The notes under the pieces are model-generated. The model worked only from the letters and a program-made list of their open reading frames with translations. It was not told the DNA's origin and ran no database searches. This document shows, one piece after another, positions 1 through 64,000 of a stretch of 64,000 nt of DNA. The DNA is taken from positions 128,001-192,000 of the IMG/VR virus record IMGVR_UViG_3300038679_000051; one strand, 5' to 3'. Origin of the DNA: a virus (taxonomy: Duplodnaviria; Caudoviricetes). Position 1 is the stretch's first letter, and the number at the start of each line of letters is the position of its first letter. Both the position numbers and the translations under genes were made by a program.

Positions 1-401
1 GAAATCTTGAGTGCCAACAATCTAGGCAAACTGACATAATGCAAACCAGCTGATTTATCTTCTGTGGCAGGGAATTTAATTTTACTTTGTGGATGTGTCA
101 ACATTCCCTCTGGATAGAGATTGATTTCCAATTCACCACGTTTGAATTTATTGTGCCCAATAAACTGAAAACCAGCCGCTTCTAATTCGTTGGCTAATTT
201 TTGAGCATCAATCGCCGACGTAACTACATCAATGTCTTCCGTCGTTCGTTTATAATTGTATTTCGGTAGAGCAGCACCCCCTATGATCATCGCCGAGATG
301 TTTGTGCGTTTCGTGATGTCATCTAAAATGTCAATAGTCGTTGATATGTGCTCAAATAATTGGAAGCATTGCTTAGTCTTATGTAAATTTGAGATCCGCA
401 T
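1..401 (-). CDS. nucleotidyltransferase-fold protein (AbiEii/DUF6036-like), runs off window start
   Basis: Not in ORF track. Manual translation MRISNLHK...MIIGGAALPKYNYKRTTEDIDVV...LPRLLALKI has the GG...RxTxDxD signature. AGAGG upstream; in-frame upstream starts possible. Confidence 0.6.
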   Translation of the reverse strand, partial: MRISNLHKTKQCFQLFEHISTTIDILDDITKRTNISAMIIGGAALPKYNYKRTTEDIDVVTSAIDAQKLANELEAAGFQFIGHNKFKRGELEINLYPEGMLTHPQSKIKFPATEDKSAGLHYVSLPRLLALKI

Positions 402-630
402 GGCAATTCCTCTCATTTTAAAATTTTCTTTTTTGATTAATGGACATTTTTTAAAATTTGCTCGTCGCCATATTACAAGTGGTGGGAAACAGACAAATGT
501 TGATATCTGTTTGATTGTCTTATTAAGATAATGATCCTTAAGATATTCATCTTCTCCGTAGTCCATTTATATTTTGTCAATGCTTCAGATATTTTGTTTG
601 AGCAAGACATATTTTTAAAATACATAAAAT

Positions 631-1686
631 TTAATTGAAAATTATGCTCCATCTTGTTATGATTTCAAAATTATTTGATTTTTTGACGGGAGTGGCTAGC
701 ACGCGATGCGCGAATATTCTCATTGTGTCTTTGTATGCTCCGATCTGTCCGACCAGGACCTGTTGATTTGCGTCTGTCGGCACTCTATCTAATTGAATGT
801 CTCTACCACCGGGTAATTTGTCCATAACCAGATAGTACGGAGTAATCTGTCCAAGAGTGTCATCAGCAATTGATCCGCCAGCAGATACCAATTTGATCAT
901 GTCGCCGGTTCTAATTAAATCAATTAATGCCTCAGATGGATCCAACGTTATGACGTCTGTCCCATTGGCGATCACCGATAATGGCGTCCCATCTGAATGT
1001 CCTTCCATAAATAACGAATGAGGATCACATTCACATGCGCTCACATGATCTAATTTTTTCCCAGCGACTAATGCCACCTCACATATTGTGAAATAATCGC
1101 TATCAGTTAGACCAAAACCATTATATTCATCGAGCATCAATGTAGTTTGGAGATTCACTATATTGTTTATTGTCCTTACGTCTGCCTGCAATAATGGCGT
1201 ACCGGCCGGTTGTGCAGTTGGTTCGAAAGAGACTGATTCGATGCGTTTCAATGCTCTATACGGTTCGGCAATCGGTATGGCATTAATCAACCCACCACCA
1301 TATTCAGCTCCAACGCCTAAACGGATTGGGACCTTTGTGCCAGTGACTGGATCGGTGACATAATATCTTGGATCATCAGCGTCTAATGGTACACCATTAG
1401 GATCAAAACTTGCCCCAAATAAAATGTATTTGACGCCGTATTCACCATCAGGATCAAATGTGGTTGGCTCCCACGCACCAGTGCCAGTGCCGCCTACTGG
1501 GTTCCACACCTCATTAAATGGCATGCGATGTGATAAAATTTCCTTCGCATGTATCTTAATTAAATTACGATCAATTATTCTATCCACGACATCACCGTTT
1601 TTGTCCTTGATGATGAATTCGAGCATGCCAGCCATCGGTCCAGCATTCCCTTTGTGAACCTCATCAAACATTTTAACTGTAGCCAC
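631..1686 (-). CDS. virion structural protein (tail/baseplate-associated)
   Basis: 351 aa. N-terminal IIDRNLIK and C-terminal IFAHRV...KSNNFEIITRWSIIF resemble phage tail/baseplate proteins; same strand block as the baseplate gene. Confidence 0.5.
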   Translation of the reverse strand: MATVKMFDEVHKGNAGPMAGMLEFIIKDKNGDVVDRIIDRNLIKIHAKEILSHRMPFNEVWNPVGGTGTGAWEPTTFDPDGEYGVKYILFGASFDPNGVPLDADDPRYYVTDPVTGTKVPIRLGVGAEYGGGLINAIPIAEPYRALKRIESVSFEPTAQPAGTPLLQADVRTINNIVNLQTTLMLDEYNGFGLTDSDYFTICEVALVAGKKLDHVSACECDPHSLFMEGHSDGTPLSVIANGTDVITLDPSEALIDLIRTGDMIKLVSAGGSIADDTLGQITPYYLVMDKLPGGRDIQLDRVPTDANQQVLVGQIGAYKDTMRIFAHRVLATPVKKSNNFEIITRWSIIFN

Positions 1687-1695
1687 GATTATCTC

Positions 1696-2322
1696 CTATC
1701 CGGCCAACACGTCACCATTGACGAAATTGGCTATGTTGGTCAACAAAACGGTAAATTTATCACCAGTTTTCAAATCATTCACTAAGTTTATTCTGACTGG
1801 ACAAGTACCGGGATCGATTTGTACGTCGCGAGGATCGATCAATGATCCATTTACCCATACAAACGGTCTAGTGTTTGAGTAAATGCTTGATCTGATTGAT
1901 TCAGGTATCGGTATGCCATTTGTAGCATTAATGGCACGACCACTATATGTCGATTGTGGTCGTATGGATGCTAATGCGACGCTCGCACTGTCATACCATT
2001 GTGATAATGAAATAGGCCCAGGTAATCCAAGAGAAATGACATCTGATACTGGTGACCACTCAGTGCCGGCCACGCCAGTGCCAGTTCGAATTTTCAATGT
2101 CATATCATTTAAATCAAACCACGGTGATCCTACTCTGAAATTTTGTGGTTCATCATAAGACGATTGATTGGATAGCAATGCTATGATTGCCATTCTCATC
2201 CAATCATATCTTGGTTGACCAGGTGATGGATATTCATCATGTGGTTGGCCAGTTTCACCAACATCCGATGGAAAATTAATCAGTGGTCCAGGGATCCGAA
2301 ATCTATTGTCTGGTAAGGTCAT
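1696..2322 (-). CDS. putative virion structural protein
   Basis: 208 aa, beta-rich, VWVNGSLI-type repeat; AGGAG upstream; within structural block. Confidence 0.45.
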   Translation of the reverse strand: MTLPDNRFRIPGPLINFPSDVGETGQPHDEYPSPGQPRYDWMRMAIIALLSNQSSYDEPQNFRVGSPWFDLNDMTLKIRTGTGVAGTEWSPVSDVISLGLPGPISLSQWYDSASVALASIRPQSTYSGRAINATNGIPIPESIRSSIYSNTRPFVWVNGSLIDPRDVQIDPGTCPVRINLVNDLKTGDKFTVLLTNIANFVNGDVLAG

Positions 2323-2339
2323 TTTGTCTCCTATCTCTC

Positions 2340-2756
2340 TTATTTACGTTCATATCGTTGATTAAAGAATTCAACGATCGACTCAGATATGTCTCTTGAC
2401 AATGGTAATTCACCATATTTTCCATTGAACGTATCTGATAAATTACCAGTAACATCCCAAATCTTTAGACTAAAATTAGGTATTATTTTTAAATCTGAAA
2501 TTCCACGTTTTAAAATCAAAGTGTGAATTTCATTTAGAGTCATATCTACGTCTATTTTAAATTTGTCTTTGGTTTCTGTTAGGATATTATTCATTAAATC
2601 GCTTACGATATTGCGCAATTTCTCAGATAAAATCTGTTGTTGTACTCTCAAATCCTGTAATTTACCTAACGTAACATATACGTCAACAAATTTGTCATCC
2701 GACAGTCTATCAAGCGCAGAATCAATTTTCGTGTCATCCATCTTCGTTCCTCCCAA
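2340..2756 (-). CDS. hypothetical protein
   Basis: 138-aa ORF in tiled minus-strand block; GGAGG SD before an internal ATG (MDDTK). Confidence 0.55.
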   Translation of the reverse strand: MGGTKMDDTKIDSALDRLSDDKFVDVYVTLGKLQDLRVQQQILSEKLRNIVSDLMNNILTETKDKFKIDVDMTLNEIHTLILKRGISDLKIIPNFSLKIWDVTGNLSDTFNGKYGELPLSRDISESIVEFFNQRYERK

Positions 2757-2784
2757 AGCAATAATTTATATTTGTCTTATAGAA

Positions 2785-3081
2785 TCATTTTAATTTGGCT
2801 AGCTTTCGCGCATCAATGATGGCATATGAATTCCGAAAAAACACAAAATAATATAAACGATCCAGGAAATTCATGTGTTTGAATTCTACCATAAAGTATA
2901 TGCTATATATTAAATATATCCATTTACTTCCGGTGAATCCCAAGACATAATAAAAGAATAATTTATCATACCATGACAAATTACCAATCAGAGTGACTAC
3001 GTGGGATAGTCCATCTCCGGTTTTGAAACGTTCTTTGTGGTTGCAGACTTCGATTTTGTCTAGAAATTCTTCTGTAGTCAT
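2785..3081 (-). CDS. hypothetical protein, hydrophobic central segment
   Basis: 98-aa ORF tiled between neighbours. Confidence 0.45.
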   Translation of the reverse strand: MTTEEFLDKIEVCNHKERFKTGDGLSHVVTLIGNLSWYDKLFFYYVLGFTGSKWIYLIYSIYFMVEFKHMNFLDRLYYFVFFRNSYAIIDARKLAKLK

Positions 3082-3111
3082 GTGCTTTTTTTATCTCGCC
3101 ATTCTTAAGCG

Positions 3112-6100
3112 TCAAATATCATCGTGTCCTACAGTAACTTCGGTTCCAGTTCCGGGCCAAGTGGCATCACAAACAGCTATGCCATCATCGTTACCCCACA
3201 CATTAATCCAATAAAAGGGTTGATGGTGACTACTAGGAACCATATAATAAAGTTCAGCACCTACCTGAATTAAGTCAGGCCAATAAACTAAATGATCTTC
3301 GTGAACATTGACGTTTGCCCATCTCGTTCCACATGAAATGAGCATTTCAACCACTTCTTTGATCCCACAGTTGAAGAAATCACCAAATATCGTTTCAGCC
3401 TTCAATGGGATCTTATCGCCGCATTTCCATGACGTTTGAATTAATTCAATTCGTTGTTCACCACCGGCGGAGATGATTTGATAACTAGAGGCATAAAATT
3501 CGATGATTTTTCTGTCGATTGTCACAATTCCACGTCTAAATACCCGACCATTTATAATTTCTCCGGCTGGCGATTCACCCCATACATGTGGAATTTTCGT
3601 TGTCGTCAATATGTCCAATCTATTGTCATAGAATTTATACTCGACCTCATATTGTGTGTCATAATTATCTTTAAAAAAGAACGACCCTTCTGTCTGGGCA
3701 TCTTTCAATCTAAATGAATCAGGAATAGAACCATCATTAATGTTGGAACAACTTCCAAACGTTTCATTTAATTTTAGTTTGGGAAGCACGGATAATTGAT
3801 CACAATGCGCATCGATTGTTCCATTTGCCGTGCGCATCTTATCGATCATACATTGCCTGTCATTGGCATCAGAACCACCACAATCCAGACAACCACAATC
3901 ATTGCGCAGTCCTTGGTAATGTTGGTATCTATATATGCTTTCATCGATCAGTATTCCACTGCCTGACTTGAATAATAATGGAAGTGACCCAGTAGAATCA
4001 TGTGTTGGTAAATTGAGCAATTCCATCAAGTCCTGATCATCAGTCCCGCCTCTTTCGAATCCTCTATCAAATGAATATTCATATGTGCCATATTCAGACG
4101 GGTGACCATCAATACAATCTTCACCACTTTGTGATTCCGATTGGAAAATGTGTAATCCATCGTTGATTGTAGTCTCAGTGGTGGTCGTAGTCTGATCGAA
4201 TGTAATCGCCAACCTAGGATCACCCGGTTGCAACTCATCATGCATGTAGATTTTATGAGTCACGAATAAGGTAGATGTGTGATCTCCGAAGGTCATGATG
4301 TCTTGGGTTATGCCATTACCAGATAATCTATAGGGAGCATCATCAAAATAAATGTGCTGATTGCCATCGCTACCAATCTCAAGACGTGCATTTAGAGGGT
4401 TATCATAATTTATGCCATTGCAATCGTATGTTGGCCAAGGATAATCCCATGGTTTAGCTTTCCAATTTTTGCTTTCATAGTCGTTCAACAATTTATCAGC
4501 AGTTATGAATCGATGACCAGGGAAAAAACTATTAGATTTCTGTATGTCTAATGACCGTCTCTGCCATGCCAAATAATTATTCTTTTGATCATCTTCATTG
4601 AAATATGCACGATCAGTAAATCGCAATGACGGTTGTGGCTCATCATAATCAGTGCGTAATTTACCTAGGAAACCACCTTTCTCTAGGACGTCCGCCTTCT
4701 TATTGATCGTATAATAAACTCCAGAACCAAATCCTAATAGACATGGTTTGCATCTTACTGAATCAATCATTCTTAGATGTCGTTCATTTTTAAGTCGATC
4801 AACGACCCGCCCAATATAACATTTATTGACCGTTGCGTCGTCATCACATACTTTCTCACGTAAATCCGGCACCTGGTCGTAATCCAAATCAACGTTCTTA
4901 AGTAATTCTTGCCCGAATTGCGTATATTGACATTCAGTACCAATCGGTTTCCCTGATGGAACTCTAGATAAACGATTCACCAATTCTTCTTGATCGGGCG
5001 TTAAAATATGAGTACCATCGAGATCTTTCCAAGCAATGTGTTCGGCTCTTAAACCATCTATTACTCTTGAGCGTAATTTTTGATTTTCAGTAATGATGCC
5101 ATTCTCAGTGCCTGGCTTACACTTATCAGCGCTCTCGTCTGGTGGATAAAAATATGGTGGTTTTTCCAATTTACCACCAGCATAATTAGGATCTTGTTTG
5201 TTATCTGCACCCAAACAAAAATCAGTGACGTTATATATGTCCAACACATTTTGTGTAAACGTCAATTTTCGCAATAAGCTGTGAAATGCTTTCAGCTTAA
5301 ATATGAAATTTATTAAGAAATCAAGTAGATCTGATTGTATATCATCCTCAGATTGTGAGGCAATATTTACATCGAATCTATTAGACCTTAAATCAATCAA
5401 GGAATCAGGCAAAATGATCTTGGTTCTGGGATAGACGGCAAAAATGAACAAAGCATCATTCTCATTGAATTTAATGTAATGATCAAATGTGACGTTTATA
5501 ACGTTGAAATCATGTCCATATGAAATCCCTGATTTCGACAATGGTGTGATTCCGGTTCCATATTCATCTATAGCTCCTCTTTTTTGATCGACGAGAATCC
5601 GCGAATGTCCTATCACGGTCTGGTCGGGTATGATTTGGTTTAATAATTTAGATGATGGAAATCCAGCAGCATCATTTTTACAAGCATCCTCTGTGGATTC
5701 TGGACCCGACATTATCTGATTAATTATGTCTTTCAATTGTGAATAAATTGGGCCATCTTTTTTAACATGCCATGCTTCAATAGCAATCATATCATTGCTT
5801 CTGAACAACAATGGAACGCTGAATTGCCCAAAACCGGCTGCAACATAATCAGAGACCAATGCATCAGTCTGACATTTTTCCTGTGTCATAATTTTCTGGT
5901 CGGAATAATGGGGTGGCAATGGCTCATTTGGGCCGATGAATCTTTTGCCATCTTTGGAATACCAAAGATTAATTAATTCTATTGAAAAACCAAAAATTTT
6001 GAACAAATCAGAGATTGCAAGTCTCGTGCCTTTCAATTTTTGTAATCGGACACCATTACGAAGCATTGCACGACGTATCGAATCTTTATTTCTGGGAAAA

Positions 6101-6930
6101 TTTGGTAAATCCCACCCAATTAAATATGCGAGATATGGTATCAATTGTACTGGTATTTTATTGATCCAATTCACTCCAAGCAATAATTTCTGCTCATCAA
6201 ATATGTCCTGTAATCCATCAGCGTATGCCCGCATCAATTTTACTACTGGGTCGTTAGTACGGTCGACGTCTCCTAAATATATCGCTGGCATGTTATCAAT
6301 CATCATCCGATGGACGTCACCAGGATGTGCCATCAACATCCGAAATCTAGCAATTGCAAATTCATCTCGAATGCAATCAAAATCATTAGTAGACGTTGTC
6401 GATCGAATTTTATATCTACATTGCCACACAAAATAATAATCGTCCTCTGGCAGACCACTGACGCTTATTTTGAAATTGGATAAATCATAATAATCGGCAT
6501 CTTTGTAATATGGCACTCTGCCTATTGTACCCGATCTTAAACGATATTCAAAATAATCGCCATTCACTGCTTCTTCATATGTCTTTGGCGTGCCGTCGGA
6601 AGCATAGAAATTTTGCCCTTCTAGAATGGTATTTAATCTGCTGTCTATAAATTCTTGCGTACCAGGTTCGAAGACATATAACGTCCGTTGTGGAACAAAA
6701 ACCCCAACGTTCTCCGGACCGGCTACTTTAGCTGGTGTAGGCGCATCTTCAATATAAAATTGTAATTCCGACACCGCAGAGTCAGACAAAGGCGTCCCAC
6801 TCATTGATCTAACCCATGGTACGACTAGGATCAATGGCAAAGAGACATCTTGATATCCGGTTCTGGCATTTTGGATGTCAAACCTAAAGAAACTAGGTTG
6901 AAATCTATCAATTGCAGGTGCAACAGGCAT
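3112..6930 (-). CDS. large baseplate wedge protein containing P2 gpI-like (tail protein I) domain
   Basis: 1272 aa. IPVQLIPYLAYLIGWDL...RRAMLRNGVRLQKLKGTRLAISDLFKIFG is the P2-gpI-like motif. Confidence 0.65.
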   Translation of the reverse strand: MPVAPAIDRFQPSFFRFDIQNARTGYQDVSLPLILVVPWVRSMSGTPLSDSAVSELQFYIEDAPTPAKVAGPENVGVFVPQRTLYVFEPGTQEFIDSRLNTILEGQNFYASDGTPKTYEEAVNGDYFEYRLRSGTIGRVPYYKDADYYDLSNFKISVSGLPEDDYYFVWQCRYKIRSTTSTNDFDCIRDEFAIARFRMLMAHPGDVHRMMIDNMPAIYLGDVDRTNDPVVKLMRAYADGLQDIFDEQKLLLGVNWINKIPVQLIPYLAYLIGWDLPNFPRNKDSIRRAMLRNGVRLQKLKGTRLAISDLFKIFGFSIELINLWYSKDGKRFIGPNEPLPPHYSDQKIMTQEKCQTDALVSDYVAAGFGQFSVPLLFRSNDMIAIEAWHVKKDGPIYSQLKDIINQIMSGPESTEDACKNDAAGFPSSKLLNQIIPDQTVIGHSRILVDQKRGAIDEYGTGITPLSKSGISYGHDFNVINVTFDHYIKFNENDALFIFAVYPRTKIILPDSLIDLRSNRFDVNIASQSEDDIQSDLLDFLINFIFKLKAFHSLLRKLTFTQNVLDIYNVTDFCLGADNKQDPNYAGGKLEKPPYFYPPDESADKCKPGTENGIITENQKLRSRVIDGLRAEHIAWKDLDGTHILTPDQEELVNRLSRVPSGKPIGTECQYTQFGQELLKNVDLDYDQVPDLREKVCDDDATVNKCYIGRVVDRLKNERHLRMIDSVRCKPCLLGFGSGVYYTINKKADVLEKGGFLGKLRTDYDEPQPSLRFTDRAYFNEDDQKNNYLAWQRRSLDIQKSNSFFPGHRFITADKLLNDYESKNWKAKPWDYPWPTYDCNGINYDNPLNARLEIGSDGNQHIYFDDAPYRLSGNGITQDIMTFGDHTSTLFVTHKIYMHDELQPGDPRLAITFDQTTTTTETTINDGLHIFQSESQSGEDCIDGHPSEYGTYEYSFDRGFERGGTDDQDLMELLNLPTHDSTGSLPLLFKSGSGILIDESIYRYQHYQGLRNDCGCLDCGGSDANDRQCMIDKMRTANGTIDAHCDQLSVLPKLKLNETFGSCSNINDGSIPDSFRLKDAQTEGSFFFKDNYDTQYEVEYKFYDNRLDILTTTKIPHVWGESPAGEIINGRVFRRGIVTIDRKIIEFYASSYQIISAGGEQRIELIQTSWKCGDKIPLKAETIFGDFFNCGIKEVVEMLISCGTRWANVNVHEDHLVYWPDLIQVGAELYYMVPSSHHQPFYWINVWGNDDGIAVCDATWPGTGTEVTVGHDDI

Positions 6931-6954
6931 GTTCTATCCCCTTTAAAGTATGTT

Positions 6955-7317
6955 TTATAACCAATTAGGTATTGATTTAATCCAATTTTCTGGACACCAG
7001 AAGATCGTATTCTTAACTAATTGTCCGTCATGGTATCTTAAACATACGCGATAATGAACGTGGTCTTTATTGATAATTGTCCCTGGAGAGAGATAAAATT
7101 TATGATCAGCATTATTGAGGTAAATTTTAGTACCAATCTTTAACAAGGGTATTTTGGCTTTTATCTTCTGGTTTGGCATGATCAACATCATTTCATTGAT
7201 TTTCTTAATCCAGAACATTTCGCCACATTTTTGGCAGATAAATGGAAATCCTAAATATTCATGCCATGATTCATTGCGACCCTCTTGTTCGAACTTACAT
7301 TTGGGACATCTAAACAT
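6955..7317 (-). CDS. zinc-ribbon protein
   Basis: CPKC...CQKC at N-terminus; GGAG upstream. Confidence 0.55.
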   Translation of the reverse strand: MFRCPKCKFEQEGRNESWHEYLGFPFICQKCGEMFWIKKINEMMLIMPNQKIKAKIPLLKIGTKIYLNNADHKFYLSPGTIINKDHVHYRVCLRYHDGQLVKNTIFWCPENWIKSIPNWL

Positions 7318-7320
7318 TGA

Positions 7321-7362
7321 TGGAGACCCTCCAGCCGTATATACGGATACGAGGTGAACCTC
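7321..7362. promoter_or_regulatory. three small inverted repeats in divergent intergenic region
   Basis: TGGA..TCCA (7321-7333), perfect palindrome CCGTATATACGG (7335-7346), GAGG-TGAA-CCTC (7351-7362). Confidence 0.35.
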
Positions 7363-7377
7363 TAAAGGGGAACAAGA

Positions 7378-7980
7378 ATGAATAAATCACCATTGGTCCT
7401 TTGCGTAAGTTATATACCACTGTTCATTGCTGACCCAACTAAAAATCACTCAATGAAAGAGATCATCAAATTATTAAATGAGGCCATCGAAAATGTACCA
7501 TGCCCAATTGCTTGCGTGTGGGCACAAATAAATGATAAACACATCCCATGTTTTTTGATCAATAAAGCTAGAGAAATAGTTGACCATATTCTGCTATGGT
7601 CAGAGGATAAACCACATGAATGGTTTAAATTAATTGTTGAACGTGATGTGGCTCATTACGAAGTTGCATTGTTTCCCAACCTAATTAAATCAAAAGAAAG
7701 ACAATTAATTCAATATGTAATGACCAATAATGAAATTATACCGGAAAGTTCCGAACGACAAATTCTCTTTAAACCATTGCATTTCCGCAGTAAAAGCATC
7801 AGCATGATTAACACAATTAATCTTGCGGATCCTTCAATGGTCGGTTTCATCGAATCGGACGGACTTGATTTAAATCAGCTTGACTTAGGCAAGATACCAG
7901 AGCCAATCATGATTGGCCCGTTCGAGATAGACAAAGACCAGAGTCTCAAGACATATTCGAAAGGACTAGAAGATGAATGA
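7378..7980 (+). CDS. hypothetical protein
   Basis: 200-aa ORF with AGGGG SD. Confidence 0.6.
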   Translation: MNKSPLVLCVSYIPLFIADPTKNHSMKEIIKLLNEAIENVPCPIACVWAQINDKHIPCFLINKAREIVDHILLWSEDKPHEWFKLIVERDVAHYEVALFPNLIKSKERQLIQYVMTNNEIIPESSERQILFKPLHFRSKSISMINTINLADPSMVGFIESDGLDLNQLDLGKIPEPIMIGPFEIDKDQSLKTYSKGLEDE

Positions 7981-8133
7981 CATATGCTCCGCAGCAACAG
8001 GTTCTTTGCCGAATGAGTGCTCGATAATTTCCACCCTTGTTCCAGTGAGGAATATCGTCCCATCGTCGCCATCAACGAGTTGTCCCCTGGCATTGTGAGG
8101 GTTGTAGTTACAGAGAAATTGCAAATATAATTT

Positions 8134-8937
8134 ATGAAATTATCGCTATTGTTTGAATCTAACGACATAATTAAACCATTCGGTATGTTTGTCTATCTGA
8201 ATAACGAGTATCCATACTGGGGGAATCCACGCGGTCGAAATAAAACTGTAGAATACGATAAAGGTAAATTTAATAGATATGCCAAACTTGGGTCCTATGC
8301 TGATGAGATTATTGAAGAATTACAGGCAATTATCGAAAAAGGCCATAATACAGACGATGGTCGGTGTGCATTTGCTAGTTTACTTATGATGTTGTATGGT
8401 GTAAGAATAGGCAATGAGGGTTCTGCAGAAGGATATGTTTCGGGATTGAAAAAGAATGAGGGCGAAATTGTCCACACATACGGGACGACCACTTTATTAA
8501 ATAGACATATATCATTTCCCACCGGTGCCATGATGCTTGATTTCCTAGGAAAGGAACAAGTGGCGCATAACATTATTGTTGTAAATGATTTCCTAAAACG
8601 ATATGGAAAATTATATCATGATCCGAACAATCCTGACGAAAAATGGCTGAAAATAGATTATGCCACCCTGTTTAAATTCATCAAGAGAAACATTGGTGAA
8701 CAATTCATACCAAAAGATCTGCGGACGTTTTGTGCAAATATATCTGCTTGGAATTATATGAAGAAAATTCTTGATAAACCTTTAGTTGACACTAAAACAA
8801 ATGCCAAAGCAGAAGTAAGGGAAATAGTCGAGAAGACAGCGAAACGACTTGGTAATACTGTTGGAATATGTCGCAGGGCATATCTTGACCACAGGATGCT
8901 CAATTGGTTCATCGATCAACGTTATGAATCATCGTGA
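8134..8937 (+). CDS. DNA topoisomerase IB (poxvirus/bacterial type), catalytic core
   Basis: Catalytic set present: VRIGNE (R), FLGKEQV (K), PKDLRT (R), LGNT (N for H, bacterial type), ICRRAYL (Y). Confidence 0.88.
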   Translation: MKLSLLFESNDIIKPFGMFVYLNNEYPYWGNPRGRNKTVEYDKGKFNRYAKLGSYADEIIEELQAIIEKGHNTDDGRCAFASLLMMLYGVRIGNEGSAEGYVSGLKKNEGEIVHTYGTTTLLNRHISFPTGAMMLDFLGKEQVAHNIIVVNDFLKRYGKLYHDPNNPDEKWLKIDYATLFKFIKRNIGEQFIPKDLRTFCANISAWNYMKKILDKPLVDTKTNAKAEVREIVEKTAKRLGNTVGICRRAYLDHRMLNWFIDQRYESS

Positions 8938-8939
8938 CC

Positions 8940-9524
8940 TTACATTGCTGCTGCTTTTACATTAATGTCCGGATAGTTTTTAGGCGGAATATAAACACAA
9001 TTCCCTAGGGCTTCTTCTTTCTTTTTACAATATTCCTTGATCAATGACAGCAGATCATTCATGACATTGTCTGGGATGCCCTTCTCGTCTTCACTAGCAT
9101 TAAACATGTCGATCACTATACATTTTCTACAAGTAAGAAATGGAGTATATGGATCGCATGGAACGCATTTCCCAGCTGGTGTTTTGTCTGCTACGCAAAC
9201 TCTAATTTCTGATACCGGTTCATCTTTCTCTATGACCTGCCGATCACCCATGACTAGAAATGACGTATATTTCATTAATTCTGCCGTCATAATACAATCT
9301 ATGTCCGTTGTGATTTGTGCATTCATCCATGTTCCTTGTTGTGTCTTATATATTCTACGCCCGACGTGTGACAGATGCCAACCGTGTGCCCCATACTCAT
9401 CATTTCCTAAGAACAATGTCGTTTTATGTTCCATATTATATGTTTGTAGGCGTGGTATTAGGCCAATATCTTGCAAACACTGCCTTAGTTCTATCATCCA
9501 TGACTTGTTGTCCATTCTCGTCAA
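8940..9524 (-). CDS. hypothetical protein
   Basis: 194-aa ORF, start uncertain. Confidence 0.5.
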   Translation of the reverse strand: MTRMDNKSWMIELRQCLQDIGLIPRLQTYNMEHKTTLFLGNDEYGAHGWHLSHVGRRIYKTQQGTWMNAQITTDIDCIMTAELMKYTSFLVMGDRQVIEKDEPVSEIRVCVADKTPAGKCVPCDPYTPFLTCRKCIVIDMFNASEDEKGIPDNVMNDLLSLIKEYCKKKEEALGNCVYIPPKNYPDINVKAAAM

Positions 9525-10149
9525 TTGCCATGGTTACCCTTGCTCTCGTTCCTTTCATTTCTGGATGGAAATGAAACACATGAATTGGTTTAGATGCCCT
9601 ATAATATCTCTTCCAAAATCCAGAACATCCGACGTTGAATGTTTGGTCCACAATCGTTATTCTACCTTTATATTGATCTAAATTTAGGATTTTCCTGATT
9701 ATTGGTTCTTCTTTTTTCGATTGTTGTCGTTCAATCTCATTTACGATTTCTTGGACCATATCAATAGCTGATGGCCGTATGAACATGCTGCCACCATTGA
9801 TTTTTCTTTCTACTGAGTATGTCGTGACCCCTATGTCTGTAAATTCTGGCATATCAAATTTTATTTGTTGCCATGCATCTAAATCATGCGCCCAGAATGG
9901 TTCGTTCATTCCGTGTTTGAGCAACAATAAAGTTGAGAATGTCTTACTACCGGTTAAGCATCCCCCTGGATTTAAATCCATCTTCATTGCCTTGACGCCC
10001 ATAAATTCAAAATCGAAATTAGTCACCAATATGATTGAATCAGTCGACCAACCAAGTTCGATGCTATTGTCGATTTGTGCCTTCAAATATGATTCGAAAT
10101 AATGAAAGTCTTTCTGCTTTTTAAGATAACAGGTAATCACGTTTTTCAT
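9436..10149 (-). CDS. putative GT-A fold glycosyltransferase
   Basis: IILVTNF...WAHDLDAWQ (DxD)...KINGGSMF...VFHFHP pattern; 4-nt overlap with the GT gene upstream. Confidence 0.55.
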   Translation of the reverse strand: MKNVITCYLKKQKDFHYFESYLKAQIDNSIELGWSTDSIILVTNFDFEFMGVKAMKMDLNPGGCLTGSKTFSTLLLLKHGMNEPFWAHDLDAWQQIKFDMPEFTDIGVTTYSVERKINGGSMFIRPSAIDMVQEIVNEIERQQSKKEEPIIRKILNLDQYKGRITIVDQTFNVGCSGFWKRYYRASKPIHVFHFHPEMKGTRARVTMAIDENGQQVMDDRTKAVFARYWPNTTPTNI

Positions 10150-10874
10150 TGTGTGATCGTCTCCCTAAAATTCTTCAACAACGTGGCTGATCCCCAATTT
10201 TTGTCGACGTTGGCTACCAACATCCCATCTTTCAATTTTTTCATTGATATTGCTCTATTTCTTTCTTCCATTGCCCTACGATTCTTCTCCAGCATATACT
10301 TGACCCGATCAGCTCTTGCATGATGCAATCTGTTGATGTAGACATTACCCTCGAATCTTCCGATCTTAAAACCTAATGCCATAGCTCTGTCAAACATGTC
10401 TCTATCGTCATGACCATAACCAATTATGTCTTCATCATAACCACCCATATTAATGAAATCACTTTTAAAAAATCCCAATCGTCCATGCAATAATCTTTTA
10501 CCTTTCGAAAACAACGTTTTCGTACCCATTTCGTTTGCTAATCTATTTAATTCAGTTGCGAAATTGCCGGTGAAATTATCAGCATCAACGTTGCAAACGA
10601 TGTCCCCAGTTGCCGCTTTGAAGGCAACGTTCCTTGAATGTGTCATGCTGTAGAATCTTATGGTGCTTTCTTTCAGATACAGGATCTTACCATCGTCCAT
10701 TAATTGCACATATTGCTTCATCCATTCGTCTAAATTGTCTGGTGAATTATAATTTAGGATCACAAATTCTACGTTTGGATAGATGTTGTCTTCAATATTC
10801 TTGGGTAATGTCTCACATAAATGATGCAACCTACCCATACAAGTGGTACAAAGTGAAATCTTGTGAAATGCCAT
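10146..10874 (-). CDS. glycosyltransferase, GT2 / galactosyltransferase (GT7 C-term)-like
   Basis: ISLCTTCMGR, VCNVDADNF (DxD), GGYDEDIIGYGHDDRD. Start reassigned to MAFHK (10874). Confidence 0.8.
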   Translation of the reverse strand: MAFHKISLCTTCMGRLHHLCETLPKNIEDNIYPNVEFVILNYNSPDNLDEWMKQYVQLMDDGKILYLKESTIRFYSMTHSRNVAFKAATGDIVCNVDADNFTGNFATELNRLANEMGTKTLFSKGKRLLHGRLGFFKSDFINMGGYDEDIIGYGHDDRDMFDRAMALGFKIGRFEGNVYINRLHHARADRVKYMLEKNRRAMEERNRAISMKKLKDGMLVANVDKNWGSATLLKNFRETITQ

Positions 10875-10878
10875 CGAA

Positions 10879-11205
10879 TCATACCTTCTGCATAGTCTTG
10901 GCATCAAGTATGTGTCCACAATCAACACAAACGAATACAATCCGACGACCAAATAAACGTGCAGGAATTGAACTATATGTGCCGTTTTCGTGTTGACATA
11001 AATCAAAAGGAATAACGAAAGTCCACGACAATTTTGTAGCTGTTGTGGTTGTACCAAGAACCTCTTCTTTCGTTCCTGTTATGAGTGTTCCTTGCGTCTG
11101 TTTCATTCTTTGCTCCTCGCAGTCCATTCCGAGACCTATTAATCTCTGAACTTCATAAATACTTAGCTCATTGTGCATTTCAAATCCTTCTGAATCTTTC
11201 ATCAT
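10879..11205 (-). CDS. small hypothetical protein with C-terminal CxxC
   Basis: Fills the gap before the GT gene; CQH...CVDC; start uncertain. Confidence 0.35.
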   Translation of the reverse strand: MMKDSEGFEMHNELSIYEVQRLIGLGMDCEEQRMKQTQGTLITGTKEEVLGTTTTATKLSWTFVIPFDLCQHENGTYSSIPARLFGRRIVFVCVDCGHILDAKTMQKV

Positions 11206-11232
11206 CCGTTTGTGGTTATTTTCGTAAATAAT

Positions 11233-12069
11233 ATGAGATTGGAGCTAAAGATGATGCCAGTGCCGCCGTGGATGACACACAGATTAAAAGAAATCACTAA
11301 GCAACCCATAGACATTAAACAATCCATACCTCCAATCACGGACAGACATACGAATCATTATTTTATAGATACGAAATTCAGAATTACCGAAGAGATATTT
11401 TCTGTGAATGGTCGTGGGCTGGGTGACGTATGGGGATCAATCTGTTATTTTTATAAATTGAGTGAAGATTTTGGTACCAAATTGAAATTATCTAAATATT
11501 ATATGAAATCACAAAGGAGGCGCGAATTCGAACGCAAGGCGGCAGAAATAATTCCATTGATTGATTCGACTGGATCGATGAATTTTGTTGATGGTGATCC
11601 TACAATAAAGATAAGACATCAGAACATAGGATATATACCATATTTTCCTACAAAGATTAGATGGATGGACATTCCAATTTGTGGTCATCCATCAGAATCG
11701 AATTCTACTACCTTTTGTTATCAATTTGATGGCAAGTCACATAAAGGCGCGAAAAACATGACTAAAGATCATGAGAAATTAATTATTGATTCTCTACAAT
11801 CACATGGATTATCACCAATTAAATTAGGCGGTCATTTGTCTCTAAATGAATGTGTAAACCACTTGTCGAAGTGCAAATTGTTCGTCGGCGTGGATAGTGG
11901 ATTCGCACATGTTTCATGTAGCGTCCGCAGTCCTACATATATAATTAGAAATCAGAGACCAGTCAAGGACTTAGATGATATATATTTCGGGAAAGGTGCA
12001 CGTTTCTGTAATTCAGCTCTGGATTTCGTGGAGAATTTAGATGACTCAATCATACGCACAAGACAATGA
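11233..12069 (+). CDS. GT9 (heptosyltransferase)-like glycosyltransferase
   Basis: LSLNECVNHLSKCKLFVGVDSGFAHVSCSV matches the GT9 DSG..H motif. ATG 11233 is in frame with track ORF 11212. Confidence 0.7.
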   Translation: MRLELKMMPVPPWMTHRLKEITKQPIDIKQSIPPITDRHTNHYFIDTKFRITEEIFSVNGRGLGDVWGSICYFYKLSEDFGTKLKLSKYYMKSQRRREFERKAAEIIPLIDSTGSMNFVDGDPTIKIRHQNIGYIPYFPTKIRWMDIPICGHPSESNSTTFCYQFDGKSHKGAKNMTKDHEKLIIDSLQSHGLSPIKLGGHLSLNECVNHLSKCKLFVGVDSGFAHVSCSVRSPTYIIRNQRPVKDLDDIYFGKGARFCNSALDFVENLDDSIIRTRQ

Positions 12070-12619
12070 AGATTTATTGATGGATAAATTTCTTGTTGAT
12101 TTGGGTAAAAAAGACATATCATATGTTGACATAGGTGCTGGTGATCCTATTATAATCAACAATACATACTATTTTTATCAAAAAGGATTCCACGGGGTAT
12201 TGGTTGATCCACTTCCATGGAATTGTAAATTAATAAGAGAAAAACGGCCTAGGGACATATTGATAGAAGGTGTGATCTATGATGGCGCTGAATCGGAGGT
12301 CTATGTTCGCGTTAAGGGTCGTCATGGCGGTGGTAGTAGAATAGTGTCGACGAAACCACCGGAACATAAACGACAGGTAACGGCATCAGCATGCAACATC
12401 AATGATGTTCTCGATTATTTTAGAAAAATTCCGGATCTCGTCTCGATTGATGCCGAAGGATATGATCTGACGATATTAAAAAGCATGAATCTAAAGAAAC
12501 GTAGAATCCCAATCATCTGCGTGGAAACTGAACATGATCAAAACATTGTGCCATTCATGACATCCAATGATTATAAAATTGTAGCTAAGACAAGATCAAA
12601 TACCATTTTCATGCAATGA
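12041..12619 (+). CDS. FkbM family SAM-dependent methyltransferase
   Basis: YVDIGAGDP...GVLVDP...LVSIDAEGYDLTILKS...ICVE...SNTIF. Confidence 0.85.
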   Translation: MTQSYAQDNEDLLMDKFLVDLGKKDISYVDIGAGDPIIINNTYYFYQKGFHGVLVDPLPWNCKLIREKRPRDILIEGVIYDGAESEVYVRVKGRHGGGSRIVSTKPPEHKRQVTASACNINDVLDYFRKIPDLVSIDAEGYDLTILKSMNLKKRRIPIICVETEHDQNIVPFMTSNDYKIVAKTRSNTIFMQ

Positions 12620-13679
12620 AATCAAAAAATTGGTTTATTATTTTCTCGGATTTAAATTGCTTGGCATAAATTTGAGCGTTCCTACCTAAAAGTTTTATTT
12701 TGTCTGGATTGTCAAGCAAATGGGTCGTCCACATTAAGAAATCATCATATCCATTACATAAATATCCATTGCTACCAGGCAATATTTGTTCTATGTTGCC
12801 CCCTCTGTTGTTTGCTATAATTGGACAACCAGCAACCATTGCCTCGGCTGTCGATCTTGACCATGGTTCTATTCGATCATACTCTAGATAAAACAAGAAT
12901 ATGTCGATGTTCCTCAAATATTGTTTTACTGAAATTGAGAATTCTTTTCGGATTATGACATTCGATATATCCTTAATTGAATCAATTTTGTTGCCCGGCA
13001 CTCCTAAGAAATCCCAAACAATTTTATCACCATATCTTTCATTGACCGCTCGTATCAATTTAGCATGGTCTGAATTAAATTTATTACCATATGCTTTGGA
13101 ATGTTTACCAATTCTGATTTTATTACTCTGGTCTTTATCCGGGTCGACTGATGTCACATCAATTGGGCTATGTAATAACATGCGCGGATAATGTTGTACG
13201 ACTCGTAATTTATCTTTCTTGCCATTAATTTCATCCATAAAACGTTTGTTACCAACCAATATCCTAATGTCTTTGCATTTTTCCTCTATTCCTGGTAAAT
13301 TAGTAGATGGGCTGATCACGAAGTTATATAAGAATGCCATTTGTTTAATTTTGGTCAAATCGACAAAACATTTGTGATGTTCCGTTCTACCTTCCCAATA
13401 ATCCAATTTCGAAAATGAATAACTGTCAGTGTTTACCGTCAACAACGTGTCAACGTCGTATAACCTCATTATGTTTTCGGGGTTTGGTTCTGGTTTAAAG
13501 ACGTTCGACCGCACTTCTATTTCGGGCATCAATCTCTGTCTGATTGAATCCAACAATCTACCTTCCGCAAACAATATCGGTTTATGTGGCGTATGTCTGG
13601 CGATTGAATTCGCCATTTCAATGCATCTAAACTCTGATCCACCGGACACTTCAAATTTTGAAAAAATTCCGACAATCAT
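12609..13679 (-). CDS. GT4 (GT-B) glycosyltransferase
   Basis: SGGSEFR N-terminus; DIFLF...EPWSRSTAEAMVAGCPIIANNRGGNIEQI. Confidence 0.85.
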   Translation of the reverse strand: MIVGIFSKFEVSGGSEFRCIEMANSIARHTPHKPILFAEGRLLDSIRQRLMPEIEVRSNVFKPEPNPENIMRLYDVDTLLTVNTDSYSFSKLDYWEGRTEHHKCFVDLTKIKQMAFLYNFVISPSTNLPGIEEKCKDIRILVGNKRFMDEINGKKDKLRVVQHYPRMLLHSPIDVTSVDPDKDQSNKIRIGKHSKAYGNKFNSDHAKLIRAVNERYGDKIVWDFLGVPGNKIDSIKDISNVIIRKEFSISVKQYLRNIDIFLFYLEYDRIEPWSRSTAEAMVAGCPIIANNRGGNIEQILPGSNGYLCNGYDDFLMWTTHLLDNPDKIKLLGRNAQIYAKQFKSEKIINQFFDFIA

Positions 13680-14511
13680 CTGAATTAGATCCTTCCATTA
13701 TTTCCTCAATGAGTTTTATGTTGTTTGGAAACGCTATGTTGGCGTCATACCATGCCAGGGCATTTGCAGTGATTCTCATTCTGAAATCATCATCATTAAT
13801 GACGTCATAATATTTCTTGATTGCATTGCCAGCCGTTATTGGGACATAATGCACTCCTGGAATTAAATCATTGTAATATTTATTGATCAATTTAGGCATT
13901 AACACGAGTACGCCAATGCCAAAACATTCTAACTCTCTATGACAAAAATTCCCAGAACCAGGCAATGAGAGCGCAATTTTATGTTTAGATAACGTCTGAA
14001 GATATATTCCATGTTCTAATTTTACGTTCTCATTCAAAATGTTTCTCATTGAATCCAACATGGGTTTTCTATTGCGTCCTTCTGACCCAACATAAAACAG
14101 TTTATTCTCAATTTTTTCGGTCACTAACAATTCACTTCTCAATTCATTATATGTCTCTGGATTCCTTACCCAATAGACATATGGTTTCACTCTAATGTCA
14201 CTATCGGAGATTCCTGGTTGAAATTGCGATTTCAAAATAGCAATGCATTTTGGGTGAGCCATTAATCCAGATATTCTATTAAAATGTGGTTTATCATCGA
14301 AATCAAATATGATAAATGTGTCATTTGATCGTTGTAATACAATCGTACGATGCATTTGGCCGGACATATCATATTTCGTATGCGTCGTCTGATATGGGAA
14401 TTTGTTTTTGTCTAGAATTTCGACCGTAATTCGCTGTCTAAAATAATTGCACAAATCATTCGCTGGGTATTTATTCCAACCGACATCAGCATATATCCTA
14501 AGCGTGTGCAT
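13651..14511 (-). CDS. GT90/CAP10-like glycosyltransferase
   Basis: LFYVGS...KHKIALSLPGSGNFCHRELECF...LIPGVHYVPI...A..WY resembles the GT90 C-terminal domain. Start at MHTLR after GAAGGGGG. Confidence 0.6.
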   Translation of the reverse strand: MHTLRIYADVGWNKYPANDLCNYFRQRITVEILDKNKFPYQTTHTKYDMSGQMHRTIVLQRSNDTFIIFDFDDKPHFNRISGLMAHPKCIAILKSQFQPGISDSDIRVKPYVYWVRNPETYNELRSELLVTEKIENKLFYVGSEGRNRKPMLDSMRNILNENVKLEHGIYLQTLSKHKIALSLPGSGNFCHRELECFGIGVLVLMPKLINKYYNDLIPGVHYVPITAGNAIKKYYDVINDDDFRMRITANALAWYDANIAFPNNIKLIEEIMEGSNSDDCRNFFKI

Positions 14512-15697
14512 ATTGTAGAGCGCCCCCTTCATAATATAATTCAATTCGCCTAATAACTTCCTCTGGAGCAATCATGTTCATGCATTTGGGGATTCGCAGC
14601 TCCGACGTTATTTGGATCGGATTGGAGCATAAATTTTTCTCATCCTTTTCGTCACCATCACCAATTAATTGACATCTGGAACACCAACAGCCACCGTCAT
14701 CACAACATAATAAAGCACCATTTGTGTGTATGTATTGATGATGTGGGTATGCTTCCCATTGTGATGGTTCCCGCCCACCGGCTATCACTACACATGCTCT
14801 ATTTTTTGGCGTCCCCTTAGTTTCTACAGCCGCCGCCAGATGCATGGCGAACGTGACTGGGCATACTACACCACTTGCATGATGCATCAATCTTATAAAT
14901 TGTCTGGTGTCGGTTTTACCACGCAAATCCAACACATTTTTCAATGGTTGGTGCCAATGACCATTGCTAATCTCACCACATTGTACGAAATTTATTTTAT
15001 CCTTAAAATGGTCAACGACTGCTTGATAGTATGCAGGATTCCACCATTTTGCGGTAAAGTCATTTTTGCCACCTGCTATGATTATCCAGAAGTTCTTGAT
15101 TCCATGTTCCTCAGCCTGTGACGTCCAATTTTTCTCAGCTTTAGAGAGATGAATGTCGCCCTTGAATTTGGTTGGTTTTATTCTTATGTTCAGTTGGTCT
15201 TCTAAATTCCTGATATAACCATGAATGAAATGATGCGGTGAATGATTACTGCCAGAGTCTGGTCCAAATGAATTGTCAATCAACGGATAATTACATTCCA
15301 CGACTCCTATGTCTTTGTCGTTAGACGTTATTTTCTTAATTAATCCATTCGGCGTATTCACTAACGTCTCATTCCATCCATTTAATCGGGTAACGTATGG
15401 ATTGTTGTCCCATAATTGCATGGCCGTAGTACAGACGTCAGTCTGAAATTTATTTGGGTGATTGACATGAAGATCACGCACGGCAGCAGTCAACATCACA
15501 ATGTCACCGGGTGAACAATTGCTACATAATACTAATTTGGTCTTCTTGGTTTGTTCGGTTCGCATTTGAGGAAGCGGTGGTTTAATCAATCTTGCATTTA
15601 ATTGTCTTTCGATATGATCTATGCGCATGCGATCGACATGTTGTTCTAATAGACTTACTCTCGTCTTGAGTTCTCTAATTTCTTTATTCTCATTCAT
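14498..15697 (-). CDS. GT9 ADP-heptose:LPS heptosyltransferase-like protein
   Basis: SPGDIVMLTAAVRDLH...KWW...DLRGKT...VTFAMHLAAAV...VIAGGRE. Confidence 0.8.
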   Translation of the reverse strand: MNENKEIRELKTRVSLLEQHVDRMRIDHIERQLNARLIKPPLPQMRTEQTKKTKLVLCSNCSPGDIVMLTAAVRDLHVNHPNKFQTDVCTTAMQLWDNNPYVTRLNGWNETLVNTPNGLIKKITSNDKDIGVVECNYPLIDNSFGPDSGSNHSPHHFIHGYIRNLEDQLNIRIKPTKFKGDIHLSKAEKNWTSQAEEHGIKNFWIIIAGGKNDFTAKWWNPAYYQAVVDHFKDKINFVQCGEISNGHWHQPLKNVLDLRGKTDTRQFIRLMHHASGVVCPVTFAMHLAAAVETKGTPKNRACVVIAGGREPSQWEAYPHHQYIHTNGALLCCDDGGCWCSRCQLIGDGDEKDEKNLCSNPIQITSELRIPKCMNMIAPEEVIRRIELYYEGGALQYAHA

Positions 15698-15704
15698 GTT
15701 TTTG

Positions 15705-15712
15705 AAATACTT
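15705..15712 (-). promoter_or_regulatory. putative phage promoter element AAGTATTT
   Basis: 7 nt upstream of the SD-less ATG at 15697; same spacing at other loci. Confidence 0.5.
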
Positions 15713-15966
15713 CAGGTAGTGAATTTGTCTATCATTCTGATTATGTCATTTGTCGAAGTGGTCCATTTTAGTGGTTTATATTTTCCCATGTGAAATTCAT
15801 CATAATCTACAACTTCTACTTTGGTCTTTTTATTGTACGATGCTTCCTGTTCTCTAATGTCGTTGGCACCACAGAATGCCAATATGCGACCATCATCCCC
15901 ACTAGTTATGTGAGAGATTTGCCAACCTTTGTCTTTCTCTTTATAAATGACGGCGAACGTCATCAT
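15712..15966 (-). CDS. hypothetical protein
   Basis: 84-aa ORF with 4-nt overlap to the NYN gene. Confidence 0.55.
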   Translation of the reverse strand: MMTFAVIYKEKDKGWQISHITSGDDGRILAFCGANDIREQEASYNKKTKVEVVDYDEFHMGKYKPLKWTTSTNDIIRMIDKFTT

Positions 15967-16670
15967 CCAAATATACCAAATTTATTTGATTTGTTCTTAT
16001 CGGTTTTACTCACTTCAACATCCACCTCATCGAGGTCGTCGATGTCGTCGTCGTCTCTTGGCAGACCATCTATGATTGTCTTACCAGCGGCGGTTGAACC
16101 AAGAAGACCAATTGAATCATTTTGTTCCTCTTCGACATCGATACGTTTTTCATCTGGTTTTTCAAATTTCTTCTCTTTGAAAATCCATGAATCCTGGATT
16201 GGCGTATATTGATTTGCAGCTTTAATTAATTCACCAGCAGTCGATCGATCGAAACTTACAATTTCAACCCTACAACCTATTGATTTTAATGTTTCTACTA
16301 AATATACATATTCACCATCGCCGGTAACCAACACGATTGTGTCAACTTTATTTGCGAGTCGAATGGCATCGATTGTTAGTCCGACGCTCCACGAATCTCT
16401 GCTTATTGTCGTTTTGCCTTCATGGTCCGTCCTTACTTTTAATTCCTTGATCTTTAATTCATATCCAAATTTACTGAGTGCATCATGAAACGACGATTGA
16501 TCGATGTTCTCTTTTTGGAGAATGTAAGCAATCGCCCTTATTAGATGTCGATCGCCGACAATTTGTTTCAACAAGCAACCATAATCAACTTTTGCTTGTT
16601 TGAGGTTTTTTGCAGAATAAAACATGTTCTGTACATCGACCAGAATGGCGATTCTTTGTTCCATGTCCAT
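15963..16670 (-). CDS. NYN domain (LabA/DUF88, PIN-like) protein with acidic tail
   Basis: ILVDVQNMFY...VGLTIDA...VLVTGDGEYVYLV...GCRVEIV. Confidence 0.88.
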   Translation of the reverse strand: MDMEQRIAILVDVQNMFYSAKNLKQAKVDYGCLLKQIVGDRHLIRAIAYILQKENIDQSSFHDALSKFGYELKIKELKVRTDHEGKTTISRDSWSVGLTIDAIRLANKVDTIVLVTGDGEYVYLVETLKSIGCRVEIVSFDRSTAGELIKAANQYTPIQDSWIFKEKKFEKPDEKRIDVEEEQNDSIGLLGSTAAGKTIIDGLPRDDDDIDDLDEVDVEVSKTDKNKSNKFGIFG

Positions 16671-16696
16671 CTCCTTTGTTTGGGTCTCGGCCAGAA

Positions 16697-17599
16697 TTAT
16701 TTAAAATCTGCTATTTTTTGCGTCAATACTTCTGGCAGTTTTCTACGCACGACATCAGCCGTGACGTTTTTGCTTTTCCAGACGATGTCGAATCCATTCA
16801 ACAAATCATCTGCAGTTATTATTTCTTTTCCAGCGTATCTTTTTCTACCGATTCTTAATTCTCTACGTCTATGCCACCACGCAAAGGACACTACCTCGGT
16901 GCACGAGAATGCACCAAAAGTTGTTTTTAAGTTGTTTTTACTTTCGTCTAAATTTGTAATTTCGTCCTCCGTTAATTTCAATCTCTGGATCATCATGTTT
17001 CTAATTGTCATTCTCTTCTCGACAGTCAATGGTTCACAAATTTCATTCTGTTTGACATCAACTCCATGTTCGTCCGTAGTTATAGCCAACATTTTGCACC
17101 GCAATCTATCGTCGTCAAGTTCTTCCAATTTTATGAAGGCATCTTCTATGTCAAACTCGAATTTTGAATCATATTTACAGCCTTCCAATCTGTTTGCATA
17201 TTTTATGGCTAATTCTGTGTCGTGTTGATTTACTTTGTCCTGTGGTGGTCGTAAAATTATGGCATAATCGCTATACACTGGATACATCGCATGTCGTCTA
17301 ACTACGCCCTCTGAGATTGCTTCAATGACGGTTGCCCGTCCTAATTCATTTCCATCAGTTACATGAATCCATGCATGTTTAAAGAATCCTGGTATGGCAA
17401 GATTTGACAAATATCCTACGTCCAAATGTAACCCAATATCACCAGCTTTGGAAATTTTGATGCCATCAAGTGCCTCATTATAAGACATCTGTTTCGAATT
17501 GACATCCCATGTCATCCATGGAAAATGCTTGATTCGTCTAATGTCCCCAATGAGAAAAACGATTTTTTCTCTAAGTCTGTGCGCCAGAGTGTGATTCAT
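16697..17599 (-). CDS. permuted papain-like NlpC/P60 amidase (YiiX/YebB family)
   Basis: PGFFKHAWI (His) precedes FSCTEVV (Cys); VIEAISEGV; KYDSKF. Confidence 0.75.
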   Translation of the reverse strand: MNHTLAHRLREKIVFLIGDIRRIKHFPWMTWDVNSKQMSYNEALDGIKISKAGDIGLHLDVGYLSNLAIPGFFKHAWIHVTDGNELGRATVIEAISEGVVRRHAMYPVYSDYAIILRPPQDKVNQHDTELAIKYANRLEGCKYDSKFEFDIEDAFIKLEELDDDRLRCKMLAITTDEHGVDVKQNEICEPLTVEKRMTIRNMMIQRLKLTEDEITNLDESKNNLKTTFGAFSCTEVVSFAWWHRRRELRIGRKRYAGKEIITADDLLNGFDIVWKSKNVTADVVRRKLPEVLTQKIADFK

Positions 17600-18005
17600 C
17601 GATTTTCTTCTCCAATTCGGACATGTTCTTCATCAGTAATTCTTGCATCTTTTCTTGTGCCGTGTTTGGCACCACCAAGGACGATGGTTTTATCTCTAAG
17701 CATTCCTCCAATATATCATGTAAAACTGGTTTGATAATGTCTTTTATATTATCAAACGTTTTAACATCACACAAATCATCCGCATTACCATCTAACCAAT
17801 ATAATGTAGTTGGTTGATCAACCACTGGCATTATTATCACTTCATATGCTCTTAAATGTGGTTTTAATCCTTCAACTAGATGTTTCATGTGTGCACTTAT
17901 CTGCCAGCTCGCCAATGCGCCTTTGACATTGATTAACAAGACTAGTTTCTTCTTTTGTTTTCGTCTTTTCATAAAGTTTTTAATACATTGCATGTATTTC
18001 TGCAA
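17571..18005 (-). CDS. hypothetical protein
   Basis: 144-aa tiled ORF, start uncertain. Confidence 0.5.
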   Translation of the reverse strand: MQKYMQCIKNFMKRRKQKKKLVLLINVKGALASWQISAHMKHLVEGLKPHLRAYEVIIMPVVDQPTTLYWLDGNADDLCDVKTFDNIKDIIKPVLHDILEECLEIKPSSLVVPNTAQEKMQELLMKNMSELEKKIDESHSGAQT

Positions 18006-18393
18006 TTATTCTCTGTGCTTGTTTAATGAATCGCACAGCCGAATCTACGTTATATCCGTCTACTAATTTTTCCATAAAAACGACAATTGTGTCTTCTTTT
18101 CCCTTGGCGTTCATCTTCATTACTGTCTTGCCATTTTTGAACGACACCGTTATGTGATGTCCCATGGGGCCGATCGGTTCTGTAAAAAATGATGGCCCTT
18201 TCTCTGGTGCATCATCGTGGTATTCCCCTGATGTTTCACCAAGGCGATCACGTAATTTCTCAAGCGATTTCTTCGCCTGGAAATCGCCGATCATTCTACG
18301 TTGTGGCGAACTGAGCGTGTCAGCCTTTGGTTCATCAACTTCTGATTCATCAGGTATTTCAATTGGAGTGTCCAAATCGAGATCTTCCGGCAT
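17980..18393 (-). CDS. hypothetical protein, acidic N-terminus
   Basis: 137 aa; GAGGAG SD. Confidence 0.6.
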   Translation of the reverse strand: MPEDLDLDTPIEIPDESEVDEPKADTLSSPQRRMIGDFQAKKSLEKLRDRLGETSGEYHDDAPEKGPSFFTEPIGPMGHHITVSFKNGKTVMKMNAKGKEDTIVVFMEKLVDGYNVDSAVRFIKQAQRIIAEIHAMY

Positions 18394-18465
18394 TTTTCGT
18401 CTCCTCTTTCTAAAACGGTTCCTTTACATATTTTTGACAAATTACATACGTTTGGAGGAACTGAT

Positions 18466-19431
18466 TTGAAGATTGCCTTAATAGATCCATTTGAAGTTAA
18501 AATACCGCCACCATTTAGCGGTAATTTAGAAAGAATGTGGCATGGATTTATGTGTGGAAGTGGTAATCATGATATGACCGTTATTTCAGTGCGTAAACAT
18601 CACATTGATTTGCCGTTAATTAGTGGTACGTTCCGACCAAACTCAATGTCTGCCACCTTGGAATTTATGGATTTATTCGATTTAATTATCATTCCAGCAA
18701 ACGTTGATTGGCATCTAAATGGAGTCAGACTTGGATTTGATGTATGTCTTAAACACTTGCGCCAATTACGACAGTATAATAATAAGATTGCCATGGTCGG
18801 ACAATTGAATTGTGATGATTTATGCGTATTGGTTAGAAGTAGGACAGAAGCTAATTGCATAAAATCAAAACGAATTAAAGTGATCCGGCATTGTAGTCCA
18901 ATTAAAAAATCATCAGTCGTTATAGATGAAAAGACTGTGGTTATGATTGGGTGCGTCACGCAATGGGGCGTGAACGTCGCCGCTGAAGCCTGTCGTTTAA
19001 ATGGACAGCAACTGTTTGTCGTTGGAAGGCATGACCTTAAGTCAACATATGGGGCGGTAATGCTTGGGGAAATAAATGAATCACAAAAGATCGATCTCAT
19101 ATCGCAGGCGTCTCACTGCGTGTGCATTAGACATCAGAATCATAGATCATTAGGAAGTCCATCATTGATTGAGCCGGGATTATGTGGTACGCCGACCATA
19201 GCCATTGATTTTGACGATCAATGTGCCATCGGCGAATATCTTGACGATACCATGATCGTGAACGCAAACATTAATGCAAGGGATATGGTGAATCTTTTGA
19301 GCGTCGCATTGAACGAACATCACACAGATCGCCTGAATCTCAAACAACACACGGCTGATCTTTACTCTTGTGAAACGTTTGTGCGAAACGTCATAGATGC
19401 CTTCTTTGATGACATCTCGATGTTTGATTGA
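18466..19431 (+). CDS. divergent GT4-like glycosyltransferase
   Basis: MKIALI..PP.F.G..ERM; C-terminal SLIEPGLCGTPTIA...AIGEYL; GGAGG SD. Confidence 0.65.
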   Translation: MKIALIDPFEVKIPPPFSGNLERMWHGFMCGSGNHDMTVISVRKHHIDLPLISGTFRPNSMSATLEFMDLFDLIIIPANVDWHLNGVRLGFDVCLKHLRQLRQYNNKIAMVGQLNCDDLCVLVRSRTEANCIKSKRIKVIRHCSPIKKSSVVIDEKTVVMIGCVTQWGVNVAAEACRLNGQQLFVVGRHDLKSTYGAVMLGEINESQKIDLISQASHCVCIRHQNHRSLGSPSLIEPGLCGTPTIAIDFDDQCAIGEYLDDTMIVNANINARDMVNLLSVALNEHHTDRLNLKQHTADLYSCETFVRNVIDAFFDDISMFD

Positions 19432-19500
19432 CGTTTACCCAATATCTCGACAATGAATCGCATTGCATTCCTCAATTTGGCAATTTTCTCATCTTGCTTT

Positions 19501-19824
19501 TCAATTTTCTTTTTTGTCATTTTTCACCTCGTCTAGTGACATGGAGATTAGTTTGTGTTTGGTGGACTCTTCCGTTGACATCATCCCAACAAGACTGATG
19601 AAATTCATTCTTTTTATTTTGTTGATTTTATTGATTAGTTTATCTCTGATTATTTCTGGTTCTATATGTTCGTCGTCAATTATTTTCTCAAACATTATTA
19701 CCTCAAATTCGGAATCTACGATGACTACGATCGATATTTTCTTGTTTTCTAATTTTCCGATCACCTCTACGGTTATGTCTTCCGGTTGCGCAAACAACCT
19801 TATTAATTCATCGTACCATTCCAT
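19501..19824 (-). CDS. hypothetical protein
   Basis: 107-aa tiled ORF. Confidence 0.55.
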   Translation of the reverse strand: MEWYDELIRLFAQPEDITVEVIGKLENKKISIVVIVDSEFEVIMFEKIIDDEHIEPEIIRDKLINKINKIKRMNFISLVGMMSTEESTKHKLISMSLDEVKNDKKEN

Positions 19825-20101
19825 TTTTCTTTTTCCTCAATGTTTGTTTGGTAGCACAAACTTCATCATATATTTTTAGAAATGCCTTCTCTGAGGTTTT
19901 ATATGCTTTGGCAAGCGTCATATTTTTATAGACTTTAATGATGACCATACCGCCTCTGTTGTCATTGTTGACGACTTTTAGAATCTCTCTAAGATGATTT
20001 TGATCAATAGCCGTCCCAGCATAGAATGGTCCCTCTATGACAATTATTGGCTTGCCGTCTGGATTTTTCGCATCACATACTCTTGCATACATCACTATCA
20101 T
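19808..20101 (-). CDS. hypothetical protein
   Basis: 97-aa ORF coupled to the dut stop. Confidence 0.55.
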   Translation of the reverse strand: MIVMYARVCDAKNPDGKPIIVIEGPFYAGTAIDQNHLREILKVVNNDNRGGMVIIKVYKNMTLAKAYKTSEKAFLKIYDEVCATKQTLRKKKNGMVR

Positions 20102-20712
20102 TAGACACCCGCCTTAAATCCAGATGACCCAAATCCATTTGATCCCCGTTTGCTTGGTCGCAGCGCCTCTGCTATTTCACATTTAAAATTAACCGTTTTA
20201 AATAAGATTAACTGAGCGATTTTCTGTCCATGTTCGATGTCTATAGGCCATGTATTCATGTTGTGGACTTGGATCAATAATTCATTTCGATAATCATCTA
20301 TGACACCTTCTACGACCCGTAATCTGAATCGCCGTTCGGAACTCGACCGATGTATGATCATACCCCAATAACCAATTGGAAATTCCGCTACAATACCAGT
20401 ATGTAAACAGATACGTTCGTCTGGATGTATGCGCATACATCCGTGTCCCCGCGAATCTGAATCAAGAACGGTCACTAGATCAAGGCCAGCATCATCATCA
20501 TAAGCACGTTGTGGTAACCCAAATTCTTTAGCTGCTTCGCCATACCCATCATCAGTGTATTTTATTCTAATTAATTGCTTATGTTCCTGTTCCTCTTTCC
20601 ACTTGATGACGTCTAGAACCAAATTAATTTCATCTTTCGAATATTTCTCTAGACCATTCATGTTTTTCATTCTCCTATTTCTAAATTCCTTGATTGATCT
20701 TAATTTTTTCAA
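20101..20712 (-). CDS. dut: trimeric dUTPase
   Basis: DAGLDL, RSS, GVIDDYR, IAQL, RGSNGFGSSG motifs. True start probably near 20670. Confidence 0.92.
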   Translation of the reverse strand: MKKLRSIKEFRNRRMKNMNGLEKYSKDEINLVLDVIKWKEEQEHKQLIRIKYTDDGYGEAAKEFGLPQRAYDDDAGLDLVTVLDSDSRGHGCMRIHPDERICLHTGIVAEFPIGYWGMIIHRSSSERRFRLRVVEGVIDDYRNELLIQVHNMNTWPIDIEHGQKIAQLILFKTVNFKCEIAEALRPSKRGSNGFGSSGFKAGV

Positions 20713-21373
20713 TTATAGTCCTGACGACCTCACCAACTGGCATAGAGACGTCAACATATTCTGCATGTAGTATTGTTCTCGCTGGTGAACCACAAATACC
20801 ATTGACTTGCTTGCTTTTAACGAAATTCTTAAGGTAATATCCATGCGTCTCTAATATCGTAGAATATGATTTGTTGACTCGTTTTAAGTAATCATCTCCA
20901 TATCGTTCTATCCTACAGCGTTCATTTCTTGCTTTACGTCTAATTTCTAAAACTTCATCACAGCATTTGAAGACAAACAACATGTCGATCAATGGTGGAC
21001 TCTCAATACAGGCATGCATTTTTTGAATCGTCGTTAGGTCTACGCCAAGCGATTCGCCATACACAATGTCGCTTATGAAATTACAGCGATCCATTATGAT
21101 CCATTTATCAAGGTTCTTTTTGAGTATCGTCTCTACAAAAACTGAATTATCACACAAAAACAACAACCGCTCAGTGCGTGGATCTATTTGGATGTCGTCT
21201 GAGAACGTCTCCGGCTGTTTGATTAATTTGCGTATGGTCTTACCCAGTGGTGTTGATCCTGGATTATTCGCCAAGATTGCCTGCCTTGATGTGATTTGCA
21301 ACCATTCTATTATTGCAGCAGCAACGGTTGATTTGCCGGTACAATCCGGTCCTTCGAGACAAATGATTGGCAT
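20681..21373 (-). CDS. tmk: thymidylate (dTMP) kinase
   Basis: LEGPDCTGKST P-loop, NPG, IMDRCNFISDIVYG. Confidence 0.88.
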   Translation of the reverse strand: MPIICLEGPDCTGKSTVAAAIIEWLQITSRQAILANNPGSTPLGKTIRKLIKQPETFSDDIQIDPRTERLLFLCDNSVFVETILKKNLDKWIIMDRCNFISDIVYGESLGVDLTTIQKMHACIESPPLIDMLFVFKCCDEVLEIRRKARNERCRIERYGDDYLKRVNKSYSTILETHGYYLKNFVKSKQVNGICGSPARTILHAEYVDVSMPVGEVVRTIIEKIKINQGI

Positions 21374-21375
21374 GG

Positions 21376-21588
21376 TTATCTCCTAATCTTTGATTTTAAT
21401 TCATCTTGTCGTTTCTTAATCATCTCGACTCTCTCGGCATTCATATACAGCGTTACTACGTTTTGGATATTGGCATGTAATTTCTCATATACTATGGTGC
21501 GCTTGTTCTTAGGAAGCAGATTTAAAGCTTCCAGCAATAATTCGGCCTCATTTTTCGGTAACTCTATCGTGATTTTCTTTTTGAACAT
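21376..21588 (-). CDS. hypothetical protein
   Basis: 70 aa; GGAGG SD. Confidence 0.55.
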   Translation of the reverse strand: MFKKKITIELPKNEAELLLEALNLLPKNKRTIVYEKLHANIQNVVTLYMNAERVEMIKKRQDELKSKIRR

Positions 21589-21597
21589 TGTGACCTC

Positions 21598-22164
21598 CTA
21601 AATCTTAGCCGTTATCAAACGGTTTTGGTGTTGATACTTACCATCATAGATATGGTTTGGTAAATTACCCCTAACGAATACTATCTGACATATCCCTGCT
21701 TCTGCATATACTTTGATTGGTATTGGAGATGAATTATGTAATTCAATTACCAATCTGCCAACCCAACCCGGTTCAAGTAACGTACAATTAATAACCAATG
21801 CACATCTAGAATAAGTACTTTTGCCAAATACCATGCCCAATACGTCATTAGGCATAAGAAATGCTTCCCTAGTTACTCCTAGTGCAGTTCCGTTGCTCGG
21901 CACGATGAAATATGCCAGACCATCTCCATCTATTCTTGGCTCCATCTTTACCAATAGTTTATCGTCAAATTTCCTTGGGTCAATAATGCCACCCCCAACG
22001 TTTGAAAATGCAAAGAATTCGTTTTTGTCGAGCGTCGCATCATATCCAAATGATTGCAACCCCCACGACGGCACTTTACGCCCGTATATGAGATTCTGTT
22101 TAGATTCGCATGGATTAACTATCCCAAGTGAATTTATTTCGTGATCAGGTAATGGTCCGTTCAT
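21598..22164 (-). CDS. dcd: dCTP deaminase
   Basis: SFGYD, GKSTYSR, LEPGWVGRLVIEL, GICQIVF, YDGKYQ. Confidence 0.92.
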   Translation of the reverse strand: MNGPLPDHEINSLGIVNPCESKQNLIYGRKVPSWGLQSFGYDATLDKNEFFAFSNVGGGIIDPRKFDDKLLVKMEPRIDGDGLAYFIVPSNGTALGVTREAFLMPNDVLGMVFGKSTYSRCALVINCTLLEPGWVGRLVIELHNSSPIPIKVYAEAGICQIVFVRGNLPNHIYDGKYQHQNRLITAKI

Positions 22165-22959
22165 TTAATCCTCTGGAAATGGAAGAGTGCCATCATTTTT
22201 ATCTTCTCTACTTGCCATCGCCCTACGTATTGATTCTGTCTCTGAATAACCCATCGTCCTAAACGTTTTTATGTCCTGTTTTATGGAGTCATCGGATTTT
22301 GTCTGTTCGACGCTCCGTTTAATTATTTCCTTGATCTGTGTTGTGGTAACGTCGAATCTATTAACGTTGAATTTCTGACACGTATCTAATGTGATGTTAC
22401 AACTCAATTTGATTGGGTACGGTATGACTTTTCTGATGCTAGATATGATGCTATTTTGTACGTCATCATTGCATTTTGGCGACACTAAATGATGGTCCGT
22501 TCTAATATATGCAACCGGCACGCTCTTCGCAGCTTGTAATATGAGATCAATTGCTTCTTTACTACGATGCAATGCACCTAGAACGAATCTGATCTCTAAT
22601 GTCGGATTAATTCTAGTTCTGATGAATTCAGTTAGGGCTTTCATTTCATTAATTGTCTCGCCTAGATTTTTACCTTCAGTTATTAATACGTCAAATCCAT
22701 CCGATTGAAAGACGCTTCGGTCAAGATTTTTGAATTTATCCAGCGCATAATTGTTGGATCTATCAAAATCAATTGCGGTTATGATTTTATATTGTGCACG
22801 TATCTTCGACCGTTCAACGATAGCAACAGGCACCAATATGGGTGGTATGACTATTGCAGGACAACGATATTTGGCGGCGAAAGTGATGGTGTCTGCCGTT
22901 TCCATTGGGGTTGATTCATTTCCGATATTGATTTCAAATCTCGATGTCAAACCAAACAT
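22165..22959 (-). CDS. DeoC (deoxyribose-phosphate aldolase)-like TIM barrel, catalytic Lys apparently replaced
   Basis: AIVIPP, IITAIDF, GFDV, IRFVL, YIRTDHH, IKLS follow DeoC strand order. Confidence 0.5.
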   Translation of the reverse strand: MFGLTSRFEINIGNESTPMETADTITFAAKYRCPAIVIPPILVPVAIVERSKIRAQYKIITAIDFDRSNNYALDKFKNLDRSVFQSDGFDVLITEGKNLGETINEMKALTEFIRTRINPTLEIRFVLGALHRSKEAIDLILQAAKSVPVAYIRTDHHLVSPKCNDDVQNSIISSIRKVIPYPIKLSCNITLDTCQKFNVNRFDVTTTQIKEIIKRSVEQTKSDDSIKQDIKTFRTMGYSETESIRRAMASREDKNDGTLPFPED

Positions 22960-23471
22960 GCATTTCTCCTTCTAGCCAATCCTGTGATTGCTTCTAACAA
23001 TTTCTCTGGATTGAGAAAAAACGTCTCATCTATTGTATCATGTTTGGCGAATTCAGCCAAAAGCCAGAAAGATGGTATTCCGTCTGGACAATCGAAGAAG
23101 ACATCTTTGCTCAGTTGCTTGGCAAGCAACAATTCCTCTATGGTGCCAACTGTAAAAATTTTTGGTAGACGACATAATATGACGTCACTAATTGTCACCA
23201 TAGTTCTACACATTTCTATGCAGGCGTTCATACCAACAAATGCATCCTTAACGTTTTTGCGTTCATTCAACATTTTCCAATATTCATCTTGTGGCAAGTA
23301 TGCTTCTTTTGGCATGCCATGTGGCTTGATCAACGGATTGAGAATCGATATTAAATTTCTGTTTGATATGTCTCTTATCGTAGATAATTTATACGTCCAC
23401 CAATCACGCCAGTCGCCGGGCTTGGCATCATGTTCAATTGGGCCGCATAGATAAACTGTGGTGGTGACCAT
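22947..23471 (-). CDS. nucleoside 2-deoxyribosyltransferase / N-glycosidase-like protein
   Basis: VYLCGPIE...WR...ILNP...SDVIL...VGTIEEL. Start set at MVTTT by the GTATT spacing. Confidence 0.75.
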   Translation of the reverse strand: MVTTTVYLCGPIEHDAKPGDWRDWWTYKLSTIRDISNRNLISILNPLIKPHGMPKEAYLPQDEYWKMLNERKNVKDAFVGMNACIEMCRTMVTISDVILCRLPKIFTVGTIEELLLAKQLSKDVFFDCPDGIPSFWLLAEFAKHDTIDETFFLNPEKLLEAITGLARRRNACLV

Positions 23472-23475
23472 AGAC

Positions 23476-23916
23476 ATGAAATACATTGTTAATCCGATAC
23501 GGCTCACTAAACGAAGTTGGGTAGATTGTCCTAATTGCAACGGCATTGGCTCAAAAATTGTCAGGGATGGTGTAATTAAAGTATTAAAATGTGCCGAATG
23601 CAAAAAATACGTGAAATTACATAATTACTTTAAAACAAACGATCTTGGTCATGTTTTAGGTAAATTGATCAATACATATAATGATTTGAATTCGATATTA
23701 GTTAGTTTGCCAAAAGATTTGGATCAGAAATTAGTCATTGATATTCTGAACGTCGCATTGTCGCGTGACATGATCGTAGCGGCAAAAATATATGGGAAGA
23801 TTACGTTGTATCGTTCACCTTTCCCTGTGTACGTCATGAAACTGAGGAGACCTAGATATGCCAACAAAACCGGAACAAAAAAAGACCGCCGCCGGTCCAT
23901 ACGGTGGGGGAAATAA
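23476..23916 (+). CDS. zinc-finger protein (CxxCxGxG, CxxC) with basic tail
   Basis: CPNCNGIG...CAEC; ATG in frame with track ORF 23458. Confidence 0.5.
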   Translation: MKYIVNPIRLTKRSWVDCPNCNGIGSKIVRDGVIKVLKCAECKKYVKLHNYFKTNDLGHVLGKLINTYNDLNSILVSLPKDLDQKLVIDILNVALSRDMIVAAKIYGKITLYRSPFPVYVMKLRRPRYANKTGTKKDRRRSIRWGK

Positions 23917-24031
23917 ATATGGACAAATGACGATTAAGAATGAATTCATAGTCGTCAATGATCGACCTTCCGGGAAATTCGGCAAAAAAGCCGATAACAG
24001 CAACGAGAAAAGAAAAGAAAGGAGTTAAAAC

Positions 24032-24238
24032 ATGCCACAGAGAGACGGTACTGGACCCGCTGGGAAAGGACCAATGACTGGACGTGGGGCTGGTTATTGT
24101 TGGGCACGTGATCTGAAACAACGTGGCCCTCAGAATGCGCCAGGGAAGAAAAATCCTGGCATAAGCCGTAATATGGGCCAAAACGTGCAATCACACCAAC
24201 CTAATCAATCACCACCCCAAGGGTGGCGTTATATCTGA
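24032..24238 (+). CDS. DUF5320-like Gly-rich small protein
   Basis: MPQRDGTGPAGKGPMTGRGAGYC matches the DUF5320 N-terminal signature; AAGGAG SD. Confidence 0.75.
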   Translation: MPQRDGTGPAGKGPMTGRGAGYCWARDLKQRGPQNAPGKKNPGISRNMGQNVQSHQPNQSPPQGWRYI

Positions 24239-25497
24239 TTGGAATATGATTCAACTAAATTGACGACATTAATGGCATCTTTGTCCATATATATTTCCCA
24301 TTGTGCAGAATTTGCATTATTGTCCATACAGACGTATTCAATGCCATGATTGTCAATCCATTTACTGCCAATCGTATATCCTTTACTCACATCATCATGT
24401 GGCGTTGGTTTCCGTTCCTCATCCATGTTGTGCTTTGTTAATTGTGGTATTATATCATTCTGCATTAATGTCATTCTGATTATGCGCAATTTCTCCTTTA
24501 CTGAACTTGAATGTAAGCCCAGGAATTTGGCTATCATTGAATAATTATATCTTGCTTCTTCACCAAATTCCATTAAGAAAATGTCTGGTGGATCGGACAT
24601 TATTAAATAGACGTCTCTACATTCTTCCGGAATTAAATCATCGATCTCTCTAAGATTTACGCTCTTGCGCTCAATTTCGTTGTGTTTGCGGTTATCAGTC
24701 TGCATCCGATATTCTAGTGAATCTCTATATCTATCGTTTTCTTCATCACCACCCTCAAAACTCGTTATAGATAAATTCTCTTTATGCCTCTGCTCCACGG
24801 TAATGGTTATGTCATTCAGACGGGTGATGATTATCATGCCAGGAATTACGTTTATAGAACATCCAGATCTTTTGACTATGTCTACGAATTTGGATGCTCC
24901 AATTATGCCATCATCCATGTTTAATATTGACATTACGTTGCTACTACAGTGATCAGTATCTAATTTGATGAACGTGTGATTTTCATCATGCGTTAAAACA
25001 TATCTGTTTTCGAGTCCTTGTGAATTTAATAATTTTTTAATCTCTTCTATGACTATTTCCTCACCCGCAATTTTCTTCTTCTGTGAAATTGTAACCGCTG
25101 GTATTACGTTTTCCCTAATGATCTGTTTTAGATAATTAAACACCCAATATGTAAAAATTTTCCTCATTTGGTTTGGATCATTTAATACTTCATTCTCTAC
25201 TGGCTGCACGAACAAAGTCGTGACACCAGCTCGCATGACTGCTATGTCAAATTCACCCTGAGCCACTTCTGGGTTACAATATTCGTTTTTAATTGTGGTG
25301 GCCAATTTCCTACAGAAAATGCTCCGACATTTTTGCATTTCTGGCATGCTTCGTACTCGCCGTATCAATGTGTCTAGCCTTTCTCTGTCCCCATCCGACA
25401 AATTTTTCAATGTGTCGTTGTATCGTTTTCCTCTGAGGAAGAGTTTGGCTACTTGGCGCATTTCTGTTTTCTCCAAATCTAATGTTAAATGATCCAC
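24229..25497 (-). CDS. divergent sigma-factor-like protein
   Basis: Region-2-like FTYWVFNYLKQII; region-4-like HTH YSMIAKFLGLHSSSVKEKL. Confidence 0.5.
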   Translation of the reverse strand: MDHLTLDLEKTEMRQVAKLFLRGKRYNDTLKNLSDGDRERLDTLIRRVRSMPEMQKCRSIFCRKLATTIKNEYCNPEVAQGEFDIAVMRAGVTTLFVQPVENEVLNDPNQMRKIFTYWVFNYLKQIIRENVIPAVTISQKKKIAGEEIVIEEIKKLLNSQGLENRYVLTHDENHTFIKLDTDHCSSNVMSILNMDDGIIGASKFVDIVKRSGCSINVIPGMIIITRLNDITITVEQRHKENLSITSFEGGDEENDRYRDSLEYRMQTDNRKHNEIERKSVNLREIDDLIPEECRDVYLIMSDPPDIFLMEFGEEARYNYSMIAKFLGLHSSSVKEKLRIIRMTLMQNDIIPQLTKHNMDEERKPTPHDDVSKGYTIGSKWIDNHGIEYVCMDNNANSAQWEIYMDKDAINVVNLVESYSNQI

Positions 25498-25527
25498 AGT
25501 ATTTTAATGCTCTTGGGGGGAGCAAAC

Positions 25528-26199
25528 ATGACAAAGTACGTCGATACGAAAGAACTTGAAAAGACATGGGGAGGATGGCTAAACGACAAAGACCCACAGA
25601 AATGGGAGTCTCTATCGTTGATGGTTTACAAAATATGCGACGGAGTGTCAACACATTTCAATCCTAAAAATGATGACGAAAAAATTGAACATACCCACGA
25701 CGCTACGACAGCAATCCTGGATAAGATCAATTCAGGGAAATTGCGATTTGTCGCTGGCAAAGCACCAGTATTTAATTTATTAACGACCACTGCATTCCAC
25801 TTATTGTACTCGAAAATGAATAAAGCCAAAAGGCTCAAACAACAAATAGACAAGTACAAGCAAAAAATTTCAACAAAGCTCATTGATATCAAATCCTATG
25901 AAAGAAGCCAAAATTTTATGTCCGTGTGCAATTTTACCACACCGTTAATTCCTTGTCAAGTATCTAACGAGAAACTAACCAATGACAATGATGACTATAA
26001 ATACATAATTGATCGTTATCCAAATGTCGTGCCGGGTTCTTTCATACGTGATCATTTAAAAAAGAGAACGTCATGTTTGATTAATTGTAAATGTGGTGAG
26101 CAGGTGAGAGTCCTAACATGTAGTTTGTTCCAAACAAAATTATGTCATAAATGTAAATCGAGGAAAAGACATGGCATCGCCGCCAATGAGACGCGTTAA
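25528..26199 (+). CDS. T4 gp55-like late sigma factor with C-terminal Zn ribbon
   Basis: KYVDTKEL...MVYKICDGVSTHF...PVFNLLTTTAFHLLYSKMNKAK parallels gp55 YVNNKEL...NPHAYIT; GGGGGAG SD. Confidence 0.65.
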   Translation: MTKYVDTKELEKTWGGWLNDKDPQKWESLSLMVYKICDGVSTHFNPKNDDEKIEHTHDATTAILDKINSGKLRFVAGKAPVFNLLTTTAFHLLYSKMNKAKRLKQQIDKYKQKISTKLIDIKSYERSQNFMSVCNFTTPLIPCQVSNEKLTNDNDDYKYIIDRYPNVVPGSFIRDHLKKRTSCLINCKCGEQVRVLTCSLFQTKLCHKCKSRKRHGIAANETR

Positions 26200-27223
26200 C
26201 ATAACGATAAAACATAATCTGCCAAAATTTGTAAATCTTGGGCGACAAACAATAGCTGCGGCTAGAGCAACCAAGACGGCAAAAATTCCACAAACATTAA
26301 AACGGCAATCATCTACGTTGGTGGTGCAACATTCTCGACCATCACCTGTACCACAACCTCAATTGCAACCTCAACCTCAACCTCAACCTCAACCTCAACA
26401 ATTACGACGACCAACGCCGCAAGAGCTTAGAAGGCCGTCGGTTGTGGCTCAACCGAAACGTATACAATTAAAAAAGACATCAGCCAACGTCGCAGGAATA
26501 CGAAAAACATTAATCAACGCCATAGATGCTAACGTTGCACAATTAAGAGACGTAGGAAAAGGACGTATATTGATCGTTGTAGGTAATGGTCCATCGATTT
26601 CAGAAGCACCACTAGATAAATTAAAAGGCGTCGAATTGATTGATATAATGTCAATTAACAAACCAGACAAAAGACTATGGCCGACTAGATGGTGGTCAAT
26701 CTGCGATCATACTCAATATTTGCGAAATCCAGACAATTGGAATGACACTAGAACGCACGTAATCACAGCTACCTCTGTCAGAGTCAAAGACAGAACTGAG
26801 AATAGAACCATAGTTAGAATAAAGCAGGGGATAGGATTCTCTAGAGATTTAATGCAAGGATATCACATAGGTAGATCAACGGTATATGCAAACATGCAGA
26901 CTGCGCATTATATGAATTATGATAAAGTATTTATTTTTGGGTTAGACATGTGTGCTGATCCAAAAACTGGAAAATTACATCATTATGGGACGAATCCTGA
27001 TGTCAGCCCTAACATACGTAAGGATAGGTTTAAACATGAGGCCAATAGTTATCAATGGGCTGCAGACAATTTAACGGAAAATGAAAGAGACAGATATGTC
27101 ATTTGTAGCGCCTGGAACCCATGGCCGTTCGCCAATCGTTTCAATAGACTCGACCATAAAACTGCCGTCGATGACATACTTAAATTAGTTGAACAGATCA
27201 AGGCTCGCCCAAAGGAGGGTTGA
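26171..27223 (+). CDS. DUF115/MptE-like (sialyltransferase-type fold) protein with basic Pro/Gln-rich N-extension
   Basis: IVVGNGPSI...SIN...VFIFGLDM...HHYG. Confidence 0.65.
   Translation: MASPPMRRVNITIKHNLPKFVNLGRQTIAAARATKTAKIPQTLKRQSSTLVVQHSRPSPVPQPQLQPQPQPQPQPQQLRRPTPQELRRPSVVAQPKRIQLKKTSANVAGIRKTLINAIDANVAQLRDVGKGRILIVVGNGPSISEAPLDKLKGVELIDIMSINKPDKRLWPTRWWSICDHTQYLRNPDNWNDTRTHVITATSVRVKDRTENRTIVRIKQGIGFSRDLMQGYHIGRSTVYANMQTAHYMNYDKVFIFGLDMCADPKTGKLHHYGTNPDVSPNIRKDRFKHEANSYQWAADNLTENERDRYVICSAWNPWPFANRFNRLDHKTAVDDILKLVEQIKARPKEG
26366..26395 (+). repeat. (CAACCT)x5 coding repeat (QP)n
   Basis: Five exact hexamers read directly. Confidence 0.9.
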
Positions 27224-27582
27224 AAGTGGAGAACCAAGTCCAATTTGAGACTATATTAACACAAGAATGGCTTTCAAACGTTCAGAGAAAAATAACCAAT
27301 GAGAAAACAGTAACTGAACAGATGGCTGTTCTGGTTGAATTATTGGGACGCTGGAAGACATTATTGCGATCTATGAAAATTGAAATTGAACGGTTTGCCT
27401 TGAAATTCGGTGAGGATAATTCCATATATCTTTTTGTAATTGCACAACCAAAAGCTATGACCAAAGAACTTTATTTATTAACATCCCAATTGGACGGGAT
27501 AGTCCATGCAATTACGGGATTTGATTGTGAATCAGCATTAGTTGAAGAAGCACCACTCACAGCAAACTGTTTGATAAATTAA
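27220..27582 (+). CDS. hypothetical protein
   Basis: 120 aa; AGGAGG SD. Confidence 0.55.
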   Translation: MKVENQVQFETILTQEWLSNVQRKITNEKTVTEQMAVLVELLGRWKTLLRSMKIEIERFALKFGEDNSIYLFVIAQPKAMTKELYLLTSQLDGIVHAITGFDCESALVEEAPLTANCLIN

Positions 27583-27866
27583 TGATTATACTTTCTGCTA
27601 ATTATTGCTTTCCATTGTAGAAGAATTTCTGCAACTACCATTCCATGACGATTCTGGTCGATAGCCATATGTTTAATCGACGTTTTTAATAAATGCTCCG
27701 CGATCACAGTTGCAGTTACATCCTCTTTGAGTAAGCGGAAAACTTGCGGAACATATTCATGGTATTCATTACGTGCTTGTGGAGTCTCTGCTACTCCAAT
27801 GGGATCCCAGACATAATAAAGTACTTCGTCAATGATGCGATAAAGTTCTTCATCATGGGTCATCAA
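27579..27866 (-). CDS. small conserved bacterial-type protein (WDPIGV...DEY family, DUF1871-like)
   Basis: DEVLYYVWDPIGVAETPQARNEYHEYVPQV. Confidence 0.6.
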   Translation of the reverse strand: MMTHDEELYRIIDEVLYYVWDPIGVAETPQARNEYHEYVPQVFRLLKEDVTATVIAEHLLKTSIKHMAIDQNRHGMVVAEILLQWKAIISRKYNH

Positions 27867-28399
27867 ATCGGTCTCTTTTTAGAATAGAATTGATTTGATG
27901 CCATCGATGCAGTGATAGGCGTAGGCGCAATGGTTGGGGCGGTATCAAGATATCCACCTTGTTTATGTTGTAATTCACCTACGATGAATTTGATGATCTG
28001 TTTCGGCGTAACCATTTTTCTAGAAGACATCGACGTCGCACCAGCATACTGACCAAGATTCAATTCATTAATGTCCTTGTGGGTTGAATTACCCAAGTAC
28101 ATTCTACTATGTCCCAAAACAAATAAATTCCATCCAACTCTTACTGTGCCGCTTGATGGGTCTATTTCTTCCATGTATGGTACGATTTCCACCTTGCCTA
28201 AAAGTTGAGGTATTTCTTTAGATAAATCAGCAATCATAGGGGGATAAACATGTATGTCGAAATTATCTGCAAATCCCTTTTTGATGAAATAACGAATGAG
28301 CAGCCTTTTGGCATATTCAAGGTTAAACATCATTCTAATTTTTTCCTGAATTGTTTGTCGCATTCCATCCTCCTGTCTTATTTTTGAATGACTTTTCAT
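27863..28399 (-). CDS. hypothetical protein
   Basis: 178 aa, 4-nt overlaps on both sides. Confidence 0.6.
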   Translation of the reverse strand: MKSHSKIRQEDGMRQTIQEKIRMMFNLEYAKRLLIRYFIKKGFADNFDIHVYPPMIADLSKEIPQLLGKVEIVPYMEEIDPSSGTVRVGWNLFVLGHSRMYLGNSTHKDINELNLGQYAGATSMSSRKMVTPKQIIKFIVGELQHKQGGYLDTAPTIAPTPITASMASNQFYSKKRPI

Positions 28400-30198
28400 A
28401 GTCCTTCAATTCTGACCGTTGATTTACCATTCACACCAGGTGGTCGTTTTTCTACTATGATTTTGGTCGGAAATGCGTCGAACATTTCTGATTTATGACT
28501 TATGACTAATATACTATCCGGACGATCGGTCATTTGGTCATTGTTTACAAAATCCTTCCAAATGATCTCGACGAATGATTGTATCCCACTCTTATCCAAT
28601 CTCCCATCTATCTCATCAAGCACTAATATGTTGCATTGTTTGCCATATATGGCAGAATGTAGATCATATAGTGCAAACATCAATGCGACGTCAATTCTCT
28701 TTTTCTCACCGCCGGAAAACCAGACGTAATCCCATTTGTCGCTCTTACATTGTAGATATTGATTAAATTCTAACTTAGTATCAAGACCAACTGCTTCTAT
28801 ATAATATGAAAGTCTATTATTTAAATATGGTATCAAATCAGTCAATATCAGACTCTTTAATTTGTTTTTGTCATGATACATTTTGTAGATATAATCAACA
28901 TGTCTTATGAAGACGTTCAGTTTTGTCGTCTTCAGATCATGGTCTCGCAATTTTTCTTTGGTCTTTATTAATTGTTTATTATATTCATCTATTAACGTTT
29001 CGTAGGGATTCCTTTCGTTCTGTTTAGATTCAATCATTAATTTATGCTGAGAAATGTCTCTAACCAGATTGTTTACAGATGCATTATGTAATTCTGCTTC
29101 ACGCGCCGTGATTTTTGGTTTGATCTCTTCTAATTTTTGTTCCGCTTTATTGGCAGTCGTTCTTAATTGATTGATTGTGGTCGTTATCTGCGTCTTTGCG
29201 TCAACCAATTTTGACATTTCCTCTATGATTTCATCAATGTGTTTTTTGGCATGATTTGGATCGATTTTTTGTAGACATTTCGCACAGATCCCACCGGATT
29301 TCTTTTTCCATTCATCCATTATTCTATTTCTAGAATCGATTTTCGAATTGATGTTTAATAATTCATTAGAATTATAATCGTCAATTTTCGATCGCATCGC
29401 ATTTATTTTGCTCTGAACCTTTGATACGACTTCCCATTTCTTTTTTAGATCCTGAATGTCGATCAGATTCCCATCTCTGGTCAATTTTTCTTCCATAGTG
29501 GATAACGCCATTGTCATCTTCTTGATCTTATCTGATCTCTCAATCTCGAACGGTTTCATCTTTTGTTTGGTGTTTACAATGTCAGATTCTATTCGGCTTA
29601 ATTCAGAAACCATGTCATCATATGCAATTGCATTCATCGATTGCATCTGGTTGAGTTCTTTGACCTTTTCGCCAGCTATTTCGGCGCGGACGTTCATTCT
29701 ATGGAGGTGCAATAATCTTTCGAGTGATTTACGGCGTTTTGCGTCCGGTAATTCTAAGAATGGTTTACTGAATTGTCCGAAGAACGTTCCGGCTATGAAC
29801 AATTCGTAATCCAGATCGAACATTTTGTTTAATGTGGCTTGCGTATTAGTGCTCGTCGAATGAGTGATGTCGGTCTGATCTTTATAAATGAATAATTCGT
29901 TGGCATTCTTTCTTCTGAATCGTTTAATTGTATGTCCAGTGTCGGTCTCCAATGACACATAACATTCATCTAGACCCCAACCTATTACATTGTTTGCTGG
30001 TCGTTCTGACGACGGCATTTTGCCAAATAAGCACCACAATATAGCATCTACCAAAGTGCTCTTGCCAGCGCCGTTGCTAACATCGTCACCATTATGGCCA
30101 ATTATCAAAGTCGGACCGAGATTGTCGAGACGAATCGTCGTTTCTTCTACACCAAAAGATCTAAAACCACTAATCGTAACGCTCTTTAATCCAAGCAT
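28396..30198 (-). CDS. sbcC: SbcC/Rad50/gp46 ATPase subunit
   Basis: GFRSFG, GAGKST, CAKC zinc hook, FSGGEKKRID, LVLDEIDGRLD, VISH. Confidence 0.93.
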   Translation of the reverse strand: MLGLKSVTISGFRSFGVEETTIRLDNLGPTLIIGHNGDDVSNGAGKSTLVDAILWCLFGKMPSSERPANNVIGWGLDECYVSLETDTGHTIKRFRRKNANELFIYKDQTDITHSTSTNTQATLNKMFDLDYELFIAGTFFGQFSKPFLELPDAKRRKSLERLLHLHRMNVRAEIAGEKVKELNQMQSMNAIAYDDMVSELSRIESDIVNTKQKMKPFEIERSDKIKKMTMALSTMEEKLTRDGNLIDIQDLKKKWEVVSKVQSKINAMRSKIDDYNSNELLNINSKIDSRNRIMDEWKKKSGGICAKCLQKIDPNHAKKHIDEIIEEMSKLVDAKTQITTTINQLRTTANKAEQKLEEIKPKITAREAELHNASVNNLVRDISQHKLMIESKQNERNPYETLIDEYNKQLIKTKEKLRDHDLKTTKLNVFIRHVDYIYKMYHDKNKLKSLILTDLIPYLNNRLSYYIEAVGLDTKLEFNQYLQCKSDKWDYVWFSGGEKKRIDVALMFALYDLHSAIYGKQCNILVLDEIDGRLDKSGIQSFVEIIWKDFVNNDQMTDRPDSILVISHKSEMFDAFPTKIIVEKRPPGVNGKSTVRIEGL

Positions 30199-30515
30199 CC
30201 ATCCTTCTCCATTCTTTTCAACCATTCATCTCTCTCTGGTAGTGATCTTTCGATTCCATCACCATCAATCTTACCGCCGAATCTTTTTAAAAGAATCATC
30301 GCCGGTTCATATATCTGTTTCCAATCACCCTTCCATGGCACGACTATGAATATTTCGATTTCATTACCAATCTTGATCAGTATGTCTACGTCATTCTTCC
30401 TGTAAGTGTGATAATCCTTATCTTTACCCACATATGAAAAATTCATGTTTAGACATGCCATTTCAATTTCTGATAAGACGTTTCGTTTTATTTTGATGTG
30501 AACCGCATAACTCAT
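30186..30515 (-). CDS. hypothetical protein
   Basis: 109 aa between sbcD and sbcC; GGAGG SD. Confidence 0.55.
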   Translation of the reverse strand: MSYAVHIKIKRNVLSEIEMACLNMNFSYVGKDKDYHTYRKNDVDILIKIGNEIEIFIVVPWKGDWKQIYEPAMILLKRFGGKIDGDGIERSLPERDEWLKRMEKDGCLD

Positions 30516-31612
30516 TCATCGTCCTCCAACCCTTTTTCGATGAGTATTTCCTCGGCTCTCTCAGATATGCTCTCATTCAATTTTTCCAATAATTTTATGT
30601 CATATTCAGTTGGTTTGTCGACGCTAAGCCAAGTATGTAGAGCAGATTTGTGATTTCGCAAATCCACCTTTACGTTCGACATTTTTCTTTCGGTTTCAAT
30701 CTGTTCCTTAGGTCGTGCAAAGACTACTGATTTCGCACCACTCTCGATCAAGTTTTGTCGAATGGTCGTCAATTCGTTTGGCGTATATTCTCTAGATAAG
30801 ATGATTTTTATATTATTGCCTTTTGCGTTCTTGATTATGGTTCCCTCTTCCGTGTCACTCATATTAGTCAAATGTTTTGGCGGTGCCTGACTTAATAATT
30901 CAGCCGGACATGCATCATATATGTCTATGAATTCAACCTTTCGGGGATTGAAATTTACGACCAGAAATCCATGATCAACTAATCCATCGTCGAATCTAAA
31001 TGAAATTGGACTGCCTGGATACCAAATCCGATCTCCTACTTGTTGTTGGCAATGGAAGTGTCCAGTGAAAATTGATGACATTTTTACGTCATCGAAATGA
31101 ACTTTCGACCAATGTTGTAATAGGAAGCATCTGTTTAGTTCCGCGCCGCGCACTCCGATGTGCGTCAATAGGATGTCTTGTGGTTCAGCACGATTGTTGA
31201 TCTCCATCAGATGGACCAAATATTCATCTTCATTATAAATGAATGGCAATATGAAGAATTTGAAGTCGACGAAATCAATCACTGATGGTTCGTCGATCGC
31301 CGTCAACACTTTACCAAGCGGTCTCACTGAATTTATGTCCCATGAATTCTTTAAAAACATGTCATGGTTTCCTGGGAACGTGGTCCATTTTTGTCCCCAT
31401 TTTTCTTGCGTTTCGCTGAAAAAATCATATGCTTTAACTAACGTCTCAATGTTTATGCTTACCCGATCGTGAAACAAATCCCCTAGACAATAAACGTTGG
31501 TTATGTGATGATCATGTGCATATTGTCGCATAATCATCATAGCCCAAATACAATTGTCCAACTTGCTGGGGATTCCGAGATGTGGATCTGAAAAAATCAA
31601 TGCTTTATTCAT
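30512..31612 (-). CDS. sbcD: SbcD/Mre11/gp47 nuclease subunit
   Basis: FSDPHLG, LGDLFH, PGNHD, LLTH, TGHFH, YPGSP. Start reassigned to MNKALIF. Confidence 0.93.
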   Translation of the reverse strand: MNKALIFSDPHLGIPSKLDNCIWAMMIMRQYAHDHHITNVYCLGDLFHDRVSINIETLVKAYDFFSETQEKWGQKWTTFPGNHDMFLKNSWDINSVRPLGKVLTAIDEPSVIDFVDFKFFILPFIYNEDEYLVHLMEINNRAEPQDILLTHIGVRGAELNRCFLLQHWSKVHFDDVKMSSIFTGHFHCQQQVGDRIWYPGSPISFRFDDGLVDHGFLVVNFNPRKVEFIDIYDACPAELLSQAPPKHLTNMSDTEEGTIIKNAKGNNIKIILSREYTPNELTTIRQNLIESGAKSVVFARPKEQIETERKMSNVKVDLRNHKSALHTWLSVDKPTEYDIKLLEKLNESISERAEEILIEKGLEDDE

Positions 31613-31619
31613 AATCGTT

Positions 31620-31647
31620 AAATACTTGACAAAGATAACAAGTATTT
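31620..31647. promoter_or_regulatory. inverted repeat formed by back-to-back AAGTATTT elements
   Basis: AAATACTTG-N10-CAAGTATTT between divergent sbcD and dinG. Confidence 0.55.
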
Positions 31648-31672
31648 GATATGTGGTTTCATGAATGGAGGA

Positions 31673-33334
31673 ATGATGCGAATAGACAACATGGGCAAAA
31701 GAAAATTGATTCTTGACCCGGTCGACCGGGTTGAGGACGTGAAAGTGGAAGACAATTTCATTGATGACGTTTTCCCAATGAAAGAGTATCGTCATGGACA
31801 GAAAGAAGCAATCAAGAAGATTTTAGATTCATTTTCTAGTGGGAAGAAATTCGTTCTTTTGAATGCACCAACTGGTAGTGGGAAAAGCGTGATTGGATAT
31901 ACCGTTTCTAAAATTTTAGGGTCATCGTTTTATTTGACTTCTACTAAGATATTACAATCACAATTGGTCGGCGATTTTGACGACATTGTTGATCTAAAAG
32001 GTCGCAATGCATATAAATGTAATTATTGGACCTCTTATTTAAATGATCCAAGTTGTTGCAATACCATCGACGCGATAACGCATTCTCAATCCTACAAGAA
32101 TTGTGCAAATGGACATTGTAAATCGATTGGTAGTGCAAAATGCAAATATGAAGGCAATTGTGAATATTGGAATAGATTGAACGAAGCAATACAAGCCACC
32201 GTCTGTGCCATGAACTATAAGAGCTTTTTATTCCAAATGATGGTTGGCAATCGTTTCGTAGATAGATCTTTACTCATCGCGGATGAAGGTCATAACATAG
32301 AAAATGAATTGATGGATTTCGTAAGCGTAACGTTTACCGACAAAATGCTTCGTGCGGCGAACATCAAGATAGAGGATTTGGGGTCTGTCCAGGCATATCA
32401 AGAGCGATTTAGAACGAATGACATATCATCAATTTTATCAGAATTGAAGGCTCTTGCACTTAGTCAGTCTTCTATTAAAGAATACGAAGAAATTGAACGT
32501 CTCGAAATCAAATTAAATATGTTTATGATAGAAGACCCAACGTGGTGGGTATACGAATTGAAGAATCACAAGAATGGCAACACGACGTTAGAATTTAAAC
32601 CAATATATGTAAGACAACACGTCAATCGTTTGGTGTTTAGTAAAGCTTCCTCTATCTTGATTATGAGTGCAACTCTAATTGATTTTAACATGATTATGGA
32701 TATGTATGGCATTGATCGCAATGATTGTGTCACCATCACTATGCCAAATTCTTTTCCAAAAGAGAATCGTCCCATCTATAAAAAATATGCTGGATCAATG
32801 AACTTTAAAGATAAATTTGGTACTATGCCAGAATTAATTAAGAAAGTAAACGACATATGCCGTCATTATCGTGATTTCCGTGGAATCATCCATACGCATA
32901 ATTTTGAAATCATGAAGAAACTTGAAGAATGTTGTTCGCAGGAGGTCTCCCAAAGATTTTTATTGCAGACTAATTTTCAAAACAAAGAAGCAATGTTGGA
33001 AGAGCATGCACAGACTAAGAATGGCATCATCGTTGCACCAGCGATGCACGAGGGTCTCGATCTTCGTGATGATTTGAGTCGATTTCAAATCATTTGCAAA
33101 ATTCCATATCCAAATTTTATGGACAATAAACAATTAAAGATGAGGACAGAGTTGAACCACAATTATTTAGGTTATTTATGTGCATTAAAGATAATACAAT
33201 CTTATGGTAGATCAATCAGATCCGAGGATGATTGGGCCGATACTTATGTCATCGATTCGGAATTCGATAGATTTGTACAACGGAACAGAGCAATGTTGCC
33301 AAAATGGTTTGTGGAAGCTATAACCACTCGTTGA
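31673..33334 (+). CDS. dinG: DinG/Rad3-family SF2 helicase
   Basis: RHGQ, APTGSGKS, LKGRNAY, DEGHNIE, MSATL, EGLDL, IICKIPYP, QSYGRSIRS. Confidence 0.9.
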   Translation: MMRIDNMGKRKLILDPVDRVEDVKVEDNFIDDVFPMKEYRHGQKEAIKKILDSFSSGKKFVLLNAPTGSGKSVIGYTVSKILGSSFYLTSTKILQSQLVGDFDDIVDLKGRNAYKCNYWTSYLNDPSCCNTIDAITHSQSYKNCANGHCKSIGSAKCKYEGNCEYWNRLNEAIQATVCAMNYKSFLFQMMVGNRFVDRSLLIADEGHNIENELMDFVSVTFTDKMLRAANIKIEDLGSVQAYQERFRTNDISSILSELKALALSQSSIKEYEEIERLEIKLNMFMIEDPTWWVYELKNHKNGNTTLEFKPIYVRQHVNRLVFSKASSILIMSATLIDFNMIMDMYGIDRNDCVTITMPNSFPKENRPIYKKYAGSMNFKDKFGTMPELIKKVNDICRHYRDFRGIIHTHNFEIMKKLEECCSQEVSQRFLLQTNFQNKEAMLEEHAQTKNGIIVAPAMHEGLDLRDDLSRFQIICKIPYPNFMDNKQLKMRTELNHNYLGYLCALKIIQSYGRSIRSEDDWADTYVIDSEFDRFVQRNRAMLPKWFVEAITTR

Positions 33335-34064
33335 TGATTGGTCTATTTAATCTAATCAAACGATCAATATTGTGTCGTTTCATTGTATTCACTTTTTTAA
33401 ATTTCACAGATTGTTCCAATTTGAGTTTTCTGTCCTCGAATCCAGCACCAATTCGTTTGGCATGAATTAGCATTCCTTTAAATATTGTTGATTTATATAA
33501 CAATTCATTGTTATATTCTAAAATACGTTCTTCATTCGAATTTAAATCATATTCTGATGTACATTGTATTATTTTATTTTTCTGTCTGTTCTTTTGATAT
33601 GTAATTAATAATTTGTCTGGTTCATCATAGCGATATGAAATATAATATATTAAACCATCCAATTTAATTATTGAATCATTTGTGTCTCTTATGTGTACGT
33701 TAATCTCTGGATCAGAAAACACAATACGGTTCTTATATAAAAAACCGGCTCTAGTCCTAATGATCATTTTTGGTTCTGATAATTGATCCAATGTTTTACC
33801 GTGCATATGATATAAGAAAAATGGTGGTCCAGATATGAATGATACATTCCATTGTCCATCTTCGTACCACGCTGTTGGTGCACATTCGCAAGTATCATCA
33901 TCTAGATTAGTTTTAATTTTGATTATGTTCTCGTCACCAATTTCATAACATATCTTCCATGTTTTTTCGTATTTACAGAAAAACAATATGTCTTCGTTGT
34001 TTGGTCCAATCATCGCAAATGGCATGTGGGTTAAAATGTTATTATTCAGAACTTTATCGAACAT
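33318..34064 (-). CDS. hypothetical protein, possibly beta-propeller-like
   Basis: 248 aa; AGGGAG SD. Confidence 0.55.
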   Translation of the reverse strand: MFDKVLNNNILTHMPFAMIGPNNEDILFFCKYEKTWKICYEIGDENIIKIKTNLDDDTCECAPTAWYEDGQWNVSFISGPPFFLYHMHGKTLDQLSEPKMIIRTRAGFLYKNRIVFSDPEINVHIRDTNDSIIKLDGLIYYISYRYDEPDKLLITYQKNRQKNKIIQCTSEYDLNSNEERILEYNNELLYKSTIFKGMLIHAKRIGAGFEDRKLKLEQSVKFKKVNTMKRHNIDRLIRLNRPIINEWL

Positions 34065-34104
34065 TTTTGTTTCTCCCTTGATCAGTCAGAATGCAATCTG
34101 ATTG

Positions 34105-37100
34105 TTAACCAAAATGTAAATATAATCTGGTGGTTGTGCTAGCAAGCATTTTATCTCCAACAGAGTCTGTAGCTAATTTACTCCAAGCTTGATTAGTATT
34201 ACCAAGAGGTCGTTGTTCGAACCAATTTGTTCCACCATCAGTAGAACAATAAATACGACCATTGGTAGTCGATGAATATATGCCCACCATCATTATTGCA
34301 GCATTTCCACCAATAACACCACATCTCCAATTTCTATTTCCTGGTGTGCCACCAGGTGGAAAAATTTCAGACCAATTTGCACCAGAATCCGATGACAAAT
34401 ATAATCTTCCGCCATATATGCCTGCTAACATATATTGGCCATTCTGACTACACGCCACAAAATCCCAATTTTTATTTCCTGGTGTGCCGCCAGGTGGAAA
34501 AATTTCAGACCAATTTGCACCAGAATCCGATGACAAATATAATCTTCCGCCATATACACATGCCATTAAATTCGTTCCAGTTGAATCAGATGCAACGTCA
34601 TCCCAACTCTTATCTTCGGCAGTTCCAGTTGGTGTAGTCTCTGACCAATTGGACCCATAATCTGATGATATATATACCCTGTCACTACACACAATCAAAT
34701 TAGATCCATCAGAATCAGATGCTATGCTAGCCCAATATTCATCATTGTCGCCAATTGGTCGTAATTCAGACCATGATGATCCATAATTTGTTGATTTATA
34801 TATCCTTCCAGTCGGTGTAAAACCCGAAATTTTGGATGAAATCACCACGATTTGTGAACCATTAGAATTACTGGCGGCATCCCCCCAATCTAAGTCCTGA
34901 TAGGTATCATTCGGTTGTGTCTCCGACCATATATCTCCACCATTGGTCGACACATACAATCTTTTACCATATGCCCCAGCGATCAAATTTTGGCCGTCAT
35001 CGTCAATCGCTAATGCTGTAAAATGACGATCAACGTTCCCTGCAGGTCTCGCTTCTGTCCAATATTCTGATGATCTAGACGAGGATGATGATCTAGACGA
35101 AGATGAAGAAGATTTAGATGAGGACAAAGAGGATGAAGAAGATTTAGATGAAAACGAAGAGGATTCAGAAGATTTAGAGGATTTAGACGAAGATGAAGAT
35201 AAAGATGAAGATAAAGAAGACGAAGACCAACAAAGATACGGTGTTTGTGATTCTTTGTTTGGCCAATTTATATAAGACCCAGATAATATACCTATTTCTA
35301 ATCTGATCTCTGTTAGGTTCGCGTCAGCGATGAATGAATTAGGTAGAAGTTCTAACTTCCCATTAGCGTCAACACATCCATAATCAAATATGAATCCATC
35401 TCTTGCTATTAATCTCCAGAATGCATTTGGCTCTGCTATATCATTGCCTAAGAATTGGGCAAGATCCCAAGAATCACCAATGTTTTGTAAAAATGCTCCG
35501 CCGAGTATCATAATTGGGCCACAGTCATTAAAATCAGATATATTTGTTAAGGGTTGACAATCGCCAGGCCATCGAATTGTCGTTTGATCGTCTGATTCTG
35601 AACAACCAATCTGCAATTGCATATATCCGGTATAATAGTAAGACGATACGAATTGTGCTGGTAATCCGAGCAATTCATTGTTTTCATCGATACATCCGGC
35701 ACCATACCATGGGTAAACAGTTGGGTAGCATGCACCAATCTCTATTAATCTCCAGTATCCACCACATGTTGCTATTCCAATTCCTTGATATGGTGTTAAA
35801 TCCCAAATTGGATCTGTTCCTCCATGGGTTGTTTTGCTAGCTAATATTGTTGGTGTGCATGAGCATAATGATGATGACGAACTGGATTTAGATGAACTGG
35901 AGCTGGATTTAGATGAACTGGAGCTGGATCTAGATGATGAACTAGATTTAGATGATGAACTAGAAGATTTAGACGACGAACTAGAACTGGAGGATTTAGA
36001 CGACGAACTAGAACTGGATCTAGATGATGATGAACTGGAGGATCTAGACGACGAACTGGAACTGGATTTAGATGACGAACTGGAACTGGATTTAGACGAA
36101 CTAGAACTGGAGGATTTAGACGACGAACTGGAACTGGATGACATAGATGATGATGAACTGGAACTAGACGACATGGAACTAGACGATGAGCTGGAACTAG
36201 ACGATAAACTAGATGAACTAGACGATGAACTAGATGAACTAGATGATGAACTGGAACTGGATGATGAACTGGATGATGAACTGGATGATGATGAACTAGA
36301 ACTGGACGACGACCCAGCGTCGCATGGTATCGATGTGCATACGTCCAATTCATATCCGGTACAACAGTCGACCTGGTTATAATTAATTTGCACCTTAATT
36401 AGAGCACTACCGCTCCATGGTTGATAATTTGGCGTATCAAATTTACTAGGTTTTGGTATTCTCAAAAAGAAAGTCAATTCACGCAATCCACCATCAGGTC
36501 TTAATATTGTTGCTTTAAATGTCTCATTCCCGATTGTTGGGACTGGGACTTCTTTGAGTCTCGTCATTAATTCTGCGACGATTGCATCGCCTACCCATTT
36601 GTCATTCAAATAAAGTTCGTTAAGATATGCATTCCATTGTGCGTCCGTCCAATTAGATAATTGTTGTCGTGATTGATTCCATTCTAGAGATGCGGGCATC
36701 TTCATTGCGTCAATGTCGGGCAATTTAAGATATGTCATTTTTTCTTGGTATTTAAATGGCGTCGGATGCGTCGTATCTATTGGGAAGAATTTTGCTCGTT
36801 GTTCAAAATACACTGGCGTTAATCCAGTGGCACTCAATAATTCTGCCGTCATAATTGCATTGCAACGACTTGGGAATTTACCACCAGCAGCTAAAAAATC
36901 ACCTCGTTCTTTGTCGCACTTATCAGTCGGTGATTTTACTTTTACCGTAAACGCTATCCATTCACCATCATCGCAGCATCCCCGCTTATAAGATCCATCT
37001 TCTTTTCTACAAGCTGGATCAAGCCATTCATCGTAATTCAATTTAAATGTGGCTATTTGTTTGTCGCCATTAATGGCACATTCTTGTGGTGGTATGCATC

Positions 37101-38463
37101 TGATTGTTTCTTCCTTGCATTCCACACAACACAATGGTGAACAGTTGATGTCAATTTCTTTGCCTTGTATTTCACATGGGCATGGACAACCGATTTTCTT
37201 AGGTGGACTGAATGCACCAGCAACATCACATACGTCACCAACGTTTGCGCACAAAAACATATCTTCTTGACAACAAAATTCCTCTGGTCTTGGATTTTTC
37301 ATGATCTTGAAGGGTAATGTTTGTTCTTCTTGCCATTCAAATTTCGCCCAATCGAATCTAGATACGTCAATGCATGCTCTCTGTGGCGTCCATGCCGGTA
37401 GATTCAACACTGGCTCGACCGAATCCGTTGAGATGTATTCATTATAGACGATATATTTACATGTCTGGGTCGTCGGTTGTATTGCTACCCATTTGACTAG
37501 ATGATCTGAATATCCTGGCGACGATGGATTTTCGTGACAGATGATGACTGGTTTGAATGCCGTAGCTGGCGGTAGATATGTCGGTACAATACCCATGACG
37601 CACATTTCTTTAGAGATTGCATCGACCAAATAGAATAAGTTATTGCCGACGTCGCTCTTTCTCAAATTTTTAACTGCTTGATCTACGATCAGACTATCTA
37701 ATAATTGTTGGTCCTCGATGATCTGTAAGAAATTTAAACCATCAGGTCCGATTTCACCTTTTGGGCCAATTTGTCTGATCTTGAACGTCCACGAACCCTT
37801 CTCAAACGTTCCATAAATTGTTGCTTTGAACGTCTCATTCTCCCACGTTATGTCTTTGATCTCGACTTGTTGTCCGATTATTTCGACTACTTCCATGTCT
37901 TTGGTCAACAACATTTCGGTAACTTGATTTCTGTAATTATATAAACGAAGTGAAATGTTCGTCTCGATTGGTAACGTCAATGCCTTCTCGACCATCATTG
38001 ATGATGTGGTTAAATTTCTGGGTTTCAAATGCCTTTCTTTATAAGCCTTAATGCCAGATCTGCCTTGTTTGCCTTGTAGTCCAGCATCACCTTTGGGACC
38101 TACGCAGACGTTGCGCAATACTTTCTGATGCAATCTACTTCTATCAACCTCATATCTTAGGCTCTGTTGTGATTCAGGATAGAATCTAATCAAATCATCA
38201 GACGAATTAAAATAATAGAAATATGCCTGATTATTTTCAAATTTTACTGTTTTGCGTAAGTCATCTTTGTGGAATTCTATTTTTCTTTCCCGATCGAATA
38301 ATGTCGGATACACCAACCCATCATTCTCTACATCTACAATTCGTGGAATTTTCGTCGCGCCCTTGTTTATCCATGAATTAGATTCTATGTCAAATTCATG
38401 CAGTACGCCATAAACATCTATGACTTGGTCTTTGTCTTTGGCATTTGGCGGAAACATAATCAT
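34105..38463 (-). CDS. tail fibre / receptor-binding protein: collagen-like and Cys-rich N-part, poly-Ser stalks, Asp-box beta-propeller tip
   Basis: GPKGDAGLQG and GPKGEIGPDG; two Ser tracts; six SxD/NxGxxW Asp-box motifs at the C-terminus. Confidence 0.7.
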   Translation of the reverse strand: MIMFPPNAKDKDQVIDVYGVLHEFDIESNSWINKGATKIPRIVDVENDGLVYPTLFDRERKIEFHKDDLRKTVKFENNQAYFYYFNSSDDLIRFYPESQQSLRYEVDRSRLHQKVLRNVCVGPKGDAGLQGKQGRSGIKAYKERHLKPRNLTTSSMMVEKALTLPIETNISLRLYNYRNQVTEMLLTKDMEVVEIIGQQVEIKDITWENETFKATIYGTFEKGSWTFKIRQIGPKGEIGPDGLNFLQIIEDQQLLDSLIVDQAVKNLRKSDVGNNLFYLVDAISKEMCVMGIVPTYLPPATAFKPVIICHENPSSPGYSDHLVKWVAIQPTTQTCKYIVYNEYISTDSVEPVLNLPAWTPQRACIDVSRFDWAKFEWQEEQTLPFKIMKNPRPEEFCCQEDMFLCANVGDVCDVAGAFSPPKKIGCPCPCEIQGKEIDINCSPLCCVECKEETIRCIPPQECAINGDKQIATFKLNYDEWLDPACRKEDGSYKRGCCDDGEWIAFTVKVKSPTDKCDKERGDFLAAGGKFPSRCNAIMTAELLSATGLTPVYFEQRAKFFPIDTTHPTPFKYQEKMTYLKLPDIDAMKMPASLEWNQSRQQLSNWTDAQWNAYLNELYLNDKWVGDAIVAELMTRLKEVPVPTIGNETFKATILRPDGGLRELTFFLRIPKPSKFDTPNYQPWSGSALIKVQINYNQVDCCTGYELDVCTSIPCDAGSSSSSSSSSSSSSSSSSSSSSSSSSSSSSSSSSSSLSSSSSSSSSSMSSSSSSSSSMSSSSSSSSKSSSSSSSKSSSSSSSKSSSSSSSRSSSSSSSRSSSSSSSKSSSSSSSSKSSSSSSKSSSSSRSSSSSSKSSSSSSKSSSSSSLCSCTPTILASKTTHGGTDPIWDLTPYQGIGIATCGGYWRLIEIGACYPTVYPWYGAGCIDENNELLGLPAQFVSSYYYTGYMQLQIGCSESDDQTTIRWPGDCQPLTNISDFNDCGPIMILGGAFLQNIGDSWDLAQFLGNDIAEPNAFWRLIARDGFIFDYGCVDANGKLELLPNSFIADANLTEIRLEIGILSGSYINWPNKESQTPYLCWSSSSLSSSLSSSSSKSSKSSESSSFSSKSSSSSLSSSKSSSSSSRSSSSSRSSEYWTEARPAGNVDRHFTALAIDDDGQNLIAGAYGKRLYVSTNGGDIWSETQPNDTYQDLDWGDAASNSNGSQIVVISSKISGFTPTGRIYKSTNYGSSWSELRPIGDNDEYWASIASDSDGSNLIVCSDRVYISSDYGSNWSETTPTGTAEDKSWDDVASDSTGTNLMACVYGGRLYLSSDSGANWSEIFPPGGTPGNKNWDFVACSQNGQYMLAGIYGGRLYLSSDSGANWSEIFPPGGTPGNRNWRCGVIGGNAAIMMVGIYSSTTNGRIYCSTDGGTNWFEQRPLGNTNQAWSKLATDSVGDKMLASTTTRLYLHFG
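34335..34556. repeat. 84-bp direct repeat (34335-34418 and 34473-34556), one mismatch
   Basis: Both copies encode YGGRLYLSSDSGANWSEIFPPGGTPGN; period 138 nt. Confidence 0.9.
35869..36312 (-). repeat. low-complexity Ser-codon array (~148 codons)
   Basis: GATGAACTGGA/GACGAACTAGA-type units on the + strand; mixed TCN/AGT codons on the coding strand. Confidence 0.9.
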
Positions 38464-40193
38464 TCGACCACCTCCGCCGTCACCGTTAGATCATATCCAA
38501 TGCAGCACACAGTTTTATCTAGATTTACTTGTATATCTAATCTCATCGTCCCAGTTCCAATGATTATTATTGATGCATTACCCATGTCTGTTATTGCCAA
38601 TATTCCTTCGGGGTCTTGTGTCATCTCGTCTTCCAGACAGGTCGGTATTATGTTAGATCTTATTGAACATGGTTCTATTTTAAATTTTGTGTGCTCATCA
38701 CAGTAATTATTGTTATTCAATGCGATTGTTATTTTCGTTTTGGATTTATTTAAAATAATTTCTTGCCGATACTCGTGCATTTTCCCATTTATTGAACACT
38801 GATACGTATTCGATGTCGTTTCACCATCGAATATCATCAGGTCAGTTCTTGGTTGACAATCACACGGACATTCATCTGTTTCAAATCTGATGATTTTAGG
38901 CACATCGCCTTCTACTGGACATGAGTCGCCGACATTTGCGCACCAAAATAAGTCTTGTTGGCAACATTGTTCTGGTGGGCGTGGATCTTTTAATATGTTG
39001 AAAGGTATTACACCACCCTTTTCTTCTGCCTGGATGTCATCCTGCCAATCATATGTCGCTATTGGAAATCTTAGTCTATCAGCACATTGTTTCATTGGCG
39101 TCCAGAATGGTAAATTAAGCACTGGTTCGGATATTGCCGAAAGAGATAATGGCTTGATAGTGACAATGTCTTTACATTCCCTGGACGTCTCCAATATTGC
39201 TACCCATAATGCTCTCTCTACTATGTCAAGCGGTAGCCCATAAACCGGCGTCAAACCATAAACGCAGGATCCCTCAGTTACTGCTTGACGTTTATATAAT
39301 ATGTCTGAAGAAGTCGATGATTTCCTAACGTTTATCACTGCATTAGTAGAGACTATCCCTAGATCATCAATCCATTTTAATTTAGTTTGTAGAAAATTTA
39401 GCCCATTCGGCCCAGTTTCACCCTTTGGGCCGATTTGTCTGGTTTTAAAATAATGCTTGTCGTATGAACCTAACGACAACTTAATTGTTGCCTCGATCGT
39501 CCACACATCCTCAGTTTTCGCTATCTTTATTGTTGGATTTTCACTTATTATGGTGCTTTTAGTATAATTCTTTATGGTGATGTTGTCAGCGTTAGTGCCA
39601 TCCGTTTCAATTAATATCTCAGACGTTTTTATGTCATATTTGTTATATAATCGTATCGAAATAGGCGTATCAATTGGTATGTTGACGTCGACAGTGAATG
39701 TTGCCTCGACATTAGAAATGAATTTCGGTATGATTCGTCTTTCTTTAGGTGCCGACATACCTGGCCAACCCTGATCGCCCTCATATCCAACATCTCCCCG
39801 TTCCCCGACACATACGTTCCTGAGGATTTTTTGATATAATCTACCTCTATCGACTTCACATCGCAATGTCTCTCGTGTCTCACCATAAAATCTTATTAAA
39901 TCATCTGACGAATTAAAATAATAAAAATATGATGGCATCATTATTTCAGTCTGGAATTTGATCAAATTTAATTGATTTTTATACTTATTGATCAATAAAA
40001 TTCTATCATATAATTTAGGATATATTAATCCATTGGTTTCTTCGTTGACATTAGGCGGTGTTTTGATTACCCCTTTATTGATAAAGGAATCTGATTTCTT
40101 ATTATATTCATATATCACCCCTTCGCTATCAGCGTATTGCCCACCATCGATGAGGTTTCCATCAAATGGTGGAAGTTTGCATGATTTGGCCAT
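38460..40193 (-). CDS. virion fibre-associated protein, paralog of the N-terminal half of 34105..38463
   Basis: Shared YFYYFNSSDDLIRFY, LRNVCVG, QIGPKGExGPxGLNFLQ, EPVLNLP.WTP, CCQxDxFxCANVGD. Confidence 0.7.
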   Translation of the reverse strand: MAKSCKLPPFDGNLIDGGQYADSEGVIYEYNKKSDSFINKGVIKTPPNVNEETNGLIYPKLYDRILLINKYKNQLNLIKFQTEIMMPSYFYYFNSSDDLIRFYGETRETLRCEVDRGRLYQKILRNVCVGERGDVGYEGDQGWPGMSAPKERRIIPKFISNVEATFTVDVNIPIDTPISIRLYNKYDIKTSEILIETDGTNADNITIKNYTKSTIISENPTIKIAKTEDVWTIEATIKLSLGSYDKHYFKTRQIGPKGETGPNGLNFLQTKLKWIDDLGIVSTNAVINVRKSSTSSDILYKRQAVTEGSCVYGLTPVYGLPLDIVERALWVAILETSRECKDIVTIKPLSLSAISEPVLNLPFWTPMKQCADRLRFPIATYDWQDDIQAEEKGGVIPFNILKDPRPPEQCCQQDLFWCANVGDSCPVEGDVPKIIRFETDECPCDCQPRTDLMIFDGETTSNTYQCSINGKMHEYRQEIILNKSKTKITIALNNNNYCDEHTKFKIEPCSIRSNIIPTCLEDEMTQDPEGILAITDMGNASIIIIGTGTMRLDIQVNLDKTVCCIGYDLTVTAEVVE

Positions 40194-40378
40194 ACAGTTT
40201 TCCTCTTCCTATATATATATTTCCATCTGCGTTTAGATTTTCATCTTATTCAATATAGACCATCTCCTACCATCTGCGTCCCATAGGGCAAGCCAATAAA
40301 TCACAAAACAACCATGATTTTGGTTAATGCATTATGGGTATACCATAAAATAAATCACAATAATCATTTAGCACCAAG

Positions 40379-40811
40379 CAGCATAATGATAAATATGCTG
40401 GGCTTTTCCCAATCACATTGGCTAAATGTGATTGATTGTATGCCTTAATTGCTAAATGATTACATGGTTTTATGGTATGCAGATGTTTAAATCTTAAAAA
40501 ATCACCCAATGTCTTGCATAGGATGATTTTACCGGTGGAGGCCCATCTGCCCACATGTTTCTTGGGAAACATATGGAAGGAGAAACATCCTCCCGTCCGC
40601 GCATTACGCGCAGGGCGCTTTTCATGGCCAGGCTGTAAGATGGTTAGACTCACCTGGGGGCCTCTGTCCCACACTGGGTTTCTCCCGTCCTTTGGTCCGG
40701 GGTCTGCGTATCGTGCAGATGACGTGCCGTTCTCCCGTCGGTTTTTCGACCACATGGTCATGGTGAACCAATGATGATGCATTCGATTACGGCGTCTCAT
40801 CATCATTATTC
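40379..40811. ncRNA. candidate structured non-coding element (RNA or origin), family unknown
   Basis: GC-rich island in an AT-rich genome with many stems (40410-19/40425-34; 40551-61/40566-76; 40537-44/40658-65; 40770-79/40798-807) and 3x CTCCCGTC. Strand unknown. Confidence 0.45.
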
Positions 40812-40823
40812 GATTTAAACCAT

Positions 40824-40951
40824 TTTTAATCTTTTAATCTTTTAATCTTTTAATCTTTTAATCTTTTAATCTTTTAATCTTTTAATCTTTTAATCTTTTA
40901 ATCTTTTAATCTTTTAATCTTTTAATCTTTTAATCTTTTAATCTTTTAATC
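40824..40951. repeat. perfect tandem repeat (TTTTAATC)x16
   Basis: Counted directly: 128 bp, no spacers. Confidence 0.97.
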
Positions 40952-41020
40952 ATCTCTCATCTCTGAATCTTCAATACTTAAATATTAGCAAAAATAAAAT
41001 GATGAAAAGGAGAAAAGAAA

Positions 41021-41386
41021 TTGATGAAAATCGCAGTTGACATAGATGATACTATTGTTAAACAAGAAGAGGATTTTGACATTACTGAATTTGGTATTCC
41101 ATTGCCCAATGCTATTGAAGCACTTAATAAATTGCGTCTAAATGGTTGGACTATTATTTTACATTCTTGTCGGACCACGCCGGATGTTAACCCAGGATAT
41201 GATCTAGAAATATTGAAGATGAATGTAATGATGTGGGCAGATGAAAATGGTGTACCATATGATGATGTTTGGGTTGGTGAAGGTAAACCATTGGCTGATG
41301 TGTATTTAGATAATAAGGCCATGGAATTTCATGGTGATTGGAAATTGGTCATGCAGAAATTAGAAGCGCTTCAGGAGGATCAATGA
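41021..41386 (+). CDS. HAD-superfamily phosphatase (small, capsule-phosphatase/NT5-like)
   Basis: KIAVDIDDTI, ILHSCR, GKPLADVYLDNK. Confidence 0.85.
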   Translation: MMKIAVDIDDTIVKQEEDFDITEFGIPLPNAIEALNKLRLNGWTIILHSCRTTPDVNPGYDLEILKMNVMMWADENGVPYDDVWVGEGKPLADVYLDNKAMEFHGDWKLVMQKLEALQEDQ

Positions 41387-41664
41387 TGGGTCTCTTTGGA
41401 TTTCTTAGAAAAACGCCGAATATTCCTGCCCCAATGGTGATCGAATTACACATCACCGGGTCTTTGGAGATCAAAGGTGACCTACAGCGAGATTACGGCG
41501 AAAAATTTAAGTCGTTGGGAGTTTCCCAAAGAGACGATAGACAAATCAAGTCATCTGAGGGAAAGCTTGCTGACGCCATCGCTGCACAACAACTCACTAA
41601 CCTCAAATTGCAGTTTGAAGGACAGAATACGATTGCTGGTCTTGGCCAAGAAGCGGATCAATAA
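41383..41664 (+). CDS. small hypothetical protein upstream of the actin-like gene
   Basis: AGGAGG SD before ATG 41383. Confidence 0.6.
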   Translation: MMGLFGFLRKTPNIPAPMVIELHITGSLEIKGDLQRDYGEKFKSLGVSQRDDRQIKSSEGKLADAIAAQQLTNLKLQFEGQNTIAGLGQEADQ

Positions 41665-41737
41665 CGTTGAAGAGAAACGTAAACTGGCGGATGTGCTTTC
41701 GAGAATTAGGCGAATTAGCTTTAGGAGCGGAAAAGCG

Positions 41738-42754
41738 ATGAATTTTGGATTAGATGTAGGGACCAAAAACGTGGTATTGTCTTATCGAGATCAAAGTGGT
41801 AAGATAAAAAGACGTCATGAAATCAATGGATTTTGTAAATTAAACAACGGCGATGGATTGTCTAAGCAGTTATTGACGCAGAACGGCATACCGTTCATTG
41901 AATGTAAGGACAATTTAATAGCATTAGGCGCACGTGCTGAGGAATTGTCCTACGCTTTTAATCAGCCATTACAACGACCAATGGCTGATGGAGTCGTAAA
42001 TGGTGATGAAGATGAAGCCATCAACATCATGTCCACTATTATCAGGTCGTTATTACTTGGCGTCATCGGTGGTGATTCGACGGTTCACTACTGCGTACCA
42101 GCCAAAGCTTTAAATGCTGAATTAAATGTTGCCTTTCATCAGAAAGTGGTTCAGATGATCGTAGATTCGGTCTCATCTAAGGGAGTAAAATTAGATGCCG
42201 TCGCCATAAATGAAGCTCGCGCTTTAGCTTTTAGCCAAATACCCGACAAAACCGCAATAGCCGTTTCGTTTGGTGCAGGAATGGTTAATGCTTGTTATAG
42301 TTTGTTTGGTTTACCAGTGTTTGAATTTAGTCTTGTTGGTTCTGGCGATTGGATTGACCGTGAAACGGCACGAGTGATCAAAGGTGAAACTATGACTTCA
42401 ACATGTCGATATAAGGAAAATAAATTGAAGAATAGAAAATTTACGTTGAAAAAAATGCCGGAAGACAATGTTGGGAAAGCATTATATATTAATTATGGCA
42501 TTCTAATTGAGAATGTCGTCAGAGGATTGGTCGACGGATTCATACAAAATGAAGACAAGGCCAGATTAGAACGACCAATGCCAATAATCTTGGGTGGTGG
42601 AACTGCGATGGTCGATGGATTTCAAGATAGATTTCAAGAGGTCATAAATGATTTAGAAGTACCATTTCAAGTTGGTGAAATTAAGATGGCCGACCCAATG
42701 CTTTATGCTGTAGCTGATGGATGTTTGGTTGCTTCTGAATTACATAAAGGATAA
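41738..42754 (+). CDS. actin-fold ATPase (MreB/MamK/ParM superfamily)
   Basis: Phosphate-1 GLDVGTKN, connect-1 INEARA, phosphate-2 SFGAGM, GDWID, adenosine ILGGGT, connect-2 YAVADG; AGGAG SD. Confidence 0.85.
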   Translation: MNFGLDVGTKNVVLSYRDQSGKIKRRHEINGFCKLNNGDGLSKQLLTQNGIPFIECKDNLIALGARAEELSYAFNQPLQRPMADGVVNGDEDEAINIMSTIIRSLLLGVIGGDSTVHYCVPAKALNAELNVAFHQKVVQMIVDSVSSKGVKLDAVAINEARALAFSQIPDKTAIAVSFGAGMVNACYSLFGLPVFEFSLVGSGDWIDRETARVIKGETMTSTCRYKENKLKNRKFTLKKMPEDNVGKALYINYGILIENVVRGLVDGFIQNEDKARLERPMPIILGGGTAMVDGFQDRFQEVINDLEVPFQVGEIKMADPMLYAVADGCLVASELHKG

Positions 42755-42756
42755 TT

Positions 42757-43176
42757 ATGCGGAAGACGTTTGAAATCAATGATCGTCGTTTCGTCGTAAA
42801 CGGGCCGATCGGCCCGTCTATGGAATTAATCAAACGATTGAAAAAATGGAAAGGAAACATATCAAAAAAAGCGCCAGAAACATTGCCTGGTACGTCATAT
42901 GCAATGATGGAATTGTCAAAAGAGAAGATTAAACCAAAATCATCGAAATTAGCAACATTAATCATACCATTTAGTATGAATGTCAAGGATTTGACAGGGA
43001 AGATTCCAAAATCTTGGATTCGTGGATTGGACGGATCTATGGGGCGTTGTAGAGTCTATCATCGTGGCATGTACAAAGGTACAATTAACGTAAAGTCCAT
43101 TGACACTAATACGGTCTCCTGCGATGAATTAAAAAAACAGAAAATCCCAATTTATGTAAGAGGCGTCCACAGTTGA
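42757..43176 (+). CDS. small basic hypothetical protein
   Basis: 139 aa, Lys-rich, directly after the actin gene. Confidence 0.6.
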   Translation: MRKTFEINDRRFVVNGPIGPSMELIKRLKKWKGNISKKAPETLPGTSYAMMELSKEKIKPKSSKLATLIIPFSMNVKDLTGKIPKSWIRGLDGSMGRCRVYHRGMYKGTINVKSIDTNTVSCDELKKQKIPIYVRGVHS

Positions 43177-43183
43177 AGTATTT
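43176..43183 (+). promoter_or_regulatory. putative phage promoter element AAGTATTT
   Basis: 8 nt upstream of the SD-less ATG at 43192. Confidence 0.45.
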
Positions 43184-43191
43184 AATGACTC

Positions 43192-44541
43192 ATGGTTGAG
43201 GAATTTGTTCATCTACACGTTCATTCATTATTTAGCGTTCTGGACGGAATATGTTCGCCCAGACAGTATGTCGAAAAATGCATGGAGCGGAAATGGGGTG
43301 CAATAGCCTTAACTGAACACGGCAACATGGCCTCAATACCAGATCTCTATTTTGCTACGAAGGAATTTGGAATTAAACAAATAATTGGTTGTGAATTATA
43401 TTATAATGATGAACATTTAAAATTTAGAAAAATTGTTGATGCAGGTGGTACGATAGGTGATTTAAAAAAATCCGAAGATTTTGTTATAAAAGATTTAGCA
43501 TCTAGAATAACGCGTAATAGGCACATTACCATATTATGTAAAAACGAAATAGGATATCGTAATTTGTTACAAATAATGAAATGCGCATGGGAGATTGGTT
43601 TTTATTATAGACCAAGAACATGGTTTGACATGCTAGATAAACATCACGAAGGATTAATTATATTATCTGGATGCTTGAATGGACCAATTTCATTTGAAAT
43701 TCGTGAACACATGCGACTGACGAGGGAATATGAAATGCTTGGTGATGTACGTTATAAACAGAAAGCCGAAGAACATCTTCTGACTGGCATAAAATTATTT
43801 AAAAAATTCAAGAAGACATTTGGTGATGATTATTATGTGGAATTACAAATGCCAGGCGTGCCTGATGATGAAGAGGTATTTGCCAAATTACATGCATTAG
43901 CCATACAATCAAAGACGAAAGAAGTAATTACAGGTGACAGTCATTATTTGGAACGCAAAGATTTTATCATCCAGAAACTAATGATGGCTGTCGATCAGAA
44001 CGTTACCATTGATGATCCGAATTTATTCCATGTAAATTCAGATGAACAATTTTTTAAAGATCGTGCTCAATTTAGAGAAACATTCAATTCTAAATCATAT
44101 CGTGACAATTGTTCTATTGAGGATTTTGAACGTGCCTGTGACAACACTCTGGAAGTCGCAGACAAAGTGGTGCCATTTATGCTTGATTCTGAACCGAAAT
44201 ATCCATCTATAGAAAATGCAAATGAAATCCTACGTAAGCGGTGTCATGATGCTCTCAAGATGATGAAATTGGACAAAAAAGAATATGTCGATCGATTAGA
44301 ATTCGAATTAAATAGAATAATAAGCAAAGATTTTGCGTCATATTTCCTAATAACTCAAGACATGACCAATTTTTCTCGATCTCATGGGTTAGTCATAGGA
44401 CCTGGCCGTGGGAGCATAGGCGGGTGTTTAGTGGCATATTTATTGCGAATACATACCGTCGATCCATTAAAATGGGGATTGTCTTTCGATAGATTTCTTA
44501 GTCCTTCACGTGGCGGAAAGATGTTAAAGGTTGTTATGTAA
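43192..44541 (+). CDS. dnaE: DNA polymerase III alpha, N-terminal piece (PHP domain to RFLSPSR)
   Basis: HLHVHS, TEHG, GCELYY, RPR, SGCLNG, YVELQ, GDSHY, GPGRGS, FDRFLSPSR; stops before the catalytic PDID motif. Confidence 0.92.
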   Translation: MVEEFVHLHVHSLFSVLDGICSPRQYVEKCMERKWGAIALTEHGNMASIPDLYFATKEFGIKQIIGCELYYNDEHLKFRKIVDAGGTIGDLKKSEDFVIKDLASRITRNRHITILCKNEIGYRNLLQIMKCAWEIGFYYRPRTWFDMLDKHHEGLIILSGCLNGPISFEIREHMRLTREYEMLGDVRYKQKAEEHLLTGIKLFKKFKKTFGDDYYVELQMPGVPDDEEVFAKLHALAIQSKTKEVITGDSHYLERKDFIIQKLMMAVDQNVTIDDPNLFHVNSDEQFFKDRAQFRETFNSKSYRDNCSIEDFERACDNTLEVADKVVPFMLDSEPKYPSIENANEILRKRCHDALKMMKLDKKEYVDRLEFELNRIISKDFASYFLITQDMTNFSRSHGLVIGPGRGSIGGCLVAYLLRIHTVDPLKWGLSFDRFLSPSRGGKMLKVVM

Positions 44542-44559
44542 ATAAAATGAGAGGATGAC

Positions 44560-44955
44560 ATGGACAACGATAGAATTAGGAAATTAATGATCGAAGCGCG
44601 ACATTCGACTTACGTCTTTTATAAGATGTTGTCAGATGATAAAACCAATGACATAAACAAATCTCTTATGGCACCAATGTTGAAGTGGGTGGACGTAGCC
44701 GATGCATTTCTGAATAATGACGAGAAATTAGCATTGACTGATTTAGAAATGATTATAATTGAACCTATGAAAATGTTGGCTGATGCTTGTTCTGCACGTC
44801 TAAATAAGACTATTGAATCACCAGCGATGGAGAAAATAATTGCAGCGACTGATGTCTTTAAACGGAAAAAAGCGTACGTTGAATACATCAACGAATTGTT
44901 CGTTTCTTTAGAAACGATCACTGGAACGAGATACCCAAGAATAAAGGAGGCGTGA
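44560..44955 (+). CDS. hypothetical helical protein
   Basis: 131 aa; GAGAGG SD. Confidence 0.6.
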   Translation: MDNDRIRKLMIEARHSTYVFYKMLSDDKTNDINKSLMAPMLKWVDVADAFLNNDEKLALTDLEMIIIEPMKMLADACSARLNKTIESPAMEKIIAATDVFKRKKAYVEYINELFVSLETITGTRYPRIKEA

Positions 44956-44956
44956 G

Positions 44957-45352
44957 ATGTATGACATATTGATCAGTGGTAAAAAATCTGCGATTGGCAT
45001 TATGTTTTTAAAGGATCGTCAATTAATAAAAAGCATAAGAATTGTGATTTCTAAACCGGAAAATTCCGACGTTAATAAATCGGAATTATTAGGTCTGAAA
45101 TATGCATTGTTGGCTGTAATAAATAAGATGATTCCACTTAATTTACACCTAAATACATATCCACTTAGGTCATTGTCACCAAGGACAAATCCATCAGTAA
45201 ACAAAGAACTGATCTCAGAATTAAGGGAATTATGTTCATCATTTAAAACGGTAAATTTATTAAGATTGCAAGATCATGAATTAATAAACCAGGTAAAGGA
45301 TTTAGCGACGATCACGGTTGATCTGCCAGTCGGAGCGACGGTTATATCTTGA
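44957..45352 (+). CDS. degenerate RNase HI-like protein
   Basis: NKSELLGLKYAL and NKELISELREL...HELINQVKDLA follow the RNase HI pattern; first and third acidic residues not seen. Confidence 0.5.
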   Translation: MYDILISGKKSAIGIMFLKDRQLIKSIRIVISKPENSDVNKSELLGLKYALLAVINKMIPLNLHLNTYPLRSLSPRTNPSVNKELISELRELCSSFKTVNLLRLQDHELINQVKDLATITVDLPVGATVIS

Positions 45353-45863
45353 ATGATAATTCGCCCGGTTTATGAACTTGACCCATATTCAGTGGTCTCT
45401 GACTTGTTACGTCTTTATTCTTTCCTGCGTATTGTCCGGATAGCCATTTCATTAATCCCGTCCTGTCATATGCTGACGCCATATCATCAATTTCAATAAA
45501 AGTTTCATTGTCATTATAGCCAGTGGCATTTATCGGAAAGATTTCATCCTTATAGACATACATCTGATCTGATTCTGGCAATTTATCAAGCATATTGCGT
45601 GGCCAACTGACGATTGATTTCGTACCAGATGGGACATATAAACCTTTGATTGGTCTACCAATGCTGTCGACTATTGACACTGGTGACAAGAAATCATGGT
45701 CCGATTCATGATGAAATGGGCGTCCATTGTTGATTATGGCGGATTTAACCCATACGATTGGTATTAAACATCTAGGGGCATTTTCGAAATTTTTCATATA
45801 GTATTTTTGAAAAATGATAATAAAAGAATGGTCAGATGTCGTATTGATTGCAGCTAAACGCAT
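45342..45863 (-). CDS. hypothetical protein (start probably ~45797)
   Basis: Lone minus-strand ORF filling the gap between plus-strand genes. Confidence 0.5.
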   Translation of the reverse strand: MRLAAINTTSDHSFIIIFQKYYMKNFENAPRCLIPIVWVKSAIINNGRPFHHESDHDFLSPVSIVDSIGRPIKGLYVPSGTKSIVSWPRNMLDKLPESDQMYVYKDEIFPINATGYNDNETFIEIDDMASAYDRTGLMKWLSGQYAGKNKDVTSQRPLNMGQVHKPGELSFKI

Positions 45864-46209
45864 ACGAAACGATCGTCTGTCGGTCGAGTATGTCCAGCGG
45901 TTGAAATATGAAATTGATCAAATAGAAATGCAGGGCGCTAATGAATATTGGATGGATTTAATTAGAGAAGATAAAAAATTTGATCACAATAAAAACGGTT
46001 TGGTGTTGCCGTTTCTGTTGAATATGACGGACATAGATCCAATTATTTACAAACACATTTATGAACTCGATGACAATGGAATTGTTGGTGATGTGGTTGA
46101 TGTTACGTTGGAAGATGGATCTATGGTTTCGTTACCAGCAAAGGCTCATGTCAAAATTGAATCGTTAAGTAAATTGGTTTCTGATCTTAAGATTGGTGAT
46201 GAGATCTGA
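45814..46209 (+). CDS. DnaE-related fragment (duplicate of pre-palm helices) fused to Hint-like C-tail
   Basis: YVQRLKYEIDQI...LVLPFLLNMTDIDPI parallels YVDRLEFELNRI...LVAYLLRIHTVDPL of 43192; ends VTLEDG...H...DLKIGDEI. Confidence 0.75.
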   Translation: MIIKEWSDVVLIAAKRIRNDRLSVEYVQRLKYEIDQIEMQGANEYWMDLIREDKKFDHNKNGLVLPFLLNMTDIDPIIYKHIYELDDNGIVGDVVDVTLEDGSMVSLPAKAHVKIESLSKLVSDLKIGDEI

Positions 46210-46233
46210 CTTAAGATTGGTGATGAGATCTGA
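46186..46233 (+). repeat. exact 24-bp tandem duplication including the stop codon
   Basis: CTTAAGATTGGTGATGAGATCTGA at 46186-46209 and 46210-46233. Confidence 0.95.
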
Positions 46234-46308
46234 TAGAGTTTTCATCCCAGCAAAAGTCAATGTTGGTTTCATGCCACATTTTTGATTGTTATTATGTATT
46301 CATTTTTT

Positions 46309-46449
46309 ATGAAGATAACGGCAATTAATTTTAGGAAAGGAAAAATTAGGGACGTACCCGGTGATAGTTACAATGTCGGTGGGTTCCAAGTCATTCCAGA
46401 AATTGGGATTCCACACCGAATTGAACGTCACCCAGACGTTCCTGACTAG
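46309..46449 (+). CDS. 46-aa ORF: putative true N-terminus of the DnaE catalytic piece
   Basis: Not in track. MKITAINFRKGKIRDVPGDSYNVGGFQVIPEIGIPHRIERHPDVPD*; GTATT at -13..-9; ends 1 nt before the DIDIDY frame. Confidence 0.6.
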   Translation: MKITAINFRKGKIRDVPGDSYNVGGFQVIPEIGIPHRIERHPDVPD

Positions 46450-48532
46450 TGACATTGATATCGACTATTTGCCTGAAGCGAGAGAGAAAATTAAAGAATA
46501 TATTTCGTCTAAATATGGATTTGAACATGTATGTTCGGTTGGTCTATGGCAATCATACAATTTTAAAATGGCAATGCAAGATGCTGCCAAAGCTCTTGGC
46601 AAAGATAAAGCCCCGGTATTTAAAATAACAAAAACTTTGCCAGACGATTTTGATGATCGACCAATAAATGAAGTATTAAAGGCATTAACTTCGGAACATA
46701 TCAAACAAGAGAATCCAGAATTAAGTGAATTAGCTGATTATTATTCTACTGATGATGGTAAAATGGTCGTAGACATGGCATCAAGGATGACTGGTTTGTT
46801 AAAGACGCAAGGCAAACACGCCGCTGGAATAATCATATCTAATGTCAATTTGTTTGAAACCATACCTATGAGCAAACTTGGCGGTCTGTGGACGTCACAA
46901 TGGACCGAAGGATATTCACCACAATTATCTAAATTTGGTTTGATTAAATGGGACGTGTTGGGACTCAAGACGATGTCCTATATTTGGAAATGCATTAATT
47001 TCATTAAAGAGAAGAATAAAGACATAGGGTTGCCGAAATGTGTCATTTGTAATGGCACTGGCTCTAGCGAATCGGAATATGAGAAATTCGGTGACAAATG
47101 TATGGAATGTAGTGGATCGGGTGTATCGATCGAACACATAGATTTTAATGTCAAAGAAGTATTACGATTAGCTAATGATTTGAAAACTGAATCAGTTTTT
47201 CAATTCGAGACTGATTTGGCCAAATCAATTTTAAAAAAAGGTGGCGTCAAATCTTTTAATGATTTGTTGATTTATACGAGTTTAGGTAGACCAGGGCCAT
47301 TGCCCTTGATTGACGAATATATTGAACGTCGTGATGATAAAAATGAAAAATGGAGAAAACAAGAGCATCCTGATGTTGTTGAATTATTTAAGGATACTTT
47401 CGGAATAGTGGTCTTCCAAGAGACGTTGCAATTATATTGGACAAAGATTTGTGGTTTTACCGTTCCCGAAGCTGAAGCAGCTAGAAAAGCAGTGGCTAAA
47501 AAATGGGGTGAACAACTTGAAAAGGTAATGAAGAAAGCGGAGATTGGTGCAGCGAAAAAAATTGGACATGATGAAGCTGTGAAATGGAATAAACGAATCG
47601 AGACGTTTGGACGCTATGCCTTCAATAGATCACATGCCGTAGCCTATTCGATAATAGCATATCTTTGTTTGTATTTCAAATCAAAATTTCCTGTTGAATG
47701 GTGGGCGGCAGTATTGAGCATATGTGATGATCGCAACAAAATTTCGAATTATGTTATGGTGTCAAGAAATGAAGGCGTCAAATATTCGGCATTACACTGT
47801 GACAATTTGACCAAAGATTTTGTGGTTAGGAACGACGAAATCGTTCCCGGTCTATCTGGCATCAAGGGCATTGGTGATAAGGCAATGGCTAATGTCTTAT
47901 TGAATGCTGGTACGAAATATCAATCGGTTGATCATTTTATTGAGAAGAATGGCAAGAATAAAATATTGATGGAGAGATTGATTAAATTGGGTGCATTTGA
48001 TCACTTATTTCCTAATAGATCTGCGTTATGGATGTGGTATTTATTGAAACATTCGACGTGTAAACAATCTAAGGAAGCTAAATCATATTTTAAAACCAAA
48101 CTTGGAATACCAGAGAAGGGTAAATTGAACATATCGTTTGAGGAAGTGGTAAAATTGTCTCCAAAATGGGGATTGAGGAAGATTCTATTTTTTGAAAAGG
48201 ATTTCTTTGGGTATCATTTCACATCTCCAATGTCTTGTTATAAATTTAGTGGACATACCATCGAGGATGCGGCCGAAACCAATGTAATGGAAGTAGTAAT
48301 ACAAGACAATGAATTAAGGCAGACTAAGACTAATAAGAAATATCTAAAATTATTGGTTACTGATGGGACGACTAGTGCGACGTTGTTGATTTGGGATGTT
48401 GGCATAATAGATAACATTGAGGATGTGTCACCAGGATCCGGTATTAGAGTGGAAGTGAACTGGGATGAAAAATTCAATAGTTATTCACTTAGGAGAAATT
48501 CCAAGATTGTGTTACTTGACAAGGATGATTAA
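46361..48532 (+). CDS. dnaE: DNA polymerase III alpha, catalytic C-terminal piece (palm, fingers, HhH, OB)
   Basis: DIDIDY, GKHAAG, KWDVLGL, VFQFE, GRPGP, FQE, YAFNRSHAVAY, GIKGIG, OB fold. Homology begins at 46451; start uncertain. Confidence 0.92.
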   Translation: MIVTMSVGSKSFQKLGFHTELNVTQTFLTSDIDIDYLPEAREKIKEYISSKYGFEHVCSVGLWQSYNFKMAMQDAAKALGKDKAPVFKITKTLPDDFDDRPINEVLKALTSEHIKQENPELSELADYYSTDDGKMVVDMASRMTGLLKTQGKHAAGIIISNVNLFETIPMSKLGGLWTSQWTEGYSPQLSKFGLIKWDVLGLKTMSYIWKCINFIKEKNKDIGLPKCVICNGTGSSESEYEKFGDKCMECSGSGVSIEHIDFNVKEVLRLANDLKTESVFQFETDLAKSILKKGGVKSFNDLLIYTSLGRPGPLPLIDEYIERRDDKNEKWRKQEHPDVVELFKDTFGIVVFQETLQLYWTKICGFTVPEAEAARKAVAKKWGEQLEKVMKKAEIGAAKKIGHDEAVKWNKRIETFGRYAFNRSHAVAYSIIAYLCLYFKSKFPVEWWAAVLSICDDRNKISNYVMVSRNEGVKYSALHCDNLTKDFVVRNDEIVPGLSGIKGIGDKAMANVLLNAGTKYQSVDHFIEKNGKNKILMERLIKLGAFDHLFPNRSALWMWYLLKHSTCKQSKEAKSYFKTKLGIPEKGKLNISFEEVVKLSPKWGLRKILFFEKDFFGYHFTSPMSCYKFSGHTIEDAAETNVMEVVIQDNELRQTKTNKKYLKLLVTDGTTSATLLIWDVGIIDNIEDVSPGSGIRVEVNWDEKFNSYSLRRNSKIVLLDKDD

Positions 48533-48763
48533 ATGTTATTAGACACCAAGAATGGCATTGTTTGTGATTTGTGTAATAGACCACACAAGAATCAATTCGT
48601 TTATTATTCGATGCGAATGGTAAAAGTGTCTGTGGATGTTGATGCTAAACAAACTATACACACTGATACGGACATTGATCTAGATGTCTGTGAATTTTGT
48701 AAGAAGAAATTAGAGGAGAGGATTTTAGAGGTCTCAAAAATGAGAGGGGTGAATAATGGATGA
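48533..48763 (+). CDS. small Zn-binding protein
   Basis: CDLC...CEFC. Confidence 0.6.
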   Translation: MLLDTKNGIVCDLCNRPHKNQFVYYSMRMVKVSVDVDAKQTIHTDTDIDLDVCEFCKKKLEERILEVSKMRGVNNG

Positions 48764-49091
48764 TCTGACTCCAGAACATTTTGCATTGATCATGGTTGAT
48801 ATTGGCGGCGTTACTGTGGAGGCCAGACCATATGAATGGGATTATGATGGTGATGGCAATCCAATAGTTGCTATGGCATATCGAACGACGTGTCCACATT
48901 GTTCACAATTAATAGAATTCAATGTGCATGATCTACATGACATGATGTTCTATTGTAATGAATGCAATAAAGGAAAGGATATGTGGACGCAGAAGAATAA
49001 TGAGATGTTGATCAATAAATCTTATGATGATGAGCCGATTATTTTCGATTTAATAGAACCGATAAAATCTGGATTGATGGAGATGCCATGA
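48756..49091 (+). CDS. Zn-ribbon protein
   Basis: CPHC...CNEC; GAGGGG SD. Confidence 0.6.
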   Translation: MDDLTPEHFALIMVDIGGVTVEARPYEWDYDGDGNPIVAMAYRTTCPHCSQLIEFNVHDLHDMMFYCNECNKGKDMWTQKNNEMLINKSYDDEPIIFDLIEPIKSGLMEMP

Positions 49092-49945
49092 ATTTCATAT
49101 TAGGTAATGGATTGATAGGATTACTTGCTGGAAAGGCACTAAACCGTAAGATCATACCATATGGAAAATCTAGATTCTATTCATATTCGGTACCACTGGC
49201 AGAAAACATCATTAGATACGTCAAAGACGATGTCATCGAATTCTTGGGCCATCTATCTCCATTAATGTACGTTCAGAAGATGTCATTAGATGGGAAATTA
49301 TTTGATGTGACGAATGAGTTGCGCAACGTCTATATGAATAAACTTGGGACGCCAAATTCAGCTGTCGGGAACTTCTTAGGATCGTCGATGACTCTAAAGA
49401 CGACATGCACTGACTTATATGAATCATTGAGACGCGAAATTAACGTCCACGATGTGAAGATTAGAGAATTGAGACCGTTTAAAATGATTTTAGACAATGG
49501 AACGATTGTCGATTATGAATCACTAATCAGTACGATACCGTTGTATGTCTTATTAAAATTATTTAACATGGACATAAATTGTGAGGCTAGAGACGTTTAT
49601 TATTGTCATGTCGGATCTAATGACATAGATTTAGAAGGTGCATCGTGCGTTCACGTTCTAGATCAACATATTGAATTTCATAAGGTAACGACAATTAGGA
49701 AATCTGAATATGTTTTCGATTCATTCATTGAATTAGATGAATGGATTCTTGGAAAATATTTAAGAAATTTTAAAATCATACAAAAGACGGTGATTAGAAA
49801 ATCAATGCCGATTGATATGCCGCCCAATCTCGACATATTGGAGAAGATGGGGGTGATATGTGTTGGGAGTTGTGCACAATGGGATGAAGCCATGGATGTG
49901 TCTTCGTGCATTAGGAGAATTCTCAAGAAGGGGAATTCGGGATGA
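49088..49945 (+). CDS. FAD/NAD-binding oxidoreductase-like protein (UDP-galactopyranose mutase/amine oxidase-like)
   Basis: ILGNGLIGLLAG Rossmann motif, LISTIPL, C-terminal CVGSCAQW. Confidence 0.6.
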   Translation: MNFILGNGLIGLLAGKALNRKIIPYGKSRFYSYSVPLAENIIRYVKDDVIEFLGHLSPLMYVQKMSLDGKLFDVTNELRNVYMNKLGTPNSAVGNFLGSSMTLKTTCTDLYESLRREINVHDVKIRELRPFKMILDNGTIVDYESLISTIPLYVLLKLFNMDINCEARDVYYCHVGSNDIDLEGASCVHVLDQHIEFHKVTTIRKSEYVFDSFIELDEWILGKYLRNFKIIQKTVIRKSMPIDMPPNLDILEKMGVICVGSCAQWDEAMDVSSCIRRILKKGNSG

Positions 49946-50643
49946 CGGAGGATTTCACATTCAACATCGATCAATTGAGTGGGAAATTATCGATGCCCAA
50001 CATAATTAAGGTTAATGAAATTGAAACTGATGAGCAACGAAAACTTCGCATGCTCAATTCGATGAGTGCGTTGGTGATGTCATGTAGTTTGTGTGATTTA
50101 GGTAGGAAATCATGCATTGAGCATAGATCTGAGTTTGACCCACACGTATTCAGCACTAGAAACGTGAGTAGATGGCTGATCGTAGGACAAAATCCCGGAT
50201 ATAATGAATGTTTAAAACATGAACCATTTGTTGGTGATGCTGGCAGACTTTTTGATGAACAATTGGTTAGAAATGGATTGCATCGTTCACGTTTCTACAT
50301 ATCAAATGTCGTGAAATGTCATACGATCGCAAATGAATTACCAAATCCTGAACAAACATCTATCTGCTCTATGTTTCTAAAAATGGAAATATTATTGCTT
50401 AATCCGGTTTTGGTCGTGACGCTTGGGGCTGCCCCGTTTGGTGCGTTGTGCCCTAATTTAGTCTATTCGACTAGTCTCGGACAGATACACGATAGCGCTG
50501 AATTCAATTGTAAGGTTTTTCCGATTTATCATCCATCGCCTAGAAACATGAGTAATGTTGATAGGTTAGTCAGATTCAAACAGGACATGAAGAAATTATG
50601 TAAATTAATTAAGGCTTTTGAATCAACTGAATCATCAGACTGA
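49942..50643 (+). CDS. udg: family 4 (Fe-S) uracil-DNA glycosylase
   Basis: CSLC, GQNPG..E..EPFVGDAG, SNVVKC, LVVTLG, YHPS. Confidence 0.92.
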   Translation: MTEDFTFNIDQLSGKLSMPNIIKVNEIETDEQRKLRMLNSMSALVMSCSLCDLGRKSCIEHRSEFDPHVFSTRNVSRWLIVGQNPGYNECLKHEPFVGDAGRLFDEQLVRNGLHRSRFYISNVVKCHTIANELPNPEQTSICSMFLKMEILLLNPVLVVTLGAAPFGALCPNLVYSTSLGQIHDSAEFNCKVFPIYHPSPRNMSNVDRLVRFKQDMKKLCKLIKAFESTESSD

Positions 50644-51058
50644 TTCGTTTGCATTTCTTTCTTTTTATCAATTGAAGATTTTTAGACGAAAGGAATTGCA
50701 TTAATCTATAAGTTATGACTGATTTTGTGTGTCCTGCTTTAATCAATGGATCATATAAATCATCTAAAAATAATGATTCTGGAATGACCAATCTTGATTT
50801 CTCAATCAATGTAGTCGCAATATTTTTAATTCCATTATCGAGGATTCTTTTCGATTGGGCAGCATTATATGATTTTAATACATTTTTATTTTTATACATC
50901 AATTTACGAATGTCGACTTCCGTATTTTTAAATAGGATGTCTTCATCAAGCAATAACGTAATGGTGATTTGATTGGGGGATTCTTCGATGATCGGATGTG
51001 TGCTCTGCAATTCCATGGATAATTTAAATACTGAAATAGGCATCATCATAAATGACAA
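50609..51058 (-). CDS. hypothetical protein
   Basis: 149-aa ORF, start uncertain. Confidence 0.45.
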   Translation of the reverse strand: MSFMMMPISVFKLSMELQSTHPIIEESPNQITITLLLDEDILFKNTEVDIRKLMYKNKNVLKSYNAAQSKRILDNGIKNIATTLIEKSRLVIPESLFLDDLYDPLIKAGHTKSVITYRLMQFLSSKNLQLIKRKKCKRISLMIQLIQKP

Positions 51059-51638
51059 GAAAGTTATGACGCTGATATGTGATTCTTGTGCAGACTCTGC
51101 GACGCCAAAAATGATAAAAGAGGCATATGAAAGAAAGGAAAAGAATGTTGGTGTCGTTTTGAAGAAATTAAACGAAGCCGCAGCACAGATAGGATATAAA
51201 TTGGTCCCTATTGAAGCACAAATACAAACGTCTCAACTACAATTACAGCCACAATTGCCTCAACCACAGCAATCTCAACCAACAAAGACGATAAAACTTC
51301 CGCCACCACCTAAAGCATCTGGGGCATCAATAGACAAACCATATATTAAGATTACACAAGATGGGAAAGCTATAGAATTGAATTCTAAAGTATTGGAAGC
51401 TCAAACTTTTAAATCAAACACCAGACCACCAACTACCATTCCTAAGAAGATCGTTGATCAATCAGGTGAAACGACAATCAACATAATTGATACGGGTGGC
51501 GATAAGGCACTACAAGAGACGTTTAAACAAGAGCATATCTCCACATATTTGAATGATTGCAGCGTATGTAAAGGGACTGGTAGGGTTATGAATGGTAACA
51601 AATGTCCAAGATGTAATGGCATTGGTATGATCAGATGA
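50973..51638 (+). CDS. protein with N-terminal CxxC pair, Gln/Pro linker and DnaJ-type CxxCxGxG finger
   Basis: CVLC...CDSC; CSVCKGTG...CPRCNGIG. Confidence 0.6.
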   Translation: MGDSSMIGCVLCNSMDNLNTEIGIIINDKKVMTLICDSCADSATPKMIKEAYERKEKNVGVVLKKLNEAAAQIGYKLVPIEAQIQTSQLQLQPQLPQPQQSQPTKTIKLPPPPKASGASIDKPYIKITQDGKAIELNSKVLEAQTFKSNTRPPTTIPKKIVDQSGETTINIIDTGGDKALQETFKQEHISTYLNDCSVCKGTGRVMNGNKCPRCNGIGMIR

Positions 51639-51926
51639 TTATCTGAAAATTTTTTGTTTTCTGTGGGGCCAACTACCCAATGGTTGGCCCCATCCAATTT
51701 TTCCTTGTGTTGCACCTAATGGTGCATTAAAATATTTTCTATGACGTGGTTTCATCGGGGTGTCCTGATTGCCACTTCGATATGGTAATGGTCCATTACC
51801 ATCATTGCTCAGTTCTGGATAATTCGGATCTTGAATTTTATATGAATAATATTGTCCTATTGATGACCTTAAATTTTTTAGGACTGAATCAGATGGTCCT
51901 AGTTGTTCAAGCAATTTTATTCTCAT
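51639..51926 (-). CDS. hypothetical protein
   Basis: 95 aa, coupled to the neighbouring minus-strand gene. Confidence 0.5.
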   Translation of the reverse strand: MRIKLLEQLGPSDSVLKNLRSSIGQYYSYKIQDPNYPELSNDGNGPLPYRSGNQDTPMKPRHRKYFNAPLGATQGKIGWGQPLGSWPHRKQKIFR

Positions 51927-52378
51927 TACGCAAATCCGCCAGTGAACGGTTCGCTTTCTCCTTCTGATTCTAAATCTTGCATTCGTTCCGCGATTTCATC
52001 GAGATTTTCATTCCATCCAGCCGATCGTTCATCGTTTTTAAGATCTTTAATGACCTCTTTGTATGCATCTACCGCAGATTTTTGGTCTACGCCGGGTATC
52101 GCCCGTGACTTCAATTCCGCAACAAAAGCAGGGAGGAATTTTGGGTCATCTAAGTATTTATGTGAATGTACGGCCGTGAATGCAGAACGGATGGAATCAT
52201 AGAATGTTGAATCTACGATCTTCGAAGAAAATGCTTCTTGTGCATTTGACCAAGCGAATTGTTGATTGTGGGAATGTTCATGATCTTCGGGATCACCATG
52301 CAAATGTTTAATCCCAAGAATAGACCCATGAAGCATTCCTTTGACTGCTTCAAACAACATATGTTCTTCATTTTTCAT
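51926..52378 (-). CDS. hypothetical protein
   Basis: 150 aa; AGGAG SD. Confidence 0.6.
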   Translation of the reverse strand: MKNEEHMLFEAVKGMLHGSILGIKHLHGDPEDHEHSHNQQFAWSNAQEAFSSKIVDSTFYDSIRSAFTAVHSHKYLDDPKFLPAFVAELKSRAIPGVDQKSAVDAYKEVIKDLKNDERSAGWNENLDEIAERMQDLESEGESEPFTGGFA

Positions 52379-52418
52379 TGGTTTTTCTCCTTAAATATAT
52401 GTTTGCTGGAGATAAATT

Positions 52419-52769
52419 ATGGCTAAACATGATCCATTGTTTAAAACATTTGATGTGGTCCAAATTTTGACCGTTAAGCATGTAAAATTCGTGTCTGGTC
52501 CAAAGAATCGTCCAGCATCACCGCATGGCAATTGGTCAGTAGTTGGATTTATCAAGAGTGATTTGATGCTTGCAAAAGATTCTACCATAGCATTAGTTCC
52601 AATTGATTCAGTTCGTAAAGTTGCATCATACGATCTGAATGGATTCCTAAAGAAGATTAAAGAGAGGGACACAAATGAAACAAAAAGAGAACAAACAAAA
52701 AGAGAACAAACAAAAAGAGAAGGTGGAACAACCGAAAACCTTCGAGGGATTGGTCACAAATCTCAATAG
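52419..52769 (+). CDS. hypothetical protein overlapping the recA start
   Basis: 116 aa; GGAG SD. Confidence 0.6.
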   Translation: MAKHDPLFKTFDVVQILTVKHVKFVSGPKNRPASPHGNWSVVGFIKSDLMLAKDSTIALVPIDSVRKVASYDLNGFLKKIKERDTNETKREQTKREQTKREGGTTENLRGIGHKSQ

Positions 52770-53751
52770 GGATTTTGGTGATGGTACCATCACATTCGTA
52801 AATCAAGGTTCAAAATTGAATGTTGATGTAATACCAACTGGGGCGATGACTCTAGATTTGGCCTTGGGTGTTGGCGGGGTCCCACGCAGTAGAATAATTG
52901 AGATATTCGGAGCAGAAGGCTGTGGCAAGACGACACTGTGTTTACATATTGTGGCTAATGCACAGAAAAAAGGCGGTAATGCTGCGTATATTGACGTTGA
53001 ATACGCTCTTGATATGACCTATGCAAAGAATTTGGGTGTGGACATTAATCACTTAGCATTATCTCAACCAGACACTGGGGAACAGGCATTGAGTTTGGTC
53101 GAAGGATTATTGAAATCGAACATGCTAGACGTGATTGTCGTTGATTCAGTTGCCGCGTTGATGACGAAGGCTGAACTCGAAGGAGAAATGGGAGACCAAC
53201 AAATGGCTCCCACGGCTAGATTAATGTCTCAGGCGCTTAGGAAATTGACGCCGCTTGTGGGTAAATCGAAGACATCACTGATATTCATCAATCAATTGCG
53301 TTCTAAGATCGGTTTCTTTATGGGTGATCCAAATACTACGCCAGGTGGTAGAGCTTTAAAATTTTATTCATCAGTACGCATACAAATGGCGAGGGTGGCA
53401 TCCGTTAAAGAAGGAGGTGAGAACATAGGTGGATTGGTTGTAGCCAATGTACTCAAAAACAAAGTCGCATCGCCATATAAGAAATGTCAATTCGAAATTC
53501 ATTATGGTTTGGGCATAAGTGCAGAGGCATCAATCATAGATGTCGGTACCAAAATCGGGATAATAAAGAAGAATGGGTCGTTCTTGAGTCATAATGATGT
53601 GAAATTAGGCAATGGTAAAATGGCAGCGATTTCTTTTTTAAAGAACAATACAAATATAACTGAGGAAATTAAATCCGAGATCATGAAAAAGATTTCAAGC
53701 GCAGAGGGGATGTTAGAAAATGGCGACGACACCGAAATTCAAGATCAATGA
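52675..53751 (+). CDS. recA: recombinase RecA
   Basis: IPTG...LDLALG.GG.PR.RIIEIFGAEGCGKTT, VVDSVAAL, FINQLR, TPGGRALKFYSSVRI, KNKVA.P. Confidence 0.96.
   Translation: MKQKENKQKENKQKEKVEQPKTFEGLVTNLNRDFGDGTITFVNQGSKLNVDVIPTGAMTLDLALGVGGVPRSRIIEIFGAEGCGKTTLCLHIVANAQKKGGNAAYIDVEYALDMTYAKNLGVDINHLALSQPDTGEQALSLVEGLLKSNMLDVIVVDSVAALMTKAELEGEMGDQQMAPTARLMSQALRKLTPLVGKSKTSLIFINQLRSKIGFFMGDPNTTPGGRALKFYSSVRIQMARVASVKEGGENIGGLVVANVLKNKVASPYKKCQFEIHYGLGISAEASIIDVGTKIGIIKKNGSFLSHNDVKLGNGKMAAISFLKNNTNITEEIKSEIMKKISSAEGMLENGDDTEIQDQ
52678..52721 (+). repeat. 15-bp tandem repeat AAACAAAAAGAGAAC (~2.9 copies)
   Basis: Read directly; lies in the two-gene overlap. Confidence 0.9.
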
Positions 53752-54082
53752 CATAGTATATCTGAAATCCTCTGCTGCGACTGGGATGCTCGAATCATAT
53801 AGAGTGTCACAAATAATAAAAACTGCTGCATCGTTGAATTGGCAATACAAAATAGCAATCAGGAAAAAATATGCCACTAGTCCGACGGTAGAAGATCAAG
53901 TCGATTTACAAACGGAGCAACCGTTCATTTTAGACGAAGGTGATTTATTGACTGGCTGTGAAGCGTCTTCAATTATGGTTGCTAACGCTAAAAAACGATA
54001 TGAACAAGCATTGGCAGTACAATTGACGTTGTGTAATGGAACGCCACCGCCGCCGGGTCCCACTTTTTGGTCGCAGACGTGA
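53720..54082 (+). CDS. hypothetical protein
   Basis: 120 aa; GAGGGG upstream. Confidence 0.55.
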   Translation: MATTPKFKINDIVYLKSSAATGMLESYRVSQIIKTAASLNWQYKIAIRKKYATSPTVEDQVDLQTEQPFILDEGDLLTGCEASSIMVANAKKRYEQALAVQLTLCNGTPPPPGPTFWSQT

Positions 54083-54097
54083 ACGTATTAAATCTTT

Positions 54098-55525
54098 ATG
54101 GACGATCTAACATCATTTCTATCTCAATTGGATTTAGAAGACAGTGACATTGCTATGGATTCTAATGCCTTCGTAAAGATGGCATTCAATGAACCGTCTA
54201 CCTTCAAAAGAATGATGCCATATGTGGATAAATATTATACGACGAAGTCTATGTGGCAAGCGACTGCGTTGGCGATAATACGGAAATTTTATGAGGAACA
54301 TAATGAAATTCCTAGTAGAGGAGTCACTTTAAGGATTGCGAAGGCGAATCTAAAATCAGACGACATAGAAGACTACAATGAACTTGAGAAGAACATCAGC
54401 GAAATCATGTCGCAGTCCGATGTGAAACATTATAGATCAACGATTATTAAATGGTTAAAGAAGCAGCTGTTGTCAAATATGTTGAGCCAATCAAGCGAAT
54501 CTTTGGATGCTGCTGAACAGGGAAACGATGAATATTTCAAAGCATTGATTGATGACATTTCTACTCTCGATAGAATCGAAGCTAGACCGCTATATTTATG
54601 TGCTGATGCTGGTAAATTCCTAGAGAAGGATGAGTCCATAGGTCTGACATGTGGGGTGAGAGAATTAGATAGATATATGAACAATAACGTAGGGCCGACT
54701 TATGGTGAGATAGTGTGTTACATGGGAGGGACGGGCGTAGGTAAATCGAATTTTCTATGTAATGCAGCAGTCAAAGCCATAATGATGAAGAAGAATGTAT
54801 TGTATGTGACGCTTGAAATCCACACTAGACAACTAATATATAGATTGGTGTCTATCGTAGTGGGAATGATGAGAATGACTGGTTCCGATCCAACTCTACA
54901 TGGGGTCACCATTAGTAATTTGAGCGATCATAGAAAGAGATGCATGGAAGTATTAAGAGAACTATCTGCCACATGTGGTGCCGACATTGCCATTTCAGAT
55001 CTGCCTGGCAAAACTCTTACTGCTGAGGGGTTGAGTGGCATAATTGATGATTATCGACGGAATGGTTTTCACCCTGATGTCATCATAGTTGATTATCTAG
55101 ATGAAATGACAACGAAGCACGCTTCATTAAAAGACGGGGATTATTCTAGATTGAAGCACATCGCTAGTGATTTGCGTTCACTTGCCTCGAAACAAAATGT
55201 TTTAGTGATTACGGCAACTCAGACTAATAGAGGTAAGGATGATGACGATGAAATAATTGATCTAAATAGAACTGCTGAAAGTTATGGTAAGAATCATTCT
55301 CTAGATTATGTCATTTCGATCAATCAGCATGAATCCGAGAGACAATCATCTCAAATACGGTTATTTATTGTCAAAAACAGAAACGGTAAAAATAAAGTTG
55401 GAGTGAGGGGTAAAATAGATCTAACGACTCTCTATTATCACGTCACCGGTGAACTAGATGGTAGCGAGAAATCATTAGACAACATATCGCAGGTCAGATC
55501 TGGGGGAGATTTCGATGACGAATGA
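54098..55525 (+). CDS. dnaB: DnaB/gp41-like SF4 replicative helicase
   Basis: GGTGVGKSN, LYVTLE, VIIVDYLD, TATQTNR, KNRNG. Confidence 0.9.
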   Translation: MDDLTSFLSQLDLEDSDIAMDSNAFVKMAFNEPSTFKRMMPYVDKYYTTKSMWQATALAIIRKFYEEHNEIPSRGVTLRIAKANLKSDDIEDYNELEKNISEIMSQSDVKHYRSTIIKWLKKQLLSNMLSQSSESLDAAEQGNDEYFKALIDDISTLDRIEARPLYLCADAGKFLEKDESIGLTCGVRELDRYMNNNVGPTYGEIVCYMGGTGVGKSNFLCNAAVKAIMMKKNVLYVTLEIHTRQLIYRLVSIVVGMMRMTGSDPTLHGVTISNLSDHRKRCMEVLRELSATCGADIAISDLPGKTLTAEGLSGIIDDYRRNGFHPDVIIVDYLDEMTTKHASLKDGDYSRLKHIASDLRSLASKQNVLVITATQTNRGKDDDDEIIDLNRTAESYGKNHSLDYVISINQHESERQSSQIRLFIVKNRNGKNKVGVRGKIDLTTLYYHVTGELDGSEKSLDNISQVRSGGDFDDE

Positions 55526-55811
55526 TGTCTTTTATGATTCAGCACGTGAATTGATAATTATTACACATGATGGTAAGAAACGATATGTAGATTTACGCGC
55601 CAACGTTTTAGATACGGAACGGAACATATTAAATGAAATTATCGGATTACATGAGAAGAGTTGGTGTAATGGCAAAATGTTGTATGATTTTATTACTGCC
55701 ATGCAGGAAGCCATAAATGCGCGATTTGGCGTAGATATAAGAGCATTGCATGGTAGGAAGTTGAACTGGCGTAGTGGCAAGATTGAAGAGGAGACGACGA
55801 ATGAGATATGA
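55515..55811 (+). CDS. hypothetical protein
   Basis: 98 aa; GGGGGAG SD. Confidence 0.55.
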   Translation: MTNDVFYDSARELIIITHDGKKRYVDLRANVLDTERNILNEIIGLHEKSWCNGKMLYDFITAMQEAINARFGVDIRALHGRKLNWRSGKIEEETTNEI

Positions 55812-56133
55812 TTATGCTTGTGACAAATGCGAGACGGTTTTAGAAGTGACGCATGGGATGTTAGAAAAACCGACAATAAAATGCGATAAATGTCATCGTG
55901 TTATGCGTCTGGTGTTCAGCGTACCGATGGTGTATGTCCGTGGATATGGGTGGTGTGACAAAAAAGGTGCGAAACGGGATATGAATTTGTGGAAGTTGAA
56001 GAATGAAGATCCATACGCCAAAATCAGACCACCAGGAGATAAAAGTGATTTAGAACATAAATTAACACAAGGCGGTAAGAGACAGAAGAATCGTCGGCAT
56101 TATGCCGTGAATCTTGGTAAGAAGAAGAAATGA
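55801..56133 (+). CDS. FmdB-family zinc-ribbon protein
   Basis: MRYDYACDKC...CDKC...LVFS.P.V...G.GW; GAGGAG SD. Confidence 0.8.
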   Translation: MRYDYACDKCETVLEVTHGMLEKPTIKCDKCHRVMRLVFSVPMVYVRGYGWCDKKGAKRDMNLWKLKNEDPYAKIRPPGDKSDLEHKLTQGGKRQKNRRHYAVNLGKKKK

Positions 56134-57242
56134 TATATCTCTGTACGGCATTTAAACGTAATGGACTACCAATAATGTCATGTTTATATGGGAATGACAT
56201 AGAGATGATTCCATTGTATTGTGAAAATAATAAATTAAAGACTATTGACGCGAATAAAAAGAAAATTAGTGACCTCACAAAAAACAATCAAGTGATGATA
56301 CTGGATTGTAAGGCACATTTTGATGTCTTCGACATTACATCATCTGAAGTTTATGAGGCATTGCCTACGGCACATATCAGCGACATGGGAATTTTAAATG
56401 ATGTTAAAAAGACGTTGTTGAAATGCATGCATGTGATGACCGACGTGAAGAAACCGTCTTTGTGGCGGAAAACCATAGCTGATGCCGCGAAGATATACAC
56501 AAAATTACAGAACATAAAAATTATGGTTGATGGACAATACGTTCAACCAAAATACTATGTCGACACTTTTAGTGGTAGATCAAGAGCTACCGATTTTCCG
56601 ATTCAAACGACCAATGACAATCTCACCGTTGACGTGGATTTCGATTATTTCATCCATCTTGACTGGTTGTCAGCCGACATGCGCATCGCGTCGATATTAT
56701 CAAATGATGCAGATCTCATATCGTCGTTTGAACGTTCAGATCCATATACTTATCTTTCAGAAACATTAGATTTACCGCGTCATGATTGTAAAACTAGTCT
56801 CTTGGCGGCGATTTATTCGCTCACCATCGATGAACCGATATTACAATGTTTTCCGAGATTTAGAGATTGGATGGATGATACTGTCAAGAAGTTGCGATCT
56901 AATAAACATGCTGATTCAATATTGGGTAGAAGATTTTATATGTCCGATAAGACTAGTGATAAAACTTTATTTAATGCAACCATACAAGGATCAGTGGCAC
57001 ATGCCATGCATCTGGTTTTAAAAAGAGCGTTTGATTCCAGACACCGTAACGTATTTACGGAGTTACAGGATTCTTTGGTACTAATTGCGAAGAAAGATGA
57101 AGTTGGAGATGTGCTTGAGGATGTGCTTGACATCATGCTACATCCATTTGAGGGCGTTTTAGACGACAATCCAACGTTCCCTGTGAGAGTAAGCATAGGC
57201 AAGAAATGGAGAAATTGGAAAAAATATAAGGAATTCAGATGA
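56130..57242 (+). CDS. compact family A DNA polymerase
   Basis: SGRS, motif A DWLSADMR, motif B RHDCKTSLLAAIYS, ILGRR, NATIQGSVA, motif C LQDSL. Confidence 0.82.
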   Translation: MIYLCTAFKRNGLPIMSCLYGNDIEMIPLYCENNKLKTIDANKKKISDLTKNNQVMILDCKAHFDVFDITSSEVYEALPTAHISDMGILNDVKKTLLKCMHVMTDVKKPSLWRKTIADAAKIYTKLQNIKIMVDGQYVQPKYYVDTFSGRSRATDFPIQTTNDNLTVDVDFDYFIHLDWLSADMRIASILSNDADLISSFERSDPYTYLSETLDLPRHDCKTSLLAAIYSLTIDEPILQCFPRFRDWMDDTVKKLRSNKHADSILGRRFYMSDKTSDKTLFNATIQGSVAHAMHLVLKRAFDSRHRNVFTELQDSLVLIAKKDEVGDVLEDVLDIMLHPFEGVLDDNPTFPVRVSIGKKWRNWKKYKEFR

Positions 57243-57391
57243 ATGAGCGAAAGAGACTAAAGAGAAAGAAACGACGAGAGATACAGATTGCCGAGAAGTT
57301 GAGAGAGAGAAGATTGAGACTGAGAGAGCGAAAAAGGCGAGATGACGAAGAGCGAGATAAGATTGATAAATTGATGAAGAAATTGGGGTAA
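57239..57391 (+). CDS. 50-aa highly charged peptide
   Basis: Not in track. MNERKRLKRKKRRE...DKLMKKLG; ATGA overlap with the Pol A stop. Confidence 0.5.
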   Translation: MNERKRLKRKKRREIQIAEKLRERRLRLRERKRRDDEERDKIDKLMKKLG

Positions 57392-57395
57392 GACG

Positions 57396-57887
57396 ATGAG
57401 TCAGGATGAATTCGAATCAATTTTTGATGAGCTTCCGTCGGAAATTAAAGATCTATTGGTTAGGATCAAAATAAGCATTCCTAATCGTAAACCAATAAGT
57501 TGTAATGTTATGCCATTGGTAAAGACATCATATGATCATCTTGAAGATCAACTGCAACAGACGCCATCGATTTTCTGTTTTTGGGGTATGGTCCATGCTG
57601 AGCAAAAGATGATTGTATCCGTATTGGAATTAAATTTGCAGAAGCGTAAAGCAACACTTGCTACCGACATGATAAAACAATCCAAAGAAGACGGATTTGA
57701 CATCCGTAGGAGCGATATAAAGGACGTATTAGAATCAGACACGGAGGTTTTACGTCTGCAGGCTAAGTTAGTATTGGAAGAGAAGTCACTGAATAAGATG
57801 AACGTATTGATGGATGCACTACGCATGAAGTCTGAGCATTTGCGCTCATTGAGTGGGTTTAAGAAGCAAGAGTTAAGGGACGCATGA
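57396..57887 (+). CDS. uvsY: UvsY-like recombination mediator
   Basis: Helical; QTPSIFCFW...DIKDVLESD...ALRMKSEHLRSL; directly upstream of the SSB gene. Confidence 0.65.
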   Translation: MSQDEFESIFDELPSEIKDLLVRIKISIPNRKPISCNVMPLVKTSYDHLEDQLQQTPSIFCFWGMVHAEQKMIVSVLELNLQKRKATLATDMIKQSKEDGFDIRRSDIKDVLESDTEVLRLQAKLVLEEKSLNKMNVLMDALRMKSEHLRSLSGFKKQELRDA

Positions 57888-57914
57888 CCGCTGAGAGCGG
57901 AAGGGAGACAAAGC

Positions 57915-59021
57915 ATGGCGATTACGAAAGAGGAACTTGAGAAAATCAGGAAACGGATGTTGGACAAGAAATCTGGTGGATTTCATCGTGATCCATTGAA
58001 ATTTTCGATAGACAAGACGAAGTTGCCTAAGGATGGTTCACCAGTCATCTATCGATTTAGGATTTTGCCGCCAGTGTCGAGTGGTGACAAAGTGTTGATT
58101 GACGACAAACAGGTCGTCGCGAATGCTGATTTGGATTGGTGCGTTGAACATGGCAGTCATTGGTTCAACAATAAGAATTATGGTTGCCCTCGCATATCCG
58201 ACAATGGGAAATGTCCGGTTTGCGATATCGGATTTAATTTGTTTAAAAGTGTGACGGACAAAGACAAAAGGTCGAGCATTGCAAAACAATATCTATCTAA
58301 GACGTTTTGGGCGGTTAACGTGTATTTTCTAAATGCTTCACCAAACCCAGAAGAGGTTCGTGGCAAGGTGATGTGGATGGATCTGAATAAATCATTGTAT
58401 GATATTTGTGAGCAATGCATCATGTCTGACGATGGTGGTGATGATGAAGTTGATCCGAAAGCCTTCGGTGCATTCTTTGATCAGGACGAAGGATATGTTC
58501 TACAGATGGAAGTCAAATTAGACAATGGTTATCAATCATATAAGACTAGCAGATTTCTGCCTAGAACCAAAGGTCCGTTGGCGAAAACTTCGTCTGGTGA
58601 AGCAGATTTAGCTAGAGTAAAAGACATTTTATCAAAGCGACAATTGCTCACTGATAAGATTGATCAAATTAATATTGATGAGTTAAATCAAATCGCTGAG
58701 AGCATCTGCGACGATGATGCGGATGCAGAGGAGACCGTAGAAGAGAATGTCACGGAAGCGTCTACGGTCGTGCAACCGGGCAATAAGGGTAGACCAAAAC
58801 CAATGACGGAAGATGTCGTCGAAGATGTCGTCGAAGATGTTGTCGAAGAGGAGAAACCAGTAGAAAAGGCGAAGCCGAAACCACCGAAAAAGAAAACGGA
58901 GCCGGAACCAGAATCGGAACCAGAATCAGCGGAATCGGCGGAATCGGAACCTGGATCAGAATTCGATAATGATCCAGAATTGGCTAAATTGATGAATACA
59001 CTAAAAACGAAGAAGAAATAA
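57915..59021 (+). CDS. T4 gp32-like single-stranded DNA-binding protein
   Basis: FRILPP, H.F...CP...CPVC Zn site, F.VNVY, long acidic tail. Confidence 0.85.
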   Translation: MAITKEELEKIRKRMLDKKSGGFHRDPLKFSIDKTKLPKDGSPVIYRFRILPPVSSGDKVLIDDKQVVANADLDWCVEHGSHWFNNKNYGCPRISDNGKCPVCDIGFNLFKSVTDKDKRSSIAKQYLSKTFWAVNVYFLNASPNPEEVRGKVMWMDLNKSLYDICEQCIMSDDGGDDEVDPKAFGAFFDQDEGYVLQMEVKLDNGYQSYKTSRFLPRTKGPLAKTSSGEADLARVKDILSKRQLLTDKIDQINIDELNQIAESICDDDADAEETVEENVTEASTVVQPGNKGRPKPMTEDVVEDVVEDVVEEEKPVEKAKPKPPKKKTEPEPESEPESAESAESEPGSEFDNDPELAKLMNTLKTKKK

Positions 59022-59839
59022 TGCATTTATTGGTGGACGGTAAAAATTGTGCATATCGTGCATTGTTCGTGTCAAGGTCCACGAACGTACATCCAGTGAC
59101 GATTATGGTTCGTTTCATAGGATCATATGTCGAAAAATTTAGCCCATCCCACGTCCACATATTTTGGGAGGGACCTAGTCGGCAACTGTGGAGAAAATCT
59201 TTATATAAGGCATATAAAGATAATCGGCACCAGGATCATGGTTTTGATGTCGAAGAGCATATACGAATGACGCAGATTGCTGCAATTGAGCTATTCACAT
59301 GGCTCAATTGCAGACAATATCATAAATCATTTATGGAAGCGGACGATTTGATATATGCATTTTGTCGCTCGAATCTCGGCAAATCACTAATAATTTCAAG
59401 CGATGGTGATTTTCGACAATTATGTTATGCGTTTAAAAATGTGTCTTTATATGACCCAATGAAGAATGCGACATATGTCCCAGGTGATGTTGATCCATTA
59501 GAATTGAAGTGTTTCCATGGCGATAAATCAGACAACATTAGTGGTTATAAGGGCATTGGTCCTAAAAGGGCAATACAATTAATCAATGATATAAACAAAC
59601 AAAATGAATTTCTTAATCACAATGGCAGAGACATTTATCTGTTAAATAGAAGATTGATTGATTTGTCATTGTGTCCATATGTAGCGGACAACATTCTACA
59701 TATTAGAAGCATGATAACGAAAGAATCGAAATTTGACAAAAATAAAGTGGTGGAAATGATCAAGAAACACAAGATCATTGGACTCATGACCGAAATGCGC
59801 ATATGTGAGAGACGTTTCGGGGCGATGAAAGGGTGGTAA
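59021..59839 (+). CDS. 5'-3' exonuclease / flap endonuclease (T4 RNase H, Pol I N-domain family)
   Basis: LVDG, EADDLI, SSDGDFRQL, GDKSDNI.G.KGIGPKRA. Confidence 0.92.
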   Translation: MHLLVDGKNCAYRALFVSRSTNVHPVTIMVRFIGSYVEKFSPSHVHIFWEGPSRQLWRKSLYKAYKDNRHQDHGFDVEEHIRMTQIAAIELFTWLNCRQYHKSFMEADDLIYAFCRSNLGKSLIISSDGDFRQLCYAFKNVSLYDPMKNATYVPGDVDPLELKCFHGDKSDNISGYKGIGPKRAIQLINDINKQNEFLNHNGRDIYLLNRRLIDLSLCPYVADNILHIRSMITKESKFDKNKVVEMIKKHKIIGLMTEMRICERRFGAMKGW

Positions 59840-59840
59840 A

Positions 59841-60071
59841 ATGAAAATTTGGAGAAAAGCCTGGATAATTGTCCTGTTTATGTGTGTCAGTGGATGCGTA
59901 TCTCGTGTAGTAAAAGAAAATGTAAGAGTTAATACGGAAACGCAGAAAGAATACGTGAAGAGAATGGATGAAGGAAATACTACGTCAGATCAAGACAAAG
60001 AGGTCATTAGAGCACAATCAAGGAATTGGGAAGCCATTAATCGTTATTTAAATGGAGATCATGATGAATAA
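59841..60071 (+). CDS. putative lipoprotein
   Basis: Basic N-terminus, hydrophobic stretch, VSG-C lipobox. Confidence 0.55.
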   Translation: MKIWRKAWIIVLFMCVSGCVSRVVKENVRVNTETQKEYVKRMDEGNTTSDQDKEVIRAQSRNWEAINRYLNGDHDE

Positions 60072-60417
60072 TTGGATAGACAATATGATCGATGTCATAG
60101 GTGATGATGTTACCGTTGATGTCATTAAATTCATAAAAGACAACAGGAATGTGATATCGAGGCTTGGCTCTGATGGGTTTAGACAGATACTTGAAATGAT
60201 AAAGGTTGGCAAGGAATCGGACGCGAGGATAATGTTGCTGAAGTCGATGGACAATTGGGAATTGATTGATGTTATGAATCAAACTGCAGAGGCATTGATT
60301 GCCTCTGCAAAATTTAAAATAGAATTTAATCAATTTCTGCTAGATTTGTTTGTTCAGATCGGTAAATCAGTCGCTACTAAGCTGTTGTTCTTTTTTCTTT
60401 CTCAGATTAGGGGATGA
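60052..60417 (+). CDS. hypothetical protein
   Basis: 121 aa, tiled. Confidence 0.55.
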   Translation: MEIMMNNWIDNMIDVIGDDVTVDVIKFIKDNRNVISRLGSDGFRQILEMIKVGKESDARIMLLKSMDNWELIDVMNQTAEALIASAKFKIEFNQFLLDLFVQIGKSVATKLLFFFLSQIRG

Positions 60418-60420
60418 TCA

Positions 60421-60663
60421 ATGAAATTGTCAATAATGGAAACAATGTCACCTAGTGAGGCAATATATGGATTTCTTGGGTGGTTGACGACTAGACCAGA
60501 AGTGACCAAATTTGGGGGTGCCTGTGATTGTGCTCCTGCTGCTCAACTTGCTGATAAGTGGTGCAAAGAGAATGATTTAGATGAACCAACTGATGTATTT
60601 CCAGACAACATAAAACATCCGAAGTCCGAACCTGGGTCCAAAATAAAAGGAGAAGAGAAATGA
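60421..60663 (+). CDS. hypothetical protein
   Basis: 80 aa, 4-nt overlap with the next gene. Confidence 0.55.
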   Translation: MKLSIMETMSPSEAIYGFLGWLTTRPEVTKFGGACDCAPAAQLADKWCKENDLDEPTDVFPDNIKHPKSEPGSKIKGEEK

Positions 60664-61163
60664 AAAAGATTTTGTCTGTGGTGGTTTTGGCGTTGATGTT
60701 AGCCAGCGTTGGTTGTGCGCCCCCGAAACCAGAAGACCAGAAAAAGATTGTGGATATAATTAGAATATCATCTAAAGCAGCCACTAAGGTTGGATTTGAT
60801 TATTTCGACAAGAAAGATCATAAGGCGGCAGTCAAGACTGCAGATGAAGTCAATAAAGCAATTGTTGAGGTGGTGTTGCCATATCTAAATGGTGAGGCAG
60901 TGACTGTGGCGAGTTTTGTGGTTAGTGAGATGCTACAAGAGAAATTTTTTGATAAATTAGATGTTGAAATCAAATTGGCTATTATTTCTGCTGCTACTAT
61001 CTTAGATATTTATATCTCTCCACCAGATCCAACTAAGAAATTAACGAAGGAAGAATTGGATTATATGAAGGCTTTCTTTGAGGGCGTTGCGTCTGGGACG
61101 GATGGATTTGGCAATAAATTGAACGTAACTGAGAGACAGCAACATTCACGATGGTTTAAATGA
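60660..61163 (+). CDS. putative lipoprotein
   Basis: MKKILSVVVLALMLASVG-C signal peptide and lipobox. Confidence 0.65.
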   Translation: MKKILSVVVLALMLASVGCAPPKPEDQKKIVDIIRISSKAATKVGFDYFDKKDHKAAVKTADEVNKAIVEVVLPYLNGEAVTVASFVVSEMLQEKFFDKLDVEIKLAIISAATILDIYISPPDPTKKLTKEELDYMKAFFEGVASGTDGFGNKLNVTERQQHSRWFK

Positions 61164-61171
61164 GGTGAAAT

Positions 61172-61399
61172 ATGGGATGTGGATGTGGTGGTAAAAAACG
61201 CCAAATACCAAATGCTTCAAATTCTGCAAACGCCTATAATCCACGACCACAAACAACACAAACAACTGTAACCCAACAGAGATGCCCAAAATGTTCTTGG
61301 CCGACGAGAAAATTTAATCATTATGACCACAAACTCAAGACGTTTGTAAATACTTTTGTGTGTTCTAATACGTCTTGTAGACAGAGGTTGACAAAATGA
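61172..61399 (+). CDS. small Cys-rich protein (MGCGCGG; C-terminal CxxC...CxxxxC)
   Basis: GAGGTG SD. Confidence 0.6.
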   Translation: MGCGCGGKKRQIPNASNSANAYNPRPQTTQTTVTQQRCPKCSWPTRKFNHYDHKLKTFVNTFVCSNTSCRQRLTK

Positions 61400-61836
61400 T
61401 TACAATTATTTGTTGGGTGGCTGCCGTGGCGTATGTCGAGGCGGTAACTGAGATATTGTTGACTGGCAACATCTTTAGTAATCAGCGGCATTGGTTATTA
61501 AATAGATCAAATGAACCATTTGCATGGTATGAAAAGGGACCATATAAATGGTTCATTTGTTTTGTTGCCGAATTGGCGACGTGTGGTCACTGTTTGTCCG
61601 TATGGGTTGCTGGCACGATATTTTGGGCATTGCCATTAACTTTAACAGATTATGAGATCGTAGATTATGCCATCAAGTTATTCTTTTTACATAGGATGTC
61701 GAACGTTCTTCACGAACTTTTGTCAAGGTGGTTCAATCGAATTCCATTTAATTTAGTTATAACTAAAATTGAAAACACTCAGAGTATTTTAAAAGATGAG
61801 ATAGGAGAAACCAAAAATGACGAGCAAAACGAATAA
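61396..61836 (+). CDS. DUF1360-like membrane protein
   Basis: ELATCGHCLSVWVA motif with flanking hydrophobic helices. Confidence 0.6.
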   Translation: MITIICWVAAVAYVEAVTEILLTGNIFSNQRHWLLNRSNEPFAWYEKGPYKWFICFVAELATCGHCLSVWVAGTIFWALPLTLTDYEIVDYAIKLFFLHRMSNVLHELLSRWFNRIPFNLVITKIENTQSILKDEIGETKNDEQNE

Positions 61837-62275
61837 GATTGAACCAATCAACATTACGTGTCTGGGTGACATCAAACGAGTCATAAATAAATTTAACACC
61901 GGATCAGTTGGTGAGACGAAATTATCTACTGAAGTGTCTTATGAACAAGATGGAAAACCAATCAAAGAATTAGTCGAAGCAATTGTTCATAATACTTCGC
62001 CTAGAGCGATGTTGATCGAGGGTCTTGAGATAGTCAAAAAGAGAATTGATTTTCAGACAGCCAGCAGAGAATTATATGACCAAATAGAATCATCTCATTG
62101 GAAATCAAGCAATTTATTTGATATGGACATAAACAAGACGTTCTTCTGGGTCGATTCGTTGATTAAAAATCGTCTCGGTGGAGTTAGATATAATTTGTGC
62201 GTTAGGTGGTCCATTAAAGATGAGACATATGAATGGGATCCGTTTACGGGTGATCTAAGGGAAATAAAGAAATGA
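61817..62275 (+). CDS. hypothetical protein
   Basis: 152 aa; AGGAG SD. Confidence 0.6.
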   Translation: MTSKTNKIEPINITCLGDIKRVINKFNTGSVGETKLSTEVSYEQDGKPIKELVEAIVHNTSPRAMLIEGLEIVKKRIDFQTASRELYDQIESSHWKSSNLFDMDINKTFFWVDSLIKNRLGGVRYNLCVRWSIKDETYEWDPFTGDLREIKK

Positions 62276-62568
62276 ATGGGTTTACATATGCACAATATTT
62301 GCCGATTGCCGATTGGCGTCCGATTGTTGGTGATTTCGTGATATGGCACGGGTGGTTTACGCATTGGTTTGGATATGTGACGTCGATAGACAATAAAGGA
62401 TGTCTATCGATAGTTAAGTCGGGATTGCCGACGTTATTGATGAGGATGAATCAGACTGACATGATTAGAAACACAATTAAAATGAATATGTTTAAGATAA
62501 TGGAGTCGAAACATGGCGGATACGCAGCAATACAATTATCACGCGGATCAATAGTGTGGTACATATGA
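62272..62568 (+). CDS. hypothetical protein
   Basis: 98 aa, tiled. Confidence 0.55.
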   Translation: MNGFTYAQYLPIADWRPIVGDFVIWHGWFTHWFGYVTSIDNKGCLSIVKSGLPTLLMRMNQTDMIRNTIKMNMFKIMESKHGGYAAIQLSRGSIVWYI

Positions 62569-63050
62569 TTCCAACCCCGTTGCCATATCCAATATTTAGT
62601 ACGATCACTGAGTTACATGATAAGGCTTTGGTTTATGTGGTAAAGAAATATGAAATGTCGGGCATAAGCATAATTGCATCTAGAGTAAGTGAGGGATTTA
62701 TGATCAGGGTTGCTGATTGGGTTGGAAATCTTATAGATCCGACTCCATCAGATGACATAAATAAAATTTTGTTAATAATTAAACATGCGAGAATAGCACA
62801 ATCACAATGGTATTTCAGTGGTGGTAAATTAGTTGACATTAGGAAATCAATTGATTCATTTGTGGGTCCAGGGATGTTACGAGATTTATGTGGCAAGGTT
62901 TTTGATACGCAGGAGGTCATTGAGATAGGTGAATTTGGTTCAATCAAAACCAAATCAGAATTGAAAGGATCAATCATTAAACCGGCCAGATTTAGAACGA
63001 TCGCAAAAGACGATGAATTAATCCCATTATATGGCATATTAGGAGATTGA
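62556..63050 (+). CDS. hypothetical protein, possible degenerate ligase fold
   Basis: KKYEMSG near the N-terminus and IIKP near the C-terminus weakly recall ligase motifs I and V. Confidence 0.45.
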   Translation: MVHMIPTPLPYPIFSTITELHDKALVYVVKKYEMSGISIIASRVSEGFMIRVADWVGNLIDPTPSDDINKILLIIKHARIAQSQWYFSGGKLVDIRKSIDSFVGPGMLRDLCGKVFDTQEVIEIGEFGSIKTKSELKGSIIKPARFRTIAKDDELIPLYGILGD

Positions 63051-63577
63051 TAATGCTGATTGTGATGGGTGGTCTGCCAAAGTCAGGCAAAACAATCATA
63101 GCAAATCATATCGCAAACAAATTTGGTGCGACATTATTTGGCGTTGACCATCTTTTACCAGAGAACATTGATCAATTTCCAGAAGATGAACAGAAAGAAA
63201 TTAGATTATATGCTTGGAAACAATGTCACAGTTCTACGATCAAATTTTGTTCAAATAAGAAGAAATCACGCGAAATCGCAATTTATGACACTGCGGGTAG
63301 TAGCGTAATGATATTGGAAGAGATTAAGAGATTGTGTTCGATATATGATCATGGCATGGTATATGTGTACGTTCATGATACCATGGAACGTTGTCACAAA
63401 AGAGGAGTTGATAAGAAATTATTAAATGATTATTTTGAGAAATTTATGGTGGTATTGAAACGTTTTCGTGATTGCGTAGAGATAATTAAAAATAGTGGGA
63501 CGCCGGACCATTTTGTGTCCTCTGGAGAGGAATTATGTCAAAGATTGAGTTCGAAAATCCAAATGATTTCGCAGTAA
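63047..63577 (+). CDS. P-loop kinase (AAA_33 / polynucleotide kinase-like)
   Basis: MGGLPKSGKT, VD, IYDTAG, CHKR lid. Confidence 0.8.
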   Translation: MIMLIVMGGLPKSGKTIIANHIANKFGATLFGVDHLLPENIDQFPEDEQKEIRLYAWKQCHSSTIKFCSNKKKSREIAIYDTAGSSVMILEEIKRLCSIYDHGMVYVYVHDTMERCHKRGVDKKLLNDYFEKFMVVLKRFRDCVEIIKNSGTPDHFVSSGEELCQRLSSKIQMISQ

Positions 63578-64000
63578 CTCTCGCTGGTCCAAACGGTCGT
63601 CAACTTACAGTCGGCGGCCGTGGGAGGGTTCTGTTGGATGATTGGTGGATGAGATATAGCCCACAACATTTACGGGTAATCAAGGAATCAAATGCTGGGA
63701 TTAGGGTAGTCTCGTCAATGAAAATGCAAACAATTAAACCTAACATAGTCAGACCAAACATTCAGAATCTACCAGTCGCCAACAAAATCGCCTTGAGGAA
63801 TCAAGACCAAAATCGGAAACTCAATGCAGTACAGCAGAGGCGTGCACAATTGATAGACAAGAAAAGAGTTGGTAGGTCAGTATACGTCAATGAGCAGTCT
63901 ACGAAACATTACATTGAAGTAATTTCTAAACTAAATCAATTCGTTCCATCGTTTTCGAGCAATATTGGGGTCGGAATATTGAGTTATAATAGATTGGATT
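63535..64000 (+). CDS. 5' part of probable GT2 glycosyltransferase with basic N-extension (truncated by window)
   Basis: Not in track. Open from ATG 63535 (GGAGAGG SD) to the window end; finishes NIGVGILSYNRLD, a GT2 first-strand pattern. Confidence 0.6.
   Translation, partial: MSKIEFENPNDFAVTLAGPNGRQLTVGGRGRVLLDDWWMRYSPQHLRVIKESNAGIRVVSSMKMQTIKPNIVRPNIQNLPVANKIALRNQDQNRKLNAVQQRRAQLIDKKRVGRSVYVNEQSTKHYIEVISKLNQFVPSFSSNIGVGILSYNRLD

What the first reader, a model, noticed from the sequence alone, without database searches (positions are those of the whole stretch)
40379..40811. GC-rich, multi-stem non-coding element with three CTCCCGTC motifs at the strand switch
Seen: this is the only long gene-free stretch. 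It is visibly GC-rich (40530-40760) and carries several hairpins, a long-range pairing (40537-44 with 40658-65), and CTCCCGTC at 40590, 40682 and 40732 (GACGGGAG on the minus strand). I recognise no tRNA, tmRNA, RNase P or SRP hallmarks. Hypotheses (inference): (i) a novel structured ncRNA; (ii) if plus-strand, the CUCCC repeats are anti-SD seeds able to silence SD-led mRNAs while the leaderless replication genes escape; (iii) if minus-strand, GGGAG repeats act as a CsrA-type sponge; (iv) origin-binding sites next to the AT-rich repeat.
Basis: partly seen in the sequence, partly recalled or inferred. Interest (0 to 1): 0.7.

Follow-up and report, generated by a model that had tools for sequence, protein, structure and literature searches.

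The report
New large structured RNA in giant phage
The GC-rich gap in this 320-kb uncultured phage is the 5' half of a roughly 600-base folded RNA on the minus strand; it matches no known RNA family, recurs in two other uncultured phage lineages, and its function is unknown.

Summary

The real unit is larger, about 40230-40826, and most likely reads on the minus strand. Homologous non-coding stretches exist in two other lineages of uncultured phages: L184 with three near-identical strains, and L029.

A fold predicted from the window alone was tested on L184. Of 50 pairs changed on both sides, 42 still pair, against 43% in slid controls (Fisher p 7e-8). The minus strand folds better than shuffles in all three lineages; the plus strand does not.

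It is not coding: substitutions show no codon periodicity and 11 of 12 indels break frame. Rfam 15 and ARAGORN find nothing.

The exact CTCCCGTC 8-mer is not conserved, and two of the three copies (motifs 2 and 3) overlap helix strands, while motif 1 lies in an unpaired junction. So the anti-SD and CsrA-sponge ideas fail. An origin role cannot be excluded.

Verdict: a new family of large structured phage RNA. That it is a structured RNA is well supported; its function is inferred only. Another first-stage note of this scan flagged the same stretch of this genome, read in another window (e1-5404511).

The parts
40230..40826 (-). Whole conserved structured element, the proposed RNA of about 600 nt. 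Its 5' end lies near 40822-40826 and its last conserved block ends at 40255.
   Evidence: Homologous to L184:603-1215 and L029:about 575-1392. CM R1 scores are 377 bits for the window, 397 for L184 and 69 for L029. Covariation is shown.
40530..40826 (-). 5' domain, GC-rich (53% GC): helices P1, P2, P4-P9 and Px around a multi-way junction closed by P7
   Evidence: Minus-strand fold z is -2.8 against -1.3 for the plus strand.
40770..40807 (-). P1 hairpin. The stem is AAUGAUGAUG/CAUCAUCAUU and the conserved loop core is GCCGUAAUCGAA (40782-40793).
   Evidence: The stem is wholly different in L184 (AGGGACGGGU/ACCCGUUCCU) and L029 (GGGAGCGGCG/CGCCGCCCCC), while the loop GUAAUC(G/A)AA is kept.
40739..40770 (-). 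P2 helix, UGGUU with AACCG. It encloses an inner hairpin specific to this phage.
   Evidence: GGUU/AACC in the window and L029, GGCU/AGCC in L184.
40684..40701 (-). P5 helix (CCCG/CGGG) closing the conserved loop GACCAAAGGA. CTCCCGTC copy 2 (40682-40689) overlaps its 3' strand.
   Evidence: L029 has UCGG/CCGA.
40538..40664 (-). P7 long-range helix, GAGGCCC (40658-40664) with GGGCCUC (40538-40544).
   Evidence: Present in all three lineages. The last pair is C-G in the window and A-U in L029.
40628..40657 (-). P7b hairpin (CCAGGU/GCCUGG) with an 18-nt conserved loop GAGUCUAACCAUCUUACA
   Evidence: A-U changes to G-C in L029. The loop is nearly invariant between the window and L184.
40597..40613 (-). 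Px hairpin (CUGCGC/GCGCGG) with a variable loop
   Evidence: The loop is 5 nt in the window, 9 nt in L184 and a 94-nt insertion in L029.
40578..40594 (-). P8 hairpin (GGGAGG/UCUCCU). CTCCCGTC copy 3 (40590-40597) supplies its 5' strand.
   Evidence: GGGGAA/UUCCUC in L184 and AGGGAG/CUCCCU in L029.
40551..40576 (-). P9 hairpin, 11 bp, with loop CCAA
   Evidence: The stem covaries in L184 and L029 and the loop CCAAG is kept. Its G-U pairs would be C-A mismatches on the plus strand.
40501..40527 (-). P10 hairpin with loop CAAGA, the first helix of the 3' domain
   Evidence: Three pairs are changed on both sides between the window and L184.
40341..40477 (-). Long-range 9-bp helix of the AT-rich 3' domain, UACCAUAAA (40469-40477) with UUUAUGGUA (40341-40349). 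It encloses the hairpin 40410-40434.
   Evidence: L184 has AGUAGUAGG/UCUACUACU, with 6 of 9 pairs changed on both sides. The inner hairpin has 7 of 8 pairs changed on both sides.
40255..40282 (-). 3' conserved block GGGACGCAGAUGGUAGGAGAUGGUCUAU, the last conserved part, 62 nt before the start codon of the 577-aa gene
   Evidence: Conserved in all three lineages.
40543..40550 (-). GCAGAUGG box. Further copies lie at 40270-40277 and 40223-40230.
   Evidence: The two boxes shared by all lineages change together: GCAGAUG in the window, GCAGACG in L184, GCGGAU in L029. Pairing with the P7b loop is not significant.
40732..40739 (+). CTCCCGTC copy 1. The other copies lie at 40682-40689 and 40590-40597. 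On the RNA strand it reads GACGGGAG.
   Evidence: Confirmed. Not conserved as an 8-mer in L184 or L029.
40824..40951 (.). (TTTTAATC)x16 perfect tandem array directly upstream of the RNA's 5' end. It is a neighbour, not a conserved part.
   Evidence: Found. Absent at the same place in the L184 lineage and L029. A Logan contig of the same phage starts inside it.
38460..40193 (-). 577-aa gene directly downstream on the same strand, followed by a 1452-aa gene
   Evidence: Its 58%-identical homologue P0133 lies downstream of the element in L184.

Best explanation
The intergenic region encodes a large structured RNA of about 600 nt with two domains. It belongs to a family not described before and is read from the minus strand, running from about 40826 to about 40230.

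**Anatomy**
- The 5' domain is the GC-rich island. It is a multi-way junction closed by the long-range helix P7 and carries hairpins whose stems covary while their loops stay constant.
- The 3' domain is AT-rich in this phage and GC-rich in L184, yet it keeps the same helices through compensatory changes.
- There is one copy per genome. It always lies on the strand opposite the volactin-DnaE replication operon, within about 0.1-2 kb of the point where the two gene blocks diverge.
- In two of three lineages it sits directly in front of large genes on the same strand: the 577-aa gene and its homologue, with an Ig-like 587-aa gene in L184.

**Proposed mechanism (inferred, not shown)**
- It acts as a folded RNA in its own right, a scaffold or binding partner for a phage or host protein. 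The contacts would be the invariant loops (GUAAUCGAA, GACCAAAGGA, the 18-nt P7b loop, CCAAG) and the GCAGAUGG boxes.
- It is not a base-pairing antisense RNA or a sponge.
- It is made at the head of the leftward gene block.

**What is shown**
- Conservation, covariation, non-coding status, single copy, position, and no Rfam match.

**What is inferred**
- Transcription, the strand (supported by two computational tests), the ends, and any partner.
For: **Homologues in two other lineages**
- L029, from an NCBI MAG contig, was found through the volactin neighbour.
- L184, with strains L191, L192 and L194 at 97-99% identity, was found through the 577-aa and 264-aa neighbours.

**Blind covariation test**
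- The minimum-energy fold of the window's sequence alone was mapped onto L184, which is 60% identical. It keeps 42 of 50 pairs changed on both sides, against 107 of 247 in slid controls (Fisher p 7e-8).
- The reciprocal test keeps 38 of 46 (p 9e-7).

**Pair counts by domain**
- 5' domain, three lineages: 93% of cells paired and 20 of 62 pairs changed on both sides, against 2-7 in slid versions.
- 3' domain, window against L184: 47 pairs, all paired, 21 changed on both sides, against 0-4 in slid versions.

**Strand**
- Fold z-scores for window, L184 and L029 are -2.8, -2.3 and -3.6 on the minus strand, against -1.3, -1.4 and -0.9 on the plus strand.
- Eight hand-defined helices hold 13 G-U pairs and 4 mismatches on the minus strand, against 1 G-U and 16 mismatches on the plus strand.

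**Not coding**
- Mismatches by codon position are 78/72/82, and 11 of 12 indels are not multiples of three.
- Both ORF translations look unlike protein and match no PHROG.

**Other support**
- No Rfam 15 family, tRNA or tmRNA matches in any lineage.
- There is a single copy in the genome.
- The Px hairpin varies in length (5-nt, 9-nt and 94-nt loops), which is typical of structured RNAs.
- Long GC-rich intergenic regions are an established marker of structured ncRNAs (PMC8723152, PMC6429828).
Against: - There is no transcription data.
- Only three independent lineages are known, and the L184 strains are near-identical.
- For L029 the automated blind test is not significant, because the alignment is only 49% identical and has large insertions. 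Only hand-defined 5'-domain helices support it there.
- The hand-defined helices were chosen with the minus strand in view, so the G-U count is biased. The z-score test is independent but modest.
- Watson-Crick compensation alone cannot tell RNA from single-stranded DNA hairpins.
- No promoter or terminator is identified. In the window and in L184 no terminator separates the element from the next gene, so it could simply be a 5' leader.
- No homologue was found in two complete related jumbo phages or in about 150 volactin loci, so the family is narrow.
- No partner protein or target is known.
Confidence: 0.6

Rival explanations
1. The element is a cis-acting 5' leader of the leftward block of large genes. 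The folded RNA is the untranslated start of that long transcript. It controls the transcript by processive antitermination, by stabilising it, or by gating translation of the first gene.
For: - In the window the last conserved block ends 62 nt before the 577-aa start codon. In the L184 lineage it ends about 40 nt before the 587-aa Ig-like gene.
- In both cases the gene is on the same strand and no terminator lies between.
- The downstream genes are very long (577 and 1452 aa; 587 and 982 aa).
- A third GCAGAUGG box lies 30 nt before the start codon in the window.
Against: - In L029 nothing follows on the same strand. The next gene is convergent and looks real, yet the RNA is conserved.
- The first downstream gene differs between the window and L184.
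- About 600 nt with long-range helices is far larger than known antitermination or leader elements.
- The third box is absent from L184.
Confidence: 0.25
2. The element is an origin-associated RNA. The structured transcript forms a persistent hybrid and primes, or licenses, leftward DNA synthesis, as ColE1 RNA II and the phage T4 oriF/oriG R-loops do. The AT-rich array would serve as the unwinding element.
For: - The genome-wide cumulative GC-skew minimum is at genome 168977, which is window 40977, 150 bp from the RNA's 5' end.
- The element lies next to the replication operon (volactin and DnaE pieces).
- Its length is close to the roughly 550 nt of RNA II (from established knowledge).
- A 128-bp array with 12.5% GC adjoins it.
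Against: - The skew minimum coincides exactly with the switch in gene direction, so transcription bias alone explains it.
- The array is absent in L184 and L029.
- In the L184 lineage two genes (268 and 264 aa) separate the RNA from the divergence point.
- No antisense regulator and no G-rich or C-rich hybrid-forming tract was seen.
Confidence: 0.1
3. The element works at the DNA level only. It would be a cluster of protein-binding sites (CCATCTGC boxes, CTCCCGTC motifs) and cruciform-forming inverted repeats, with no functional RNA.
For: - CCATCTGC occurs three times in the same orientation (40223, 40270, 40543).
- The two boxes shared with relatives change in concert (ATCTGC in the window, GTCTGC in L184, ATCCGC in L029), as co-evolving binding sites would.
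- CTCCCGTC is over-represented.
Against: - Dozens of compensatory changes preserve long-range helices that are 113 to 131 nt apart, which duplex DNA sites do not need.
- The G-U asymmetry and fold z-scores favour one strand.
- CTCCCGTC is not conserved.
Confidence: 0.04
4. The stretch is a protein-coding gene, either the 160-aa minus-strand ORF 40324-40806 or the 100-aa plus-strand ORF 40472-40774.
For: Both frames are open in the window. tblastn gives weak matches to L184 and L029.
Against: - The tblastn matches are split across frames and occur for both strands, as expected from nucleotide conservation alone.
- Substitutions show no codon periodicity (78/72/82).
- 11 of 12 indels break frame.
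- The longest open stretches in L184 and L029 are 104 and 109 codons.
- The translations are rich in R, H, W and C and match no PHROG.
Confidence: 0.01

Closest known systems
GOLLD and ROOL large structured RNAs of phages and prophages (Weinberg et al. 2017, PMC5737381; cryo-EM in 10.1101/2024.12.08.627333)
   Same: - They are RNAs of 500 nt or more with several domains, found in phage or prophage DNA.
- They are conserved through covariation.
- They were discovered from sequence alone, with no known function.
   Different: - Their Rfam models give no match in any of the three lineages here.
- This element is not next to tRNA genes; there are none in the window.
- It is known from only three lineages of uncultured jumbo phages.
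- Self-assembly into multimers was not tested.
ColE1 RNA II pre-primer and phage T4 oriF/oriG R-loop origins (from established knowledge)
   Same: - Each is a structured transcript of similar length.
- Each lies beside replication functions, here at a skew minimum, and could prime DNA synthesis in the direction of transcription.
   Different: - No origin is demonstrated here.
- No antisense RNA I counterpart was found.
- The AT-rich array is not conserved.
- The position relative to the divergence point varies between lineages.
Processive-antitermination leader RNAs (HK022 put, EAR; from established knowledge)
   Same: Each sits on the same strand at the head of a long operon of late or structural genes.
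   Different: - Those elements are about 70-120 nt with two hairpins, whereas this is about 600 nt with long-range helices.
- L029 keeps the RNA without any downstream gene on its strand.
CsrB/RsmZ-type protein sponges
   Same: The RNA strand carries repeated GGGAG or GGA-containing purine-rich motifs.
   Different: - There are only three copies.
- Two overlap helix strands rather than hairpin loops.
- The motif is not kept in the relatives: GACGGUAG, GACGAGGG and GACGGGGA in L184; GACGAUAG, GACCGAGU and GACAGGGA in L029.
phi29 pRNA (from established knowledge)
   Same: It is a phage-encoded structured RNA that acts as an RNA. Its conserved loops make specific contacts.
   Different: - pRNA is about 170 nt, lies at the genome end of small podoviruses, and works in DNA packaging.
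- There is no sequence or Rfam match.
- The loop-box complementarity seen here is not above chance.

Membership tests
Any Rfam 15 family (4227 models, including RNase P, SRP, 6S, tmRNA, GOLLD, ROOL, OLE, HEARO, riboswitches, ribozymes, group I and II introns) | A covariance-model match at or near the family's gathering score | tested here: not met
   No match at gathering score in the window. Permissive scans of the region (E up to 10) and of L184 and L029 (E up to 5) gave only chance-level hits to eukaryotic or archaeal snoRNA and miRNA models and one Staphylococcus sRNA model (sau-6072), all far below gathering score.
tRNA / tmRNA | A cloverleaf or tRNA-like domain with a tag reading frame | tested here: not met
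   ARAGORN finds 0 genes in the 64-kb window.
Structured non-coding RNA (generic) | Base pairs maintained by compensatory substitutions across homologues | tested here: met
   42 of 50 and 38 of 46 double-changed pairs are kept, against about 43% in controls. 20 of 62 and 21 of 47 pairs are changed on both sides.
Structured non-coding RNA (generic) | Not protein-coding | tested here: met
   There is no codon periodicity, the indels break frame, and there is no family match.
Structured non-coding RNA (generic) | Transcribed, with defined ends and strand | not testable with these tools
The strand is inferred from fold z-scores and G-U asymmetry only.
CsrB/RsmZ-type sponge | Many conserved GGA motifs displayed in hairpin loops | tested here: not met
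   There are three GGGAG copies, two of them overlapping helix strands, and they are not conserved in L184 or L029.
Anti-Shine-Dalgarno regulatory RNA (plus strand) | Functional strand is the plus strand, with conserved single-stranded CUCCC seeds | tested here: not met
   The plus strand folds no better than shuffles in all three lineages. The 8-mers are not conserved.
Replication origin with iterons | Conserved direct repeats and an AT-rich unwinding element at the site of initiation | tested here: inconclusive
   The skew minimum is at 40977 but is confounded with gene direction. The TTTTAATC array is not conserved. The CCATCTGC boxes are repeated and change in concert.
ColE1 RNA II-like primer | Persistent RNA-DNA hybrid at the origin, RNase H processing, and an antisense regulator | not testable with these tools
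   This needs replication-intermediate and transcript mapping.
GOLLD / ROOL | Homo-oligomeric RNA-only assembly (10.1101/2024.12.08.627333) | not tested
   This needs in-vitro transcription followed by native gels or cryo-EM.

The most novel reading that the evidence does not exclude
This is the first member of a new class of large phage RNA (0.6-0.9 kb) that has a defined tertiary fold. It would work on its own or in an RNP, for example as a self-assembling scaffold or as a catalytic or protein-organising RNA, during the switch from replication to virion-gene expression in huge phages. The invariant loops and the co-varying GCAGAUGG boxes would be its contact points.
Probability: 0.25. Interest if true: 0.85.

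Novelty: categorically new. Interest (0 to 1): 0.62.

Why it matters
- **Rarity.** Natural RNAs above about 500 nt with conserved, complex folds are rare. Almost every such class studied so far (ribosomal RNA, RNase P, group I and II introns, OLE, GOLLD, ROOL) has revealed unusual biochemistry or architecture.
- **Setting.** This candidate comes from a 320-kb uncultured phage, a group whose non-coding content is almost unexplored.
- **Location.** It sits at the junction between the replication module and the genes for large, probably structural, proteins. It may therefore bear on how huge phages organise their infection cycle.
- **Readiness for experiments.** The covariation already seen is strong enough to justify RNA-seq, chemical probing and cryo-EM.
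- **Limits.** Only three lineages are known, there is no expression data, and the function is unknown.

Tried and rejected
**Homologue searches that gave nothing**
- blastn of the region against 50,697 GenBank phages.
- Single-protein locus searches in IMG/VR with three neighbour proteins.
- A three-copy CTCCCGTC pattern scan of IMG/VR gave 27 loci. None is homologous by blastn (no hit better than E 0.17); several carry the pattern many times in tandem, so repetitive sequence is the likely source, which I did not check.
- Three conserved-block pattern scans of IMG/VR and two of GTDB genomes found no homologue. The single hit, L190, lies inside a 634-aa open reading frame (open at its 5' end) on a contig titled as an Anaerolineae MAG and is chance.
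- nhmmer and CM R1 over about 85 volactin loci, blastn over the later volactin loci and CM R1 over the whole records of five related jumbo phages, two of them complete, found nothing beyond L029 and the L184 lineage.
- Several ENA and Logan contigs that should carry the element have no retrievable DNA.

- A model of the 3' domain could not be calibrated within the time limit. A shorter sub-alignment misaligned.

**Ideas tested and dropped**
- A pseudoknot between the P7b loop and the GCAGAUGG boxes: duplex energies are not better than with shuffled loops (p 0.05-0.28).
- Targets elsewhere in the genome complementary to the conserved loops: none found.
- A shared promoter motif from k-mer enrichment upstream of genes: no clear motif.
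- The sigma-70 and terminator scan shows nothing above shuffles. The two terminator-like sites are internal helices.
- Coding ORFs were rejected.

**Weak result**
- The blind covariation test against L029 is not significant, because the alignment is too poor.

Full report
**Setting.**
- The window is bases 128001-192000 of a complete 320,399-bp phage record with direct terminal repeats.
- Genes left of about 40200 run on the minus strand: a 577-aa gene and then a 1452-aa gene.
- Genes right of 41021 run on the plus strand: 121 aa, 93 aa, a volactin-type actin (PF25216), 139 aa, then pieces of DnaE.
- The 827 bp between them hold the finding.

**Observation.**
- GC reaches 51-60% over 40520-40800, against about 38% for the window.
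- CTCCCGTC occurs at 40590, 40682 and 40732. That is four copies in the window against 0.53 expected.
- A perfect (TTTTAATC)x16 array follows at 40824-40951.
- ARAGORN finds no tRNA or tmRNA. Rfam 15 finds nothing at gathering score and only chance-level matches in the permissive scan.
- The genome-wide minimum of cumulative GC skew is at window 40977, which is also where gene direction switches.

**Finding relatives.**
- DNA searches and single-protein locus searches gave nothing.
- The volactin neighbour has many relatives.
- The contig of a 68%-identical volactin (L029, from an NCBI MAG) has a 920-bp gene-free stretch. Its core matches window 40628-40698 at 76% identity, more than the roughly 65% of the flanking coding DNA.
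- A 58%-identical homologue of the 577-aa protein led to L184. Its upstream gap matches window 40532-40746 at 73% and 40255-40299 at 83%.
- A neighbouring 264-aa protein then gave three more strains of the L184 lineage, 97-99% identical across the whole gap.
- Global alignments show that homology spans window 40230-40826, not just the GC-rich part.
- No further homologue was found in about 150 volactin loci, in five related jumbo-phage records (two of them complete), or in any pattern scan. The one pattern hit is a chance match inside an open reading frame on a bacterial MAG contig.
- The element is single-copy in its own genome.

**It is a conserved fold, not a gene.**
- I took the minimum-energy fold of the window's sequence alone and mapped it onto L184 through a plain MAFFT alignment (60% identity).
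  - Of 50 pairs in which both partners differ, 42 still pair.
  - With the 3' partner slid by 1-3 columns, 107 of 247 pair (Fisher p 7e-8).
  - The reciprocal test gives 38 of 46 (p 9e-7).
- In the 5' domain across three lineages, 93% of cells pair and 20 of 62 pairs changed on both sides, against 2-7 when slid.
- In the 3' domain the window is 33% GC, yet the window and L184 share 47 pairs, all paired in both, with 21 changed on both sides, against 0-4 when slid. These include:
  - a 9-bp helix spanning about 120 nt (UACCAUAAA/UUUAUGGUA against AGUAGUAGG/UCUACUACU);
  - a hairpin with 7 of 8 pairs replaced.
- Stems change while loops stay the same: GUAAUCGAA in P1, GACCAAAGGA in P5, an 18-nt loop in P7b, CCAAG in P9.
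- One hairpin (Px) has a loop of 5 nt, 9 nt or 94 nt, depending on the lineage.
- Coding is excluded:
  - mismatches fall 78/72/82 by codon position;
  - 11 of 12 indels break frame;
  - both ORF translations are unlike protein and match no family.
- **Caveat.** For L029 the automated blind test is not significant, because the alignment is poor. Its support rests on hand-defined helices of the 5' domain.

**Strand.**
- Watson-Crick compensation is symmetric between strands, so I used two other tests.
- Against dinucleotide shuffles, the minus strand of the 5' domain has z of -2.8 (window), -2.3 (L184) and -3.6 (L029). The plus strand has -1.3, -1.4 and -0.9.
- In eight helices the minus strand shows 13 G-U pairs and 4 mismatches. 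The same positions on the plus strand give 1 G-U and 16 mismatches. This count is biased by how I chose the helices.
- In every lineage the neighbours on one or both sides run on this same strand.
- I take the minus strand as the RNA strand, with moderate confidence.

**Anatomy on the RNA strand.**
- Conserved 5' block GGUUUAAAUC: 40812-40821.
- P1: 40770-40807.
- P2: 40739-40770.
- Variable hairpin P4: 40703-40719.
- P5 with its loop: 40684-40701.
- P6: 40668-40678.
- Long-range P7: 40658-40664 with 40538-40544. It closes a junction holding P7b (40628-40657), Px (40597-40613), P8 (40578-40594) and P9 (40551-40576).
- 3' domain: P10 (40501-40527), the long-range helix 40469-40477 with 40341-40349, and its inner hairpin (40410-40434).
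- 3' conserved block: 40255-40282.

**The CTCCCGTC copies.**
- On the RNA strand the three copies read GACGGGAG. One lies in a junction, one overlaps the 3' strand of P5, and one forms the 5' strand of P8.
- At these places L184 has GACGGUAG, GACGAGGG and GACGGGGA. L029 has GACGAUAG, GACCGAGU and GACAGGGA.
- So the exact repeat is peculiar to this phage. What is shared is GAC plus a purine-rich tail.

**The GCAGAUGG boxes.**
- The window has three copies. Two are shared with the relatives, one before the 3' strand of P7 and one in the 3' block.
- Both shared copies read GCAGAUG in the window, GCAGACG in L184 and GCGGAU in L029.
- This suggests a common partner, but pairing with the P7b loop is not better than chance.

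**Context and function.**
- Window: array, RNA, 577-aa gene, 1452-aa gene.
- L184 lineage: volactin operon on the other strand, then a 268-aa gene, a 264-aa gene, a 310-nt spacer, the RNA, an Ig-like 587-aa gene, and the 982-aa homologue of the 577-aa protein.
- L029: volactin operon, a 97-aa membrane-protein gene, the RNA, then a convergent gene.
- The constant features are the strand (opposite the replication operon) and closeness to the divergence point. The downstream gene is not constant, and in L029 there is none.
- This favours an RNA that works on its own over a leader tied to one cistron. The leader reading still fits two of three lineages.
- The origin reading rests on a skew minimum that gene direction alone explains, and on an array that the relatives lack.
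- I therefore rank the readings as follows:
  - an autonomous folded RNA that binds a partner through its invariant loops and boxes: the structured-RNA claim about 0.8, this mechanism about 0.35-0.4;
  - a cis-acting leader: about 0.25;
  - an origin RNA: about 0.1;
  - DNA-level sites only, or coding: unlikely.

**Comparison and verdict.**
- Nothing in Rfam 15 matches in any lineage.
- In kind it resembles GOLLD and ROOL, which are large, ornate, phage-linked RNAs of unknown function (PMC5737381; 10.1101/2024.12.08.627333). It is not a member of either.
- Its discovery follows the known rule that long GC-rich intergenic regions are enriched in structured RNAs (PMC8723152, PMC6429828).
- It is best filed as a new RNA family with three known lineages, without expression data, and with its function open.

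Noticed in passing
window 40824-40951: The perfect (TTTTAATC)x16 array is not conserved. The L184 lineage has a 310-nt GC-rich spacer at that place, and L029 has a small gene. A Logan contig of the same phage (L031) begins inside the array at 40922, so the copy number may be an assembly estimate.
   Followed up: partly
L184:291-602 (also L191:2911-3222 and L192:2278-2588): The L184 lineage has an extra 310-nt non-coding stretch upstream of the RNA. It holds GTCCTTTGGTCCGGG (L184:407-421), the exact reverse complement of the window's P5 loop region (CCCGGACCAAAGGAC), and matches its own P5 region at 12 of 15 positions. It could be a 5' extension that pairs with P5.
   Followed up: partly
L029:1422-1715 (minus strand): This is a 97-aa ORF with a nine-base repeat (TTTTTTCCG x5 on the plus strand) that encodes (NGK)n, and with a hydrophobic C-terminal tail. 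It lies directly upstream of the RNA in L029. The repeat first looked like a counterpart of the window's 8-mer array but is coding.
   Followed up: partly
L182:110-916 and L191:1298-2910: Two paralogous genes (268 and 264 aa, 66% identical) sit between the volactin operon and the RNA in the L184 lineage. A 54%-identical copy exists in the MAG assembly that holds L029. The window's phage has no such genes at this place.
   Followed up: no
genome 120790-120990 (about 7 kb left of the window start): This is the most GC-rich 200 bp of the genome (69% GC). It is a C-rich tract on the plus strand (GCCCCGTCCCGCCCGTCCCGTCCCCCGCCCC...) with no long ORF across it, so it is G-rich on the minus strand.
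   Followed up: no
window 40219-40255 and L184:1190-1215: A short conserved stretch, A(A/G)ATGAAAA(T/G)(C/A)TAAA, lies between the RNA's last block and the next gene's ribosome-binding site in both the window and the L184 lineage. It reads as a three-codon mini-ORF (ATG AAA NNN TAA) and is absent in L029.
   Followed up: no
L029:7854-9056: A TnpB/IS605 OrfB-type gene (Cas12f-like TNB domain) and a Mom-domain gene (L029:5077-6768) lie a few kb downstream of the volactin-DnaE block in the L029 phage.
   Followed up: no

Follow-up and report, generated by a model that had tools for sequence, protein, structure and literature searches.

Iyer et al. described a minimal split DNA polymerase III alpha in the group 2.2 jumbo phages (2021, Viruses 13:63, PMC7824862). 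A split DnaE with a naturally split intein is reported from cyanobacteria (Caspi et al. 2003, as cited in PMC3919608 and PMC2677866). In the fractured genes of Dassa et al., among them three DnaE loci, a free-standing homing endonuclease of the Vsr-like or GIY-YIG type sits between the two parts of a split intein (2009, PMC2677866). The T4 cassette of gene 39, mobA, and gene 60 involves a translational bypass of 50 nt (Bonocora et al. 2011, as cited in, and extended by, bioRxiv 10.1101/2022.08.31.505936). Genes in pieces without inteins, namely, Aeh1 NrdA, which is interrupted by mobE, and the divided gp43 of Aeromonas phage 25, are functional as non-covalently assembled pieces with the help of element-added tails (as cited in PMC2677866 and bioRxiv 10.1101/2022.08.31.505936).

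The locus considered here lies within a window of 64,000 nucleotides, the whole stretch of DNA analyzed, from the 320,399-bp genome of an uncultured jumbo phage. A sequence-only reading had proposed that dnaE is split in pieces at its active site, which is confirmed by Pfam placement, family profiles, and identical contigs, and the non-canonical C-family architecture that it described is borne out. A JGI contig from a different sample is 100% identical across 4,427 bp, and Logan contigs from two runs (groundwater and coal; depth of 22 to 29), possibly including the source sample, are identical to positions 43100 to 48600. An assembly artifact is excluded by this identity in separate assemblies. 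A PF07733 profile run over the 320,399-bp genome matches at A and C only, with no further dnaE, and PolB is absent from the 320-kb genome. The genome contains a weak PolA-like gene, so that DnaE may not be the sole polymerase. It is fairly likely that a multi-chain DnaE, created by two superimposed gene splits, is the only C-family polymerase of the phage. The features of the locus are collected in Table 1.

Table 1. Features of the split dnaE locus (positions within the window)
Feature	Positions	Strand	Basis
Piece A: PHP exonuclease domain and first palm half (GRGS, RFLSPSR)	43192..44541	+	Pfam, homologues, invariant residues, three-way alignment
g1: small helical protein, conserved member of the A-g1-g2-C′ operon	44560..44955	+	Synteny, iterated HMM
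g2: RNase H-fold protein, conserved operon member	44957..45352	+	Atlas structure matches, synteny
Variable ORF of 173 aa, overlapping the start of B	45342..45863	-	Homologue in L005 only; no family match
Piece B: pre-palm copy in degenerate form (45814-46044), ∼54-aa C-terminal extension (46045-46206), and stop	45814..46209	+	In-frame fusion in relatives
Exact 24-nt tandem duplication spanning the B stop codon	46186..46233	+	Direct reading; Tandem Repeats Finder
ORF S: 46 codons and TAG; putative cassette-derived N-terminal extension with 11 residues HRIERHPDVPD	46309..46449	+	Same frame as B
Stop-containing 7-nt gap: GAC (46444-46) TAG T GAC (46451-53)	46447..46453	+	Direct reading
Piece C: PDxDxD strand, remaining palm, thumb, fingers, HhH, C-terminal OB fold	46451..48532	+	Pfam; model of a relative

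Piece A comprises 449 aa and is matched in Pfam by PHP (E = 3e-37) and by positions 2 to 98 of the 260 of DNA_pol3_alpha. Its nine PHP metal ligands, GRGS, and the arginine residues of RFLSPSR prove invariant in 58 of 58 A-type proteins (∼50% identity). The protein ends with a family-conserved tail, SRGGxMLxVxM, which is kept in every A homologue read and which alignment with full-length DnaE places just short of the PDxDxD position. A-type proteins account for 1,421 matches, the best 120 of which are 419 to 537 aa long and contain PHP and PF07733 only. Longer matches with at least 39% identity are all A-type proteins with inteins and lack a finger or HhH domain. Full-length DnaE appears among the matches of A at 36% identity or less only, and no full-length protein was found among A-type relatives above 40% identity.

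Piece C covers positions 101 to 260 of DNA_pol3_alpha together with the finger and HHH_6 domains in Pfam. As first read, it begins at DIDID and holds all downstream parts, the codons GAC ATT GAT ATC GAC starting exactly at 46451; its open frame extends back to GTG 46361 or ATG 46373. The model of C′, the uninterrupted form of the second gene product, from an intact relative aligns with residues 396 to 907 of Escherichia coli Pol III alpha (2hnh; Z of 22.2, rmsd of 3.6, 489 aligned), with its C-terminal end aligning to OB folds.

Piece B resembles the last ∼85 residues of A in degenerate form and matches DNA_pol3_alpha weakly at positions 13 to 91 (E = 0.047). Family profiles bear out its earlier description as a second copy of the end of A without GRGS and RFL. 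An hhalign comparison of 67 C′-type N termini with 80 A-type tails yields a probability of 98% (E = 2e-13; 81 columns), and a three-way alignment shows a 7-residue deletion at GPGRGS in the C′ copy, the family of which has RFLxPxR nowhere. B is not, however, a separately encoded duplicated gene by origin. In 57 related IMG/VR loci, the B-like segment is fused in frame to C as the N terminus of the second gene; B is thus the severed N terminus of C′, separated from C in the window by the presumed cassette discussed below. A lies upstream in 49 of these 57 loci, and A and C′ are found on the same strand, 461 to 4,700 nt apart, in the 48 loci measured. A clade-wide two-gene DnaE in which B forms the N terminus of C′ is very likely.

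A and B are separated by three genes that had been taken as unrelated; two of them, g1 and g2, are conserved syntenic partners rather than passengers, and the third is indeed variable. L003, L005, and L006 each have a g1 homologue between A and C′, and an iterated HMM finds g1 in 34 of 48 loci, on the same strand every time; it has no Pfam or PHROG family match. The structure of g2, homologues of which occur in 40 of 48 loci, matches RNase H families in the Atlas with TM scores of 0.79 to 0.84, and its family consensus contains no conserved D/E, i.e., no conserved acidic catalytic residues. The only homologue of the 173-aa reverse-strand ORF, in L005, adjoins a TnpB gene, and family searches with this ORF gave no match.

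In the first split, which is ancient and clade-wide, A carries the palm half that binds nucleotide (GS loop and RFLxPxR) behind the PHP proofreading domain and stops right before PDxDxD. C′, located 0.5 to 4.7 kb downstream past g1 and g2, opens with the degenerate copy, followed by the catalytic aspartates and everything downstream. A and C′ would bind each other, and the GS and Arg motifs of A would complete the metal site of C in trans. Motif conservation is complementary: A keeps GRGS and RFLSPSR, C keeps PDxDxD, and no protein has both. Among 152 representative C′ relatives, 85 lack PHP and show PDxDxD ∼90 residues from the N terminus, not preceded by GRGS. Complex modeling, for which the natural, intact pair of a relative with 60% identity was taken rather than the window proteins (residues 36 to 481 of P0005 and 1 to 550 of P0122), gives an ipSAE of 0.85, compared to 0.00 for the best control; 58 of 80 solved complexes and 2 of 110 mismatched pairs attain this ipSAE mark. 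The runs have at least 95% of contacts in common, with a partner pLDDT of at least 88. Contacts are modeled between residues 422 to 444 (GRGS) and 465 to 481 (RFL tail) of A and residues 80 to 96 (PDVDID) and the B-like helices (29 to 69) of C′. This pass may reflect the model's memory of solved full-length DnaE, whose contacts are intramolecular, and therefore shows likeness, not binding. The assembly in trans from A and C suggested by the sequence-only reading fits the split motifs, the lack of a full-length dnaE, and the complex model. A functional enzyme with its active site completed in trans appears reasonably probable from these motifs and the model, and the degenerate pre-palm copy is probably a scaffold or interface.

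The same reading had also considered B (with S) and C as a self-sufficient PHP-less polymerase, with A as an independent proofreading or repair nuclease. The pre-palm helix set of C′ is topologically complete, with pLDDT values of 93 to 95 when C′ is modeled alone, the B-like helices superpose on residues 327 onward of E. coli Pol III alpha in one structural alignment (2hqa), and A has all nine PHP ligands. This arrangement is nevertheless very unlikely, given that the dNTP-binding motifs are gone from the B-type copy family-wide, through the deletion and the absence described above, and are kept in A; their invariance in A at ∼50% identity is hard to explain without dNTP binding. Moreover, the stop of A falls exactly before PDxDxD, the DxD strand (residues 86 to 94) is disordered in C′ modeled alone (pLDDT of <50), and the complex model places the motifs of A on this strand.

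In a second, recent and sporadic split, a mobile cassette would have cut C′ again in the window genome and in seven other lineages. The cassette would comprise the B tail, a free-standing PD-(D/E)xK-type homing endonuclease (kept in L010 and L011 and lost here), S, and the stop-containing insert. Its N-terminal extension, ORF S, would include a recoded copy of the host linker, and the short insert would be placed directly before the catalytic aspartates. The B tail is not DnaE and ends at the same place (..GDE[LI][TV]) in L010, L039, L011, L013, L090, and L094. ORF S, which was missing from the earlier listing, ends in HPDVPD followed by TAG; its last 11 residues correspond to the linker that precedes PDxDxD in uninterrupted C′, and seven further lineages have homologous ORFs, in which the Met start is conserved. 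Eight lineages share the position of the B stop, the S start, and a gap at the same codon, compared to none of the 57 fused loci with the gap. In L010 and L011, where the nuclease gene lies on the opposite strand, the ORFs that separate B from S match DUF7487 (E = 1e-9), a TnsA-like nuclease (E = 5e-5), and PHROG homing-endonuclease families. The L010 lineage also has uninvaded alleles, L099 and L100. L099 and L010 are 99.1 to 99.3% identical in their flanks, 2.5 kb on each side, and differ by a 1,140-nt insert in place of 21 nt and by dense recoding with synonymous changes of ∼90 nt across the DxD codons. The window contains no endonuclease gene, so that the cassette origin of the break between B, S, and C, which is likely, rests on these relatives. 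The 24-nt duplication (period of 24, 2.2 copies by Tandem Repeats Finder) coincides with the site of the endonuclease gene in relatives and may be a scar left by an insertion or a deletion.

A broken and decaying second gene, with replication by host Pol III or by the phage PolA-like enzyme, would be in line with three disruptions in 250 nt (the stops, the 24-nt duplication, and the 7-nt frameshift), with the weak PolA-like ORF and DnaB gene nearby, and with the beta-clamp gene, which was looked for and not found. Such decay is most unlikely, however. C remains open over 693 residues with every invariant residue kept, and the B stop, the S start, and the gap position recur in lineages that are divergent. 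The dN/dS of S (0.06 to 0.24) indicates purifying selection, several samples contain the invaded L010 allele together with its uninvaded sister, and the window sequence is identical in separate assemblies at the depth given above. The combination that would have spoken against the split, an intact dnaE elsewhere and decay of the pieces, was not found: the genome has no other dnaE, and S has the low dN/dS given above.

Six versions of the junction between S and C, all at the same codon position, occur in the eight lineages, with 1, 2, 6, 6, 6, and 7 extra nt. In the window, C is one base out of the frame of S after the 7 extra bases, and deleting the 7 nt gives PDVPD-IDIDY, as in L003. S may be joined to C by a ribosomal hop from GAC to GAC over TAG-T, which, judged from the junctions, is close to an even prospect, if slightly short of one. 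The codons that flank the stop resemble each other (ATA/ATA, ATA/ATT, ATT/CTT, and GAC/GAC), with three junctions near-matching only. Against a hop count the lack of a stable RNA structure at any junction, including a take-off hairpin, and an AUG available for C in L013 and the window.

S and C could also be separate chains, the stop ending S and an immediate restart producing C, which leads to a four-chain enzyme (A, B, S, and C) with no need for recoding; this is a tentative reading, possible but somewhat improbable. The only role of the short insert would then be to abolish the endonuclease target or to supply a stop and a start. The frame from S to C is unconstrained (0, +1, and +2 are all seen), as expected for separate decoding, and no stimulatory RNA structure was found at the junctions. 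In L013, an ATG overlaps the stop (ATGTTTGA); the window shows a CTG in an L013-like stop-overlap geometry (CTGACTAG) as well as the upstream ATG 46373 with a GGTGA-like site, and the in-frame versions have ATT or ATA, both weak start codons, after the stop. A restart is harder to align with the 6 of 8 lineages that lack ATG, GTG, and TTG upstream of the catalytic aspartates of C, with L095, where the start would be CTT, and with the three in-frame versions, none of which has an ATG although it is one base change away. Restart also does not require the post-stop codon to resemble the pre-stop codon. Removal of the insert gives the canonical PDxDxD spacing exactly in every case.

A working split intein formed by the B tail and S, trans-splicing B to C, would share the layout of the fractured genes, DnaE loci included (PMC2677866), with a tail, an endonuclease, and a Met-started short downstream piece. 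The last 20 residues of the B tail align with the N-terminal block of the family's real inteins (hhalign, 78%; E = 1.7e-5), and the Atlas structural neighbors of B include intein-bearing fragments (TM of 0.35 to 0.40). However, a conserved Cys or Ser at the tail start is present in no lineage, the insert ends in GIP-H instead of HN followed by Cys, Ser, or Thr, and S shows no similarity to intein C-terminal blocks. The L003 protein, in addition, retains the corresponding ∼95 residues as a contiguous insert, and a stop or frameshift lies between S and C. Such splicing is exceedingly improbable.

The split Pol III alpha described by Iyer et al. shows the same structural boundary as that found here, with the NTP-binding subdomain and the Mg2+- and DNA-binding subdomains in separate proteins, and those authors likewise inferred reassembly of the halves (PMC7824862). 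Their version is limited to a minimal core, which lacks PHP and other DnaE domains and is encoded by distant genes and accompanied by a family B polymerase. In contrast, the present DnaE is full-size (PHP, fingers, HhH, and OB) and is encoded in a conserved operon with g1 and g2 and without PolB, and its halves overlap by a duplicated segment of ∼85 residues with complementary motif loss. In cyanobacteria, according to the citing papers, dnaE is likewise divided between two genes, and their products have to unite. The break is at a different position there, and a single chain is regenerated by protein trans-splicing, whereas the cut between A and C′ has no intein parts and the pair of B tail and S has no splicing nucleophiles.

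Like the fractured genes, the present locus is a phage-like metagenomic replication gene that is cut, with a PD-(D/E)xK-type endonuclease between the pieces, peptides on both new ends, and loss of the endonuclease from some copies. It differs in added pieces that are not demonstrably intein halves and cannot splice, in the opposite strand of the L010 and L011 endonuclease, and in an additional stop-containing gap ∼35 codons into the downstream piece. The T4 cassette shares an upstream extension of ∼45 to 55 residues, a homing endonuclease, and a downstream ORF opening with ∼46 codons, made up of a unique part and a recoded host copy. In both, a stop directly follows a codon that recurs at the resumption point and falls within the DNA that encodes a catalytic acidic motif (DADHDG in T4 and PDxDxD here), and nuclease-less copies keep the gap. 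Unlike in T4, the host gene is dnaE and not a topoisomerase gene, the gap is 1 to 7 nt instead of 50 (or 20, in one clade), a take-off hairpin is lacking, the nuclease family differs, and bypass is putative. In sequence, S does not significantly resemble the gp60 leader (hhalign E = 0.13), nor does the B tail significantly resemble the gp39 tail (E = 0.016). As in Aeh1 NrdA and phage 25 gp43, a mobile nuclease gene would have cut an essential replication enzyme, the activity of which is putative here. Those cuts fall between domains; here, both cuts lie directly before the catalytic aspartates, and the older one is fixed clade-wide, with a duplicated overlap.

The record, which IMG/VR lists at 320,399 bp with direct terminal repeats, is therefore that of a jumbo phage. 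Its dnaE appears in the window as four open reading frames (ORFs): the pieces A, B and C, and S, an ORF of 46 codons between B and C. A matches the Pfam PHP family with an E value of 3e-37, and C matches the finger and HHH_6 families (E values of 4e-27 and 7e-11). The sequence-only reading of a split DnaE with a duplicated pre-palm segment is upheld by Pfam, by hhalign and by identical contigs. A JGI contig from another sample is identical to the window over 4,427 bp, and Logan contigs from two runs (groundwater and coal) show no difference from it across the entire dnaE stretch at a depth of 22 to 29; the record may itself derive from some of these samples. The agreement of independent contigs shows that the breaks are real sequence and rules out an assembly error behind them. 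A single low-depth contig, from run X5, is one base short at 46201, a probable error. An alternative genetic code is rejected, as both TGA and TAG occur at the breaks, both also end ordinary genes and two junction types require a change of frame. A group I intron between the pieces is likewise rejected, since Rfam returns no such family for positions 43000 to 49000 even at an E value of 1, the sole match being a chance snoRNA.

Features of the dnaE region and its neighborhood, in window positions
Feature	Position	Strand	Assignment
Actin-like gene	41477-42754		Volactin in relatives (Pfam); upstream of A
Small ORF	42757-43176		immediately upstream of A
A	43192-44541	+	Pfam PHP and DNA_pol3_alpha (positions 2-98)
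g1	44560-44955	+	between A and B
g2	44957-45352	+	RNase H fold (TM about 0.8)
Reverse ORF	45342-45863	-	homologue in locus L005
B	45814-46209	+	DNA_pol3_alpha (positions 13-91), weak
S	46309-46449	+	small ORF
C	open from 46361, region end 48532; DIDID from 46451	+	DNA_pol3_alpha (positions 101-260), finger, HhH
Zinc-ribbon insert of C	47036-47134 (residues ~226-258 of the ORF from 46361)		CxxCxGxG type, between palm and finger
DnaB-type helicase	~54641-55393		E 2e-18; a few kb downstream
Family A polymerase-like ORF	~56844-57212		weak (E 6e-9, 373-aa frame)

No intact dnaE was found elsewhere, PF07733 having no further match beyond A and C in the whole 320,399-bp genome. Neither PF00136 (PolB) nor the beta-clamp family PF00712 is matched in the phage genome. 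A megablast search against phage records gives no match, and the closest DnaE proteins of cultured phages are full length and 26 to 34% identical. The actin-like gene and the small ORF upstream of A are syntenic in the related loci L003, L005 and L006. The zinc-ribbon insert of C, with weak Pfam matches to Anti-TRAP and DnaJ_CXXCXGXG, is present in L003 and L005 and absent from L006.

The separation of A from the downstream part of DnaE is a trait of a very large clade. With A as the query, 1,421 proteins are matched, the best 120 of which comprise 419 to 537 aa, contain PHP and PF07733 only, show 45 to 81% identity to A and lie on contigs of up to 408 kb. The tail FDRFLSPSRGGxMLxVxM is common to all homologues inspected. 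Longer proteins with at least 39% identity to A are all A-type proteins with one or two inteins and without finger or HhH, and full-length DnaE appears among the longer matches only at identities of 36% or below. In L003, L005 and L006, with A proteins 54 to 60% identical to that of the window, A is followed by homologues of the small genes g1 and g2 and then by one uninterrupted gene, C'. The first ~85 residues of C' are the counterpart of B; with no break in the frame, ERHPDVPD-(I/V)DID follows, and then the palm, the fingers and HhH. On the coordinates of the PHROG full-length family, A covers 42 to 439 and C' begins at 347/357, an overlap between the two proteins. C'-type proteins make up 85 of the 152 proteins analysed from a full HMMER search with the C' of L005 (the returned representative clusters and three C' proteins derived from the loci); they contain no PHP domain, and their PDxDxD lies some 90 residues from the N terminus without a preceding GRGS.

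Among the IMG/VR loci, the B-like segment is fused to C in 57 of 77, which makes it the N terminus of C' and displaces the earlier description of B as a separate, duplicated gene. The proposed survey of synteny finds A upstream in 49 of these 57 fused loci. In 48 loci for which the distance was measured, A and C' lie on the same strand with 461 to 4,700 nt between them (median, 1,132 nt); iterated HMMs detect g1 in 34 and g2 in 40 of these 48, in constant orientation. DnaE encoded by a single ORF occurs only in distant loci, at 25 to 28% identity. The related loci were obtained with an alignment as the query, single-protein queries having given none, and a word-based query of the 95 N-terminal residues of C' matched only itself. 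The g2 family shows no conserved acidic residues despite its RNase H fold and may be a noncatalytic subunit, perhaps in the place of epsilon on the PHP domain. The interval between A and C' is a landing zone for mobile DNA; in L005 (5077-9574) it contains a Mom-like gene, a TnpB (OrfB_IS605) gene and the homologue of the reverse ORF. In a distant phage (L082:4815-9340; 23% identity), an A-type ORF is accompanied by a C ORF starting at the DxD position, and a B-like copy is absent; this may represent an independent split at the same point.

The overlap between the two genes is accompanied by a complementary loss of motifs. By hhalign (98%; E value of 2e-13 over 81 columns), the C' N termini (67 proteins) are homologous to the A tails (80 proteins). 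When A, C' and full-length DnaE are aligned together, C' begins some 50 residues ahead of the GS loop, carries a 7-residue deletion exactly at GPGRGS and contains nothing like RFLxPxR, and A ends with the three residues preceding the PD of the full-length protein. These last three residues align with the V/I-S/T-M before PD, so that the tail of A is not a dead copy of the DxD strand. In 58 A-type sequences of about 50% identity, R-G-S, the arginines of RFL and GG are invariant, as are the nine metal ligands of the PHP domain (H42, H44, D51, H76, E101, H144, C194, D280 and H282 in the numbering of the protein P0005). In C', P-D-x-D-x-D is invariant and the N-terminal copy retains only two invariant residues. 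Thus, each gene holds a copy of ~85 to 100 residues, and what one copy has lost the other has kept. All palm motifs are present on separate proteins, GRGS and RFLSPSR on A only and PDxDxD on C only. Of the features of DnaE, the PHP domain, the Pol-beta-like palm motifs, the fingers, HhH and the OB fold after the palm are found; the catalytic core is not on one polypeptide but is divided between two genes throughout the clade.

Several inteins are seen in these genes. In the closest relative (L008:196-1746; P0002, 81% identical to A), A is broken exactly at GPGRG|C by the N part of an intein (about 97 residues; Intein_splicing, E value of 1.5e-4) followed by a stop, a possible split intein in the GS motif. 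The A-type proteins P0124 to P0162 carry canonical LAGLIDADG inteins at two sites, one ahead of the cysteine of GC-E(I/V)Y and one within NDC-HY of the PHP domain, and some proteins are occupied at both. The C' of L003 contains an additional full intein in the fingers.

Of the arrangements considered in the sequence-only reading, the one in which A and C form the active site in trans has the strongest support, through the distribution of the motifs and a complex model that speaks to likeness only. The modeled pair comprises residues 36 to 481 of A and 1 to 550 of C' from L005, each with its family alignment. The ipSAE is 0.85, compared to 0.00 for the best control. Of 80 solved complexes, 58 attain the mark set by the pair, as do 2 of 110 mismatched pairs; at least 95% of contacts are common to three runs, with a partner pLDDT of at least 88. 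In the model, residues 422 to 444 (GS loop) and 465 to 481 (RFL and tail) of A contact residues 80 to 96 of C' (DxD strand) and its B-like helices (29 to 69). Since structures of full-length DnaE have been solved, the model may be recalling known contacts. The result speaks to the likeness of the pieces to a cut DnaE and not to their binding. Folded alone, C' reaches a mean pLDDT of 83, with the B-like helices at 93 to 95 and the DxD strand (86 to 94) below 50. This C' model, from the intact relative, aligns with residues 396 to 907 of E. coli Pol III alpha (2hnh; Z score of 22.2, rmsd of 3.6, 489 aligned residues) and ends in an OB fold, its C terminus aligning to OB folds at a Z score of about 9. 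In one alignment, with 2hqa, the B-like helices of C' overlay residues 327 onward, so that either the A copy or the B-like copy may occupy the canonical position.

The second break, between B, S and C, was most likely made by a mobile cassette, and B is the severed N terminus of the second gene. In the window, B reaches TGA at 46207 in frame 1, an exact 24-nt tandem copy duplicates this stop and TAG follows; the interval between B and S is a 99-nt AT-rich spacer containing the duplication, with no endonuclease gene. S lies in the frame of B, where homology to L003 resumes, and ends in ...IGIPHRIERHPDVPD-TAG at 46447-46449. C reads DIDIDY one base out of the frame of S (CCT GAC TAG T GAC ATT GAT). 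In L003, the same ~95 extra residues (the ~54-aa B tail together with S) form a single contiguous insert that neither a stop nor a gap interrupts; the last 11 residues of S in the window match the host linker. The split form is found in seven further lineages: L010 (= L092, L093), L039, L011, L013, L090, L094 and L095. The B-type ORF ends in ..GDE[LI][TV] at the same place in all six lineages read there, the contig of L095 starting at S. In all seven, S starts with Met-Lys/Arg/Ser-Ile, comprises 45 to 48 codons and ends inside PD|xDxD at the stop.

Junctions between S and C in the split lineages
Lineage	Junction
Window	GAC TAG T GAC
L013	GTT-T-GAC
L039, L010, L011	ATA-TA-GAT
L090	ATA TGA ATT
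L094	ATA TGA ATA
L095	ATT TAG CTT

In L010 and L011, a reverse-strand ORF of 300 aa with an HTH lies between B and S. It matches DUF7487 above the Pfam cutoff, a TnsA-like PD-(D/E)xK nuclease below it (E value of 5e-5) and PHROG homing-endonuclease families at E values of about 1e-6. The L010 lineage is also represented by uninvaded alleles, at the loci L099 and L100. Between L099 and L010, the 2.5-kb flanks on either side are 99.1 to 99.3% identical, and L010 has a 1,140-nt insert in place of 21 nt. From GIPH to about 40 nt past the aspartates, L010 shows dense, mostly synonymous changes and a 2-nt insert relative to L099, a pattern characteristic of a target region that was recoded and co-converted. 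The decay of the pieces that would weigh against the earlier reading is contradicted by S, which is under purifying selection with a dN/dS of 0.06 to 0.24; for the B core and tail, dS between lineages is saturated, so that no ratio is given. Silent divergence in S is below that in the saturated host part of B, and this fits a cassette moving between phages.

Removal of the extra bases restores the canonical PDxDxD[FYL]xP spacing in every split lineage, and the junction insert is absent from all 57 fused loci. Six of the eight split lineages offer no ATG, GTG or TTG for C ahead of the catalytic aspartates, and in L090, L094 and L095 the reading frame carries a stop right ahead of I/L-D-x-D. A ribosome leaving S therefore has to reinitiate at ATA, ATT or CTT or else get past the stop. 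An exact repeat of the take-off codon follows the stop in the window (GAC both times) and in L094 (ATA both times), as well as in the L039 type, where the two ATA overlap; the repeat is approximate in L090, L095 and L013, and the L013 site, GUU UGA C, resembles the prfB shift site. These matching codons favor a hop or shift, and a ribosomal hop joining S to C is considered nearly an even prospect. Translation of C by restart after the stop would not require the matching flanking codons; it is credited with a lesser, still appreciable probability because the choice of frame is free, because RNA folds at the eight junctions are no better than shuffled sequences (z scores of -1.6 to +2.0) and because an AUG for C is available in L013 and in the window. 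Under the hop, the 7-nt gap of GAC-TAG-T-GAC and its 1-, 2- and 6-nt counterparts from the other seven lineages would be a programmed short bypass derived from a homing-endonuclease cassette, in which the insert shields the most conserved stretch of dnaE against the nuclease and the conserved leader S aids take-off, a fuller reading that is offered tentatively and held somewhat below even likelihood. If true, it would add a second, independent natural family of bypass elements like that of T4 gene 60, placed in the active site of a polymerase itself built from separate chains.

Replicative polymerases are textbook single-chain cores, and this very large clade of uncultured big phages, whose A-type sequence clusters number over 1,400 and lie on contigs as long as 408 kb, keeps nucleotide-binding motifs and metal aspartates apart. 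It would offer a natural system for the completion of a Pol-beta-like palm in trans and a basis for engineered split C-family polymerases. The case would also illustrate how essential genes are broken by selfish nucleases at the most conserved of their codons. The natural alleles, an invaded and uninvaded pair 99% identical in the flanks and six versions of the gap, bring the question of whether ribosomes hop short, stop-containing gaps within direct reach of a reporter assay and mass spectrometry.

No description of a PHP-bearing, overlapping two-gene DnaE appears in the literature searched. The closest precedent for the separation of A and C', the minimal split Pol III alpha described for group 2.2 jumbo phages (Iyer 2021; PMC7824862), contains no PHP domain, is encoded by distant genes and coexists with PolB. 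In contrast, the present DnaE has PHP, fingers, HhH and OB domains, its genes lie 0.5 to 4.7 kb apart in one operon across the loci measured, and the phage genome has no PF00136 match.

A working split intein is rejected for the cassette, as the B tail starts without a conserved Cys/Ser nucleophile, the insert ends in ..GIP|H rather than in His-Asn with a following Cys/Ser/Thr and S shows no similarity to the intein C-terminal blocks F and G. The B tail aligns with intein N blocks over only 20 columns (block A; hhalign, 78%, E value of 1.7e-5), neither the B tail nor S has a Pfam match and the weak Atlas structural neighbors of B are no more than a lead toward a Hint fold.

The cassette layout is the same as that of fractured genes, a group that includes three DnaE loci (PMC2677866). 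In T4, gene 39, mobA and gene 60 comprise a ~44-aa tail, a nuclease and a 44- to 45-aa leader ending in a recoded host copy, after which the cassette contains stops or frameshifts (bioRxiv 10.1101/2022.08.31.505936). Set against the sequences of T4, UoN_LG358_1 and 50AhydR13PP and that description, the dnaE cassette shares the upstream extension, the nuclease and a leader of ~45 codons with a recoded host copy. As in gene 60, a stop directly follows a take-off codon with a matching landing codon, which in three of the dnaE versions is a near-match, and removal of the gap restores the canonical spacing; gene 60 has a long gap (20 to 50 nt) and a take-off stem-loop, whereas the dnaE gaps measure 1 to 7 nt without a stem-loop. 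Alignments by hhalign of S with the gp60 leader (E value of 0.13) and of the B tail with the gp39 tail (E value of 0.016) score better than the cross controls (0.26 to 0.55) and are not significant, and tblastn of S against phage records gives no match. By analogy, the dnaE cassette would work like the T4 element, of which it is not classed as a member. In the topoisomerase of Aeromonas phage AP1 (L107; MT713136.1), the counterparts of the gp39 tail and gp60 leader are contiguous and in frame in an unsplit gene, which parallels the contiguous insert in the dnaE of L003.
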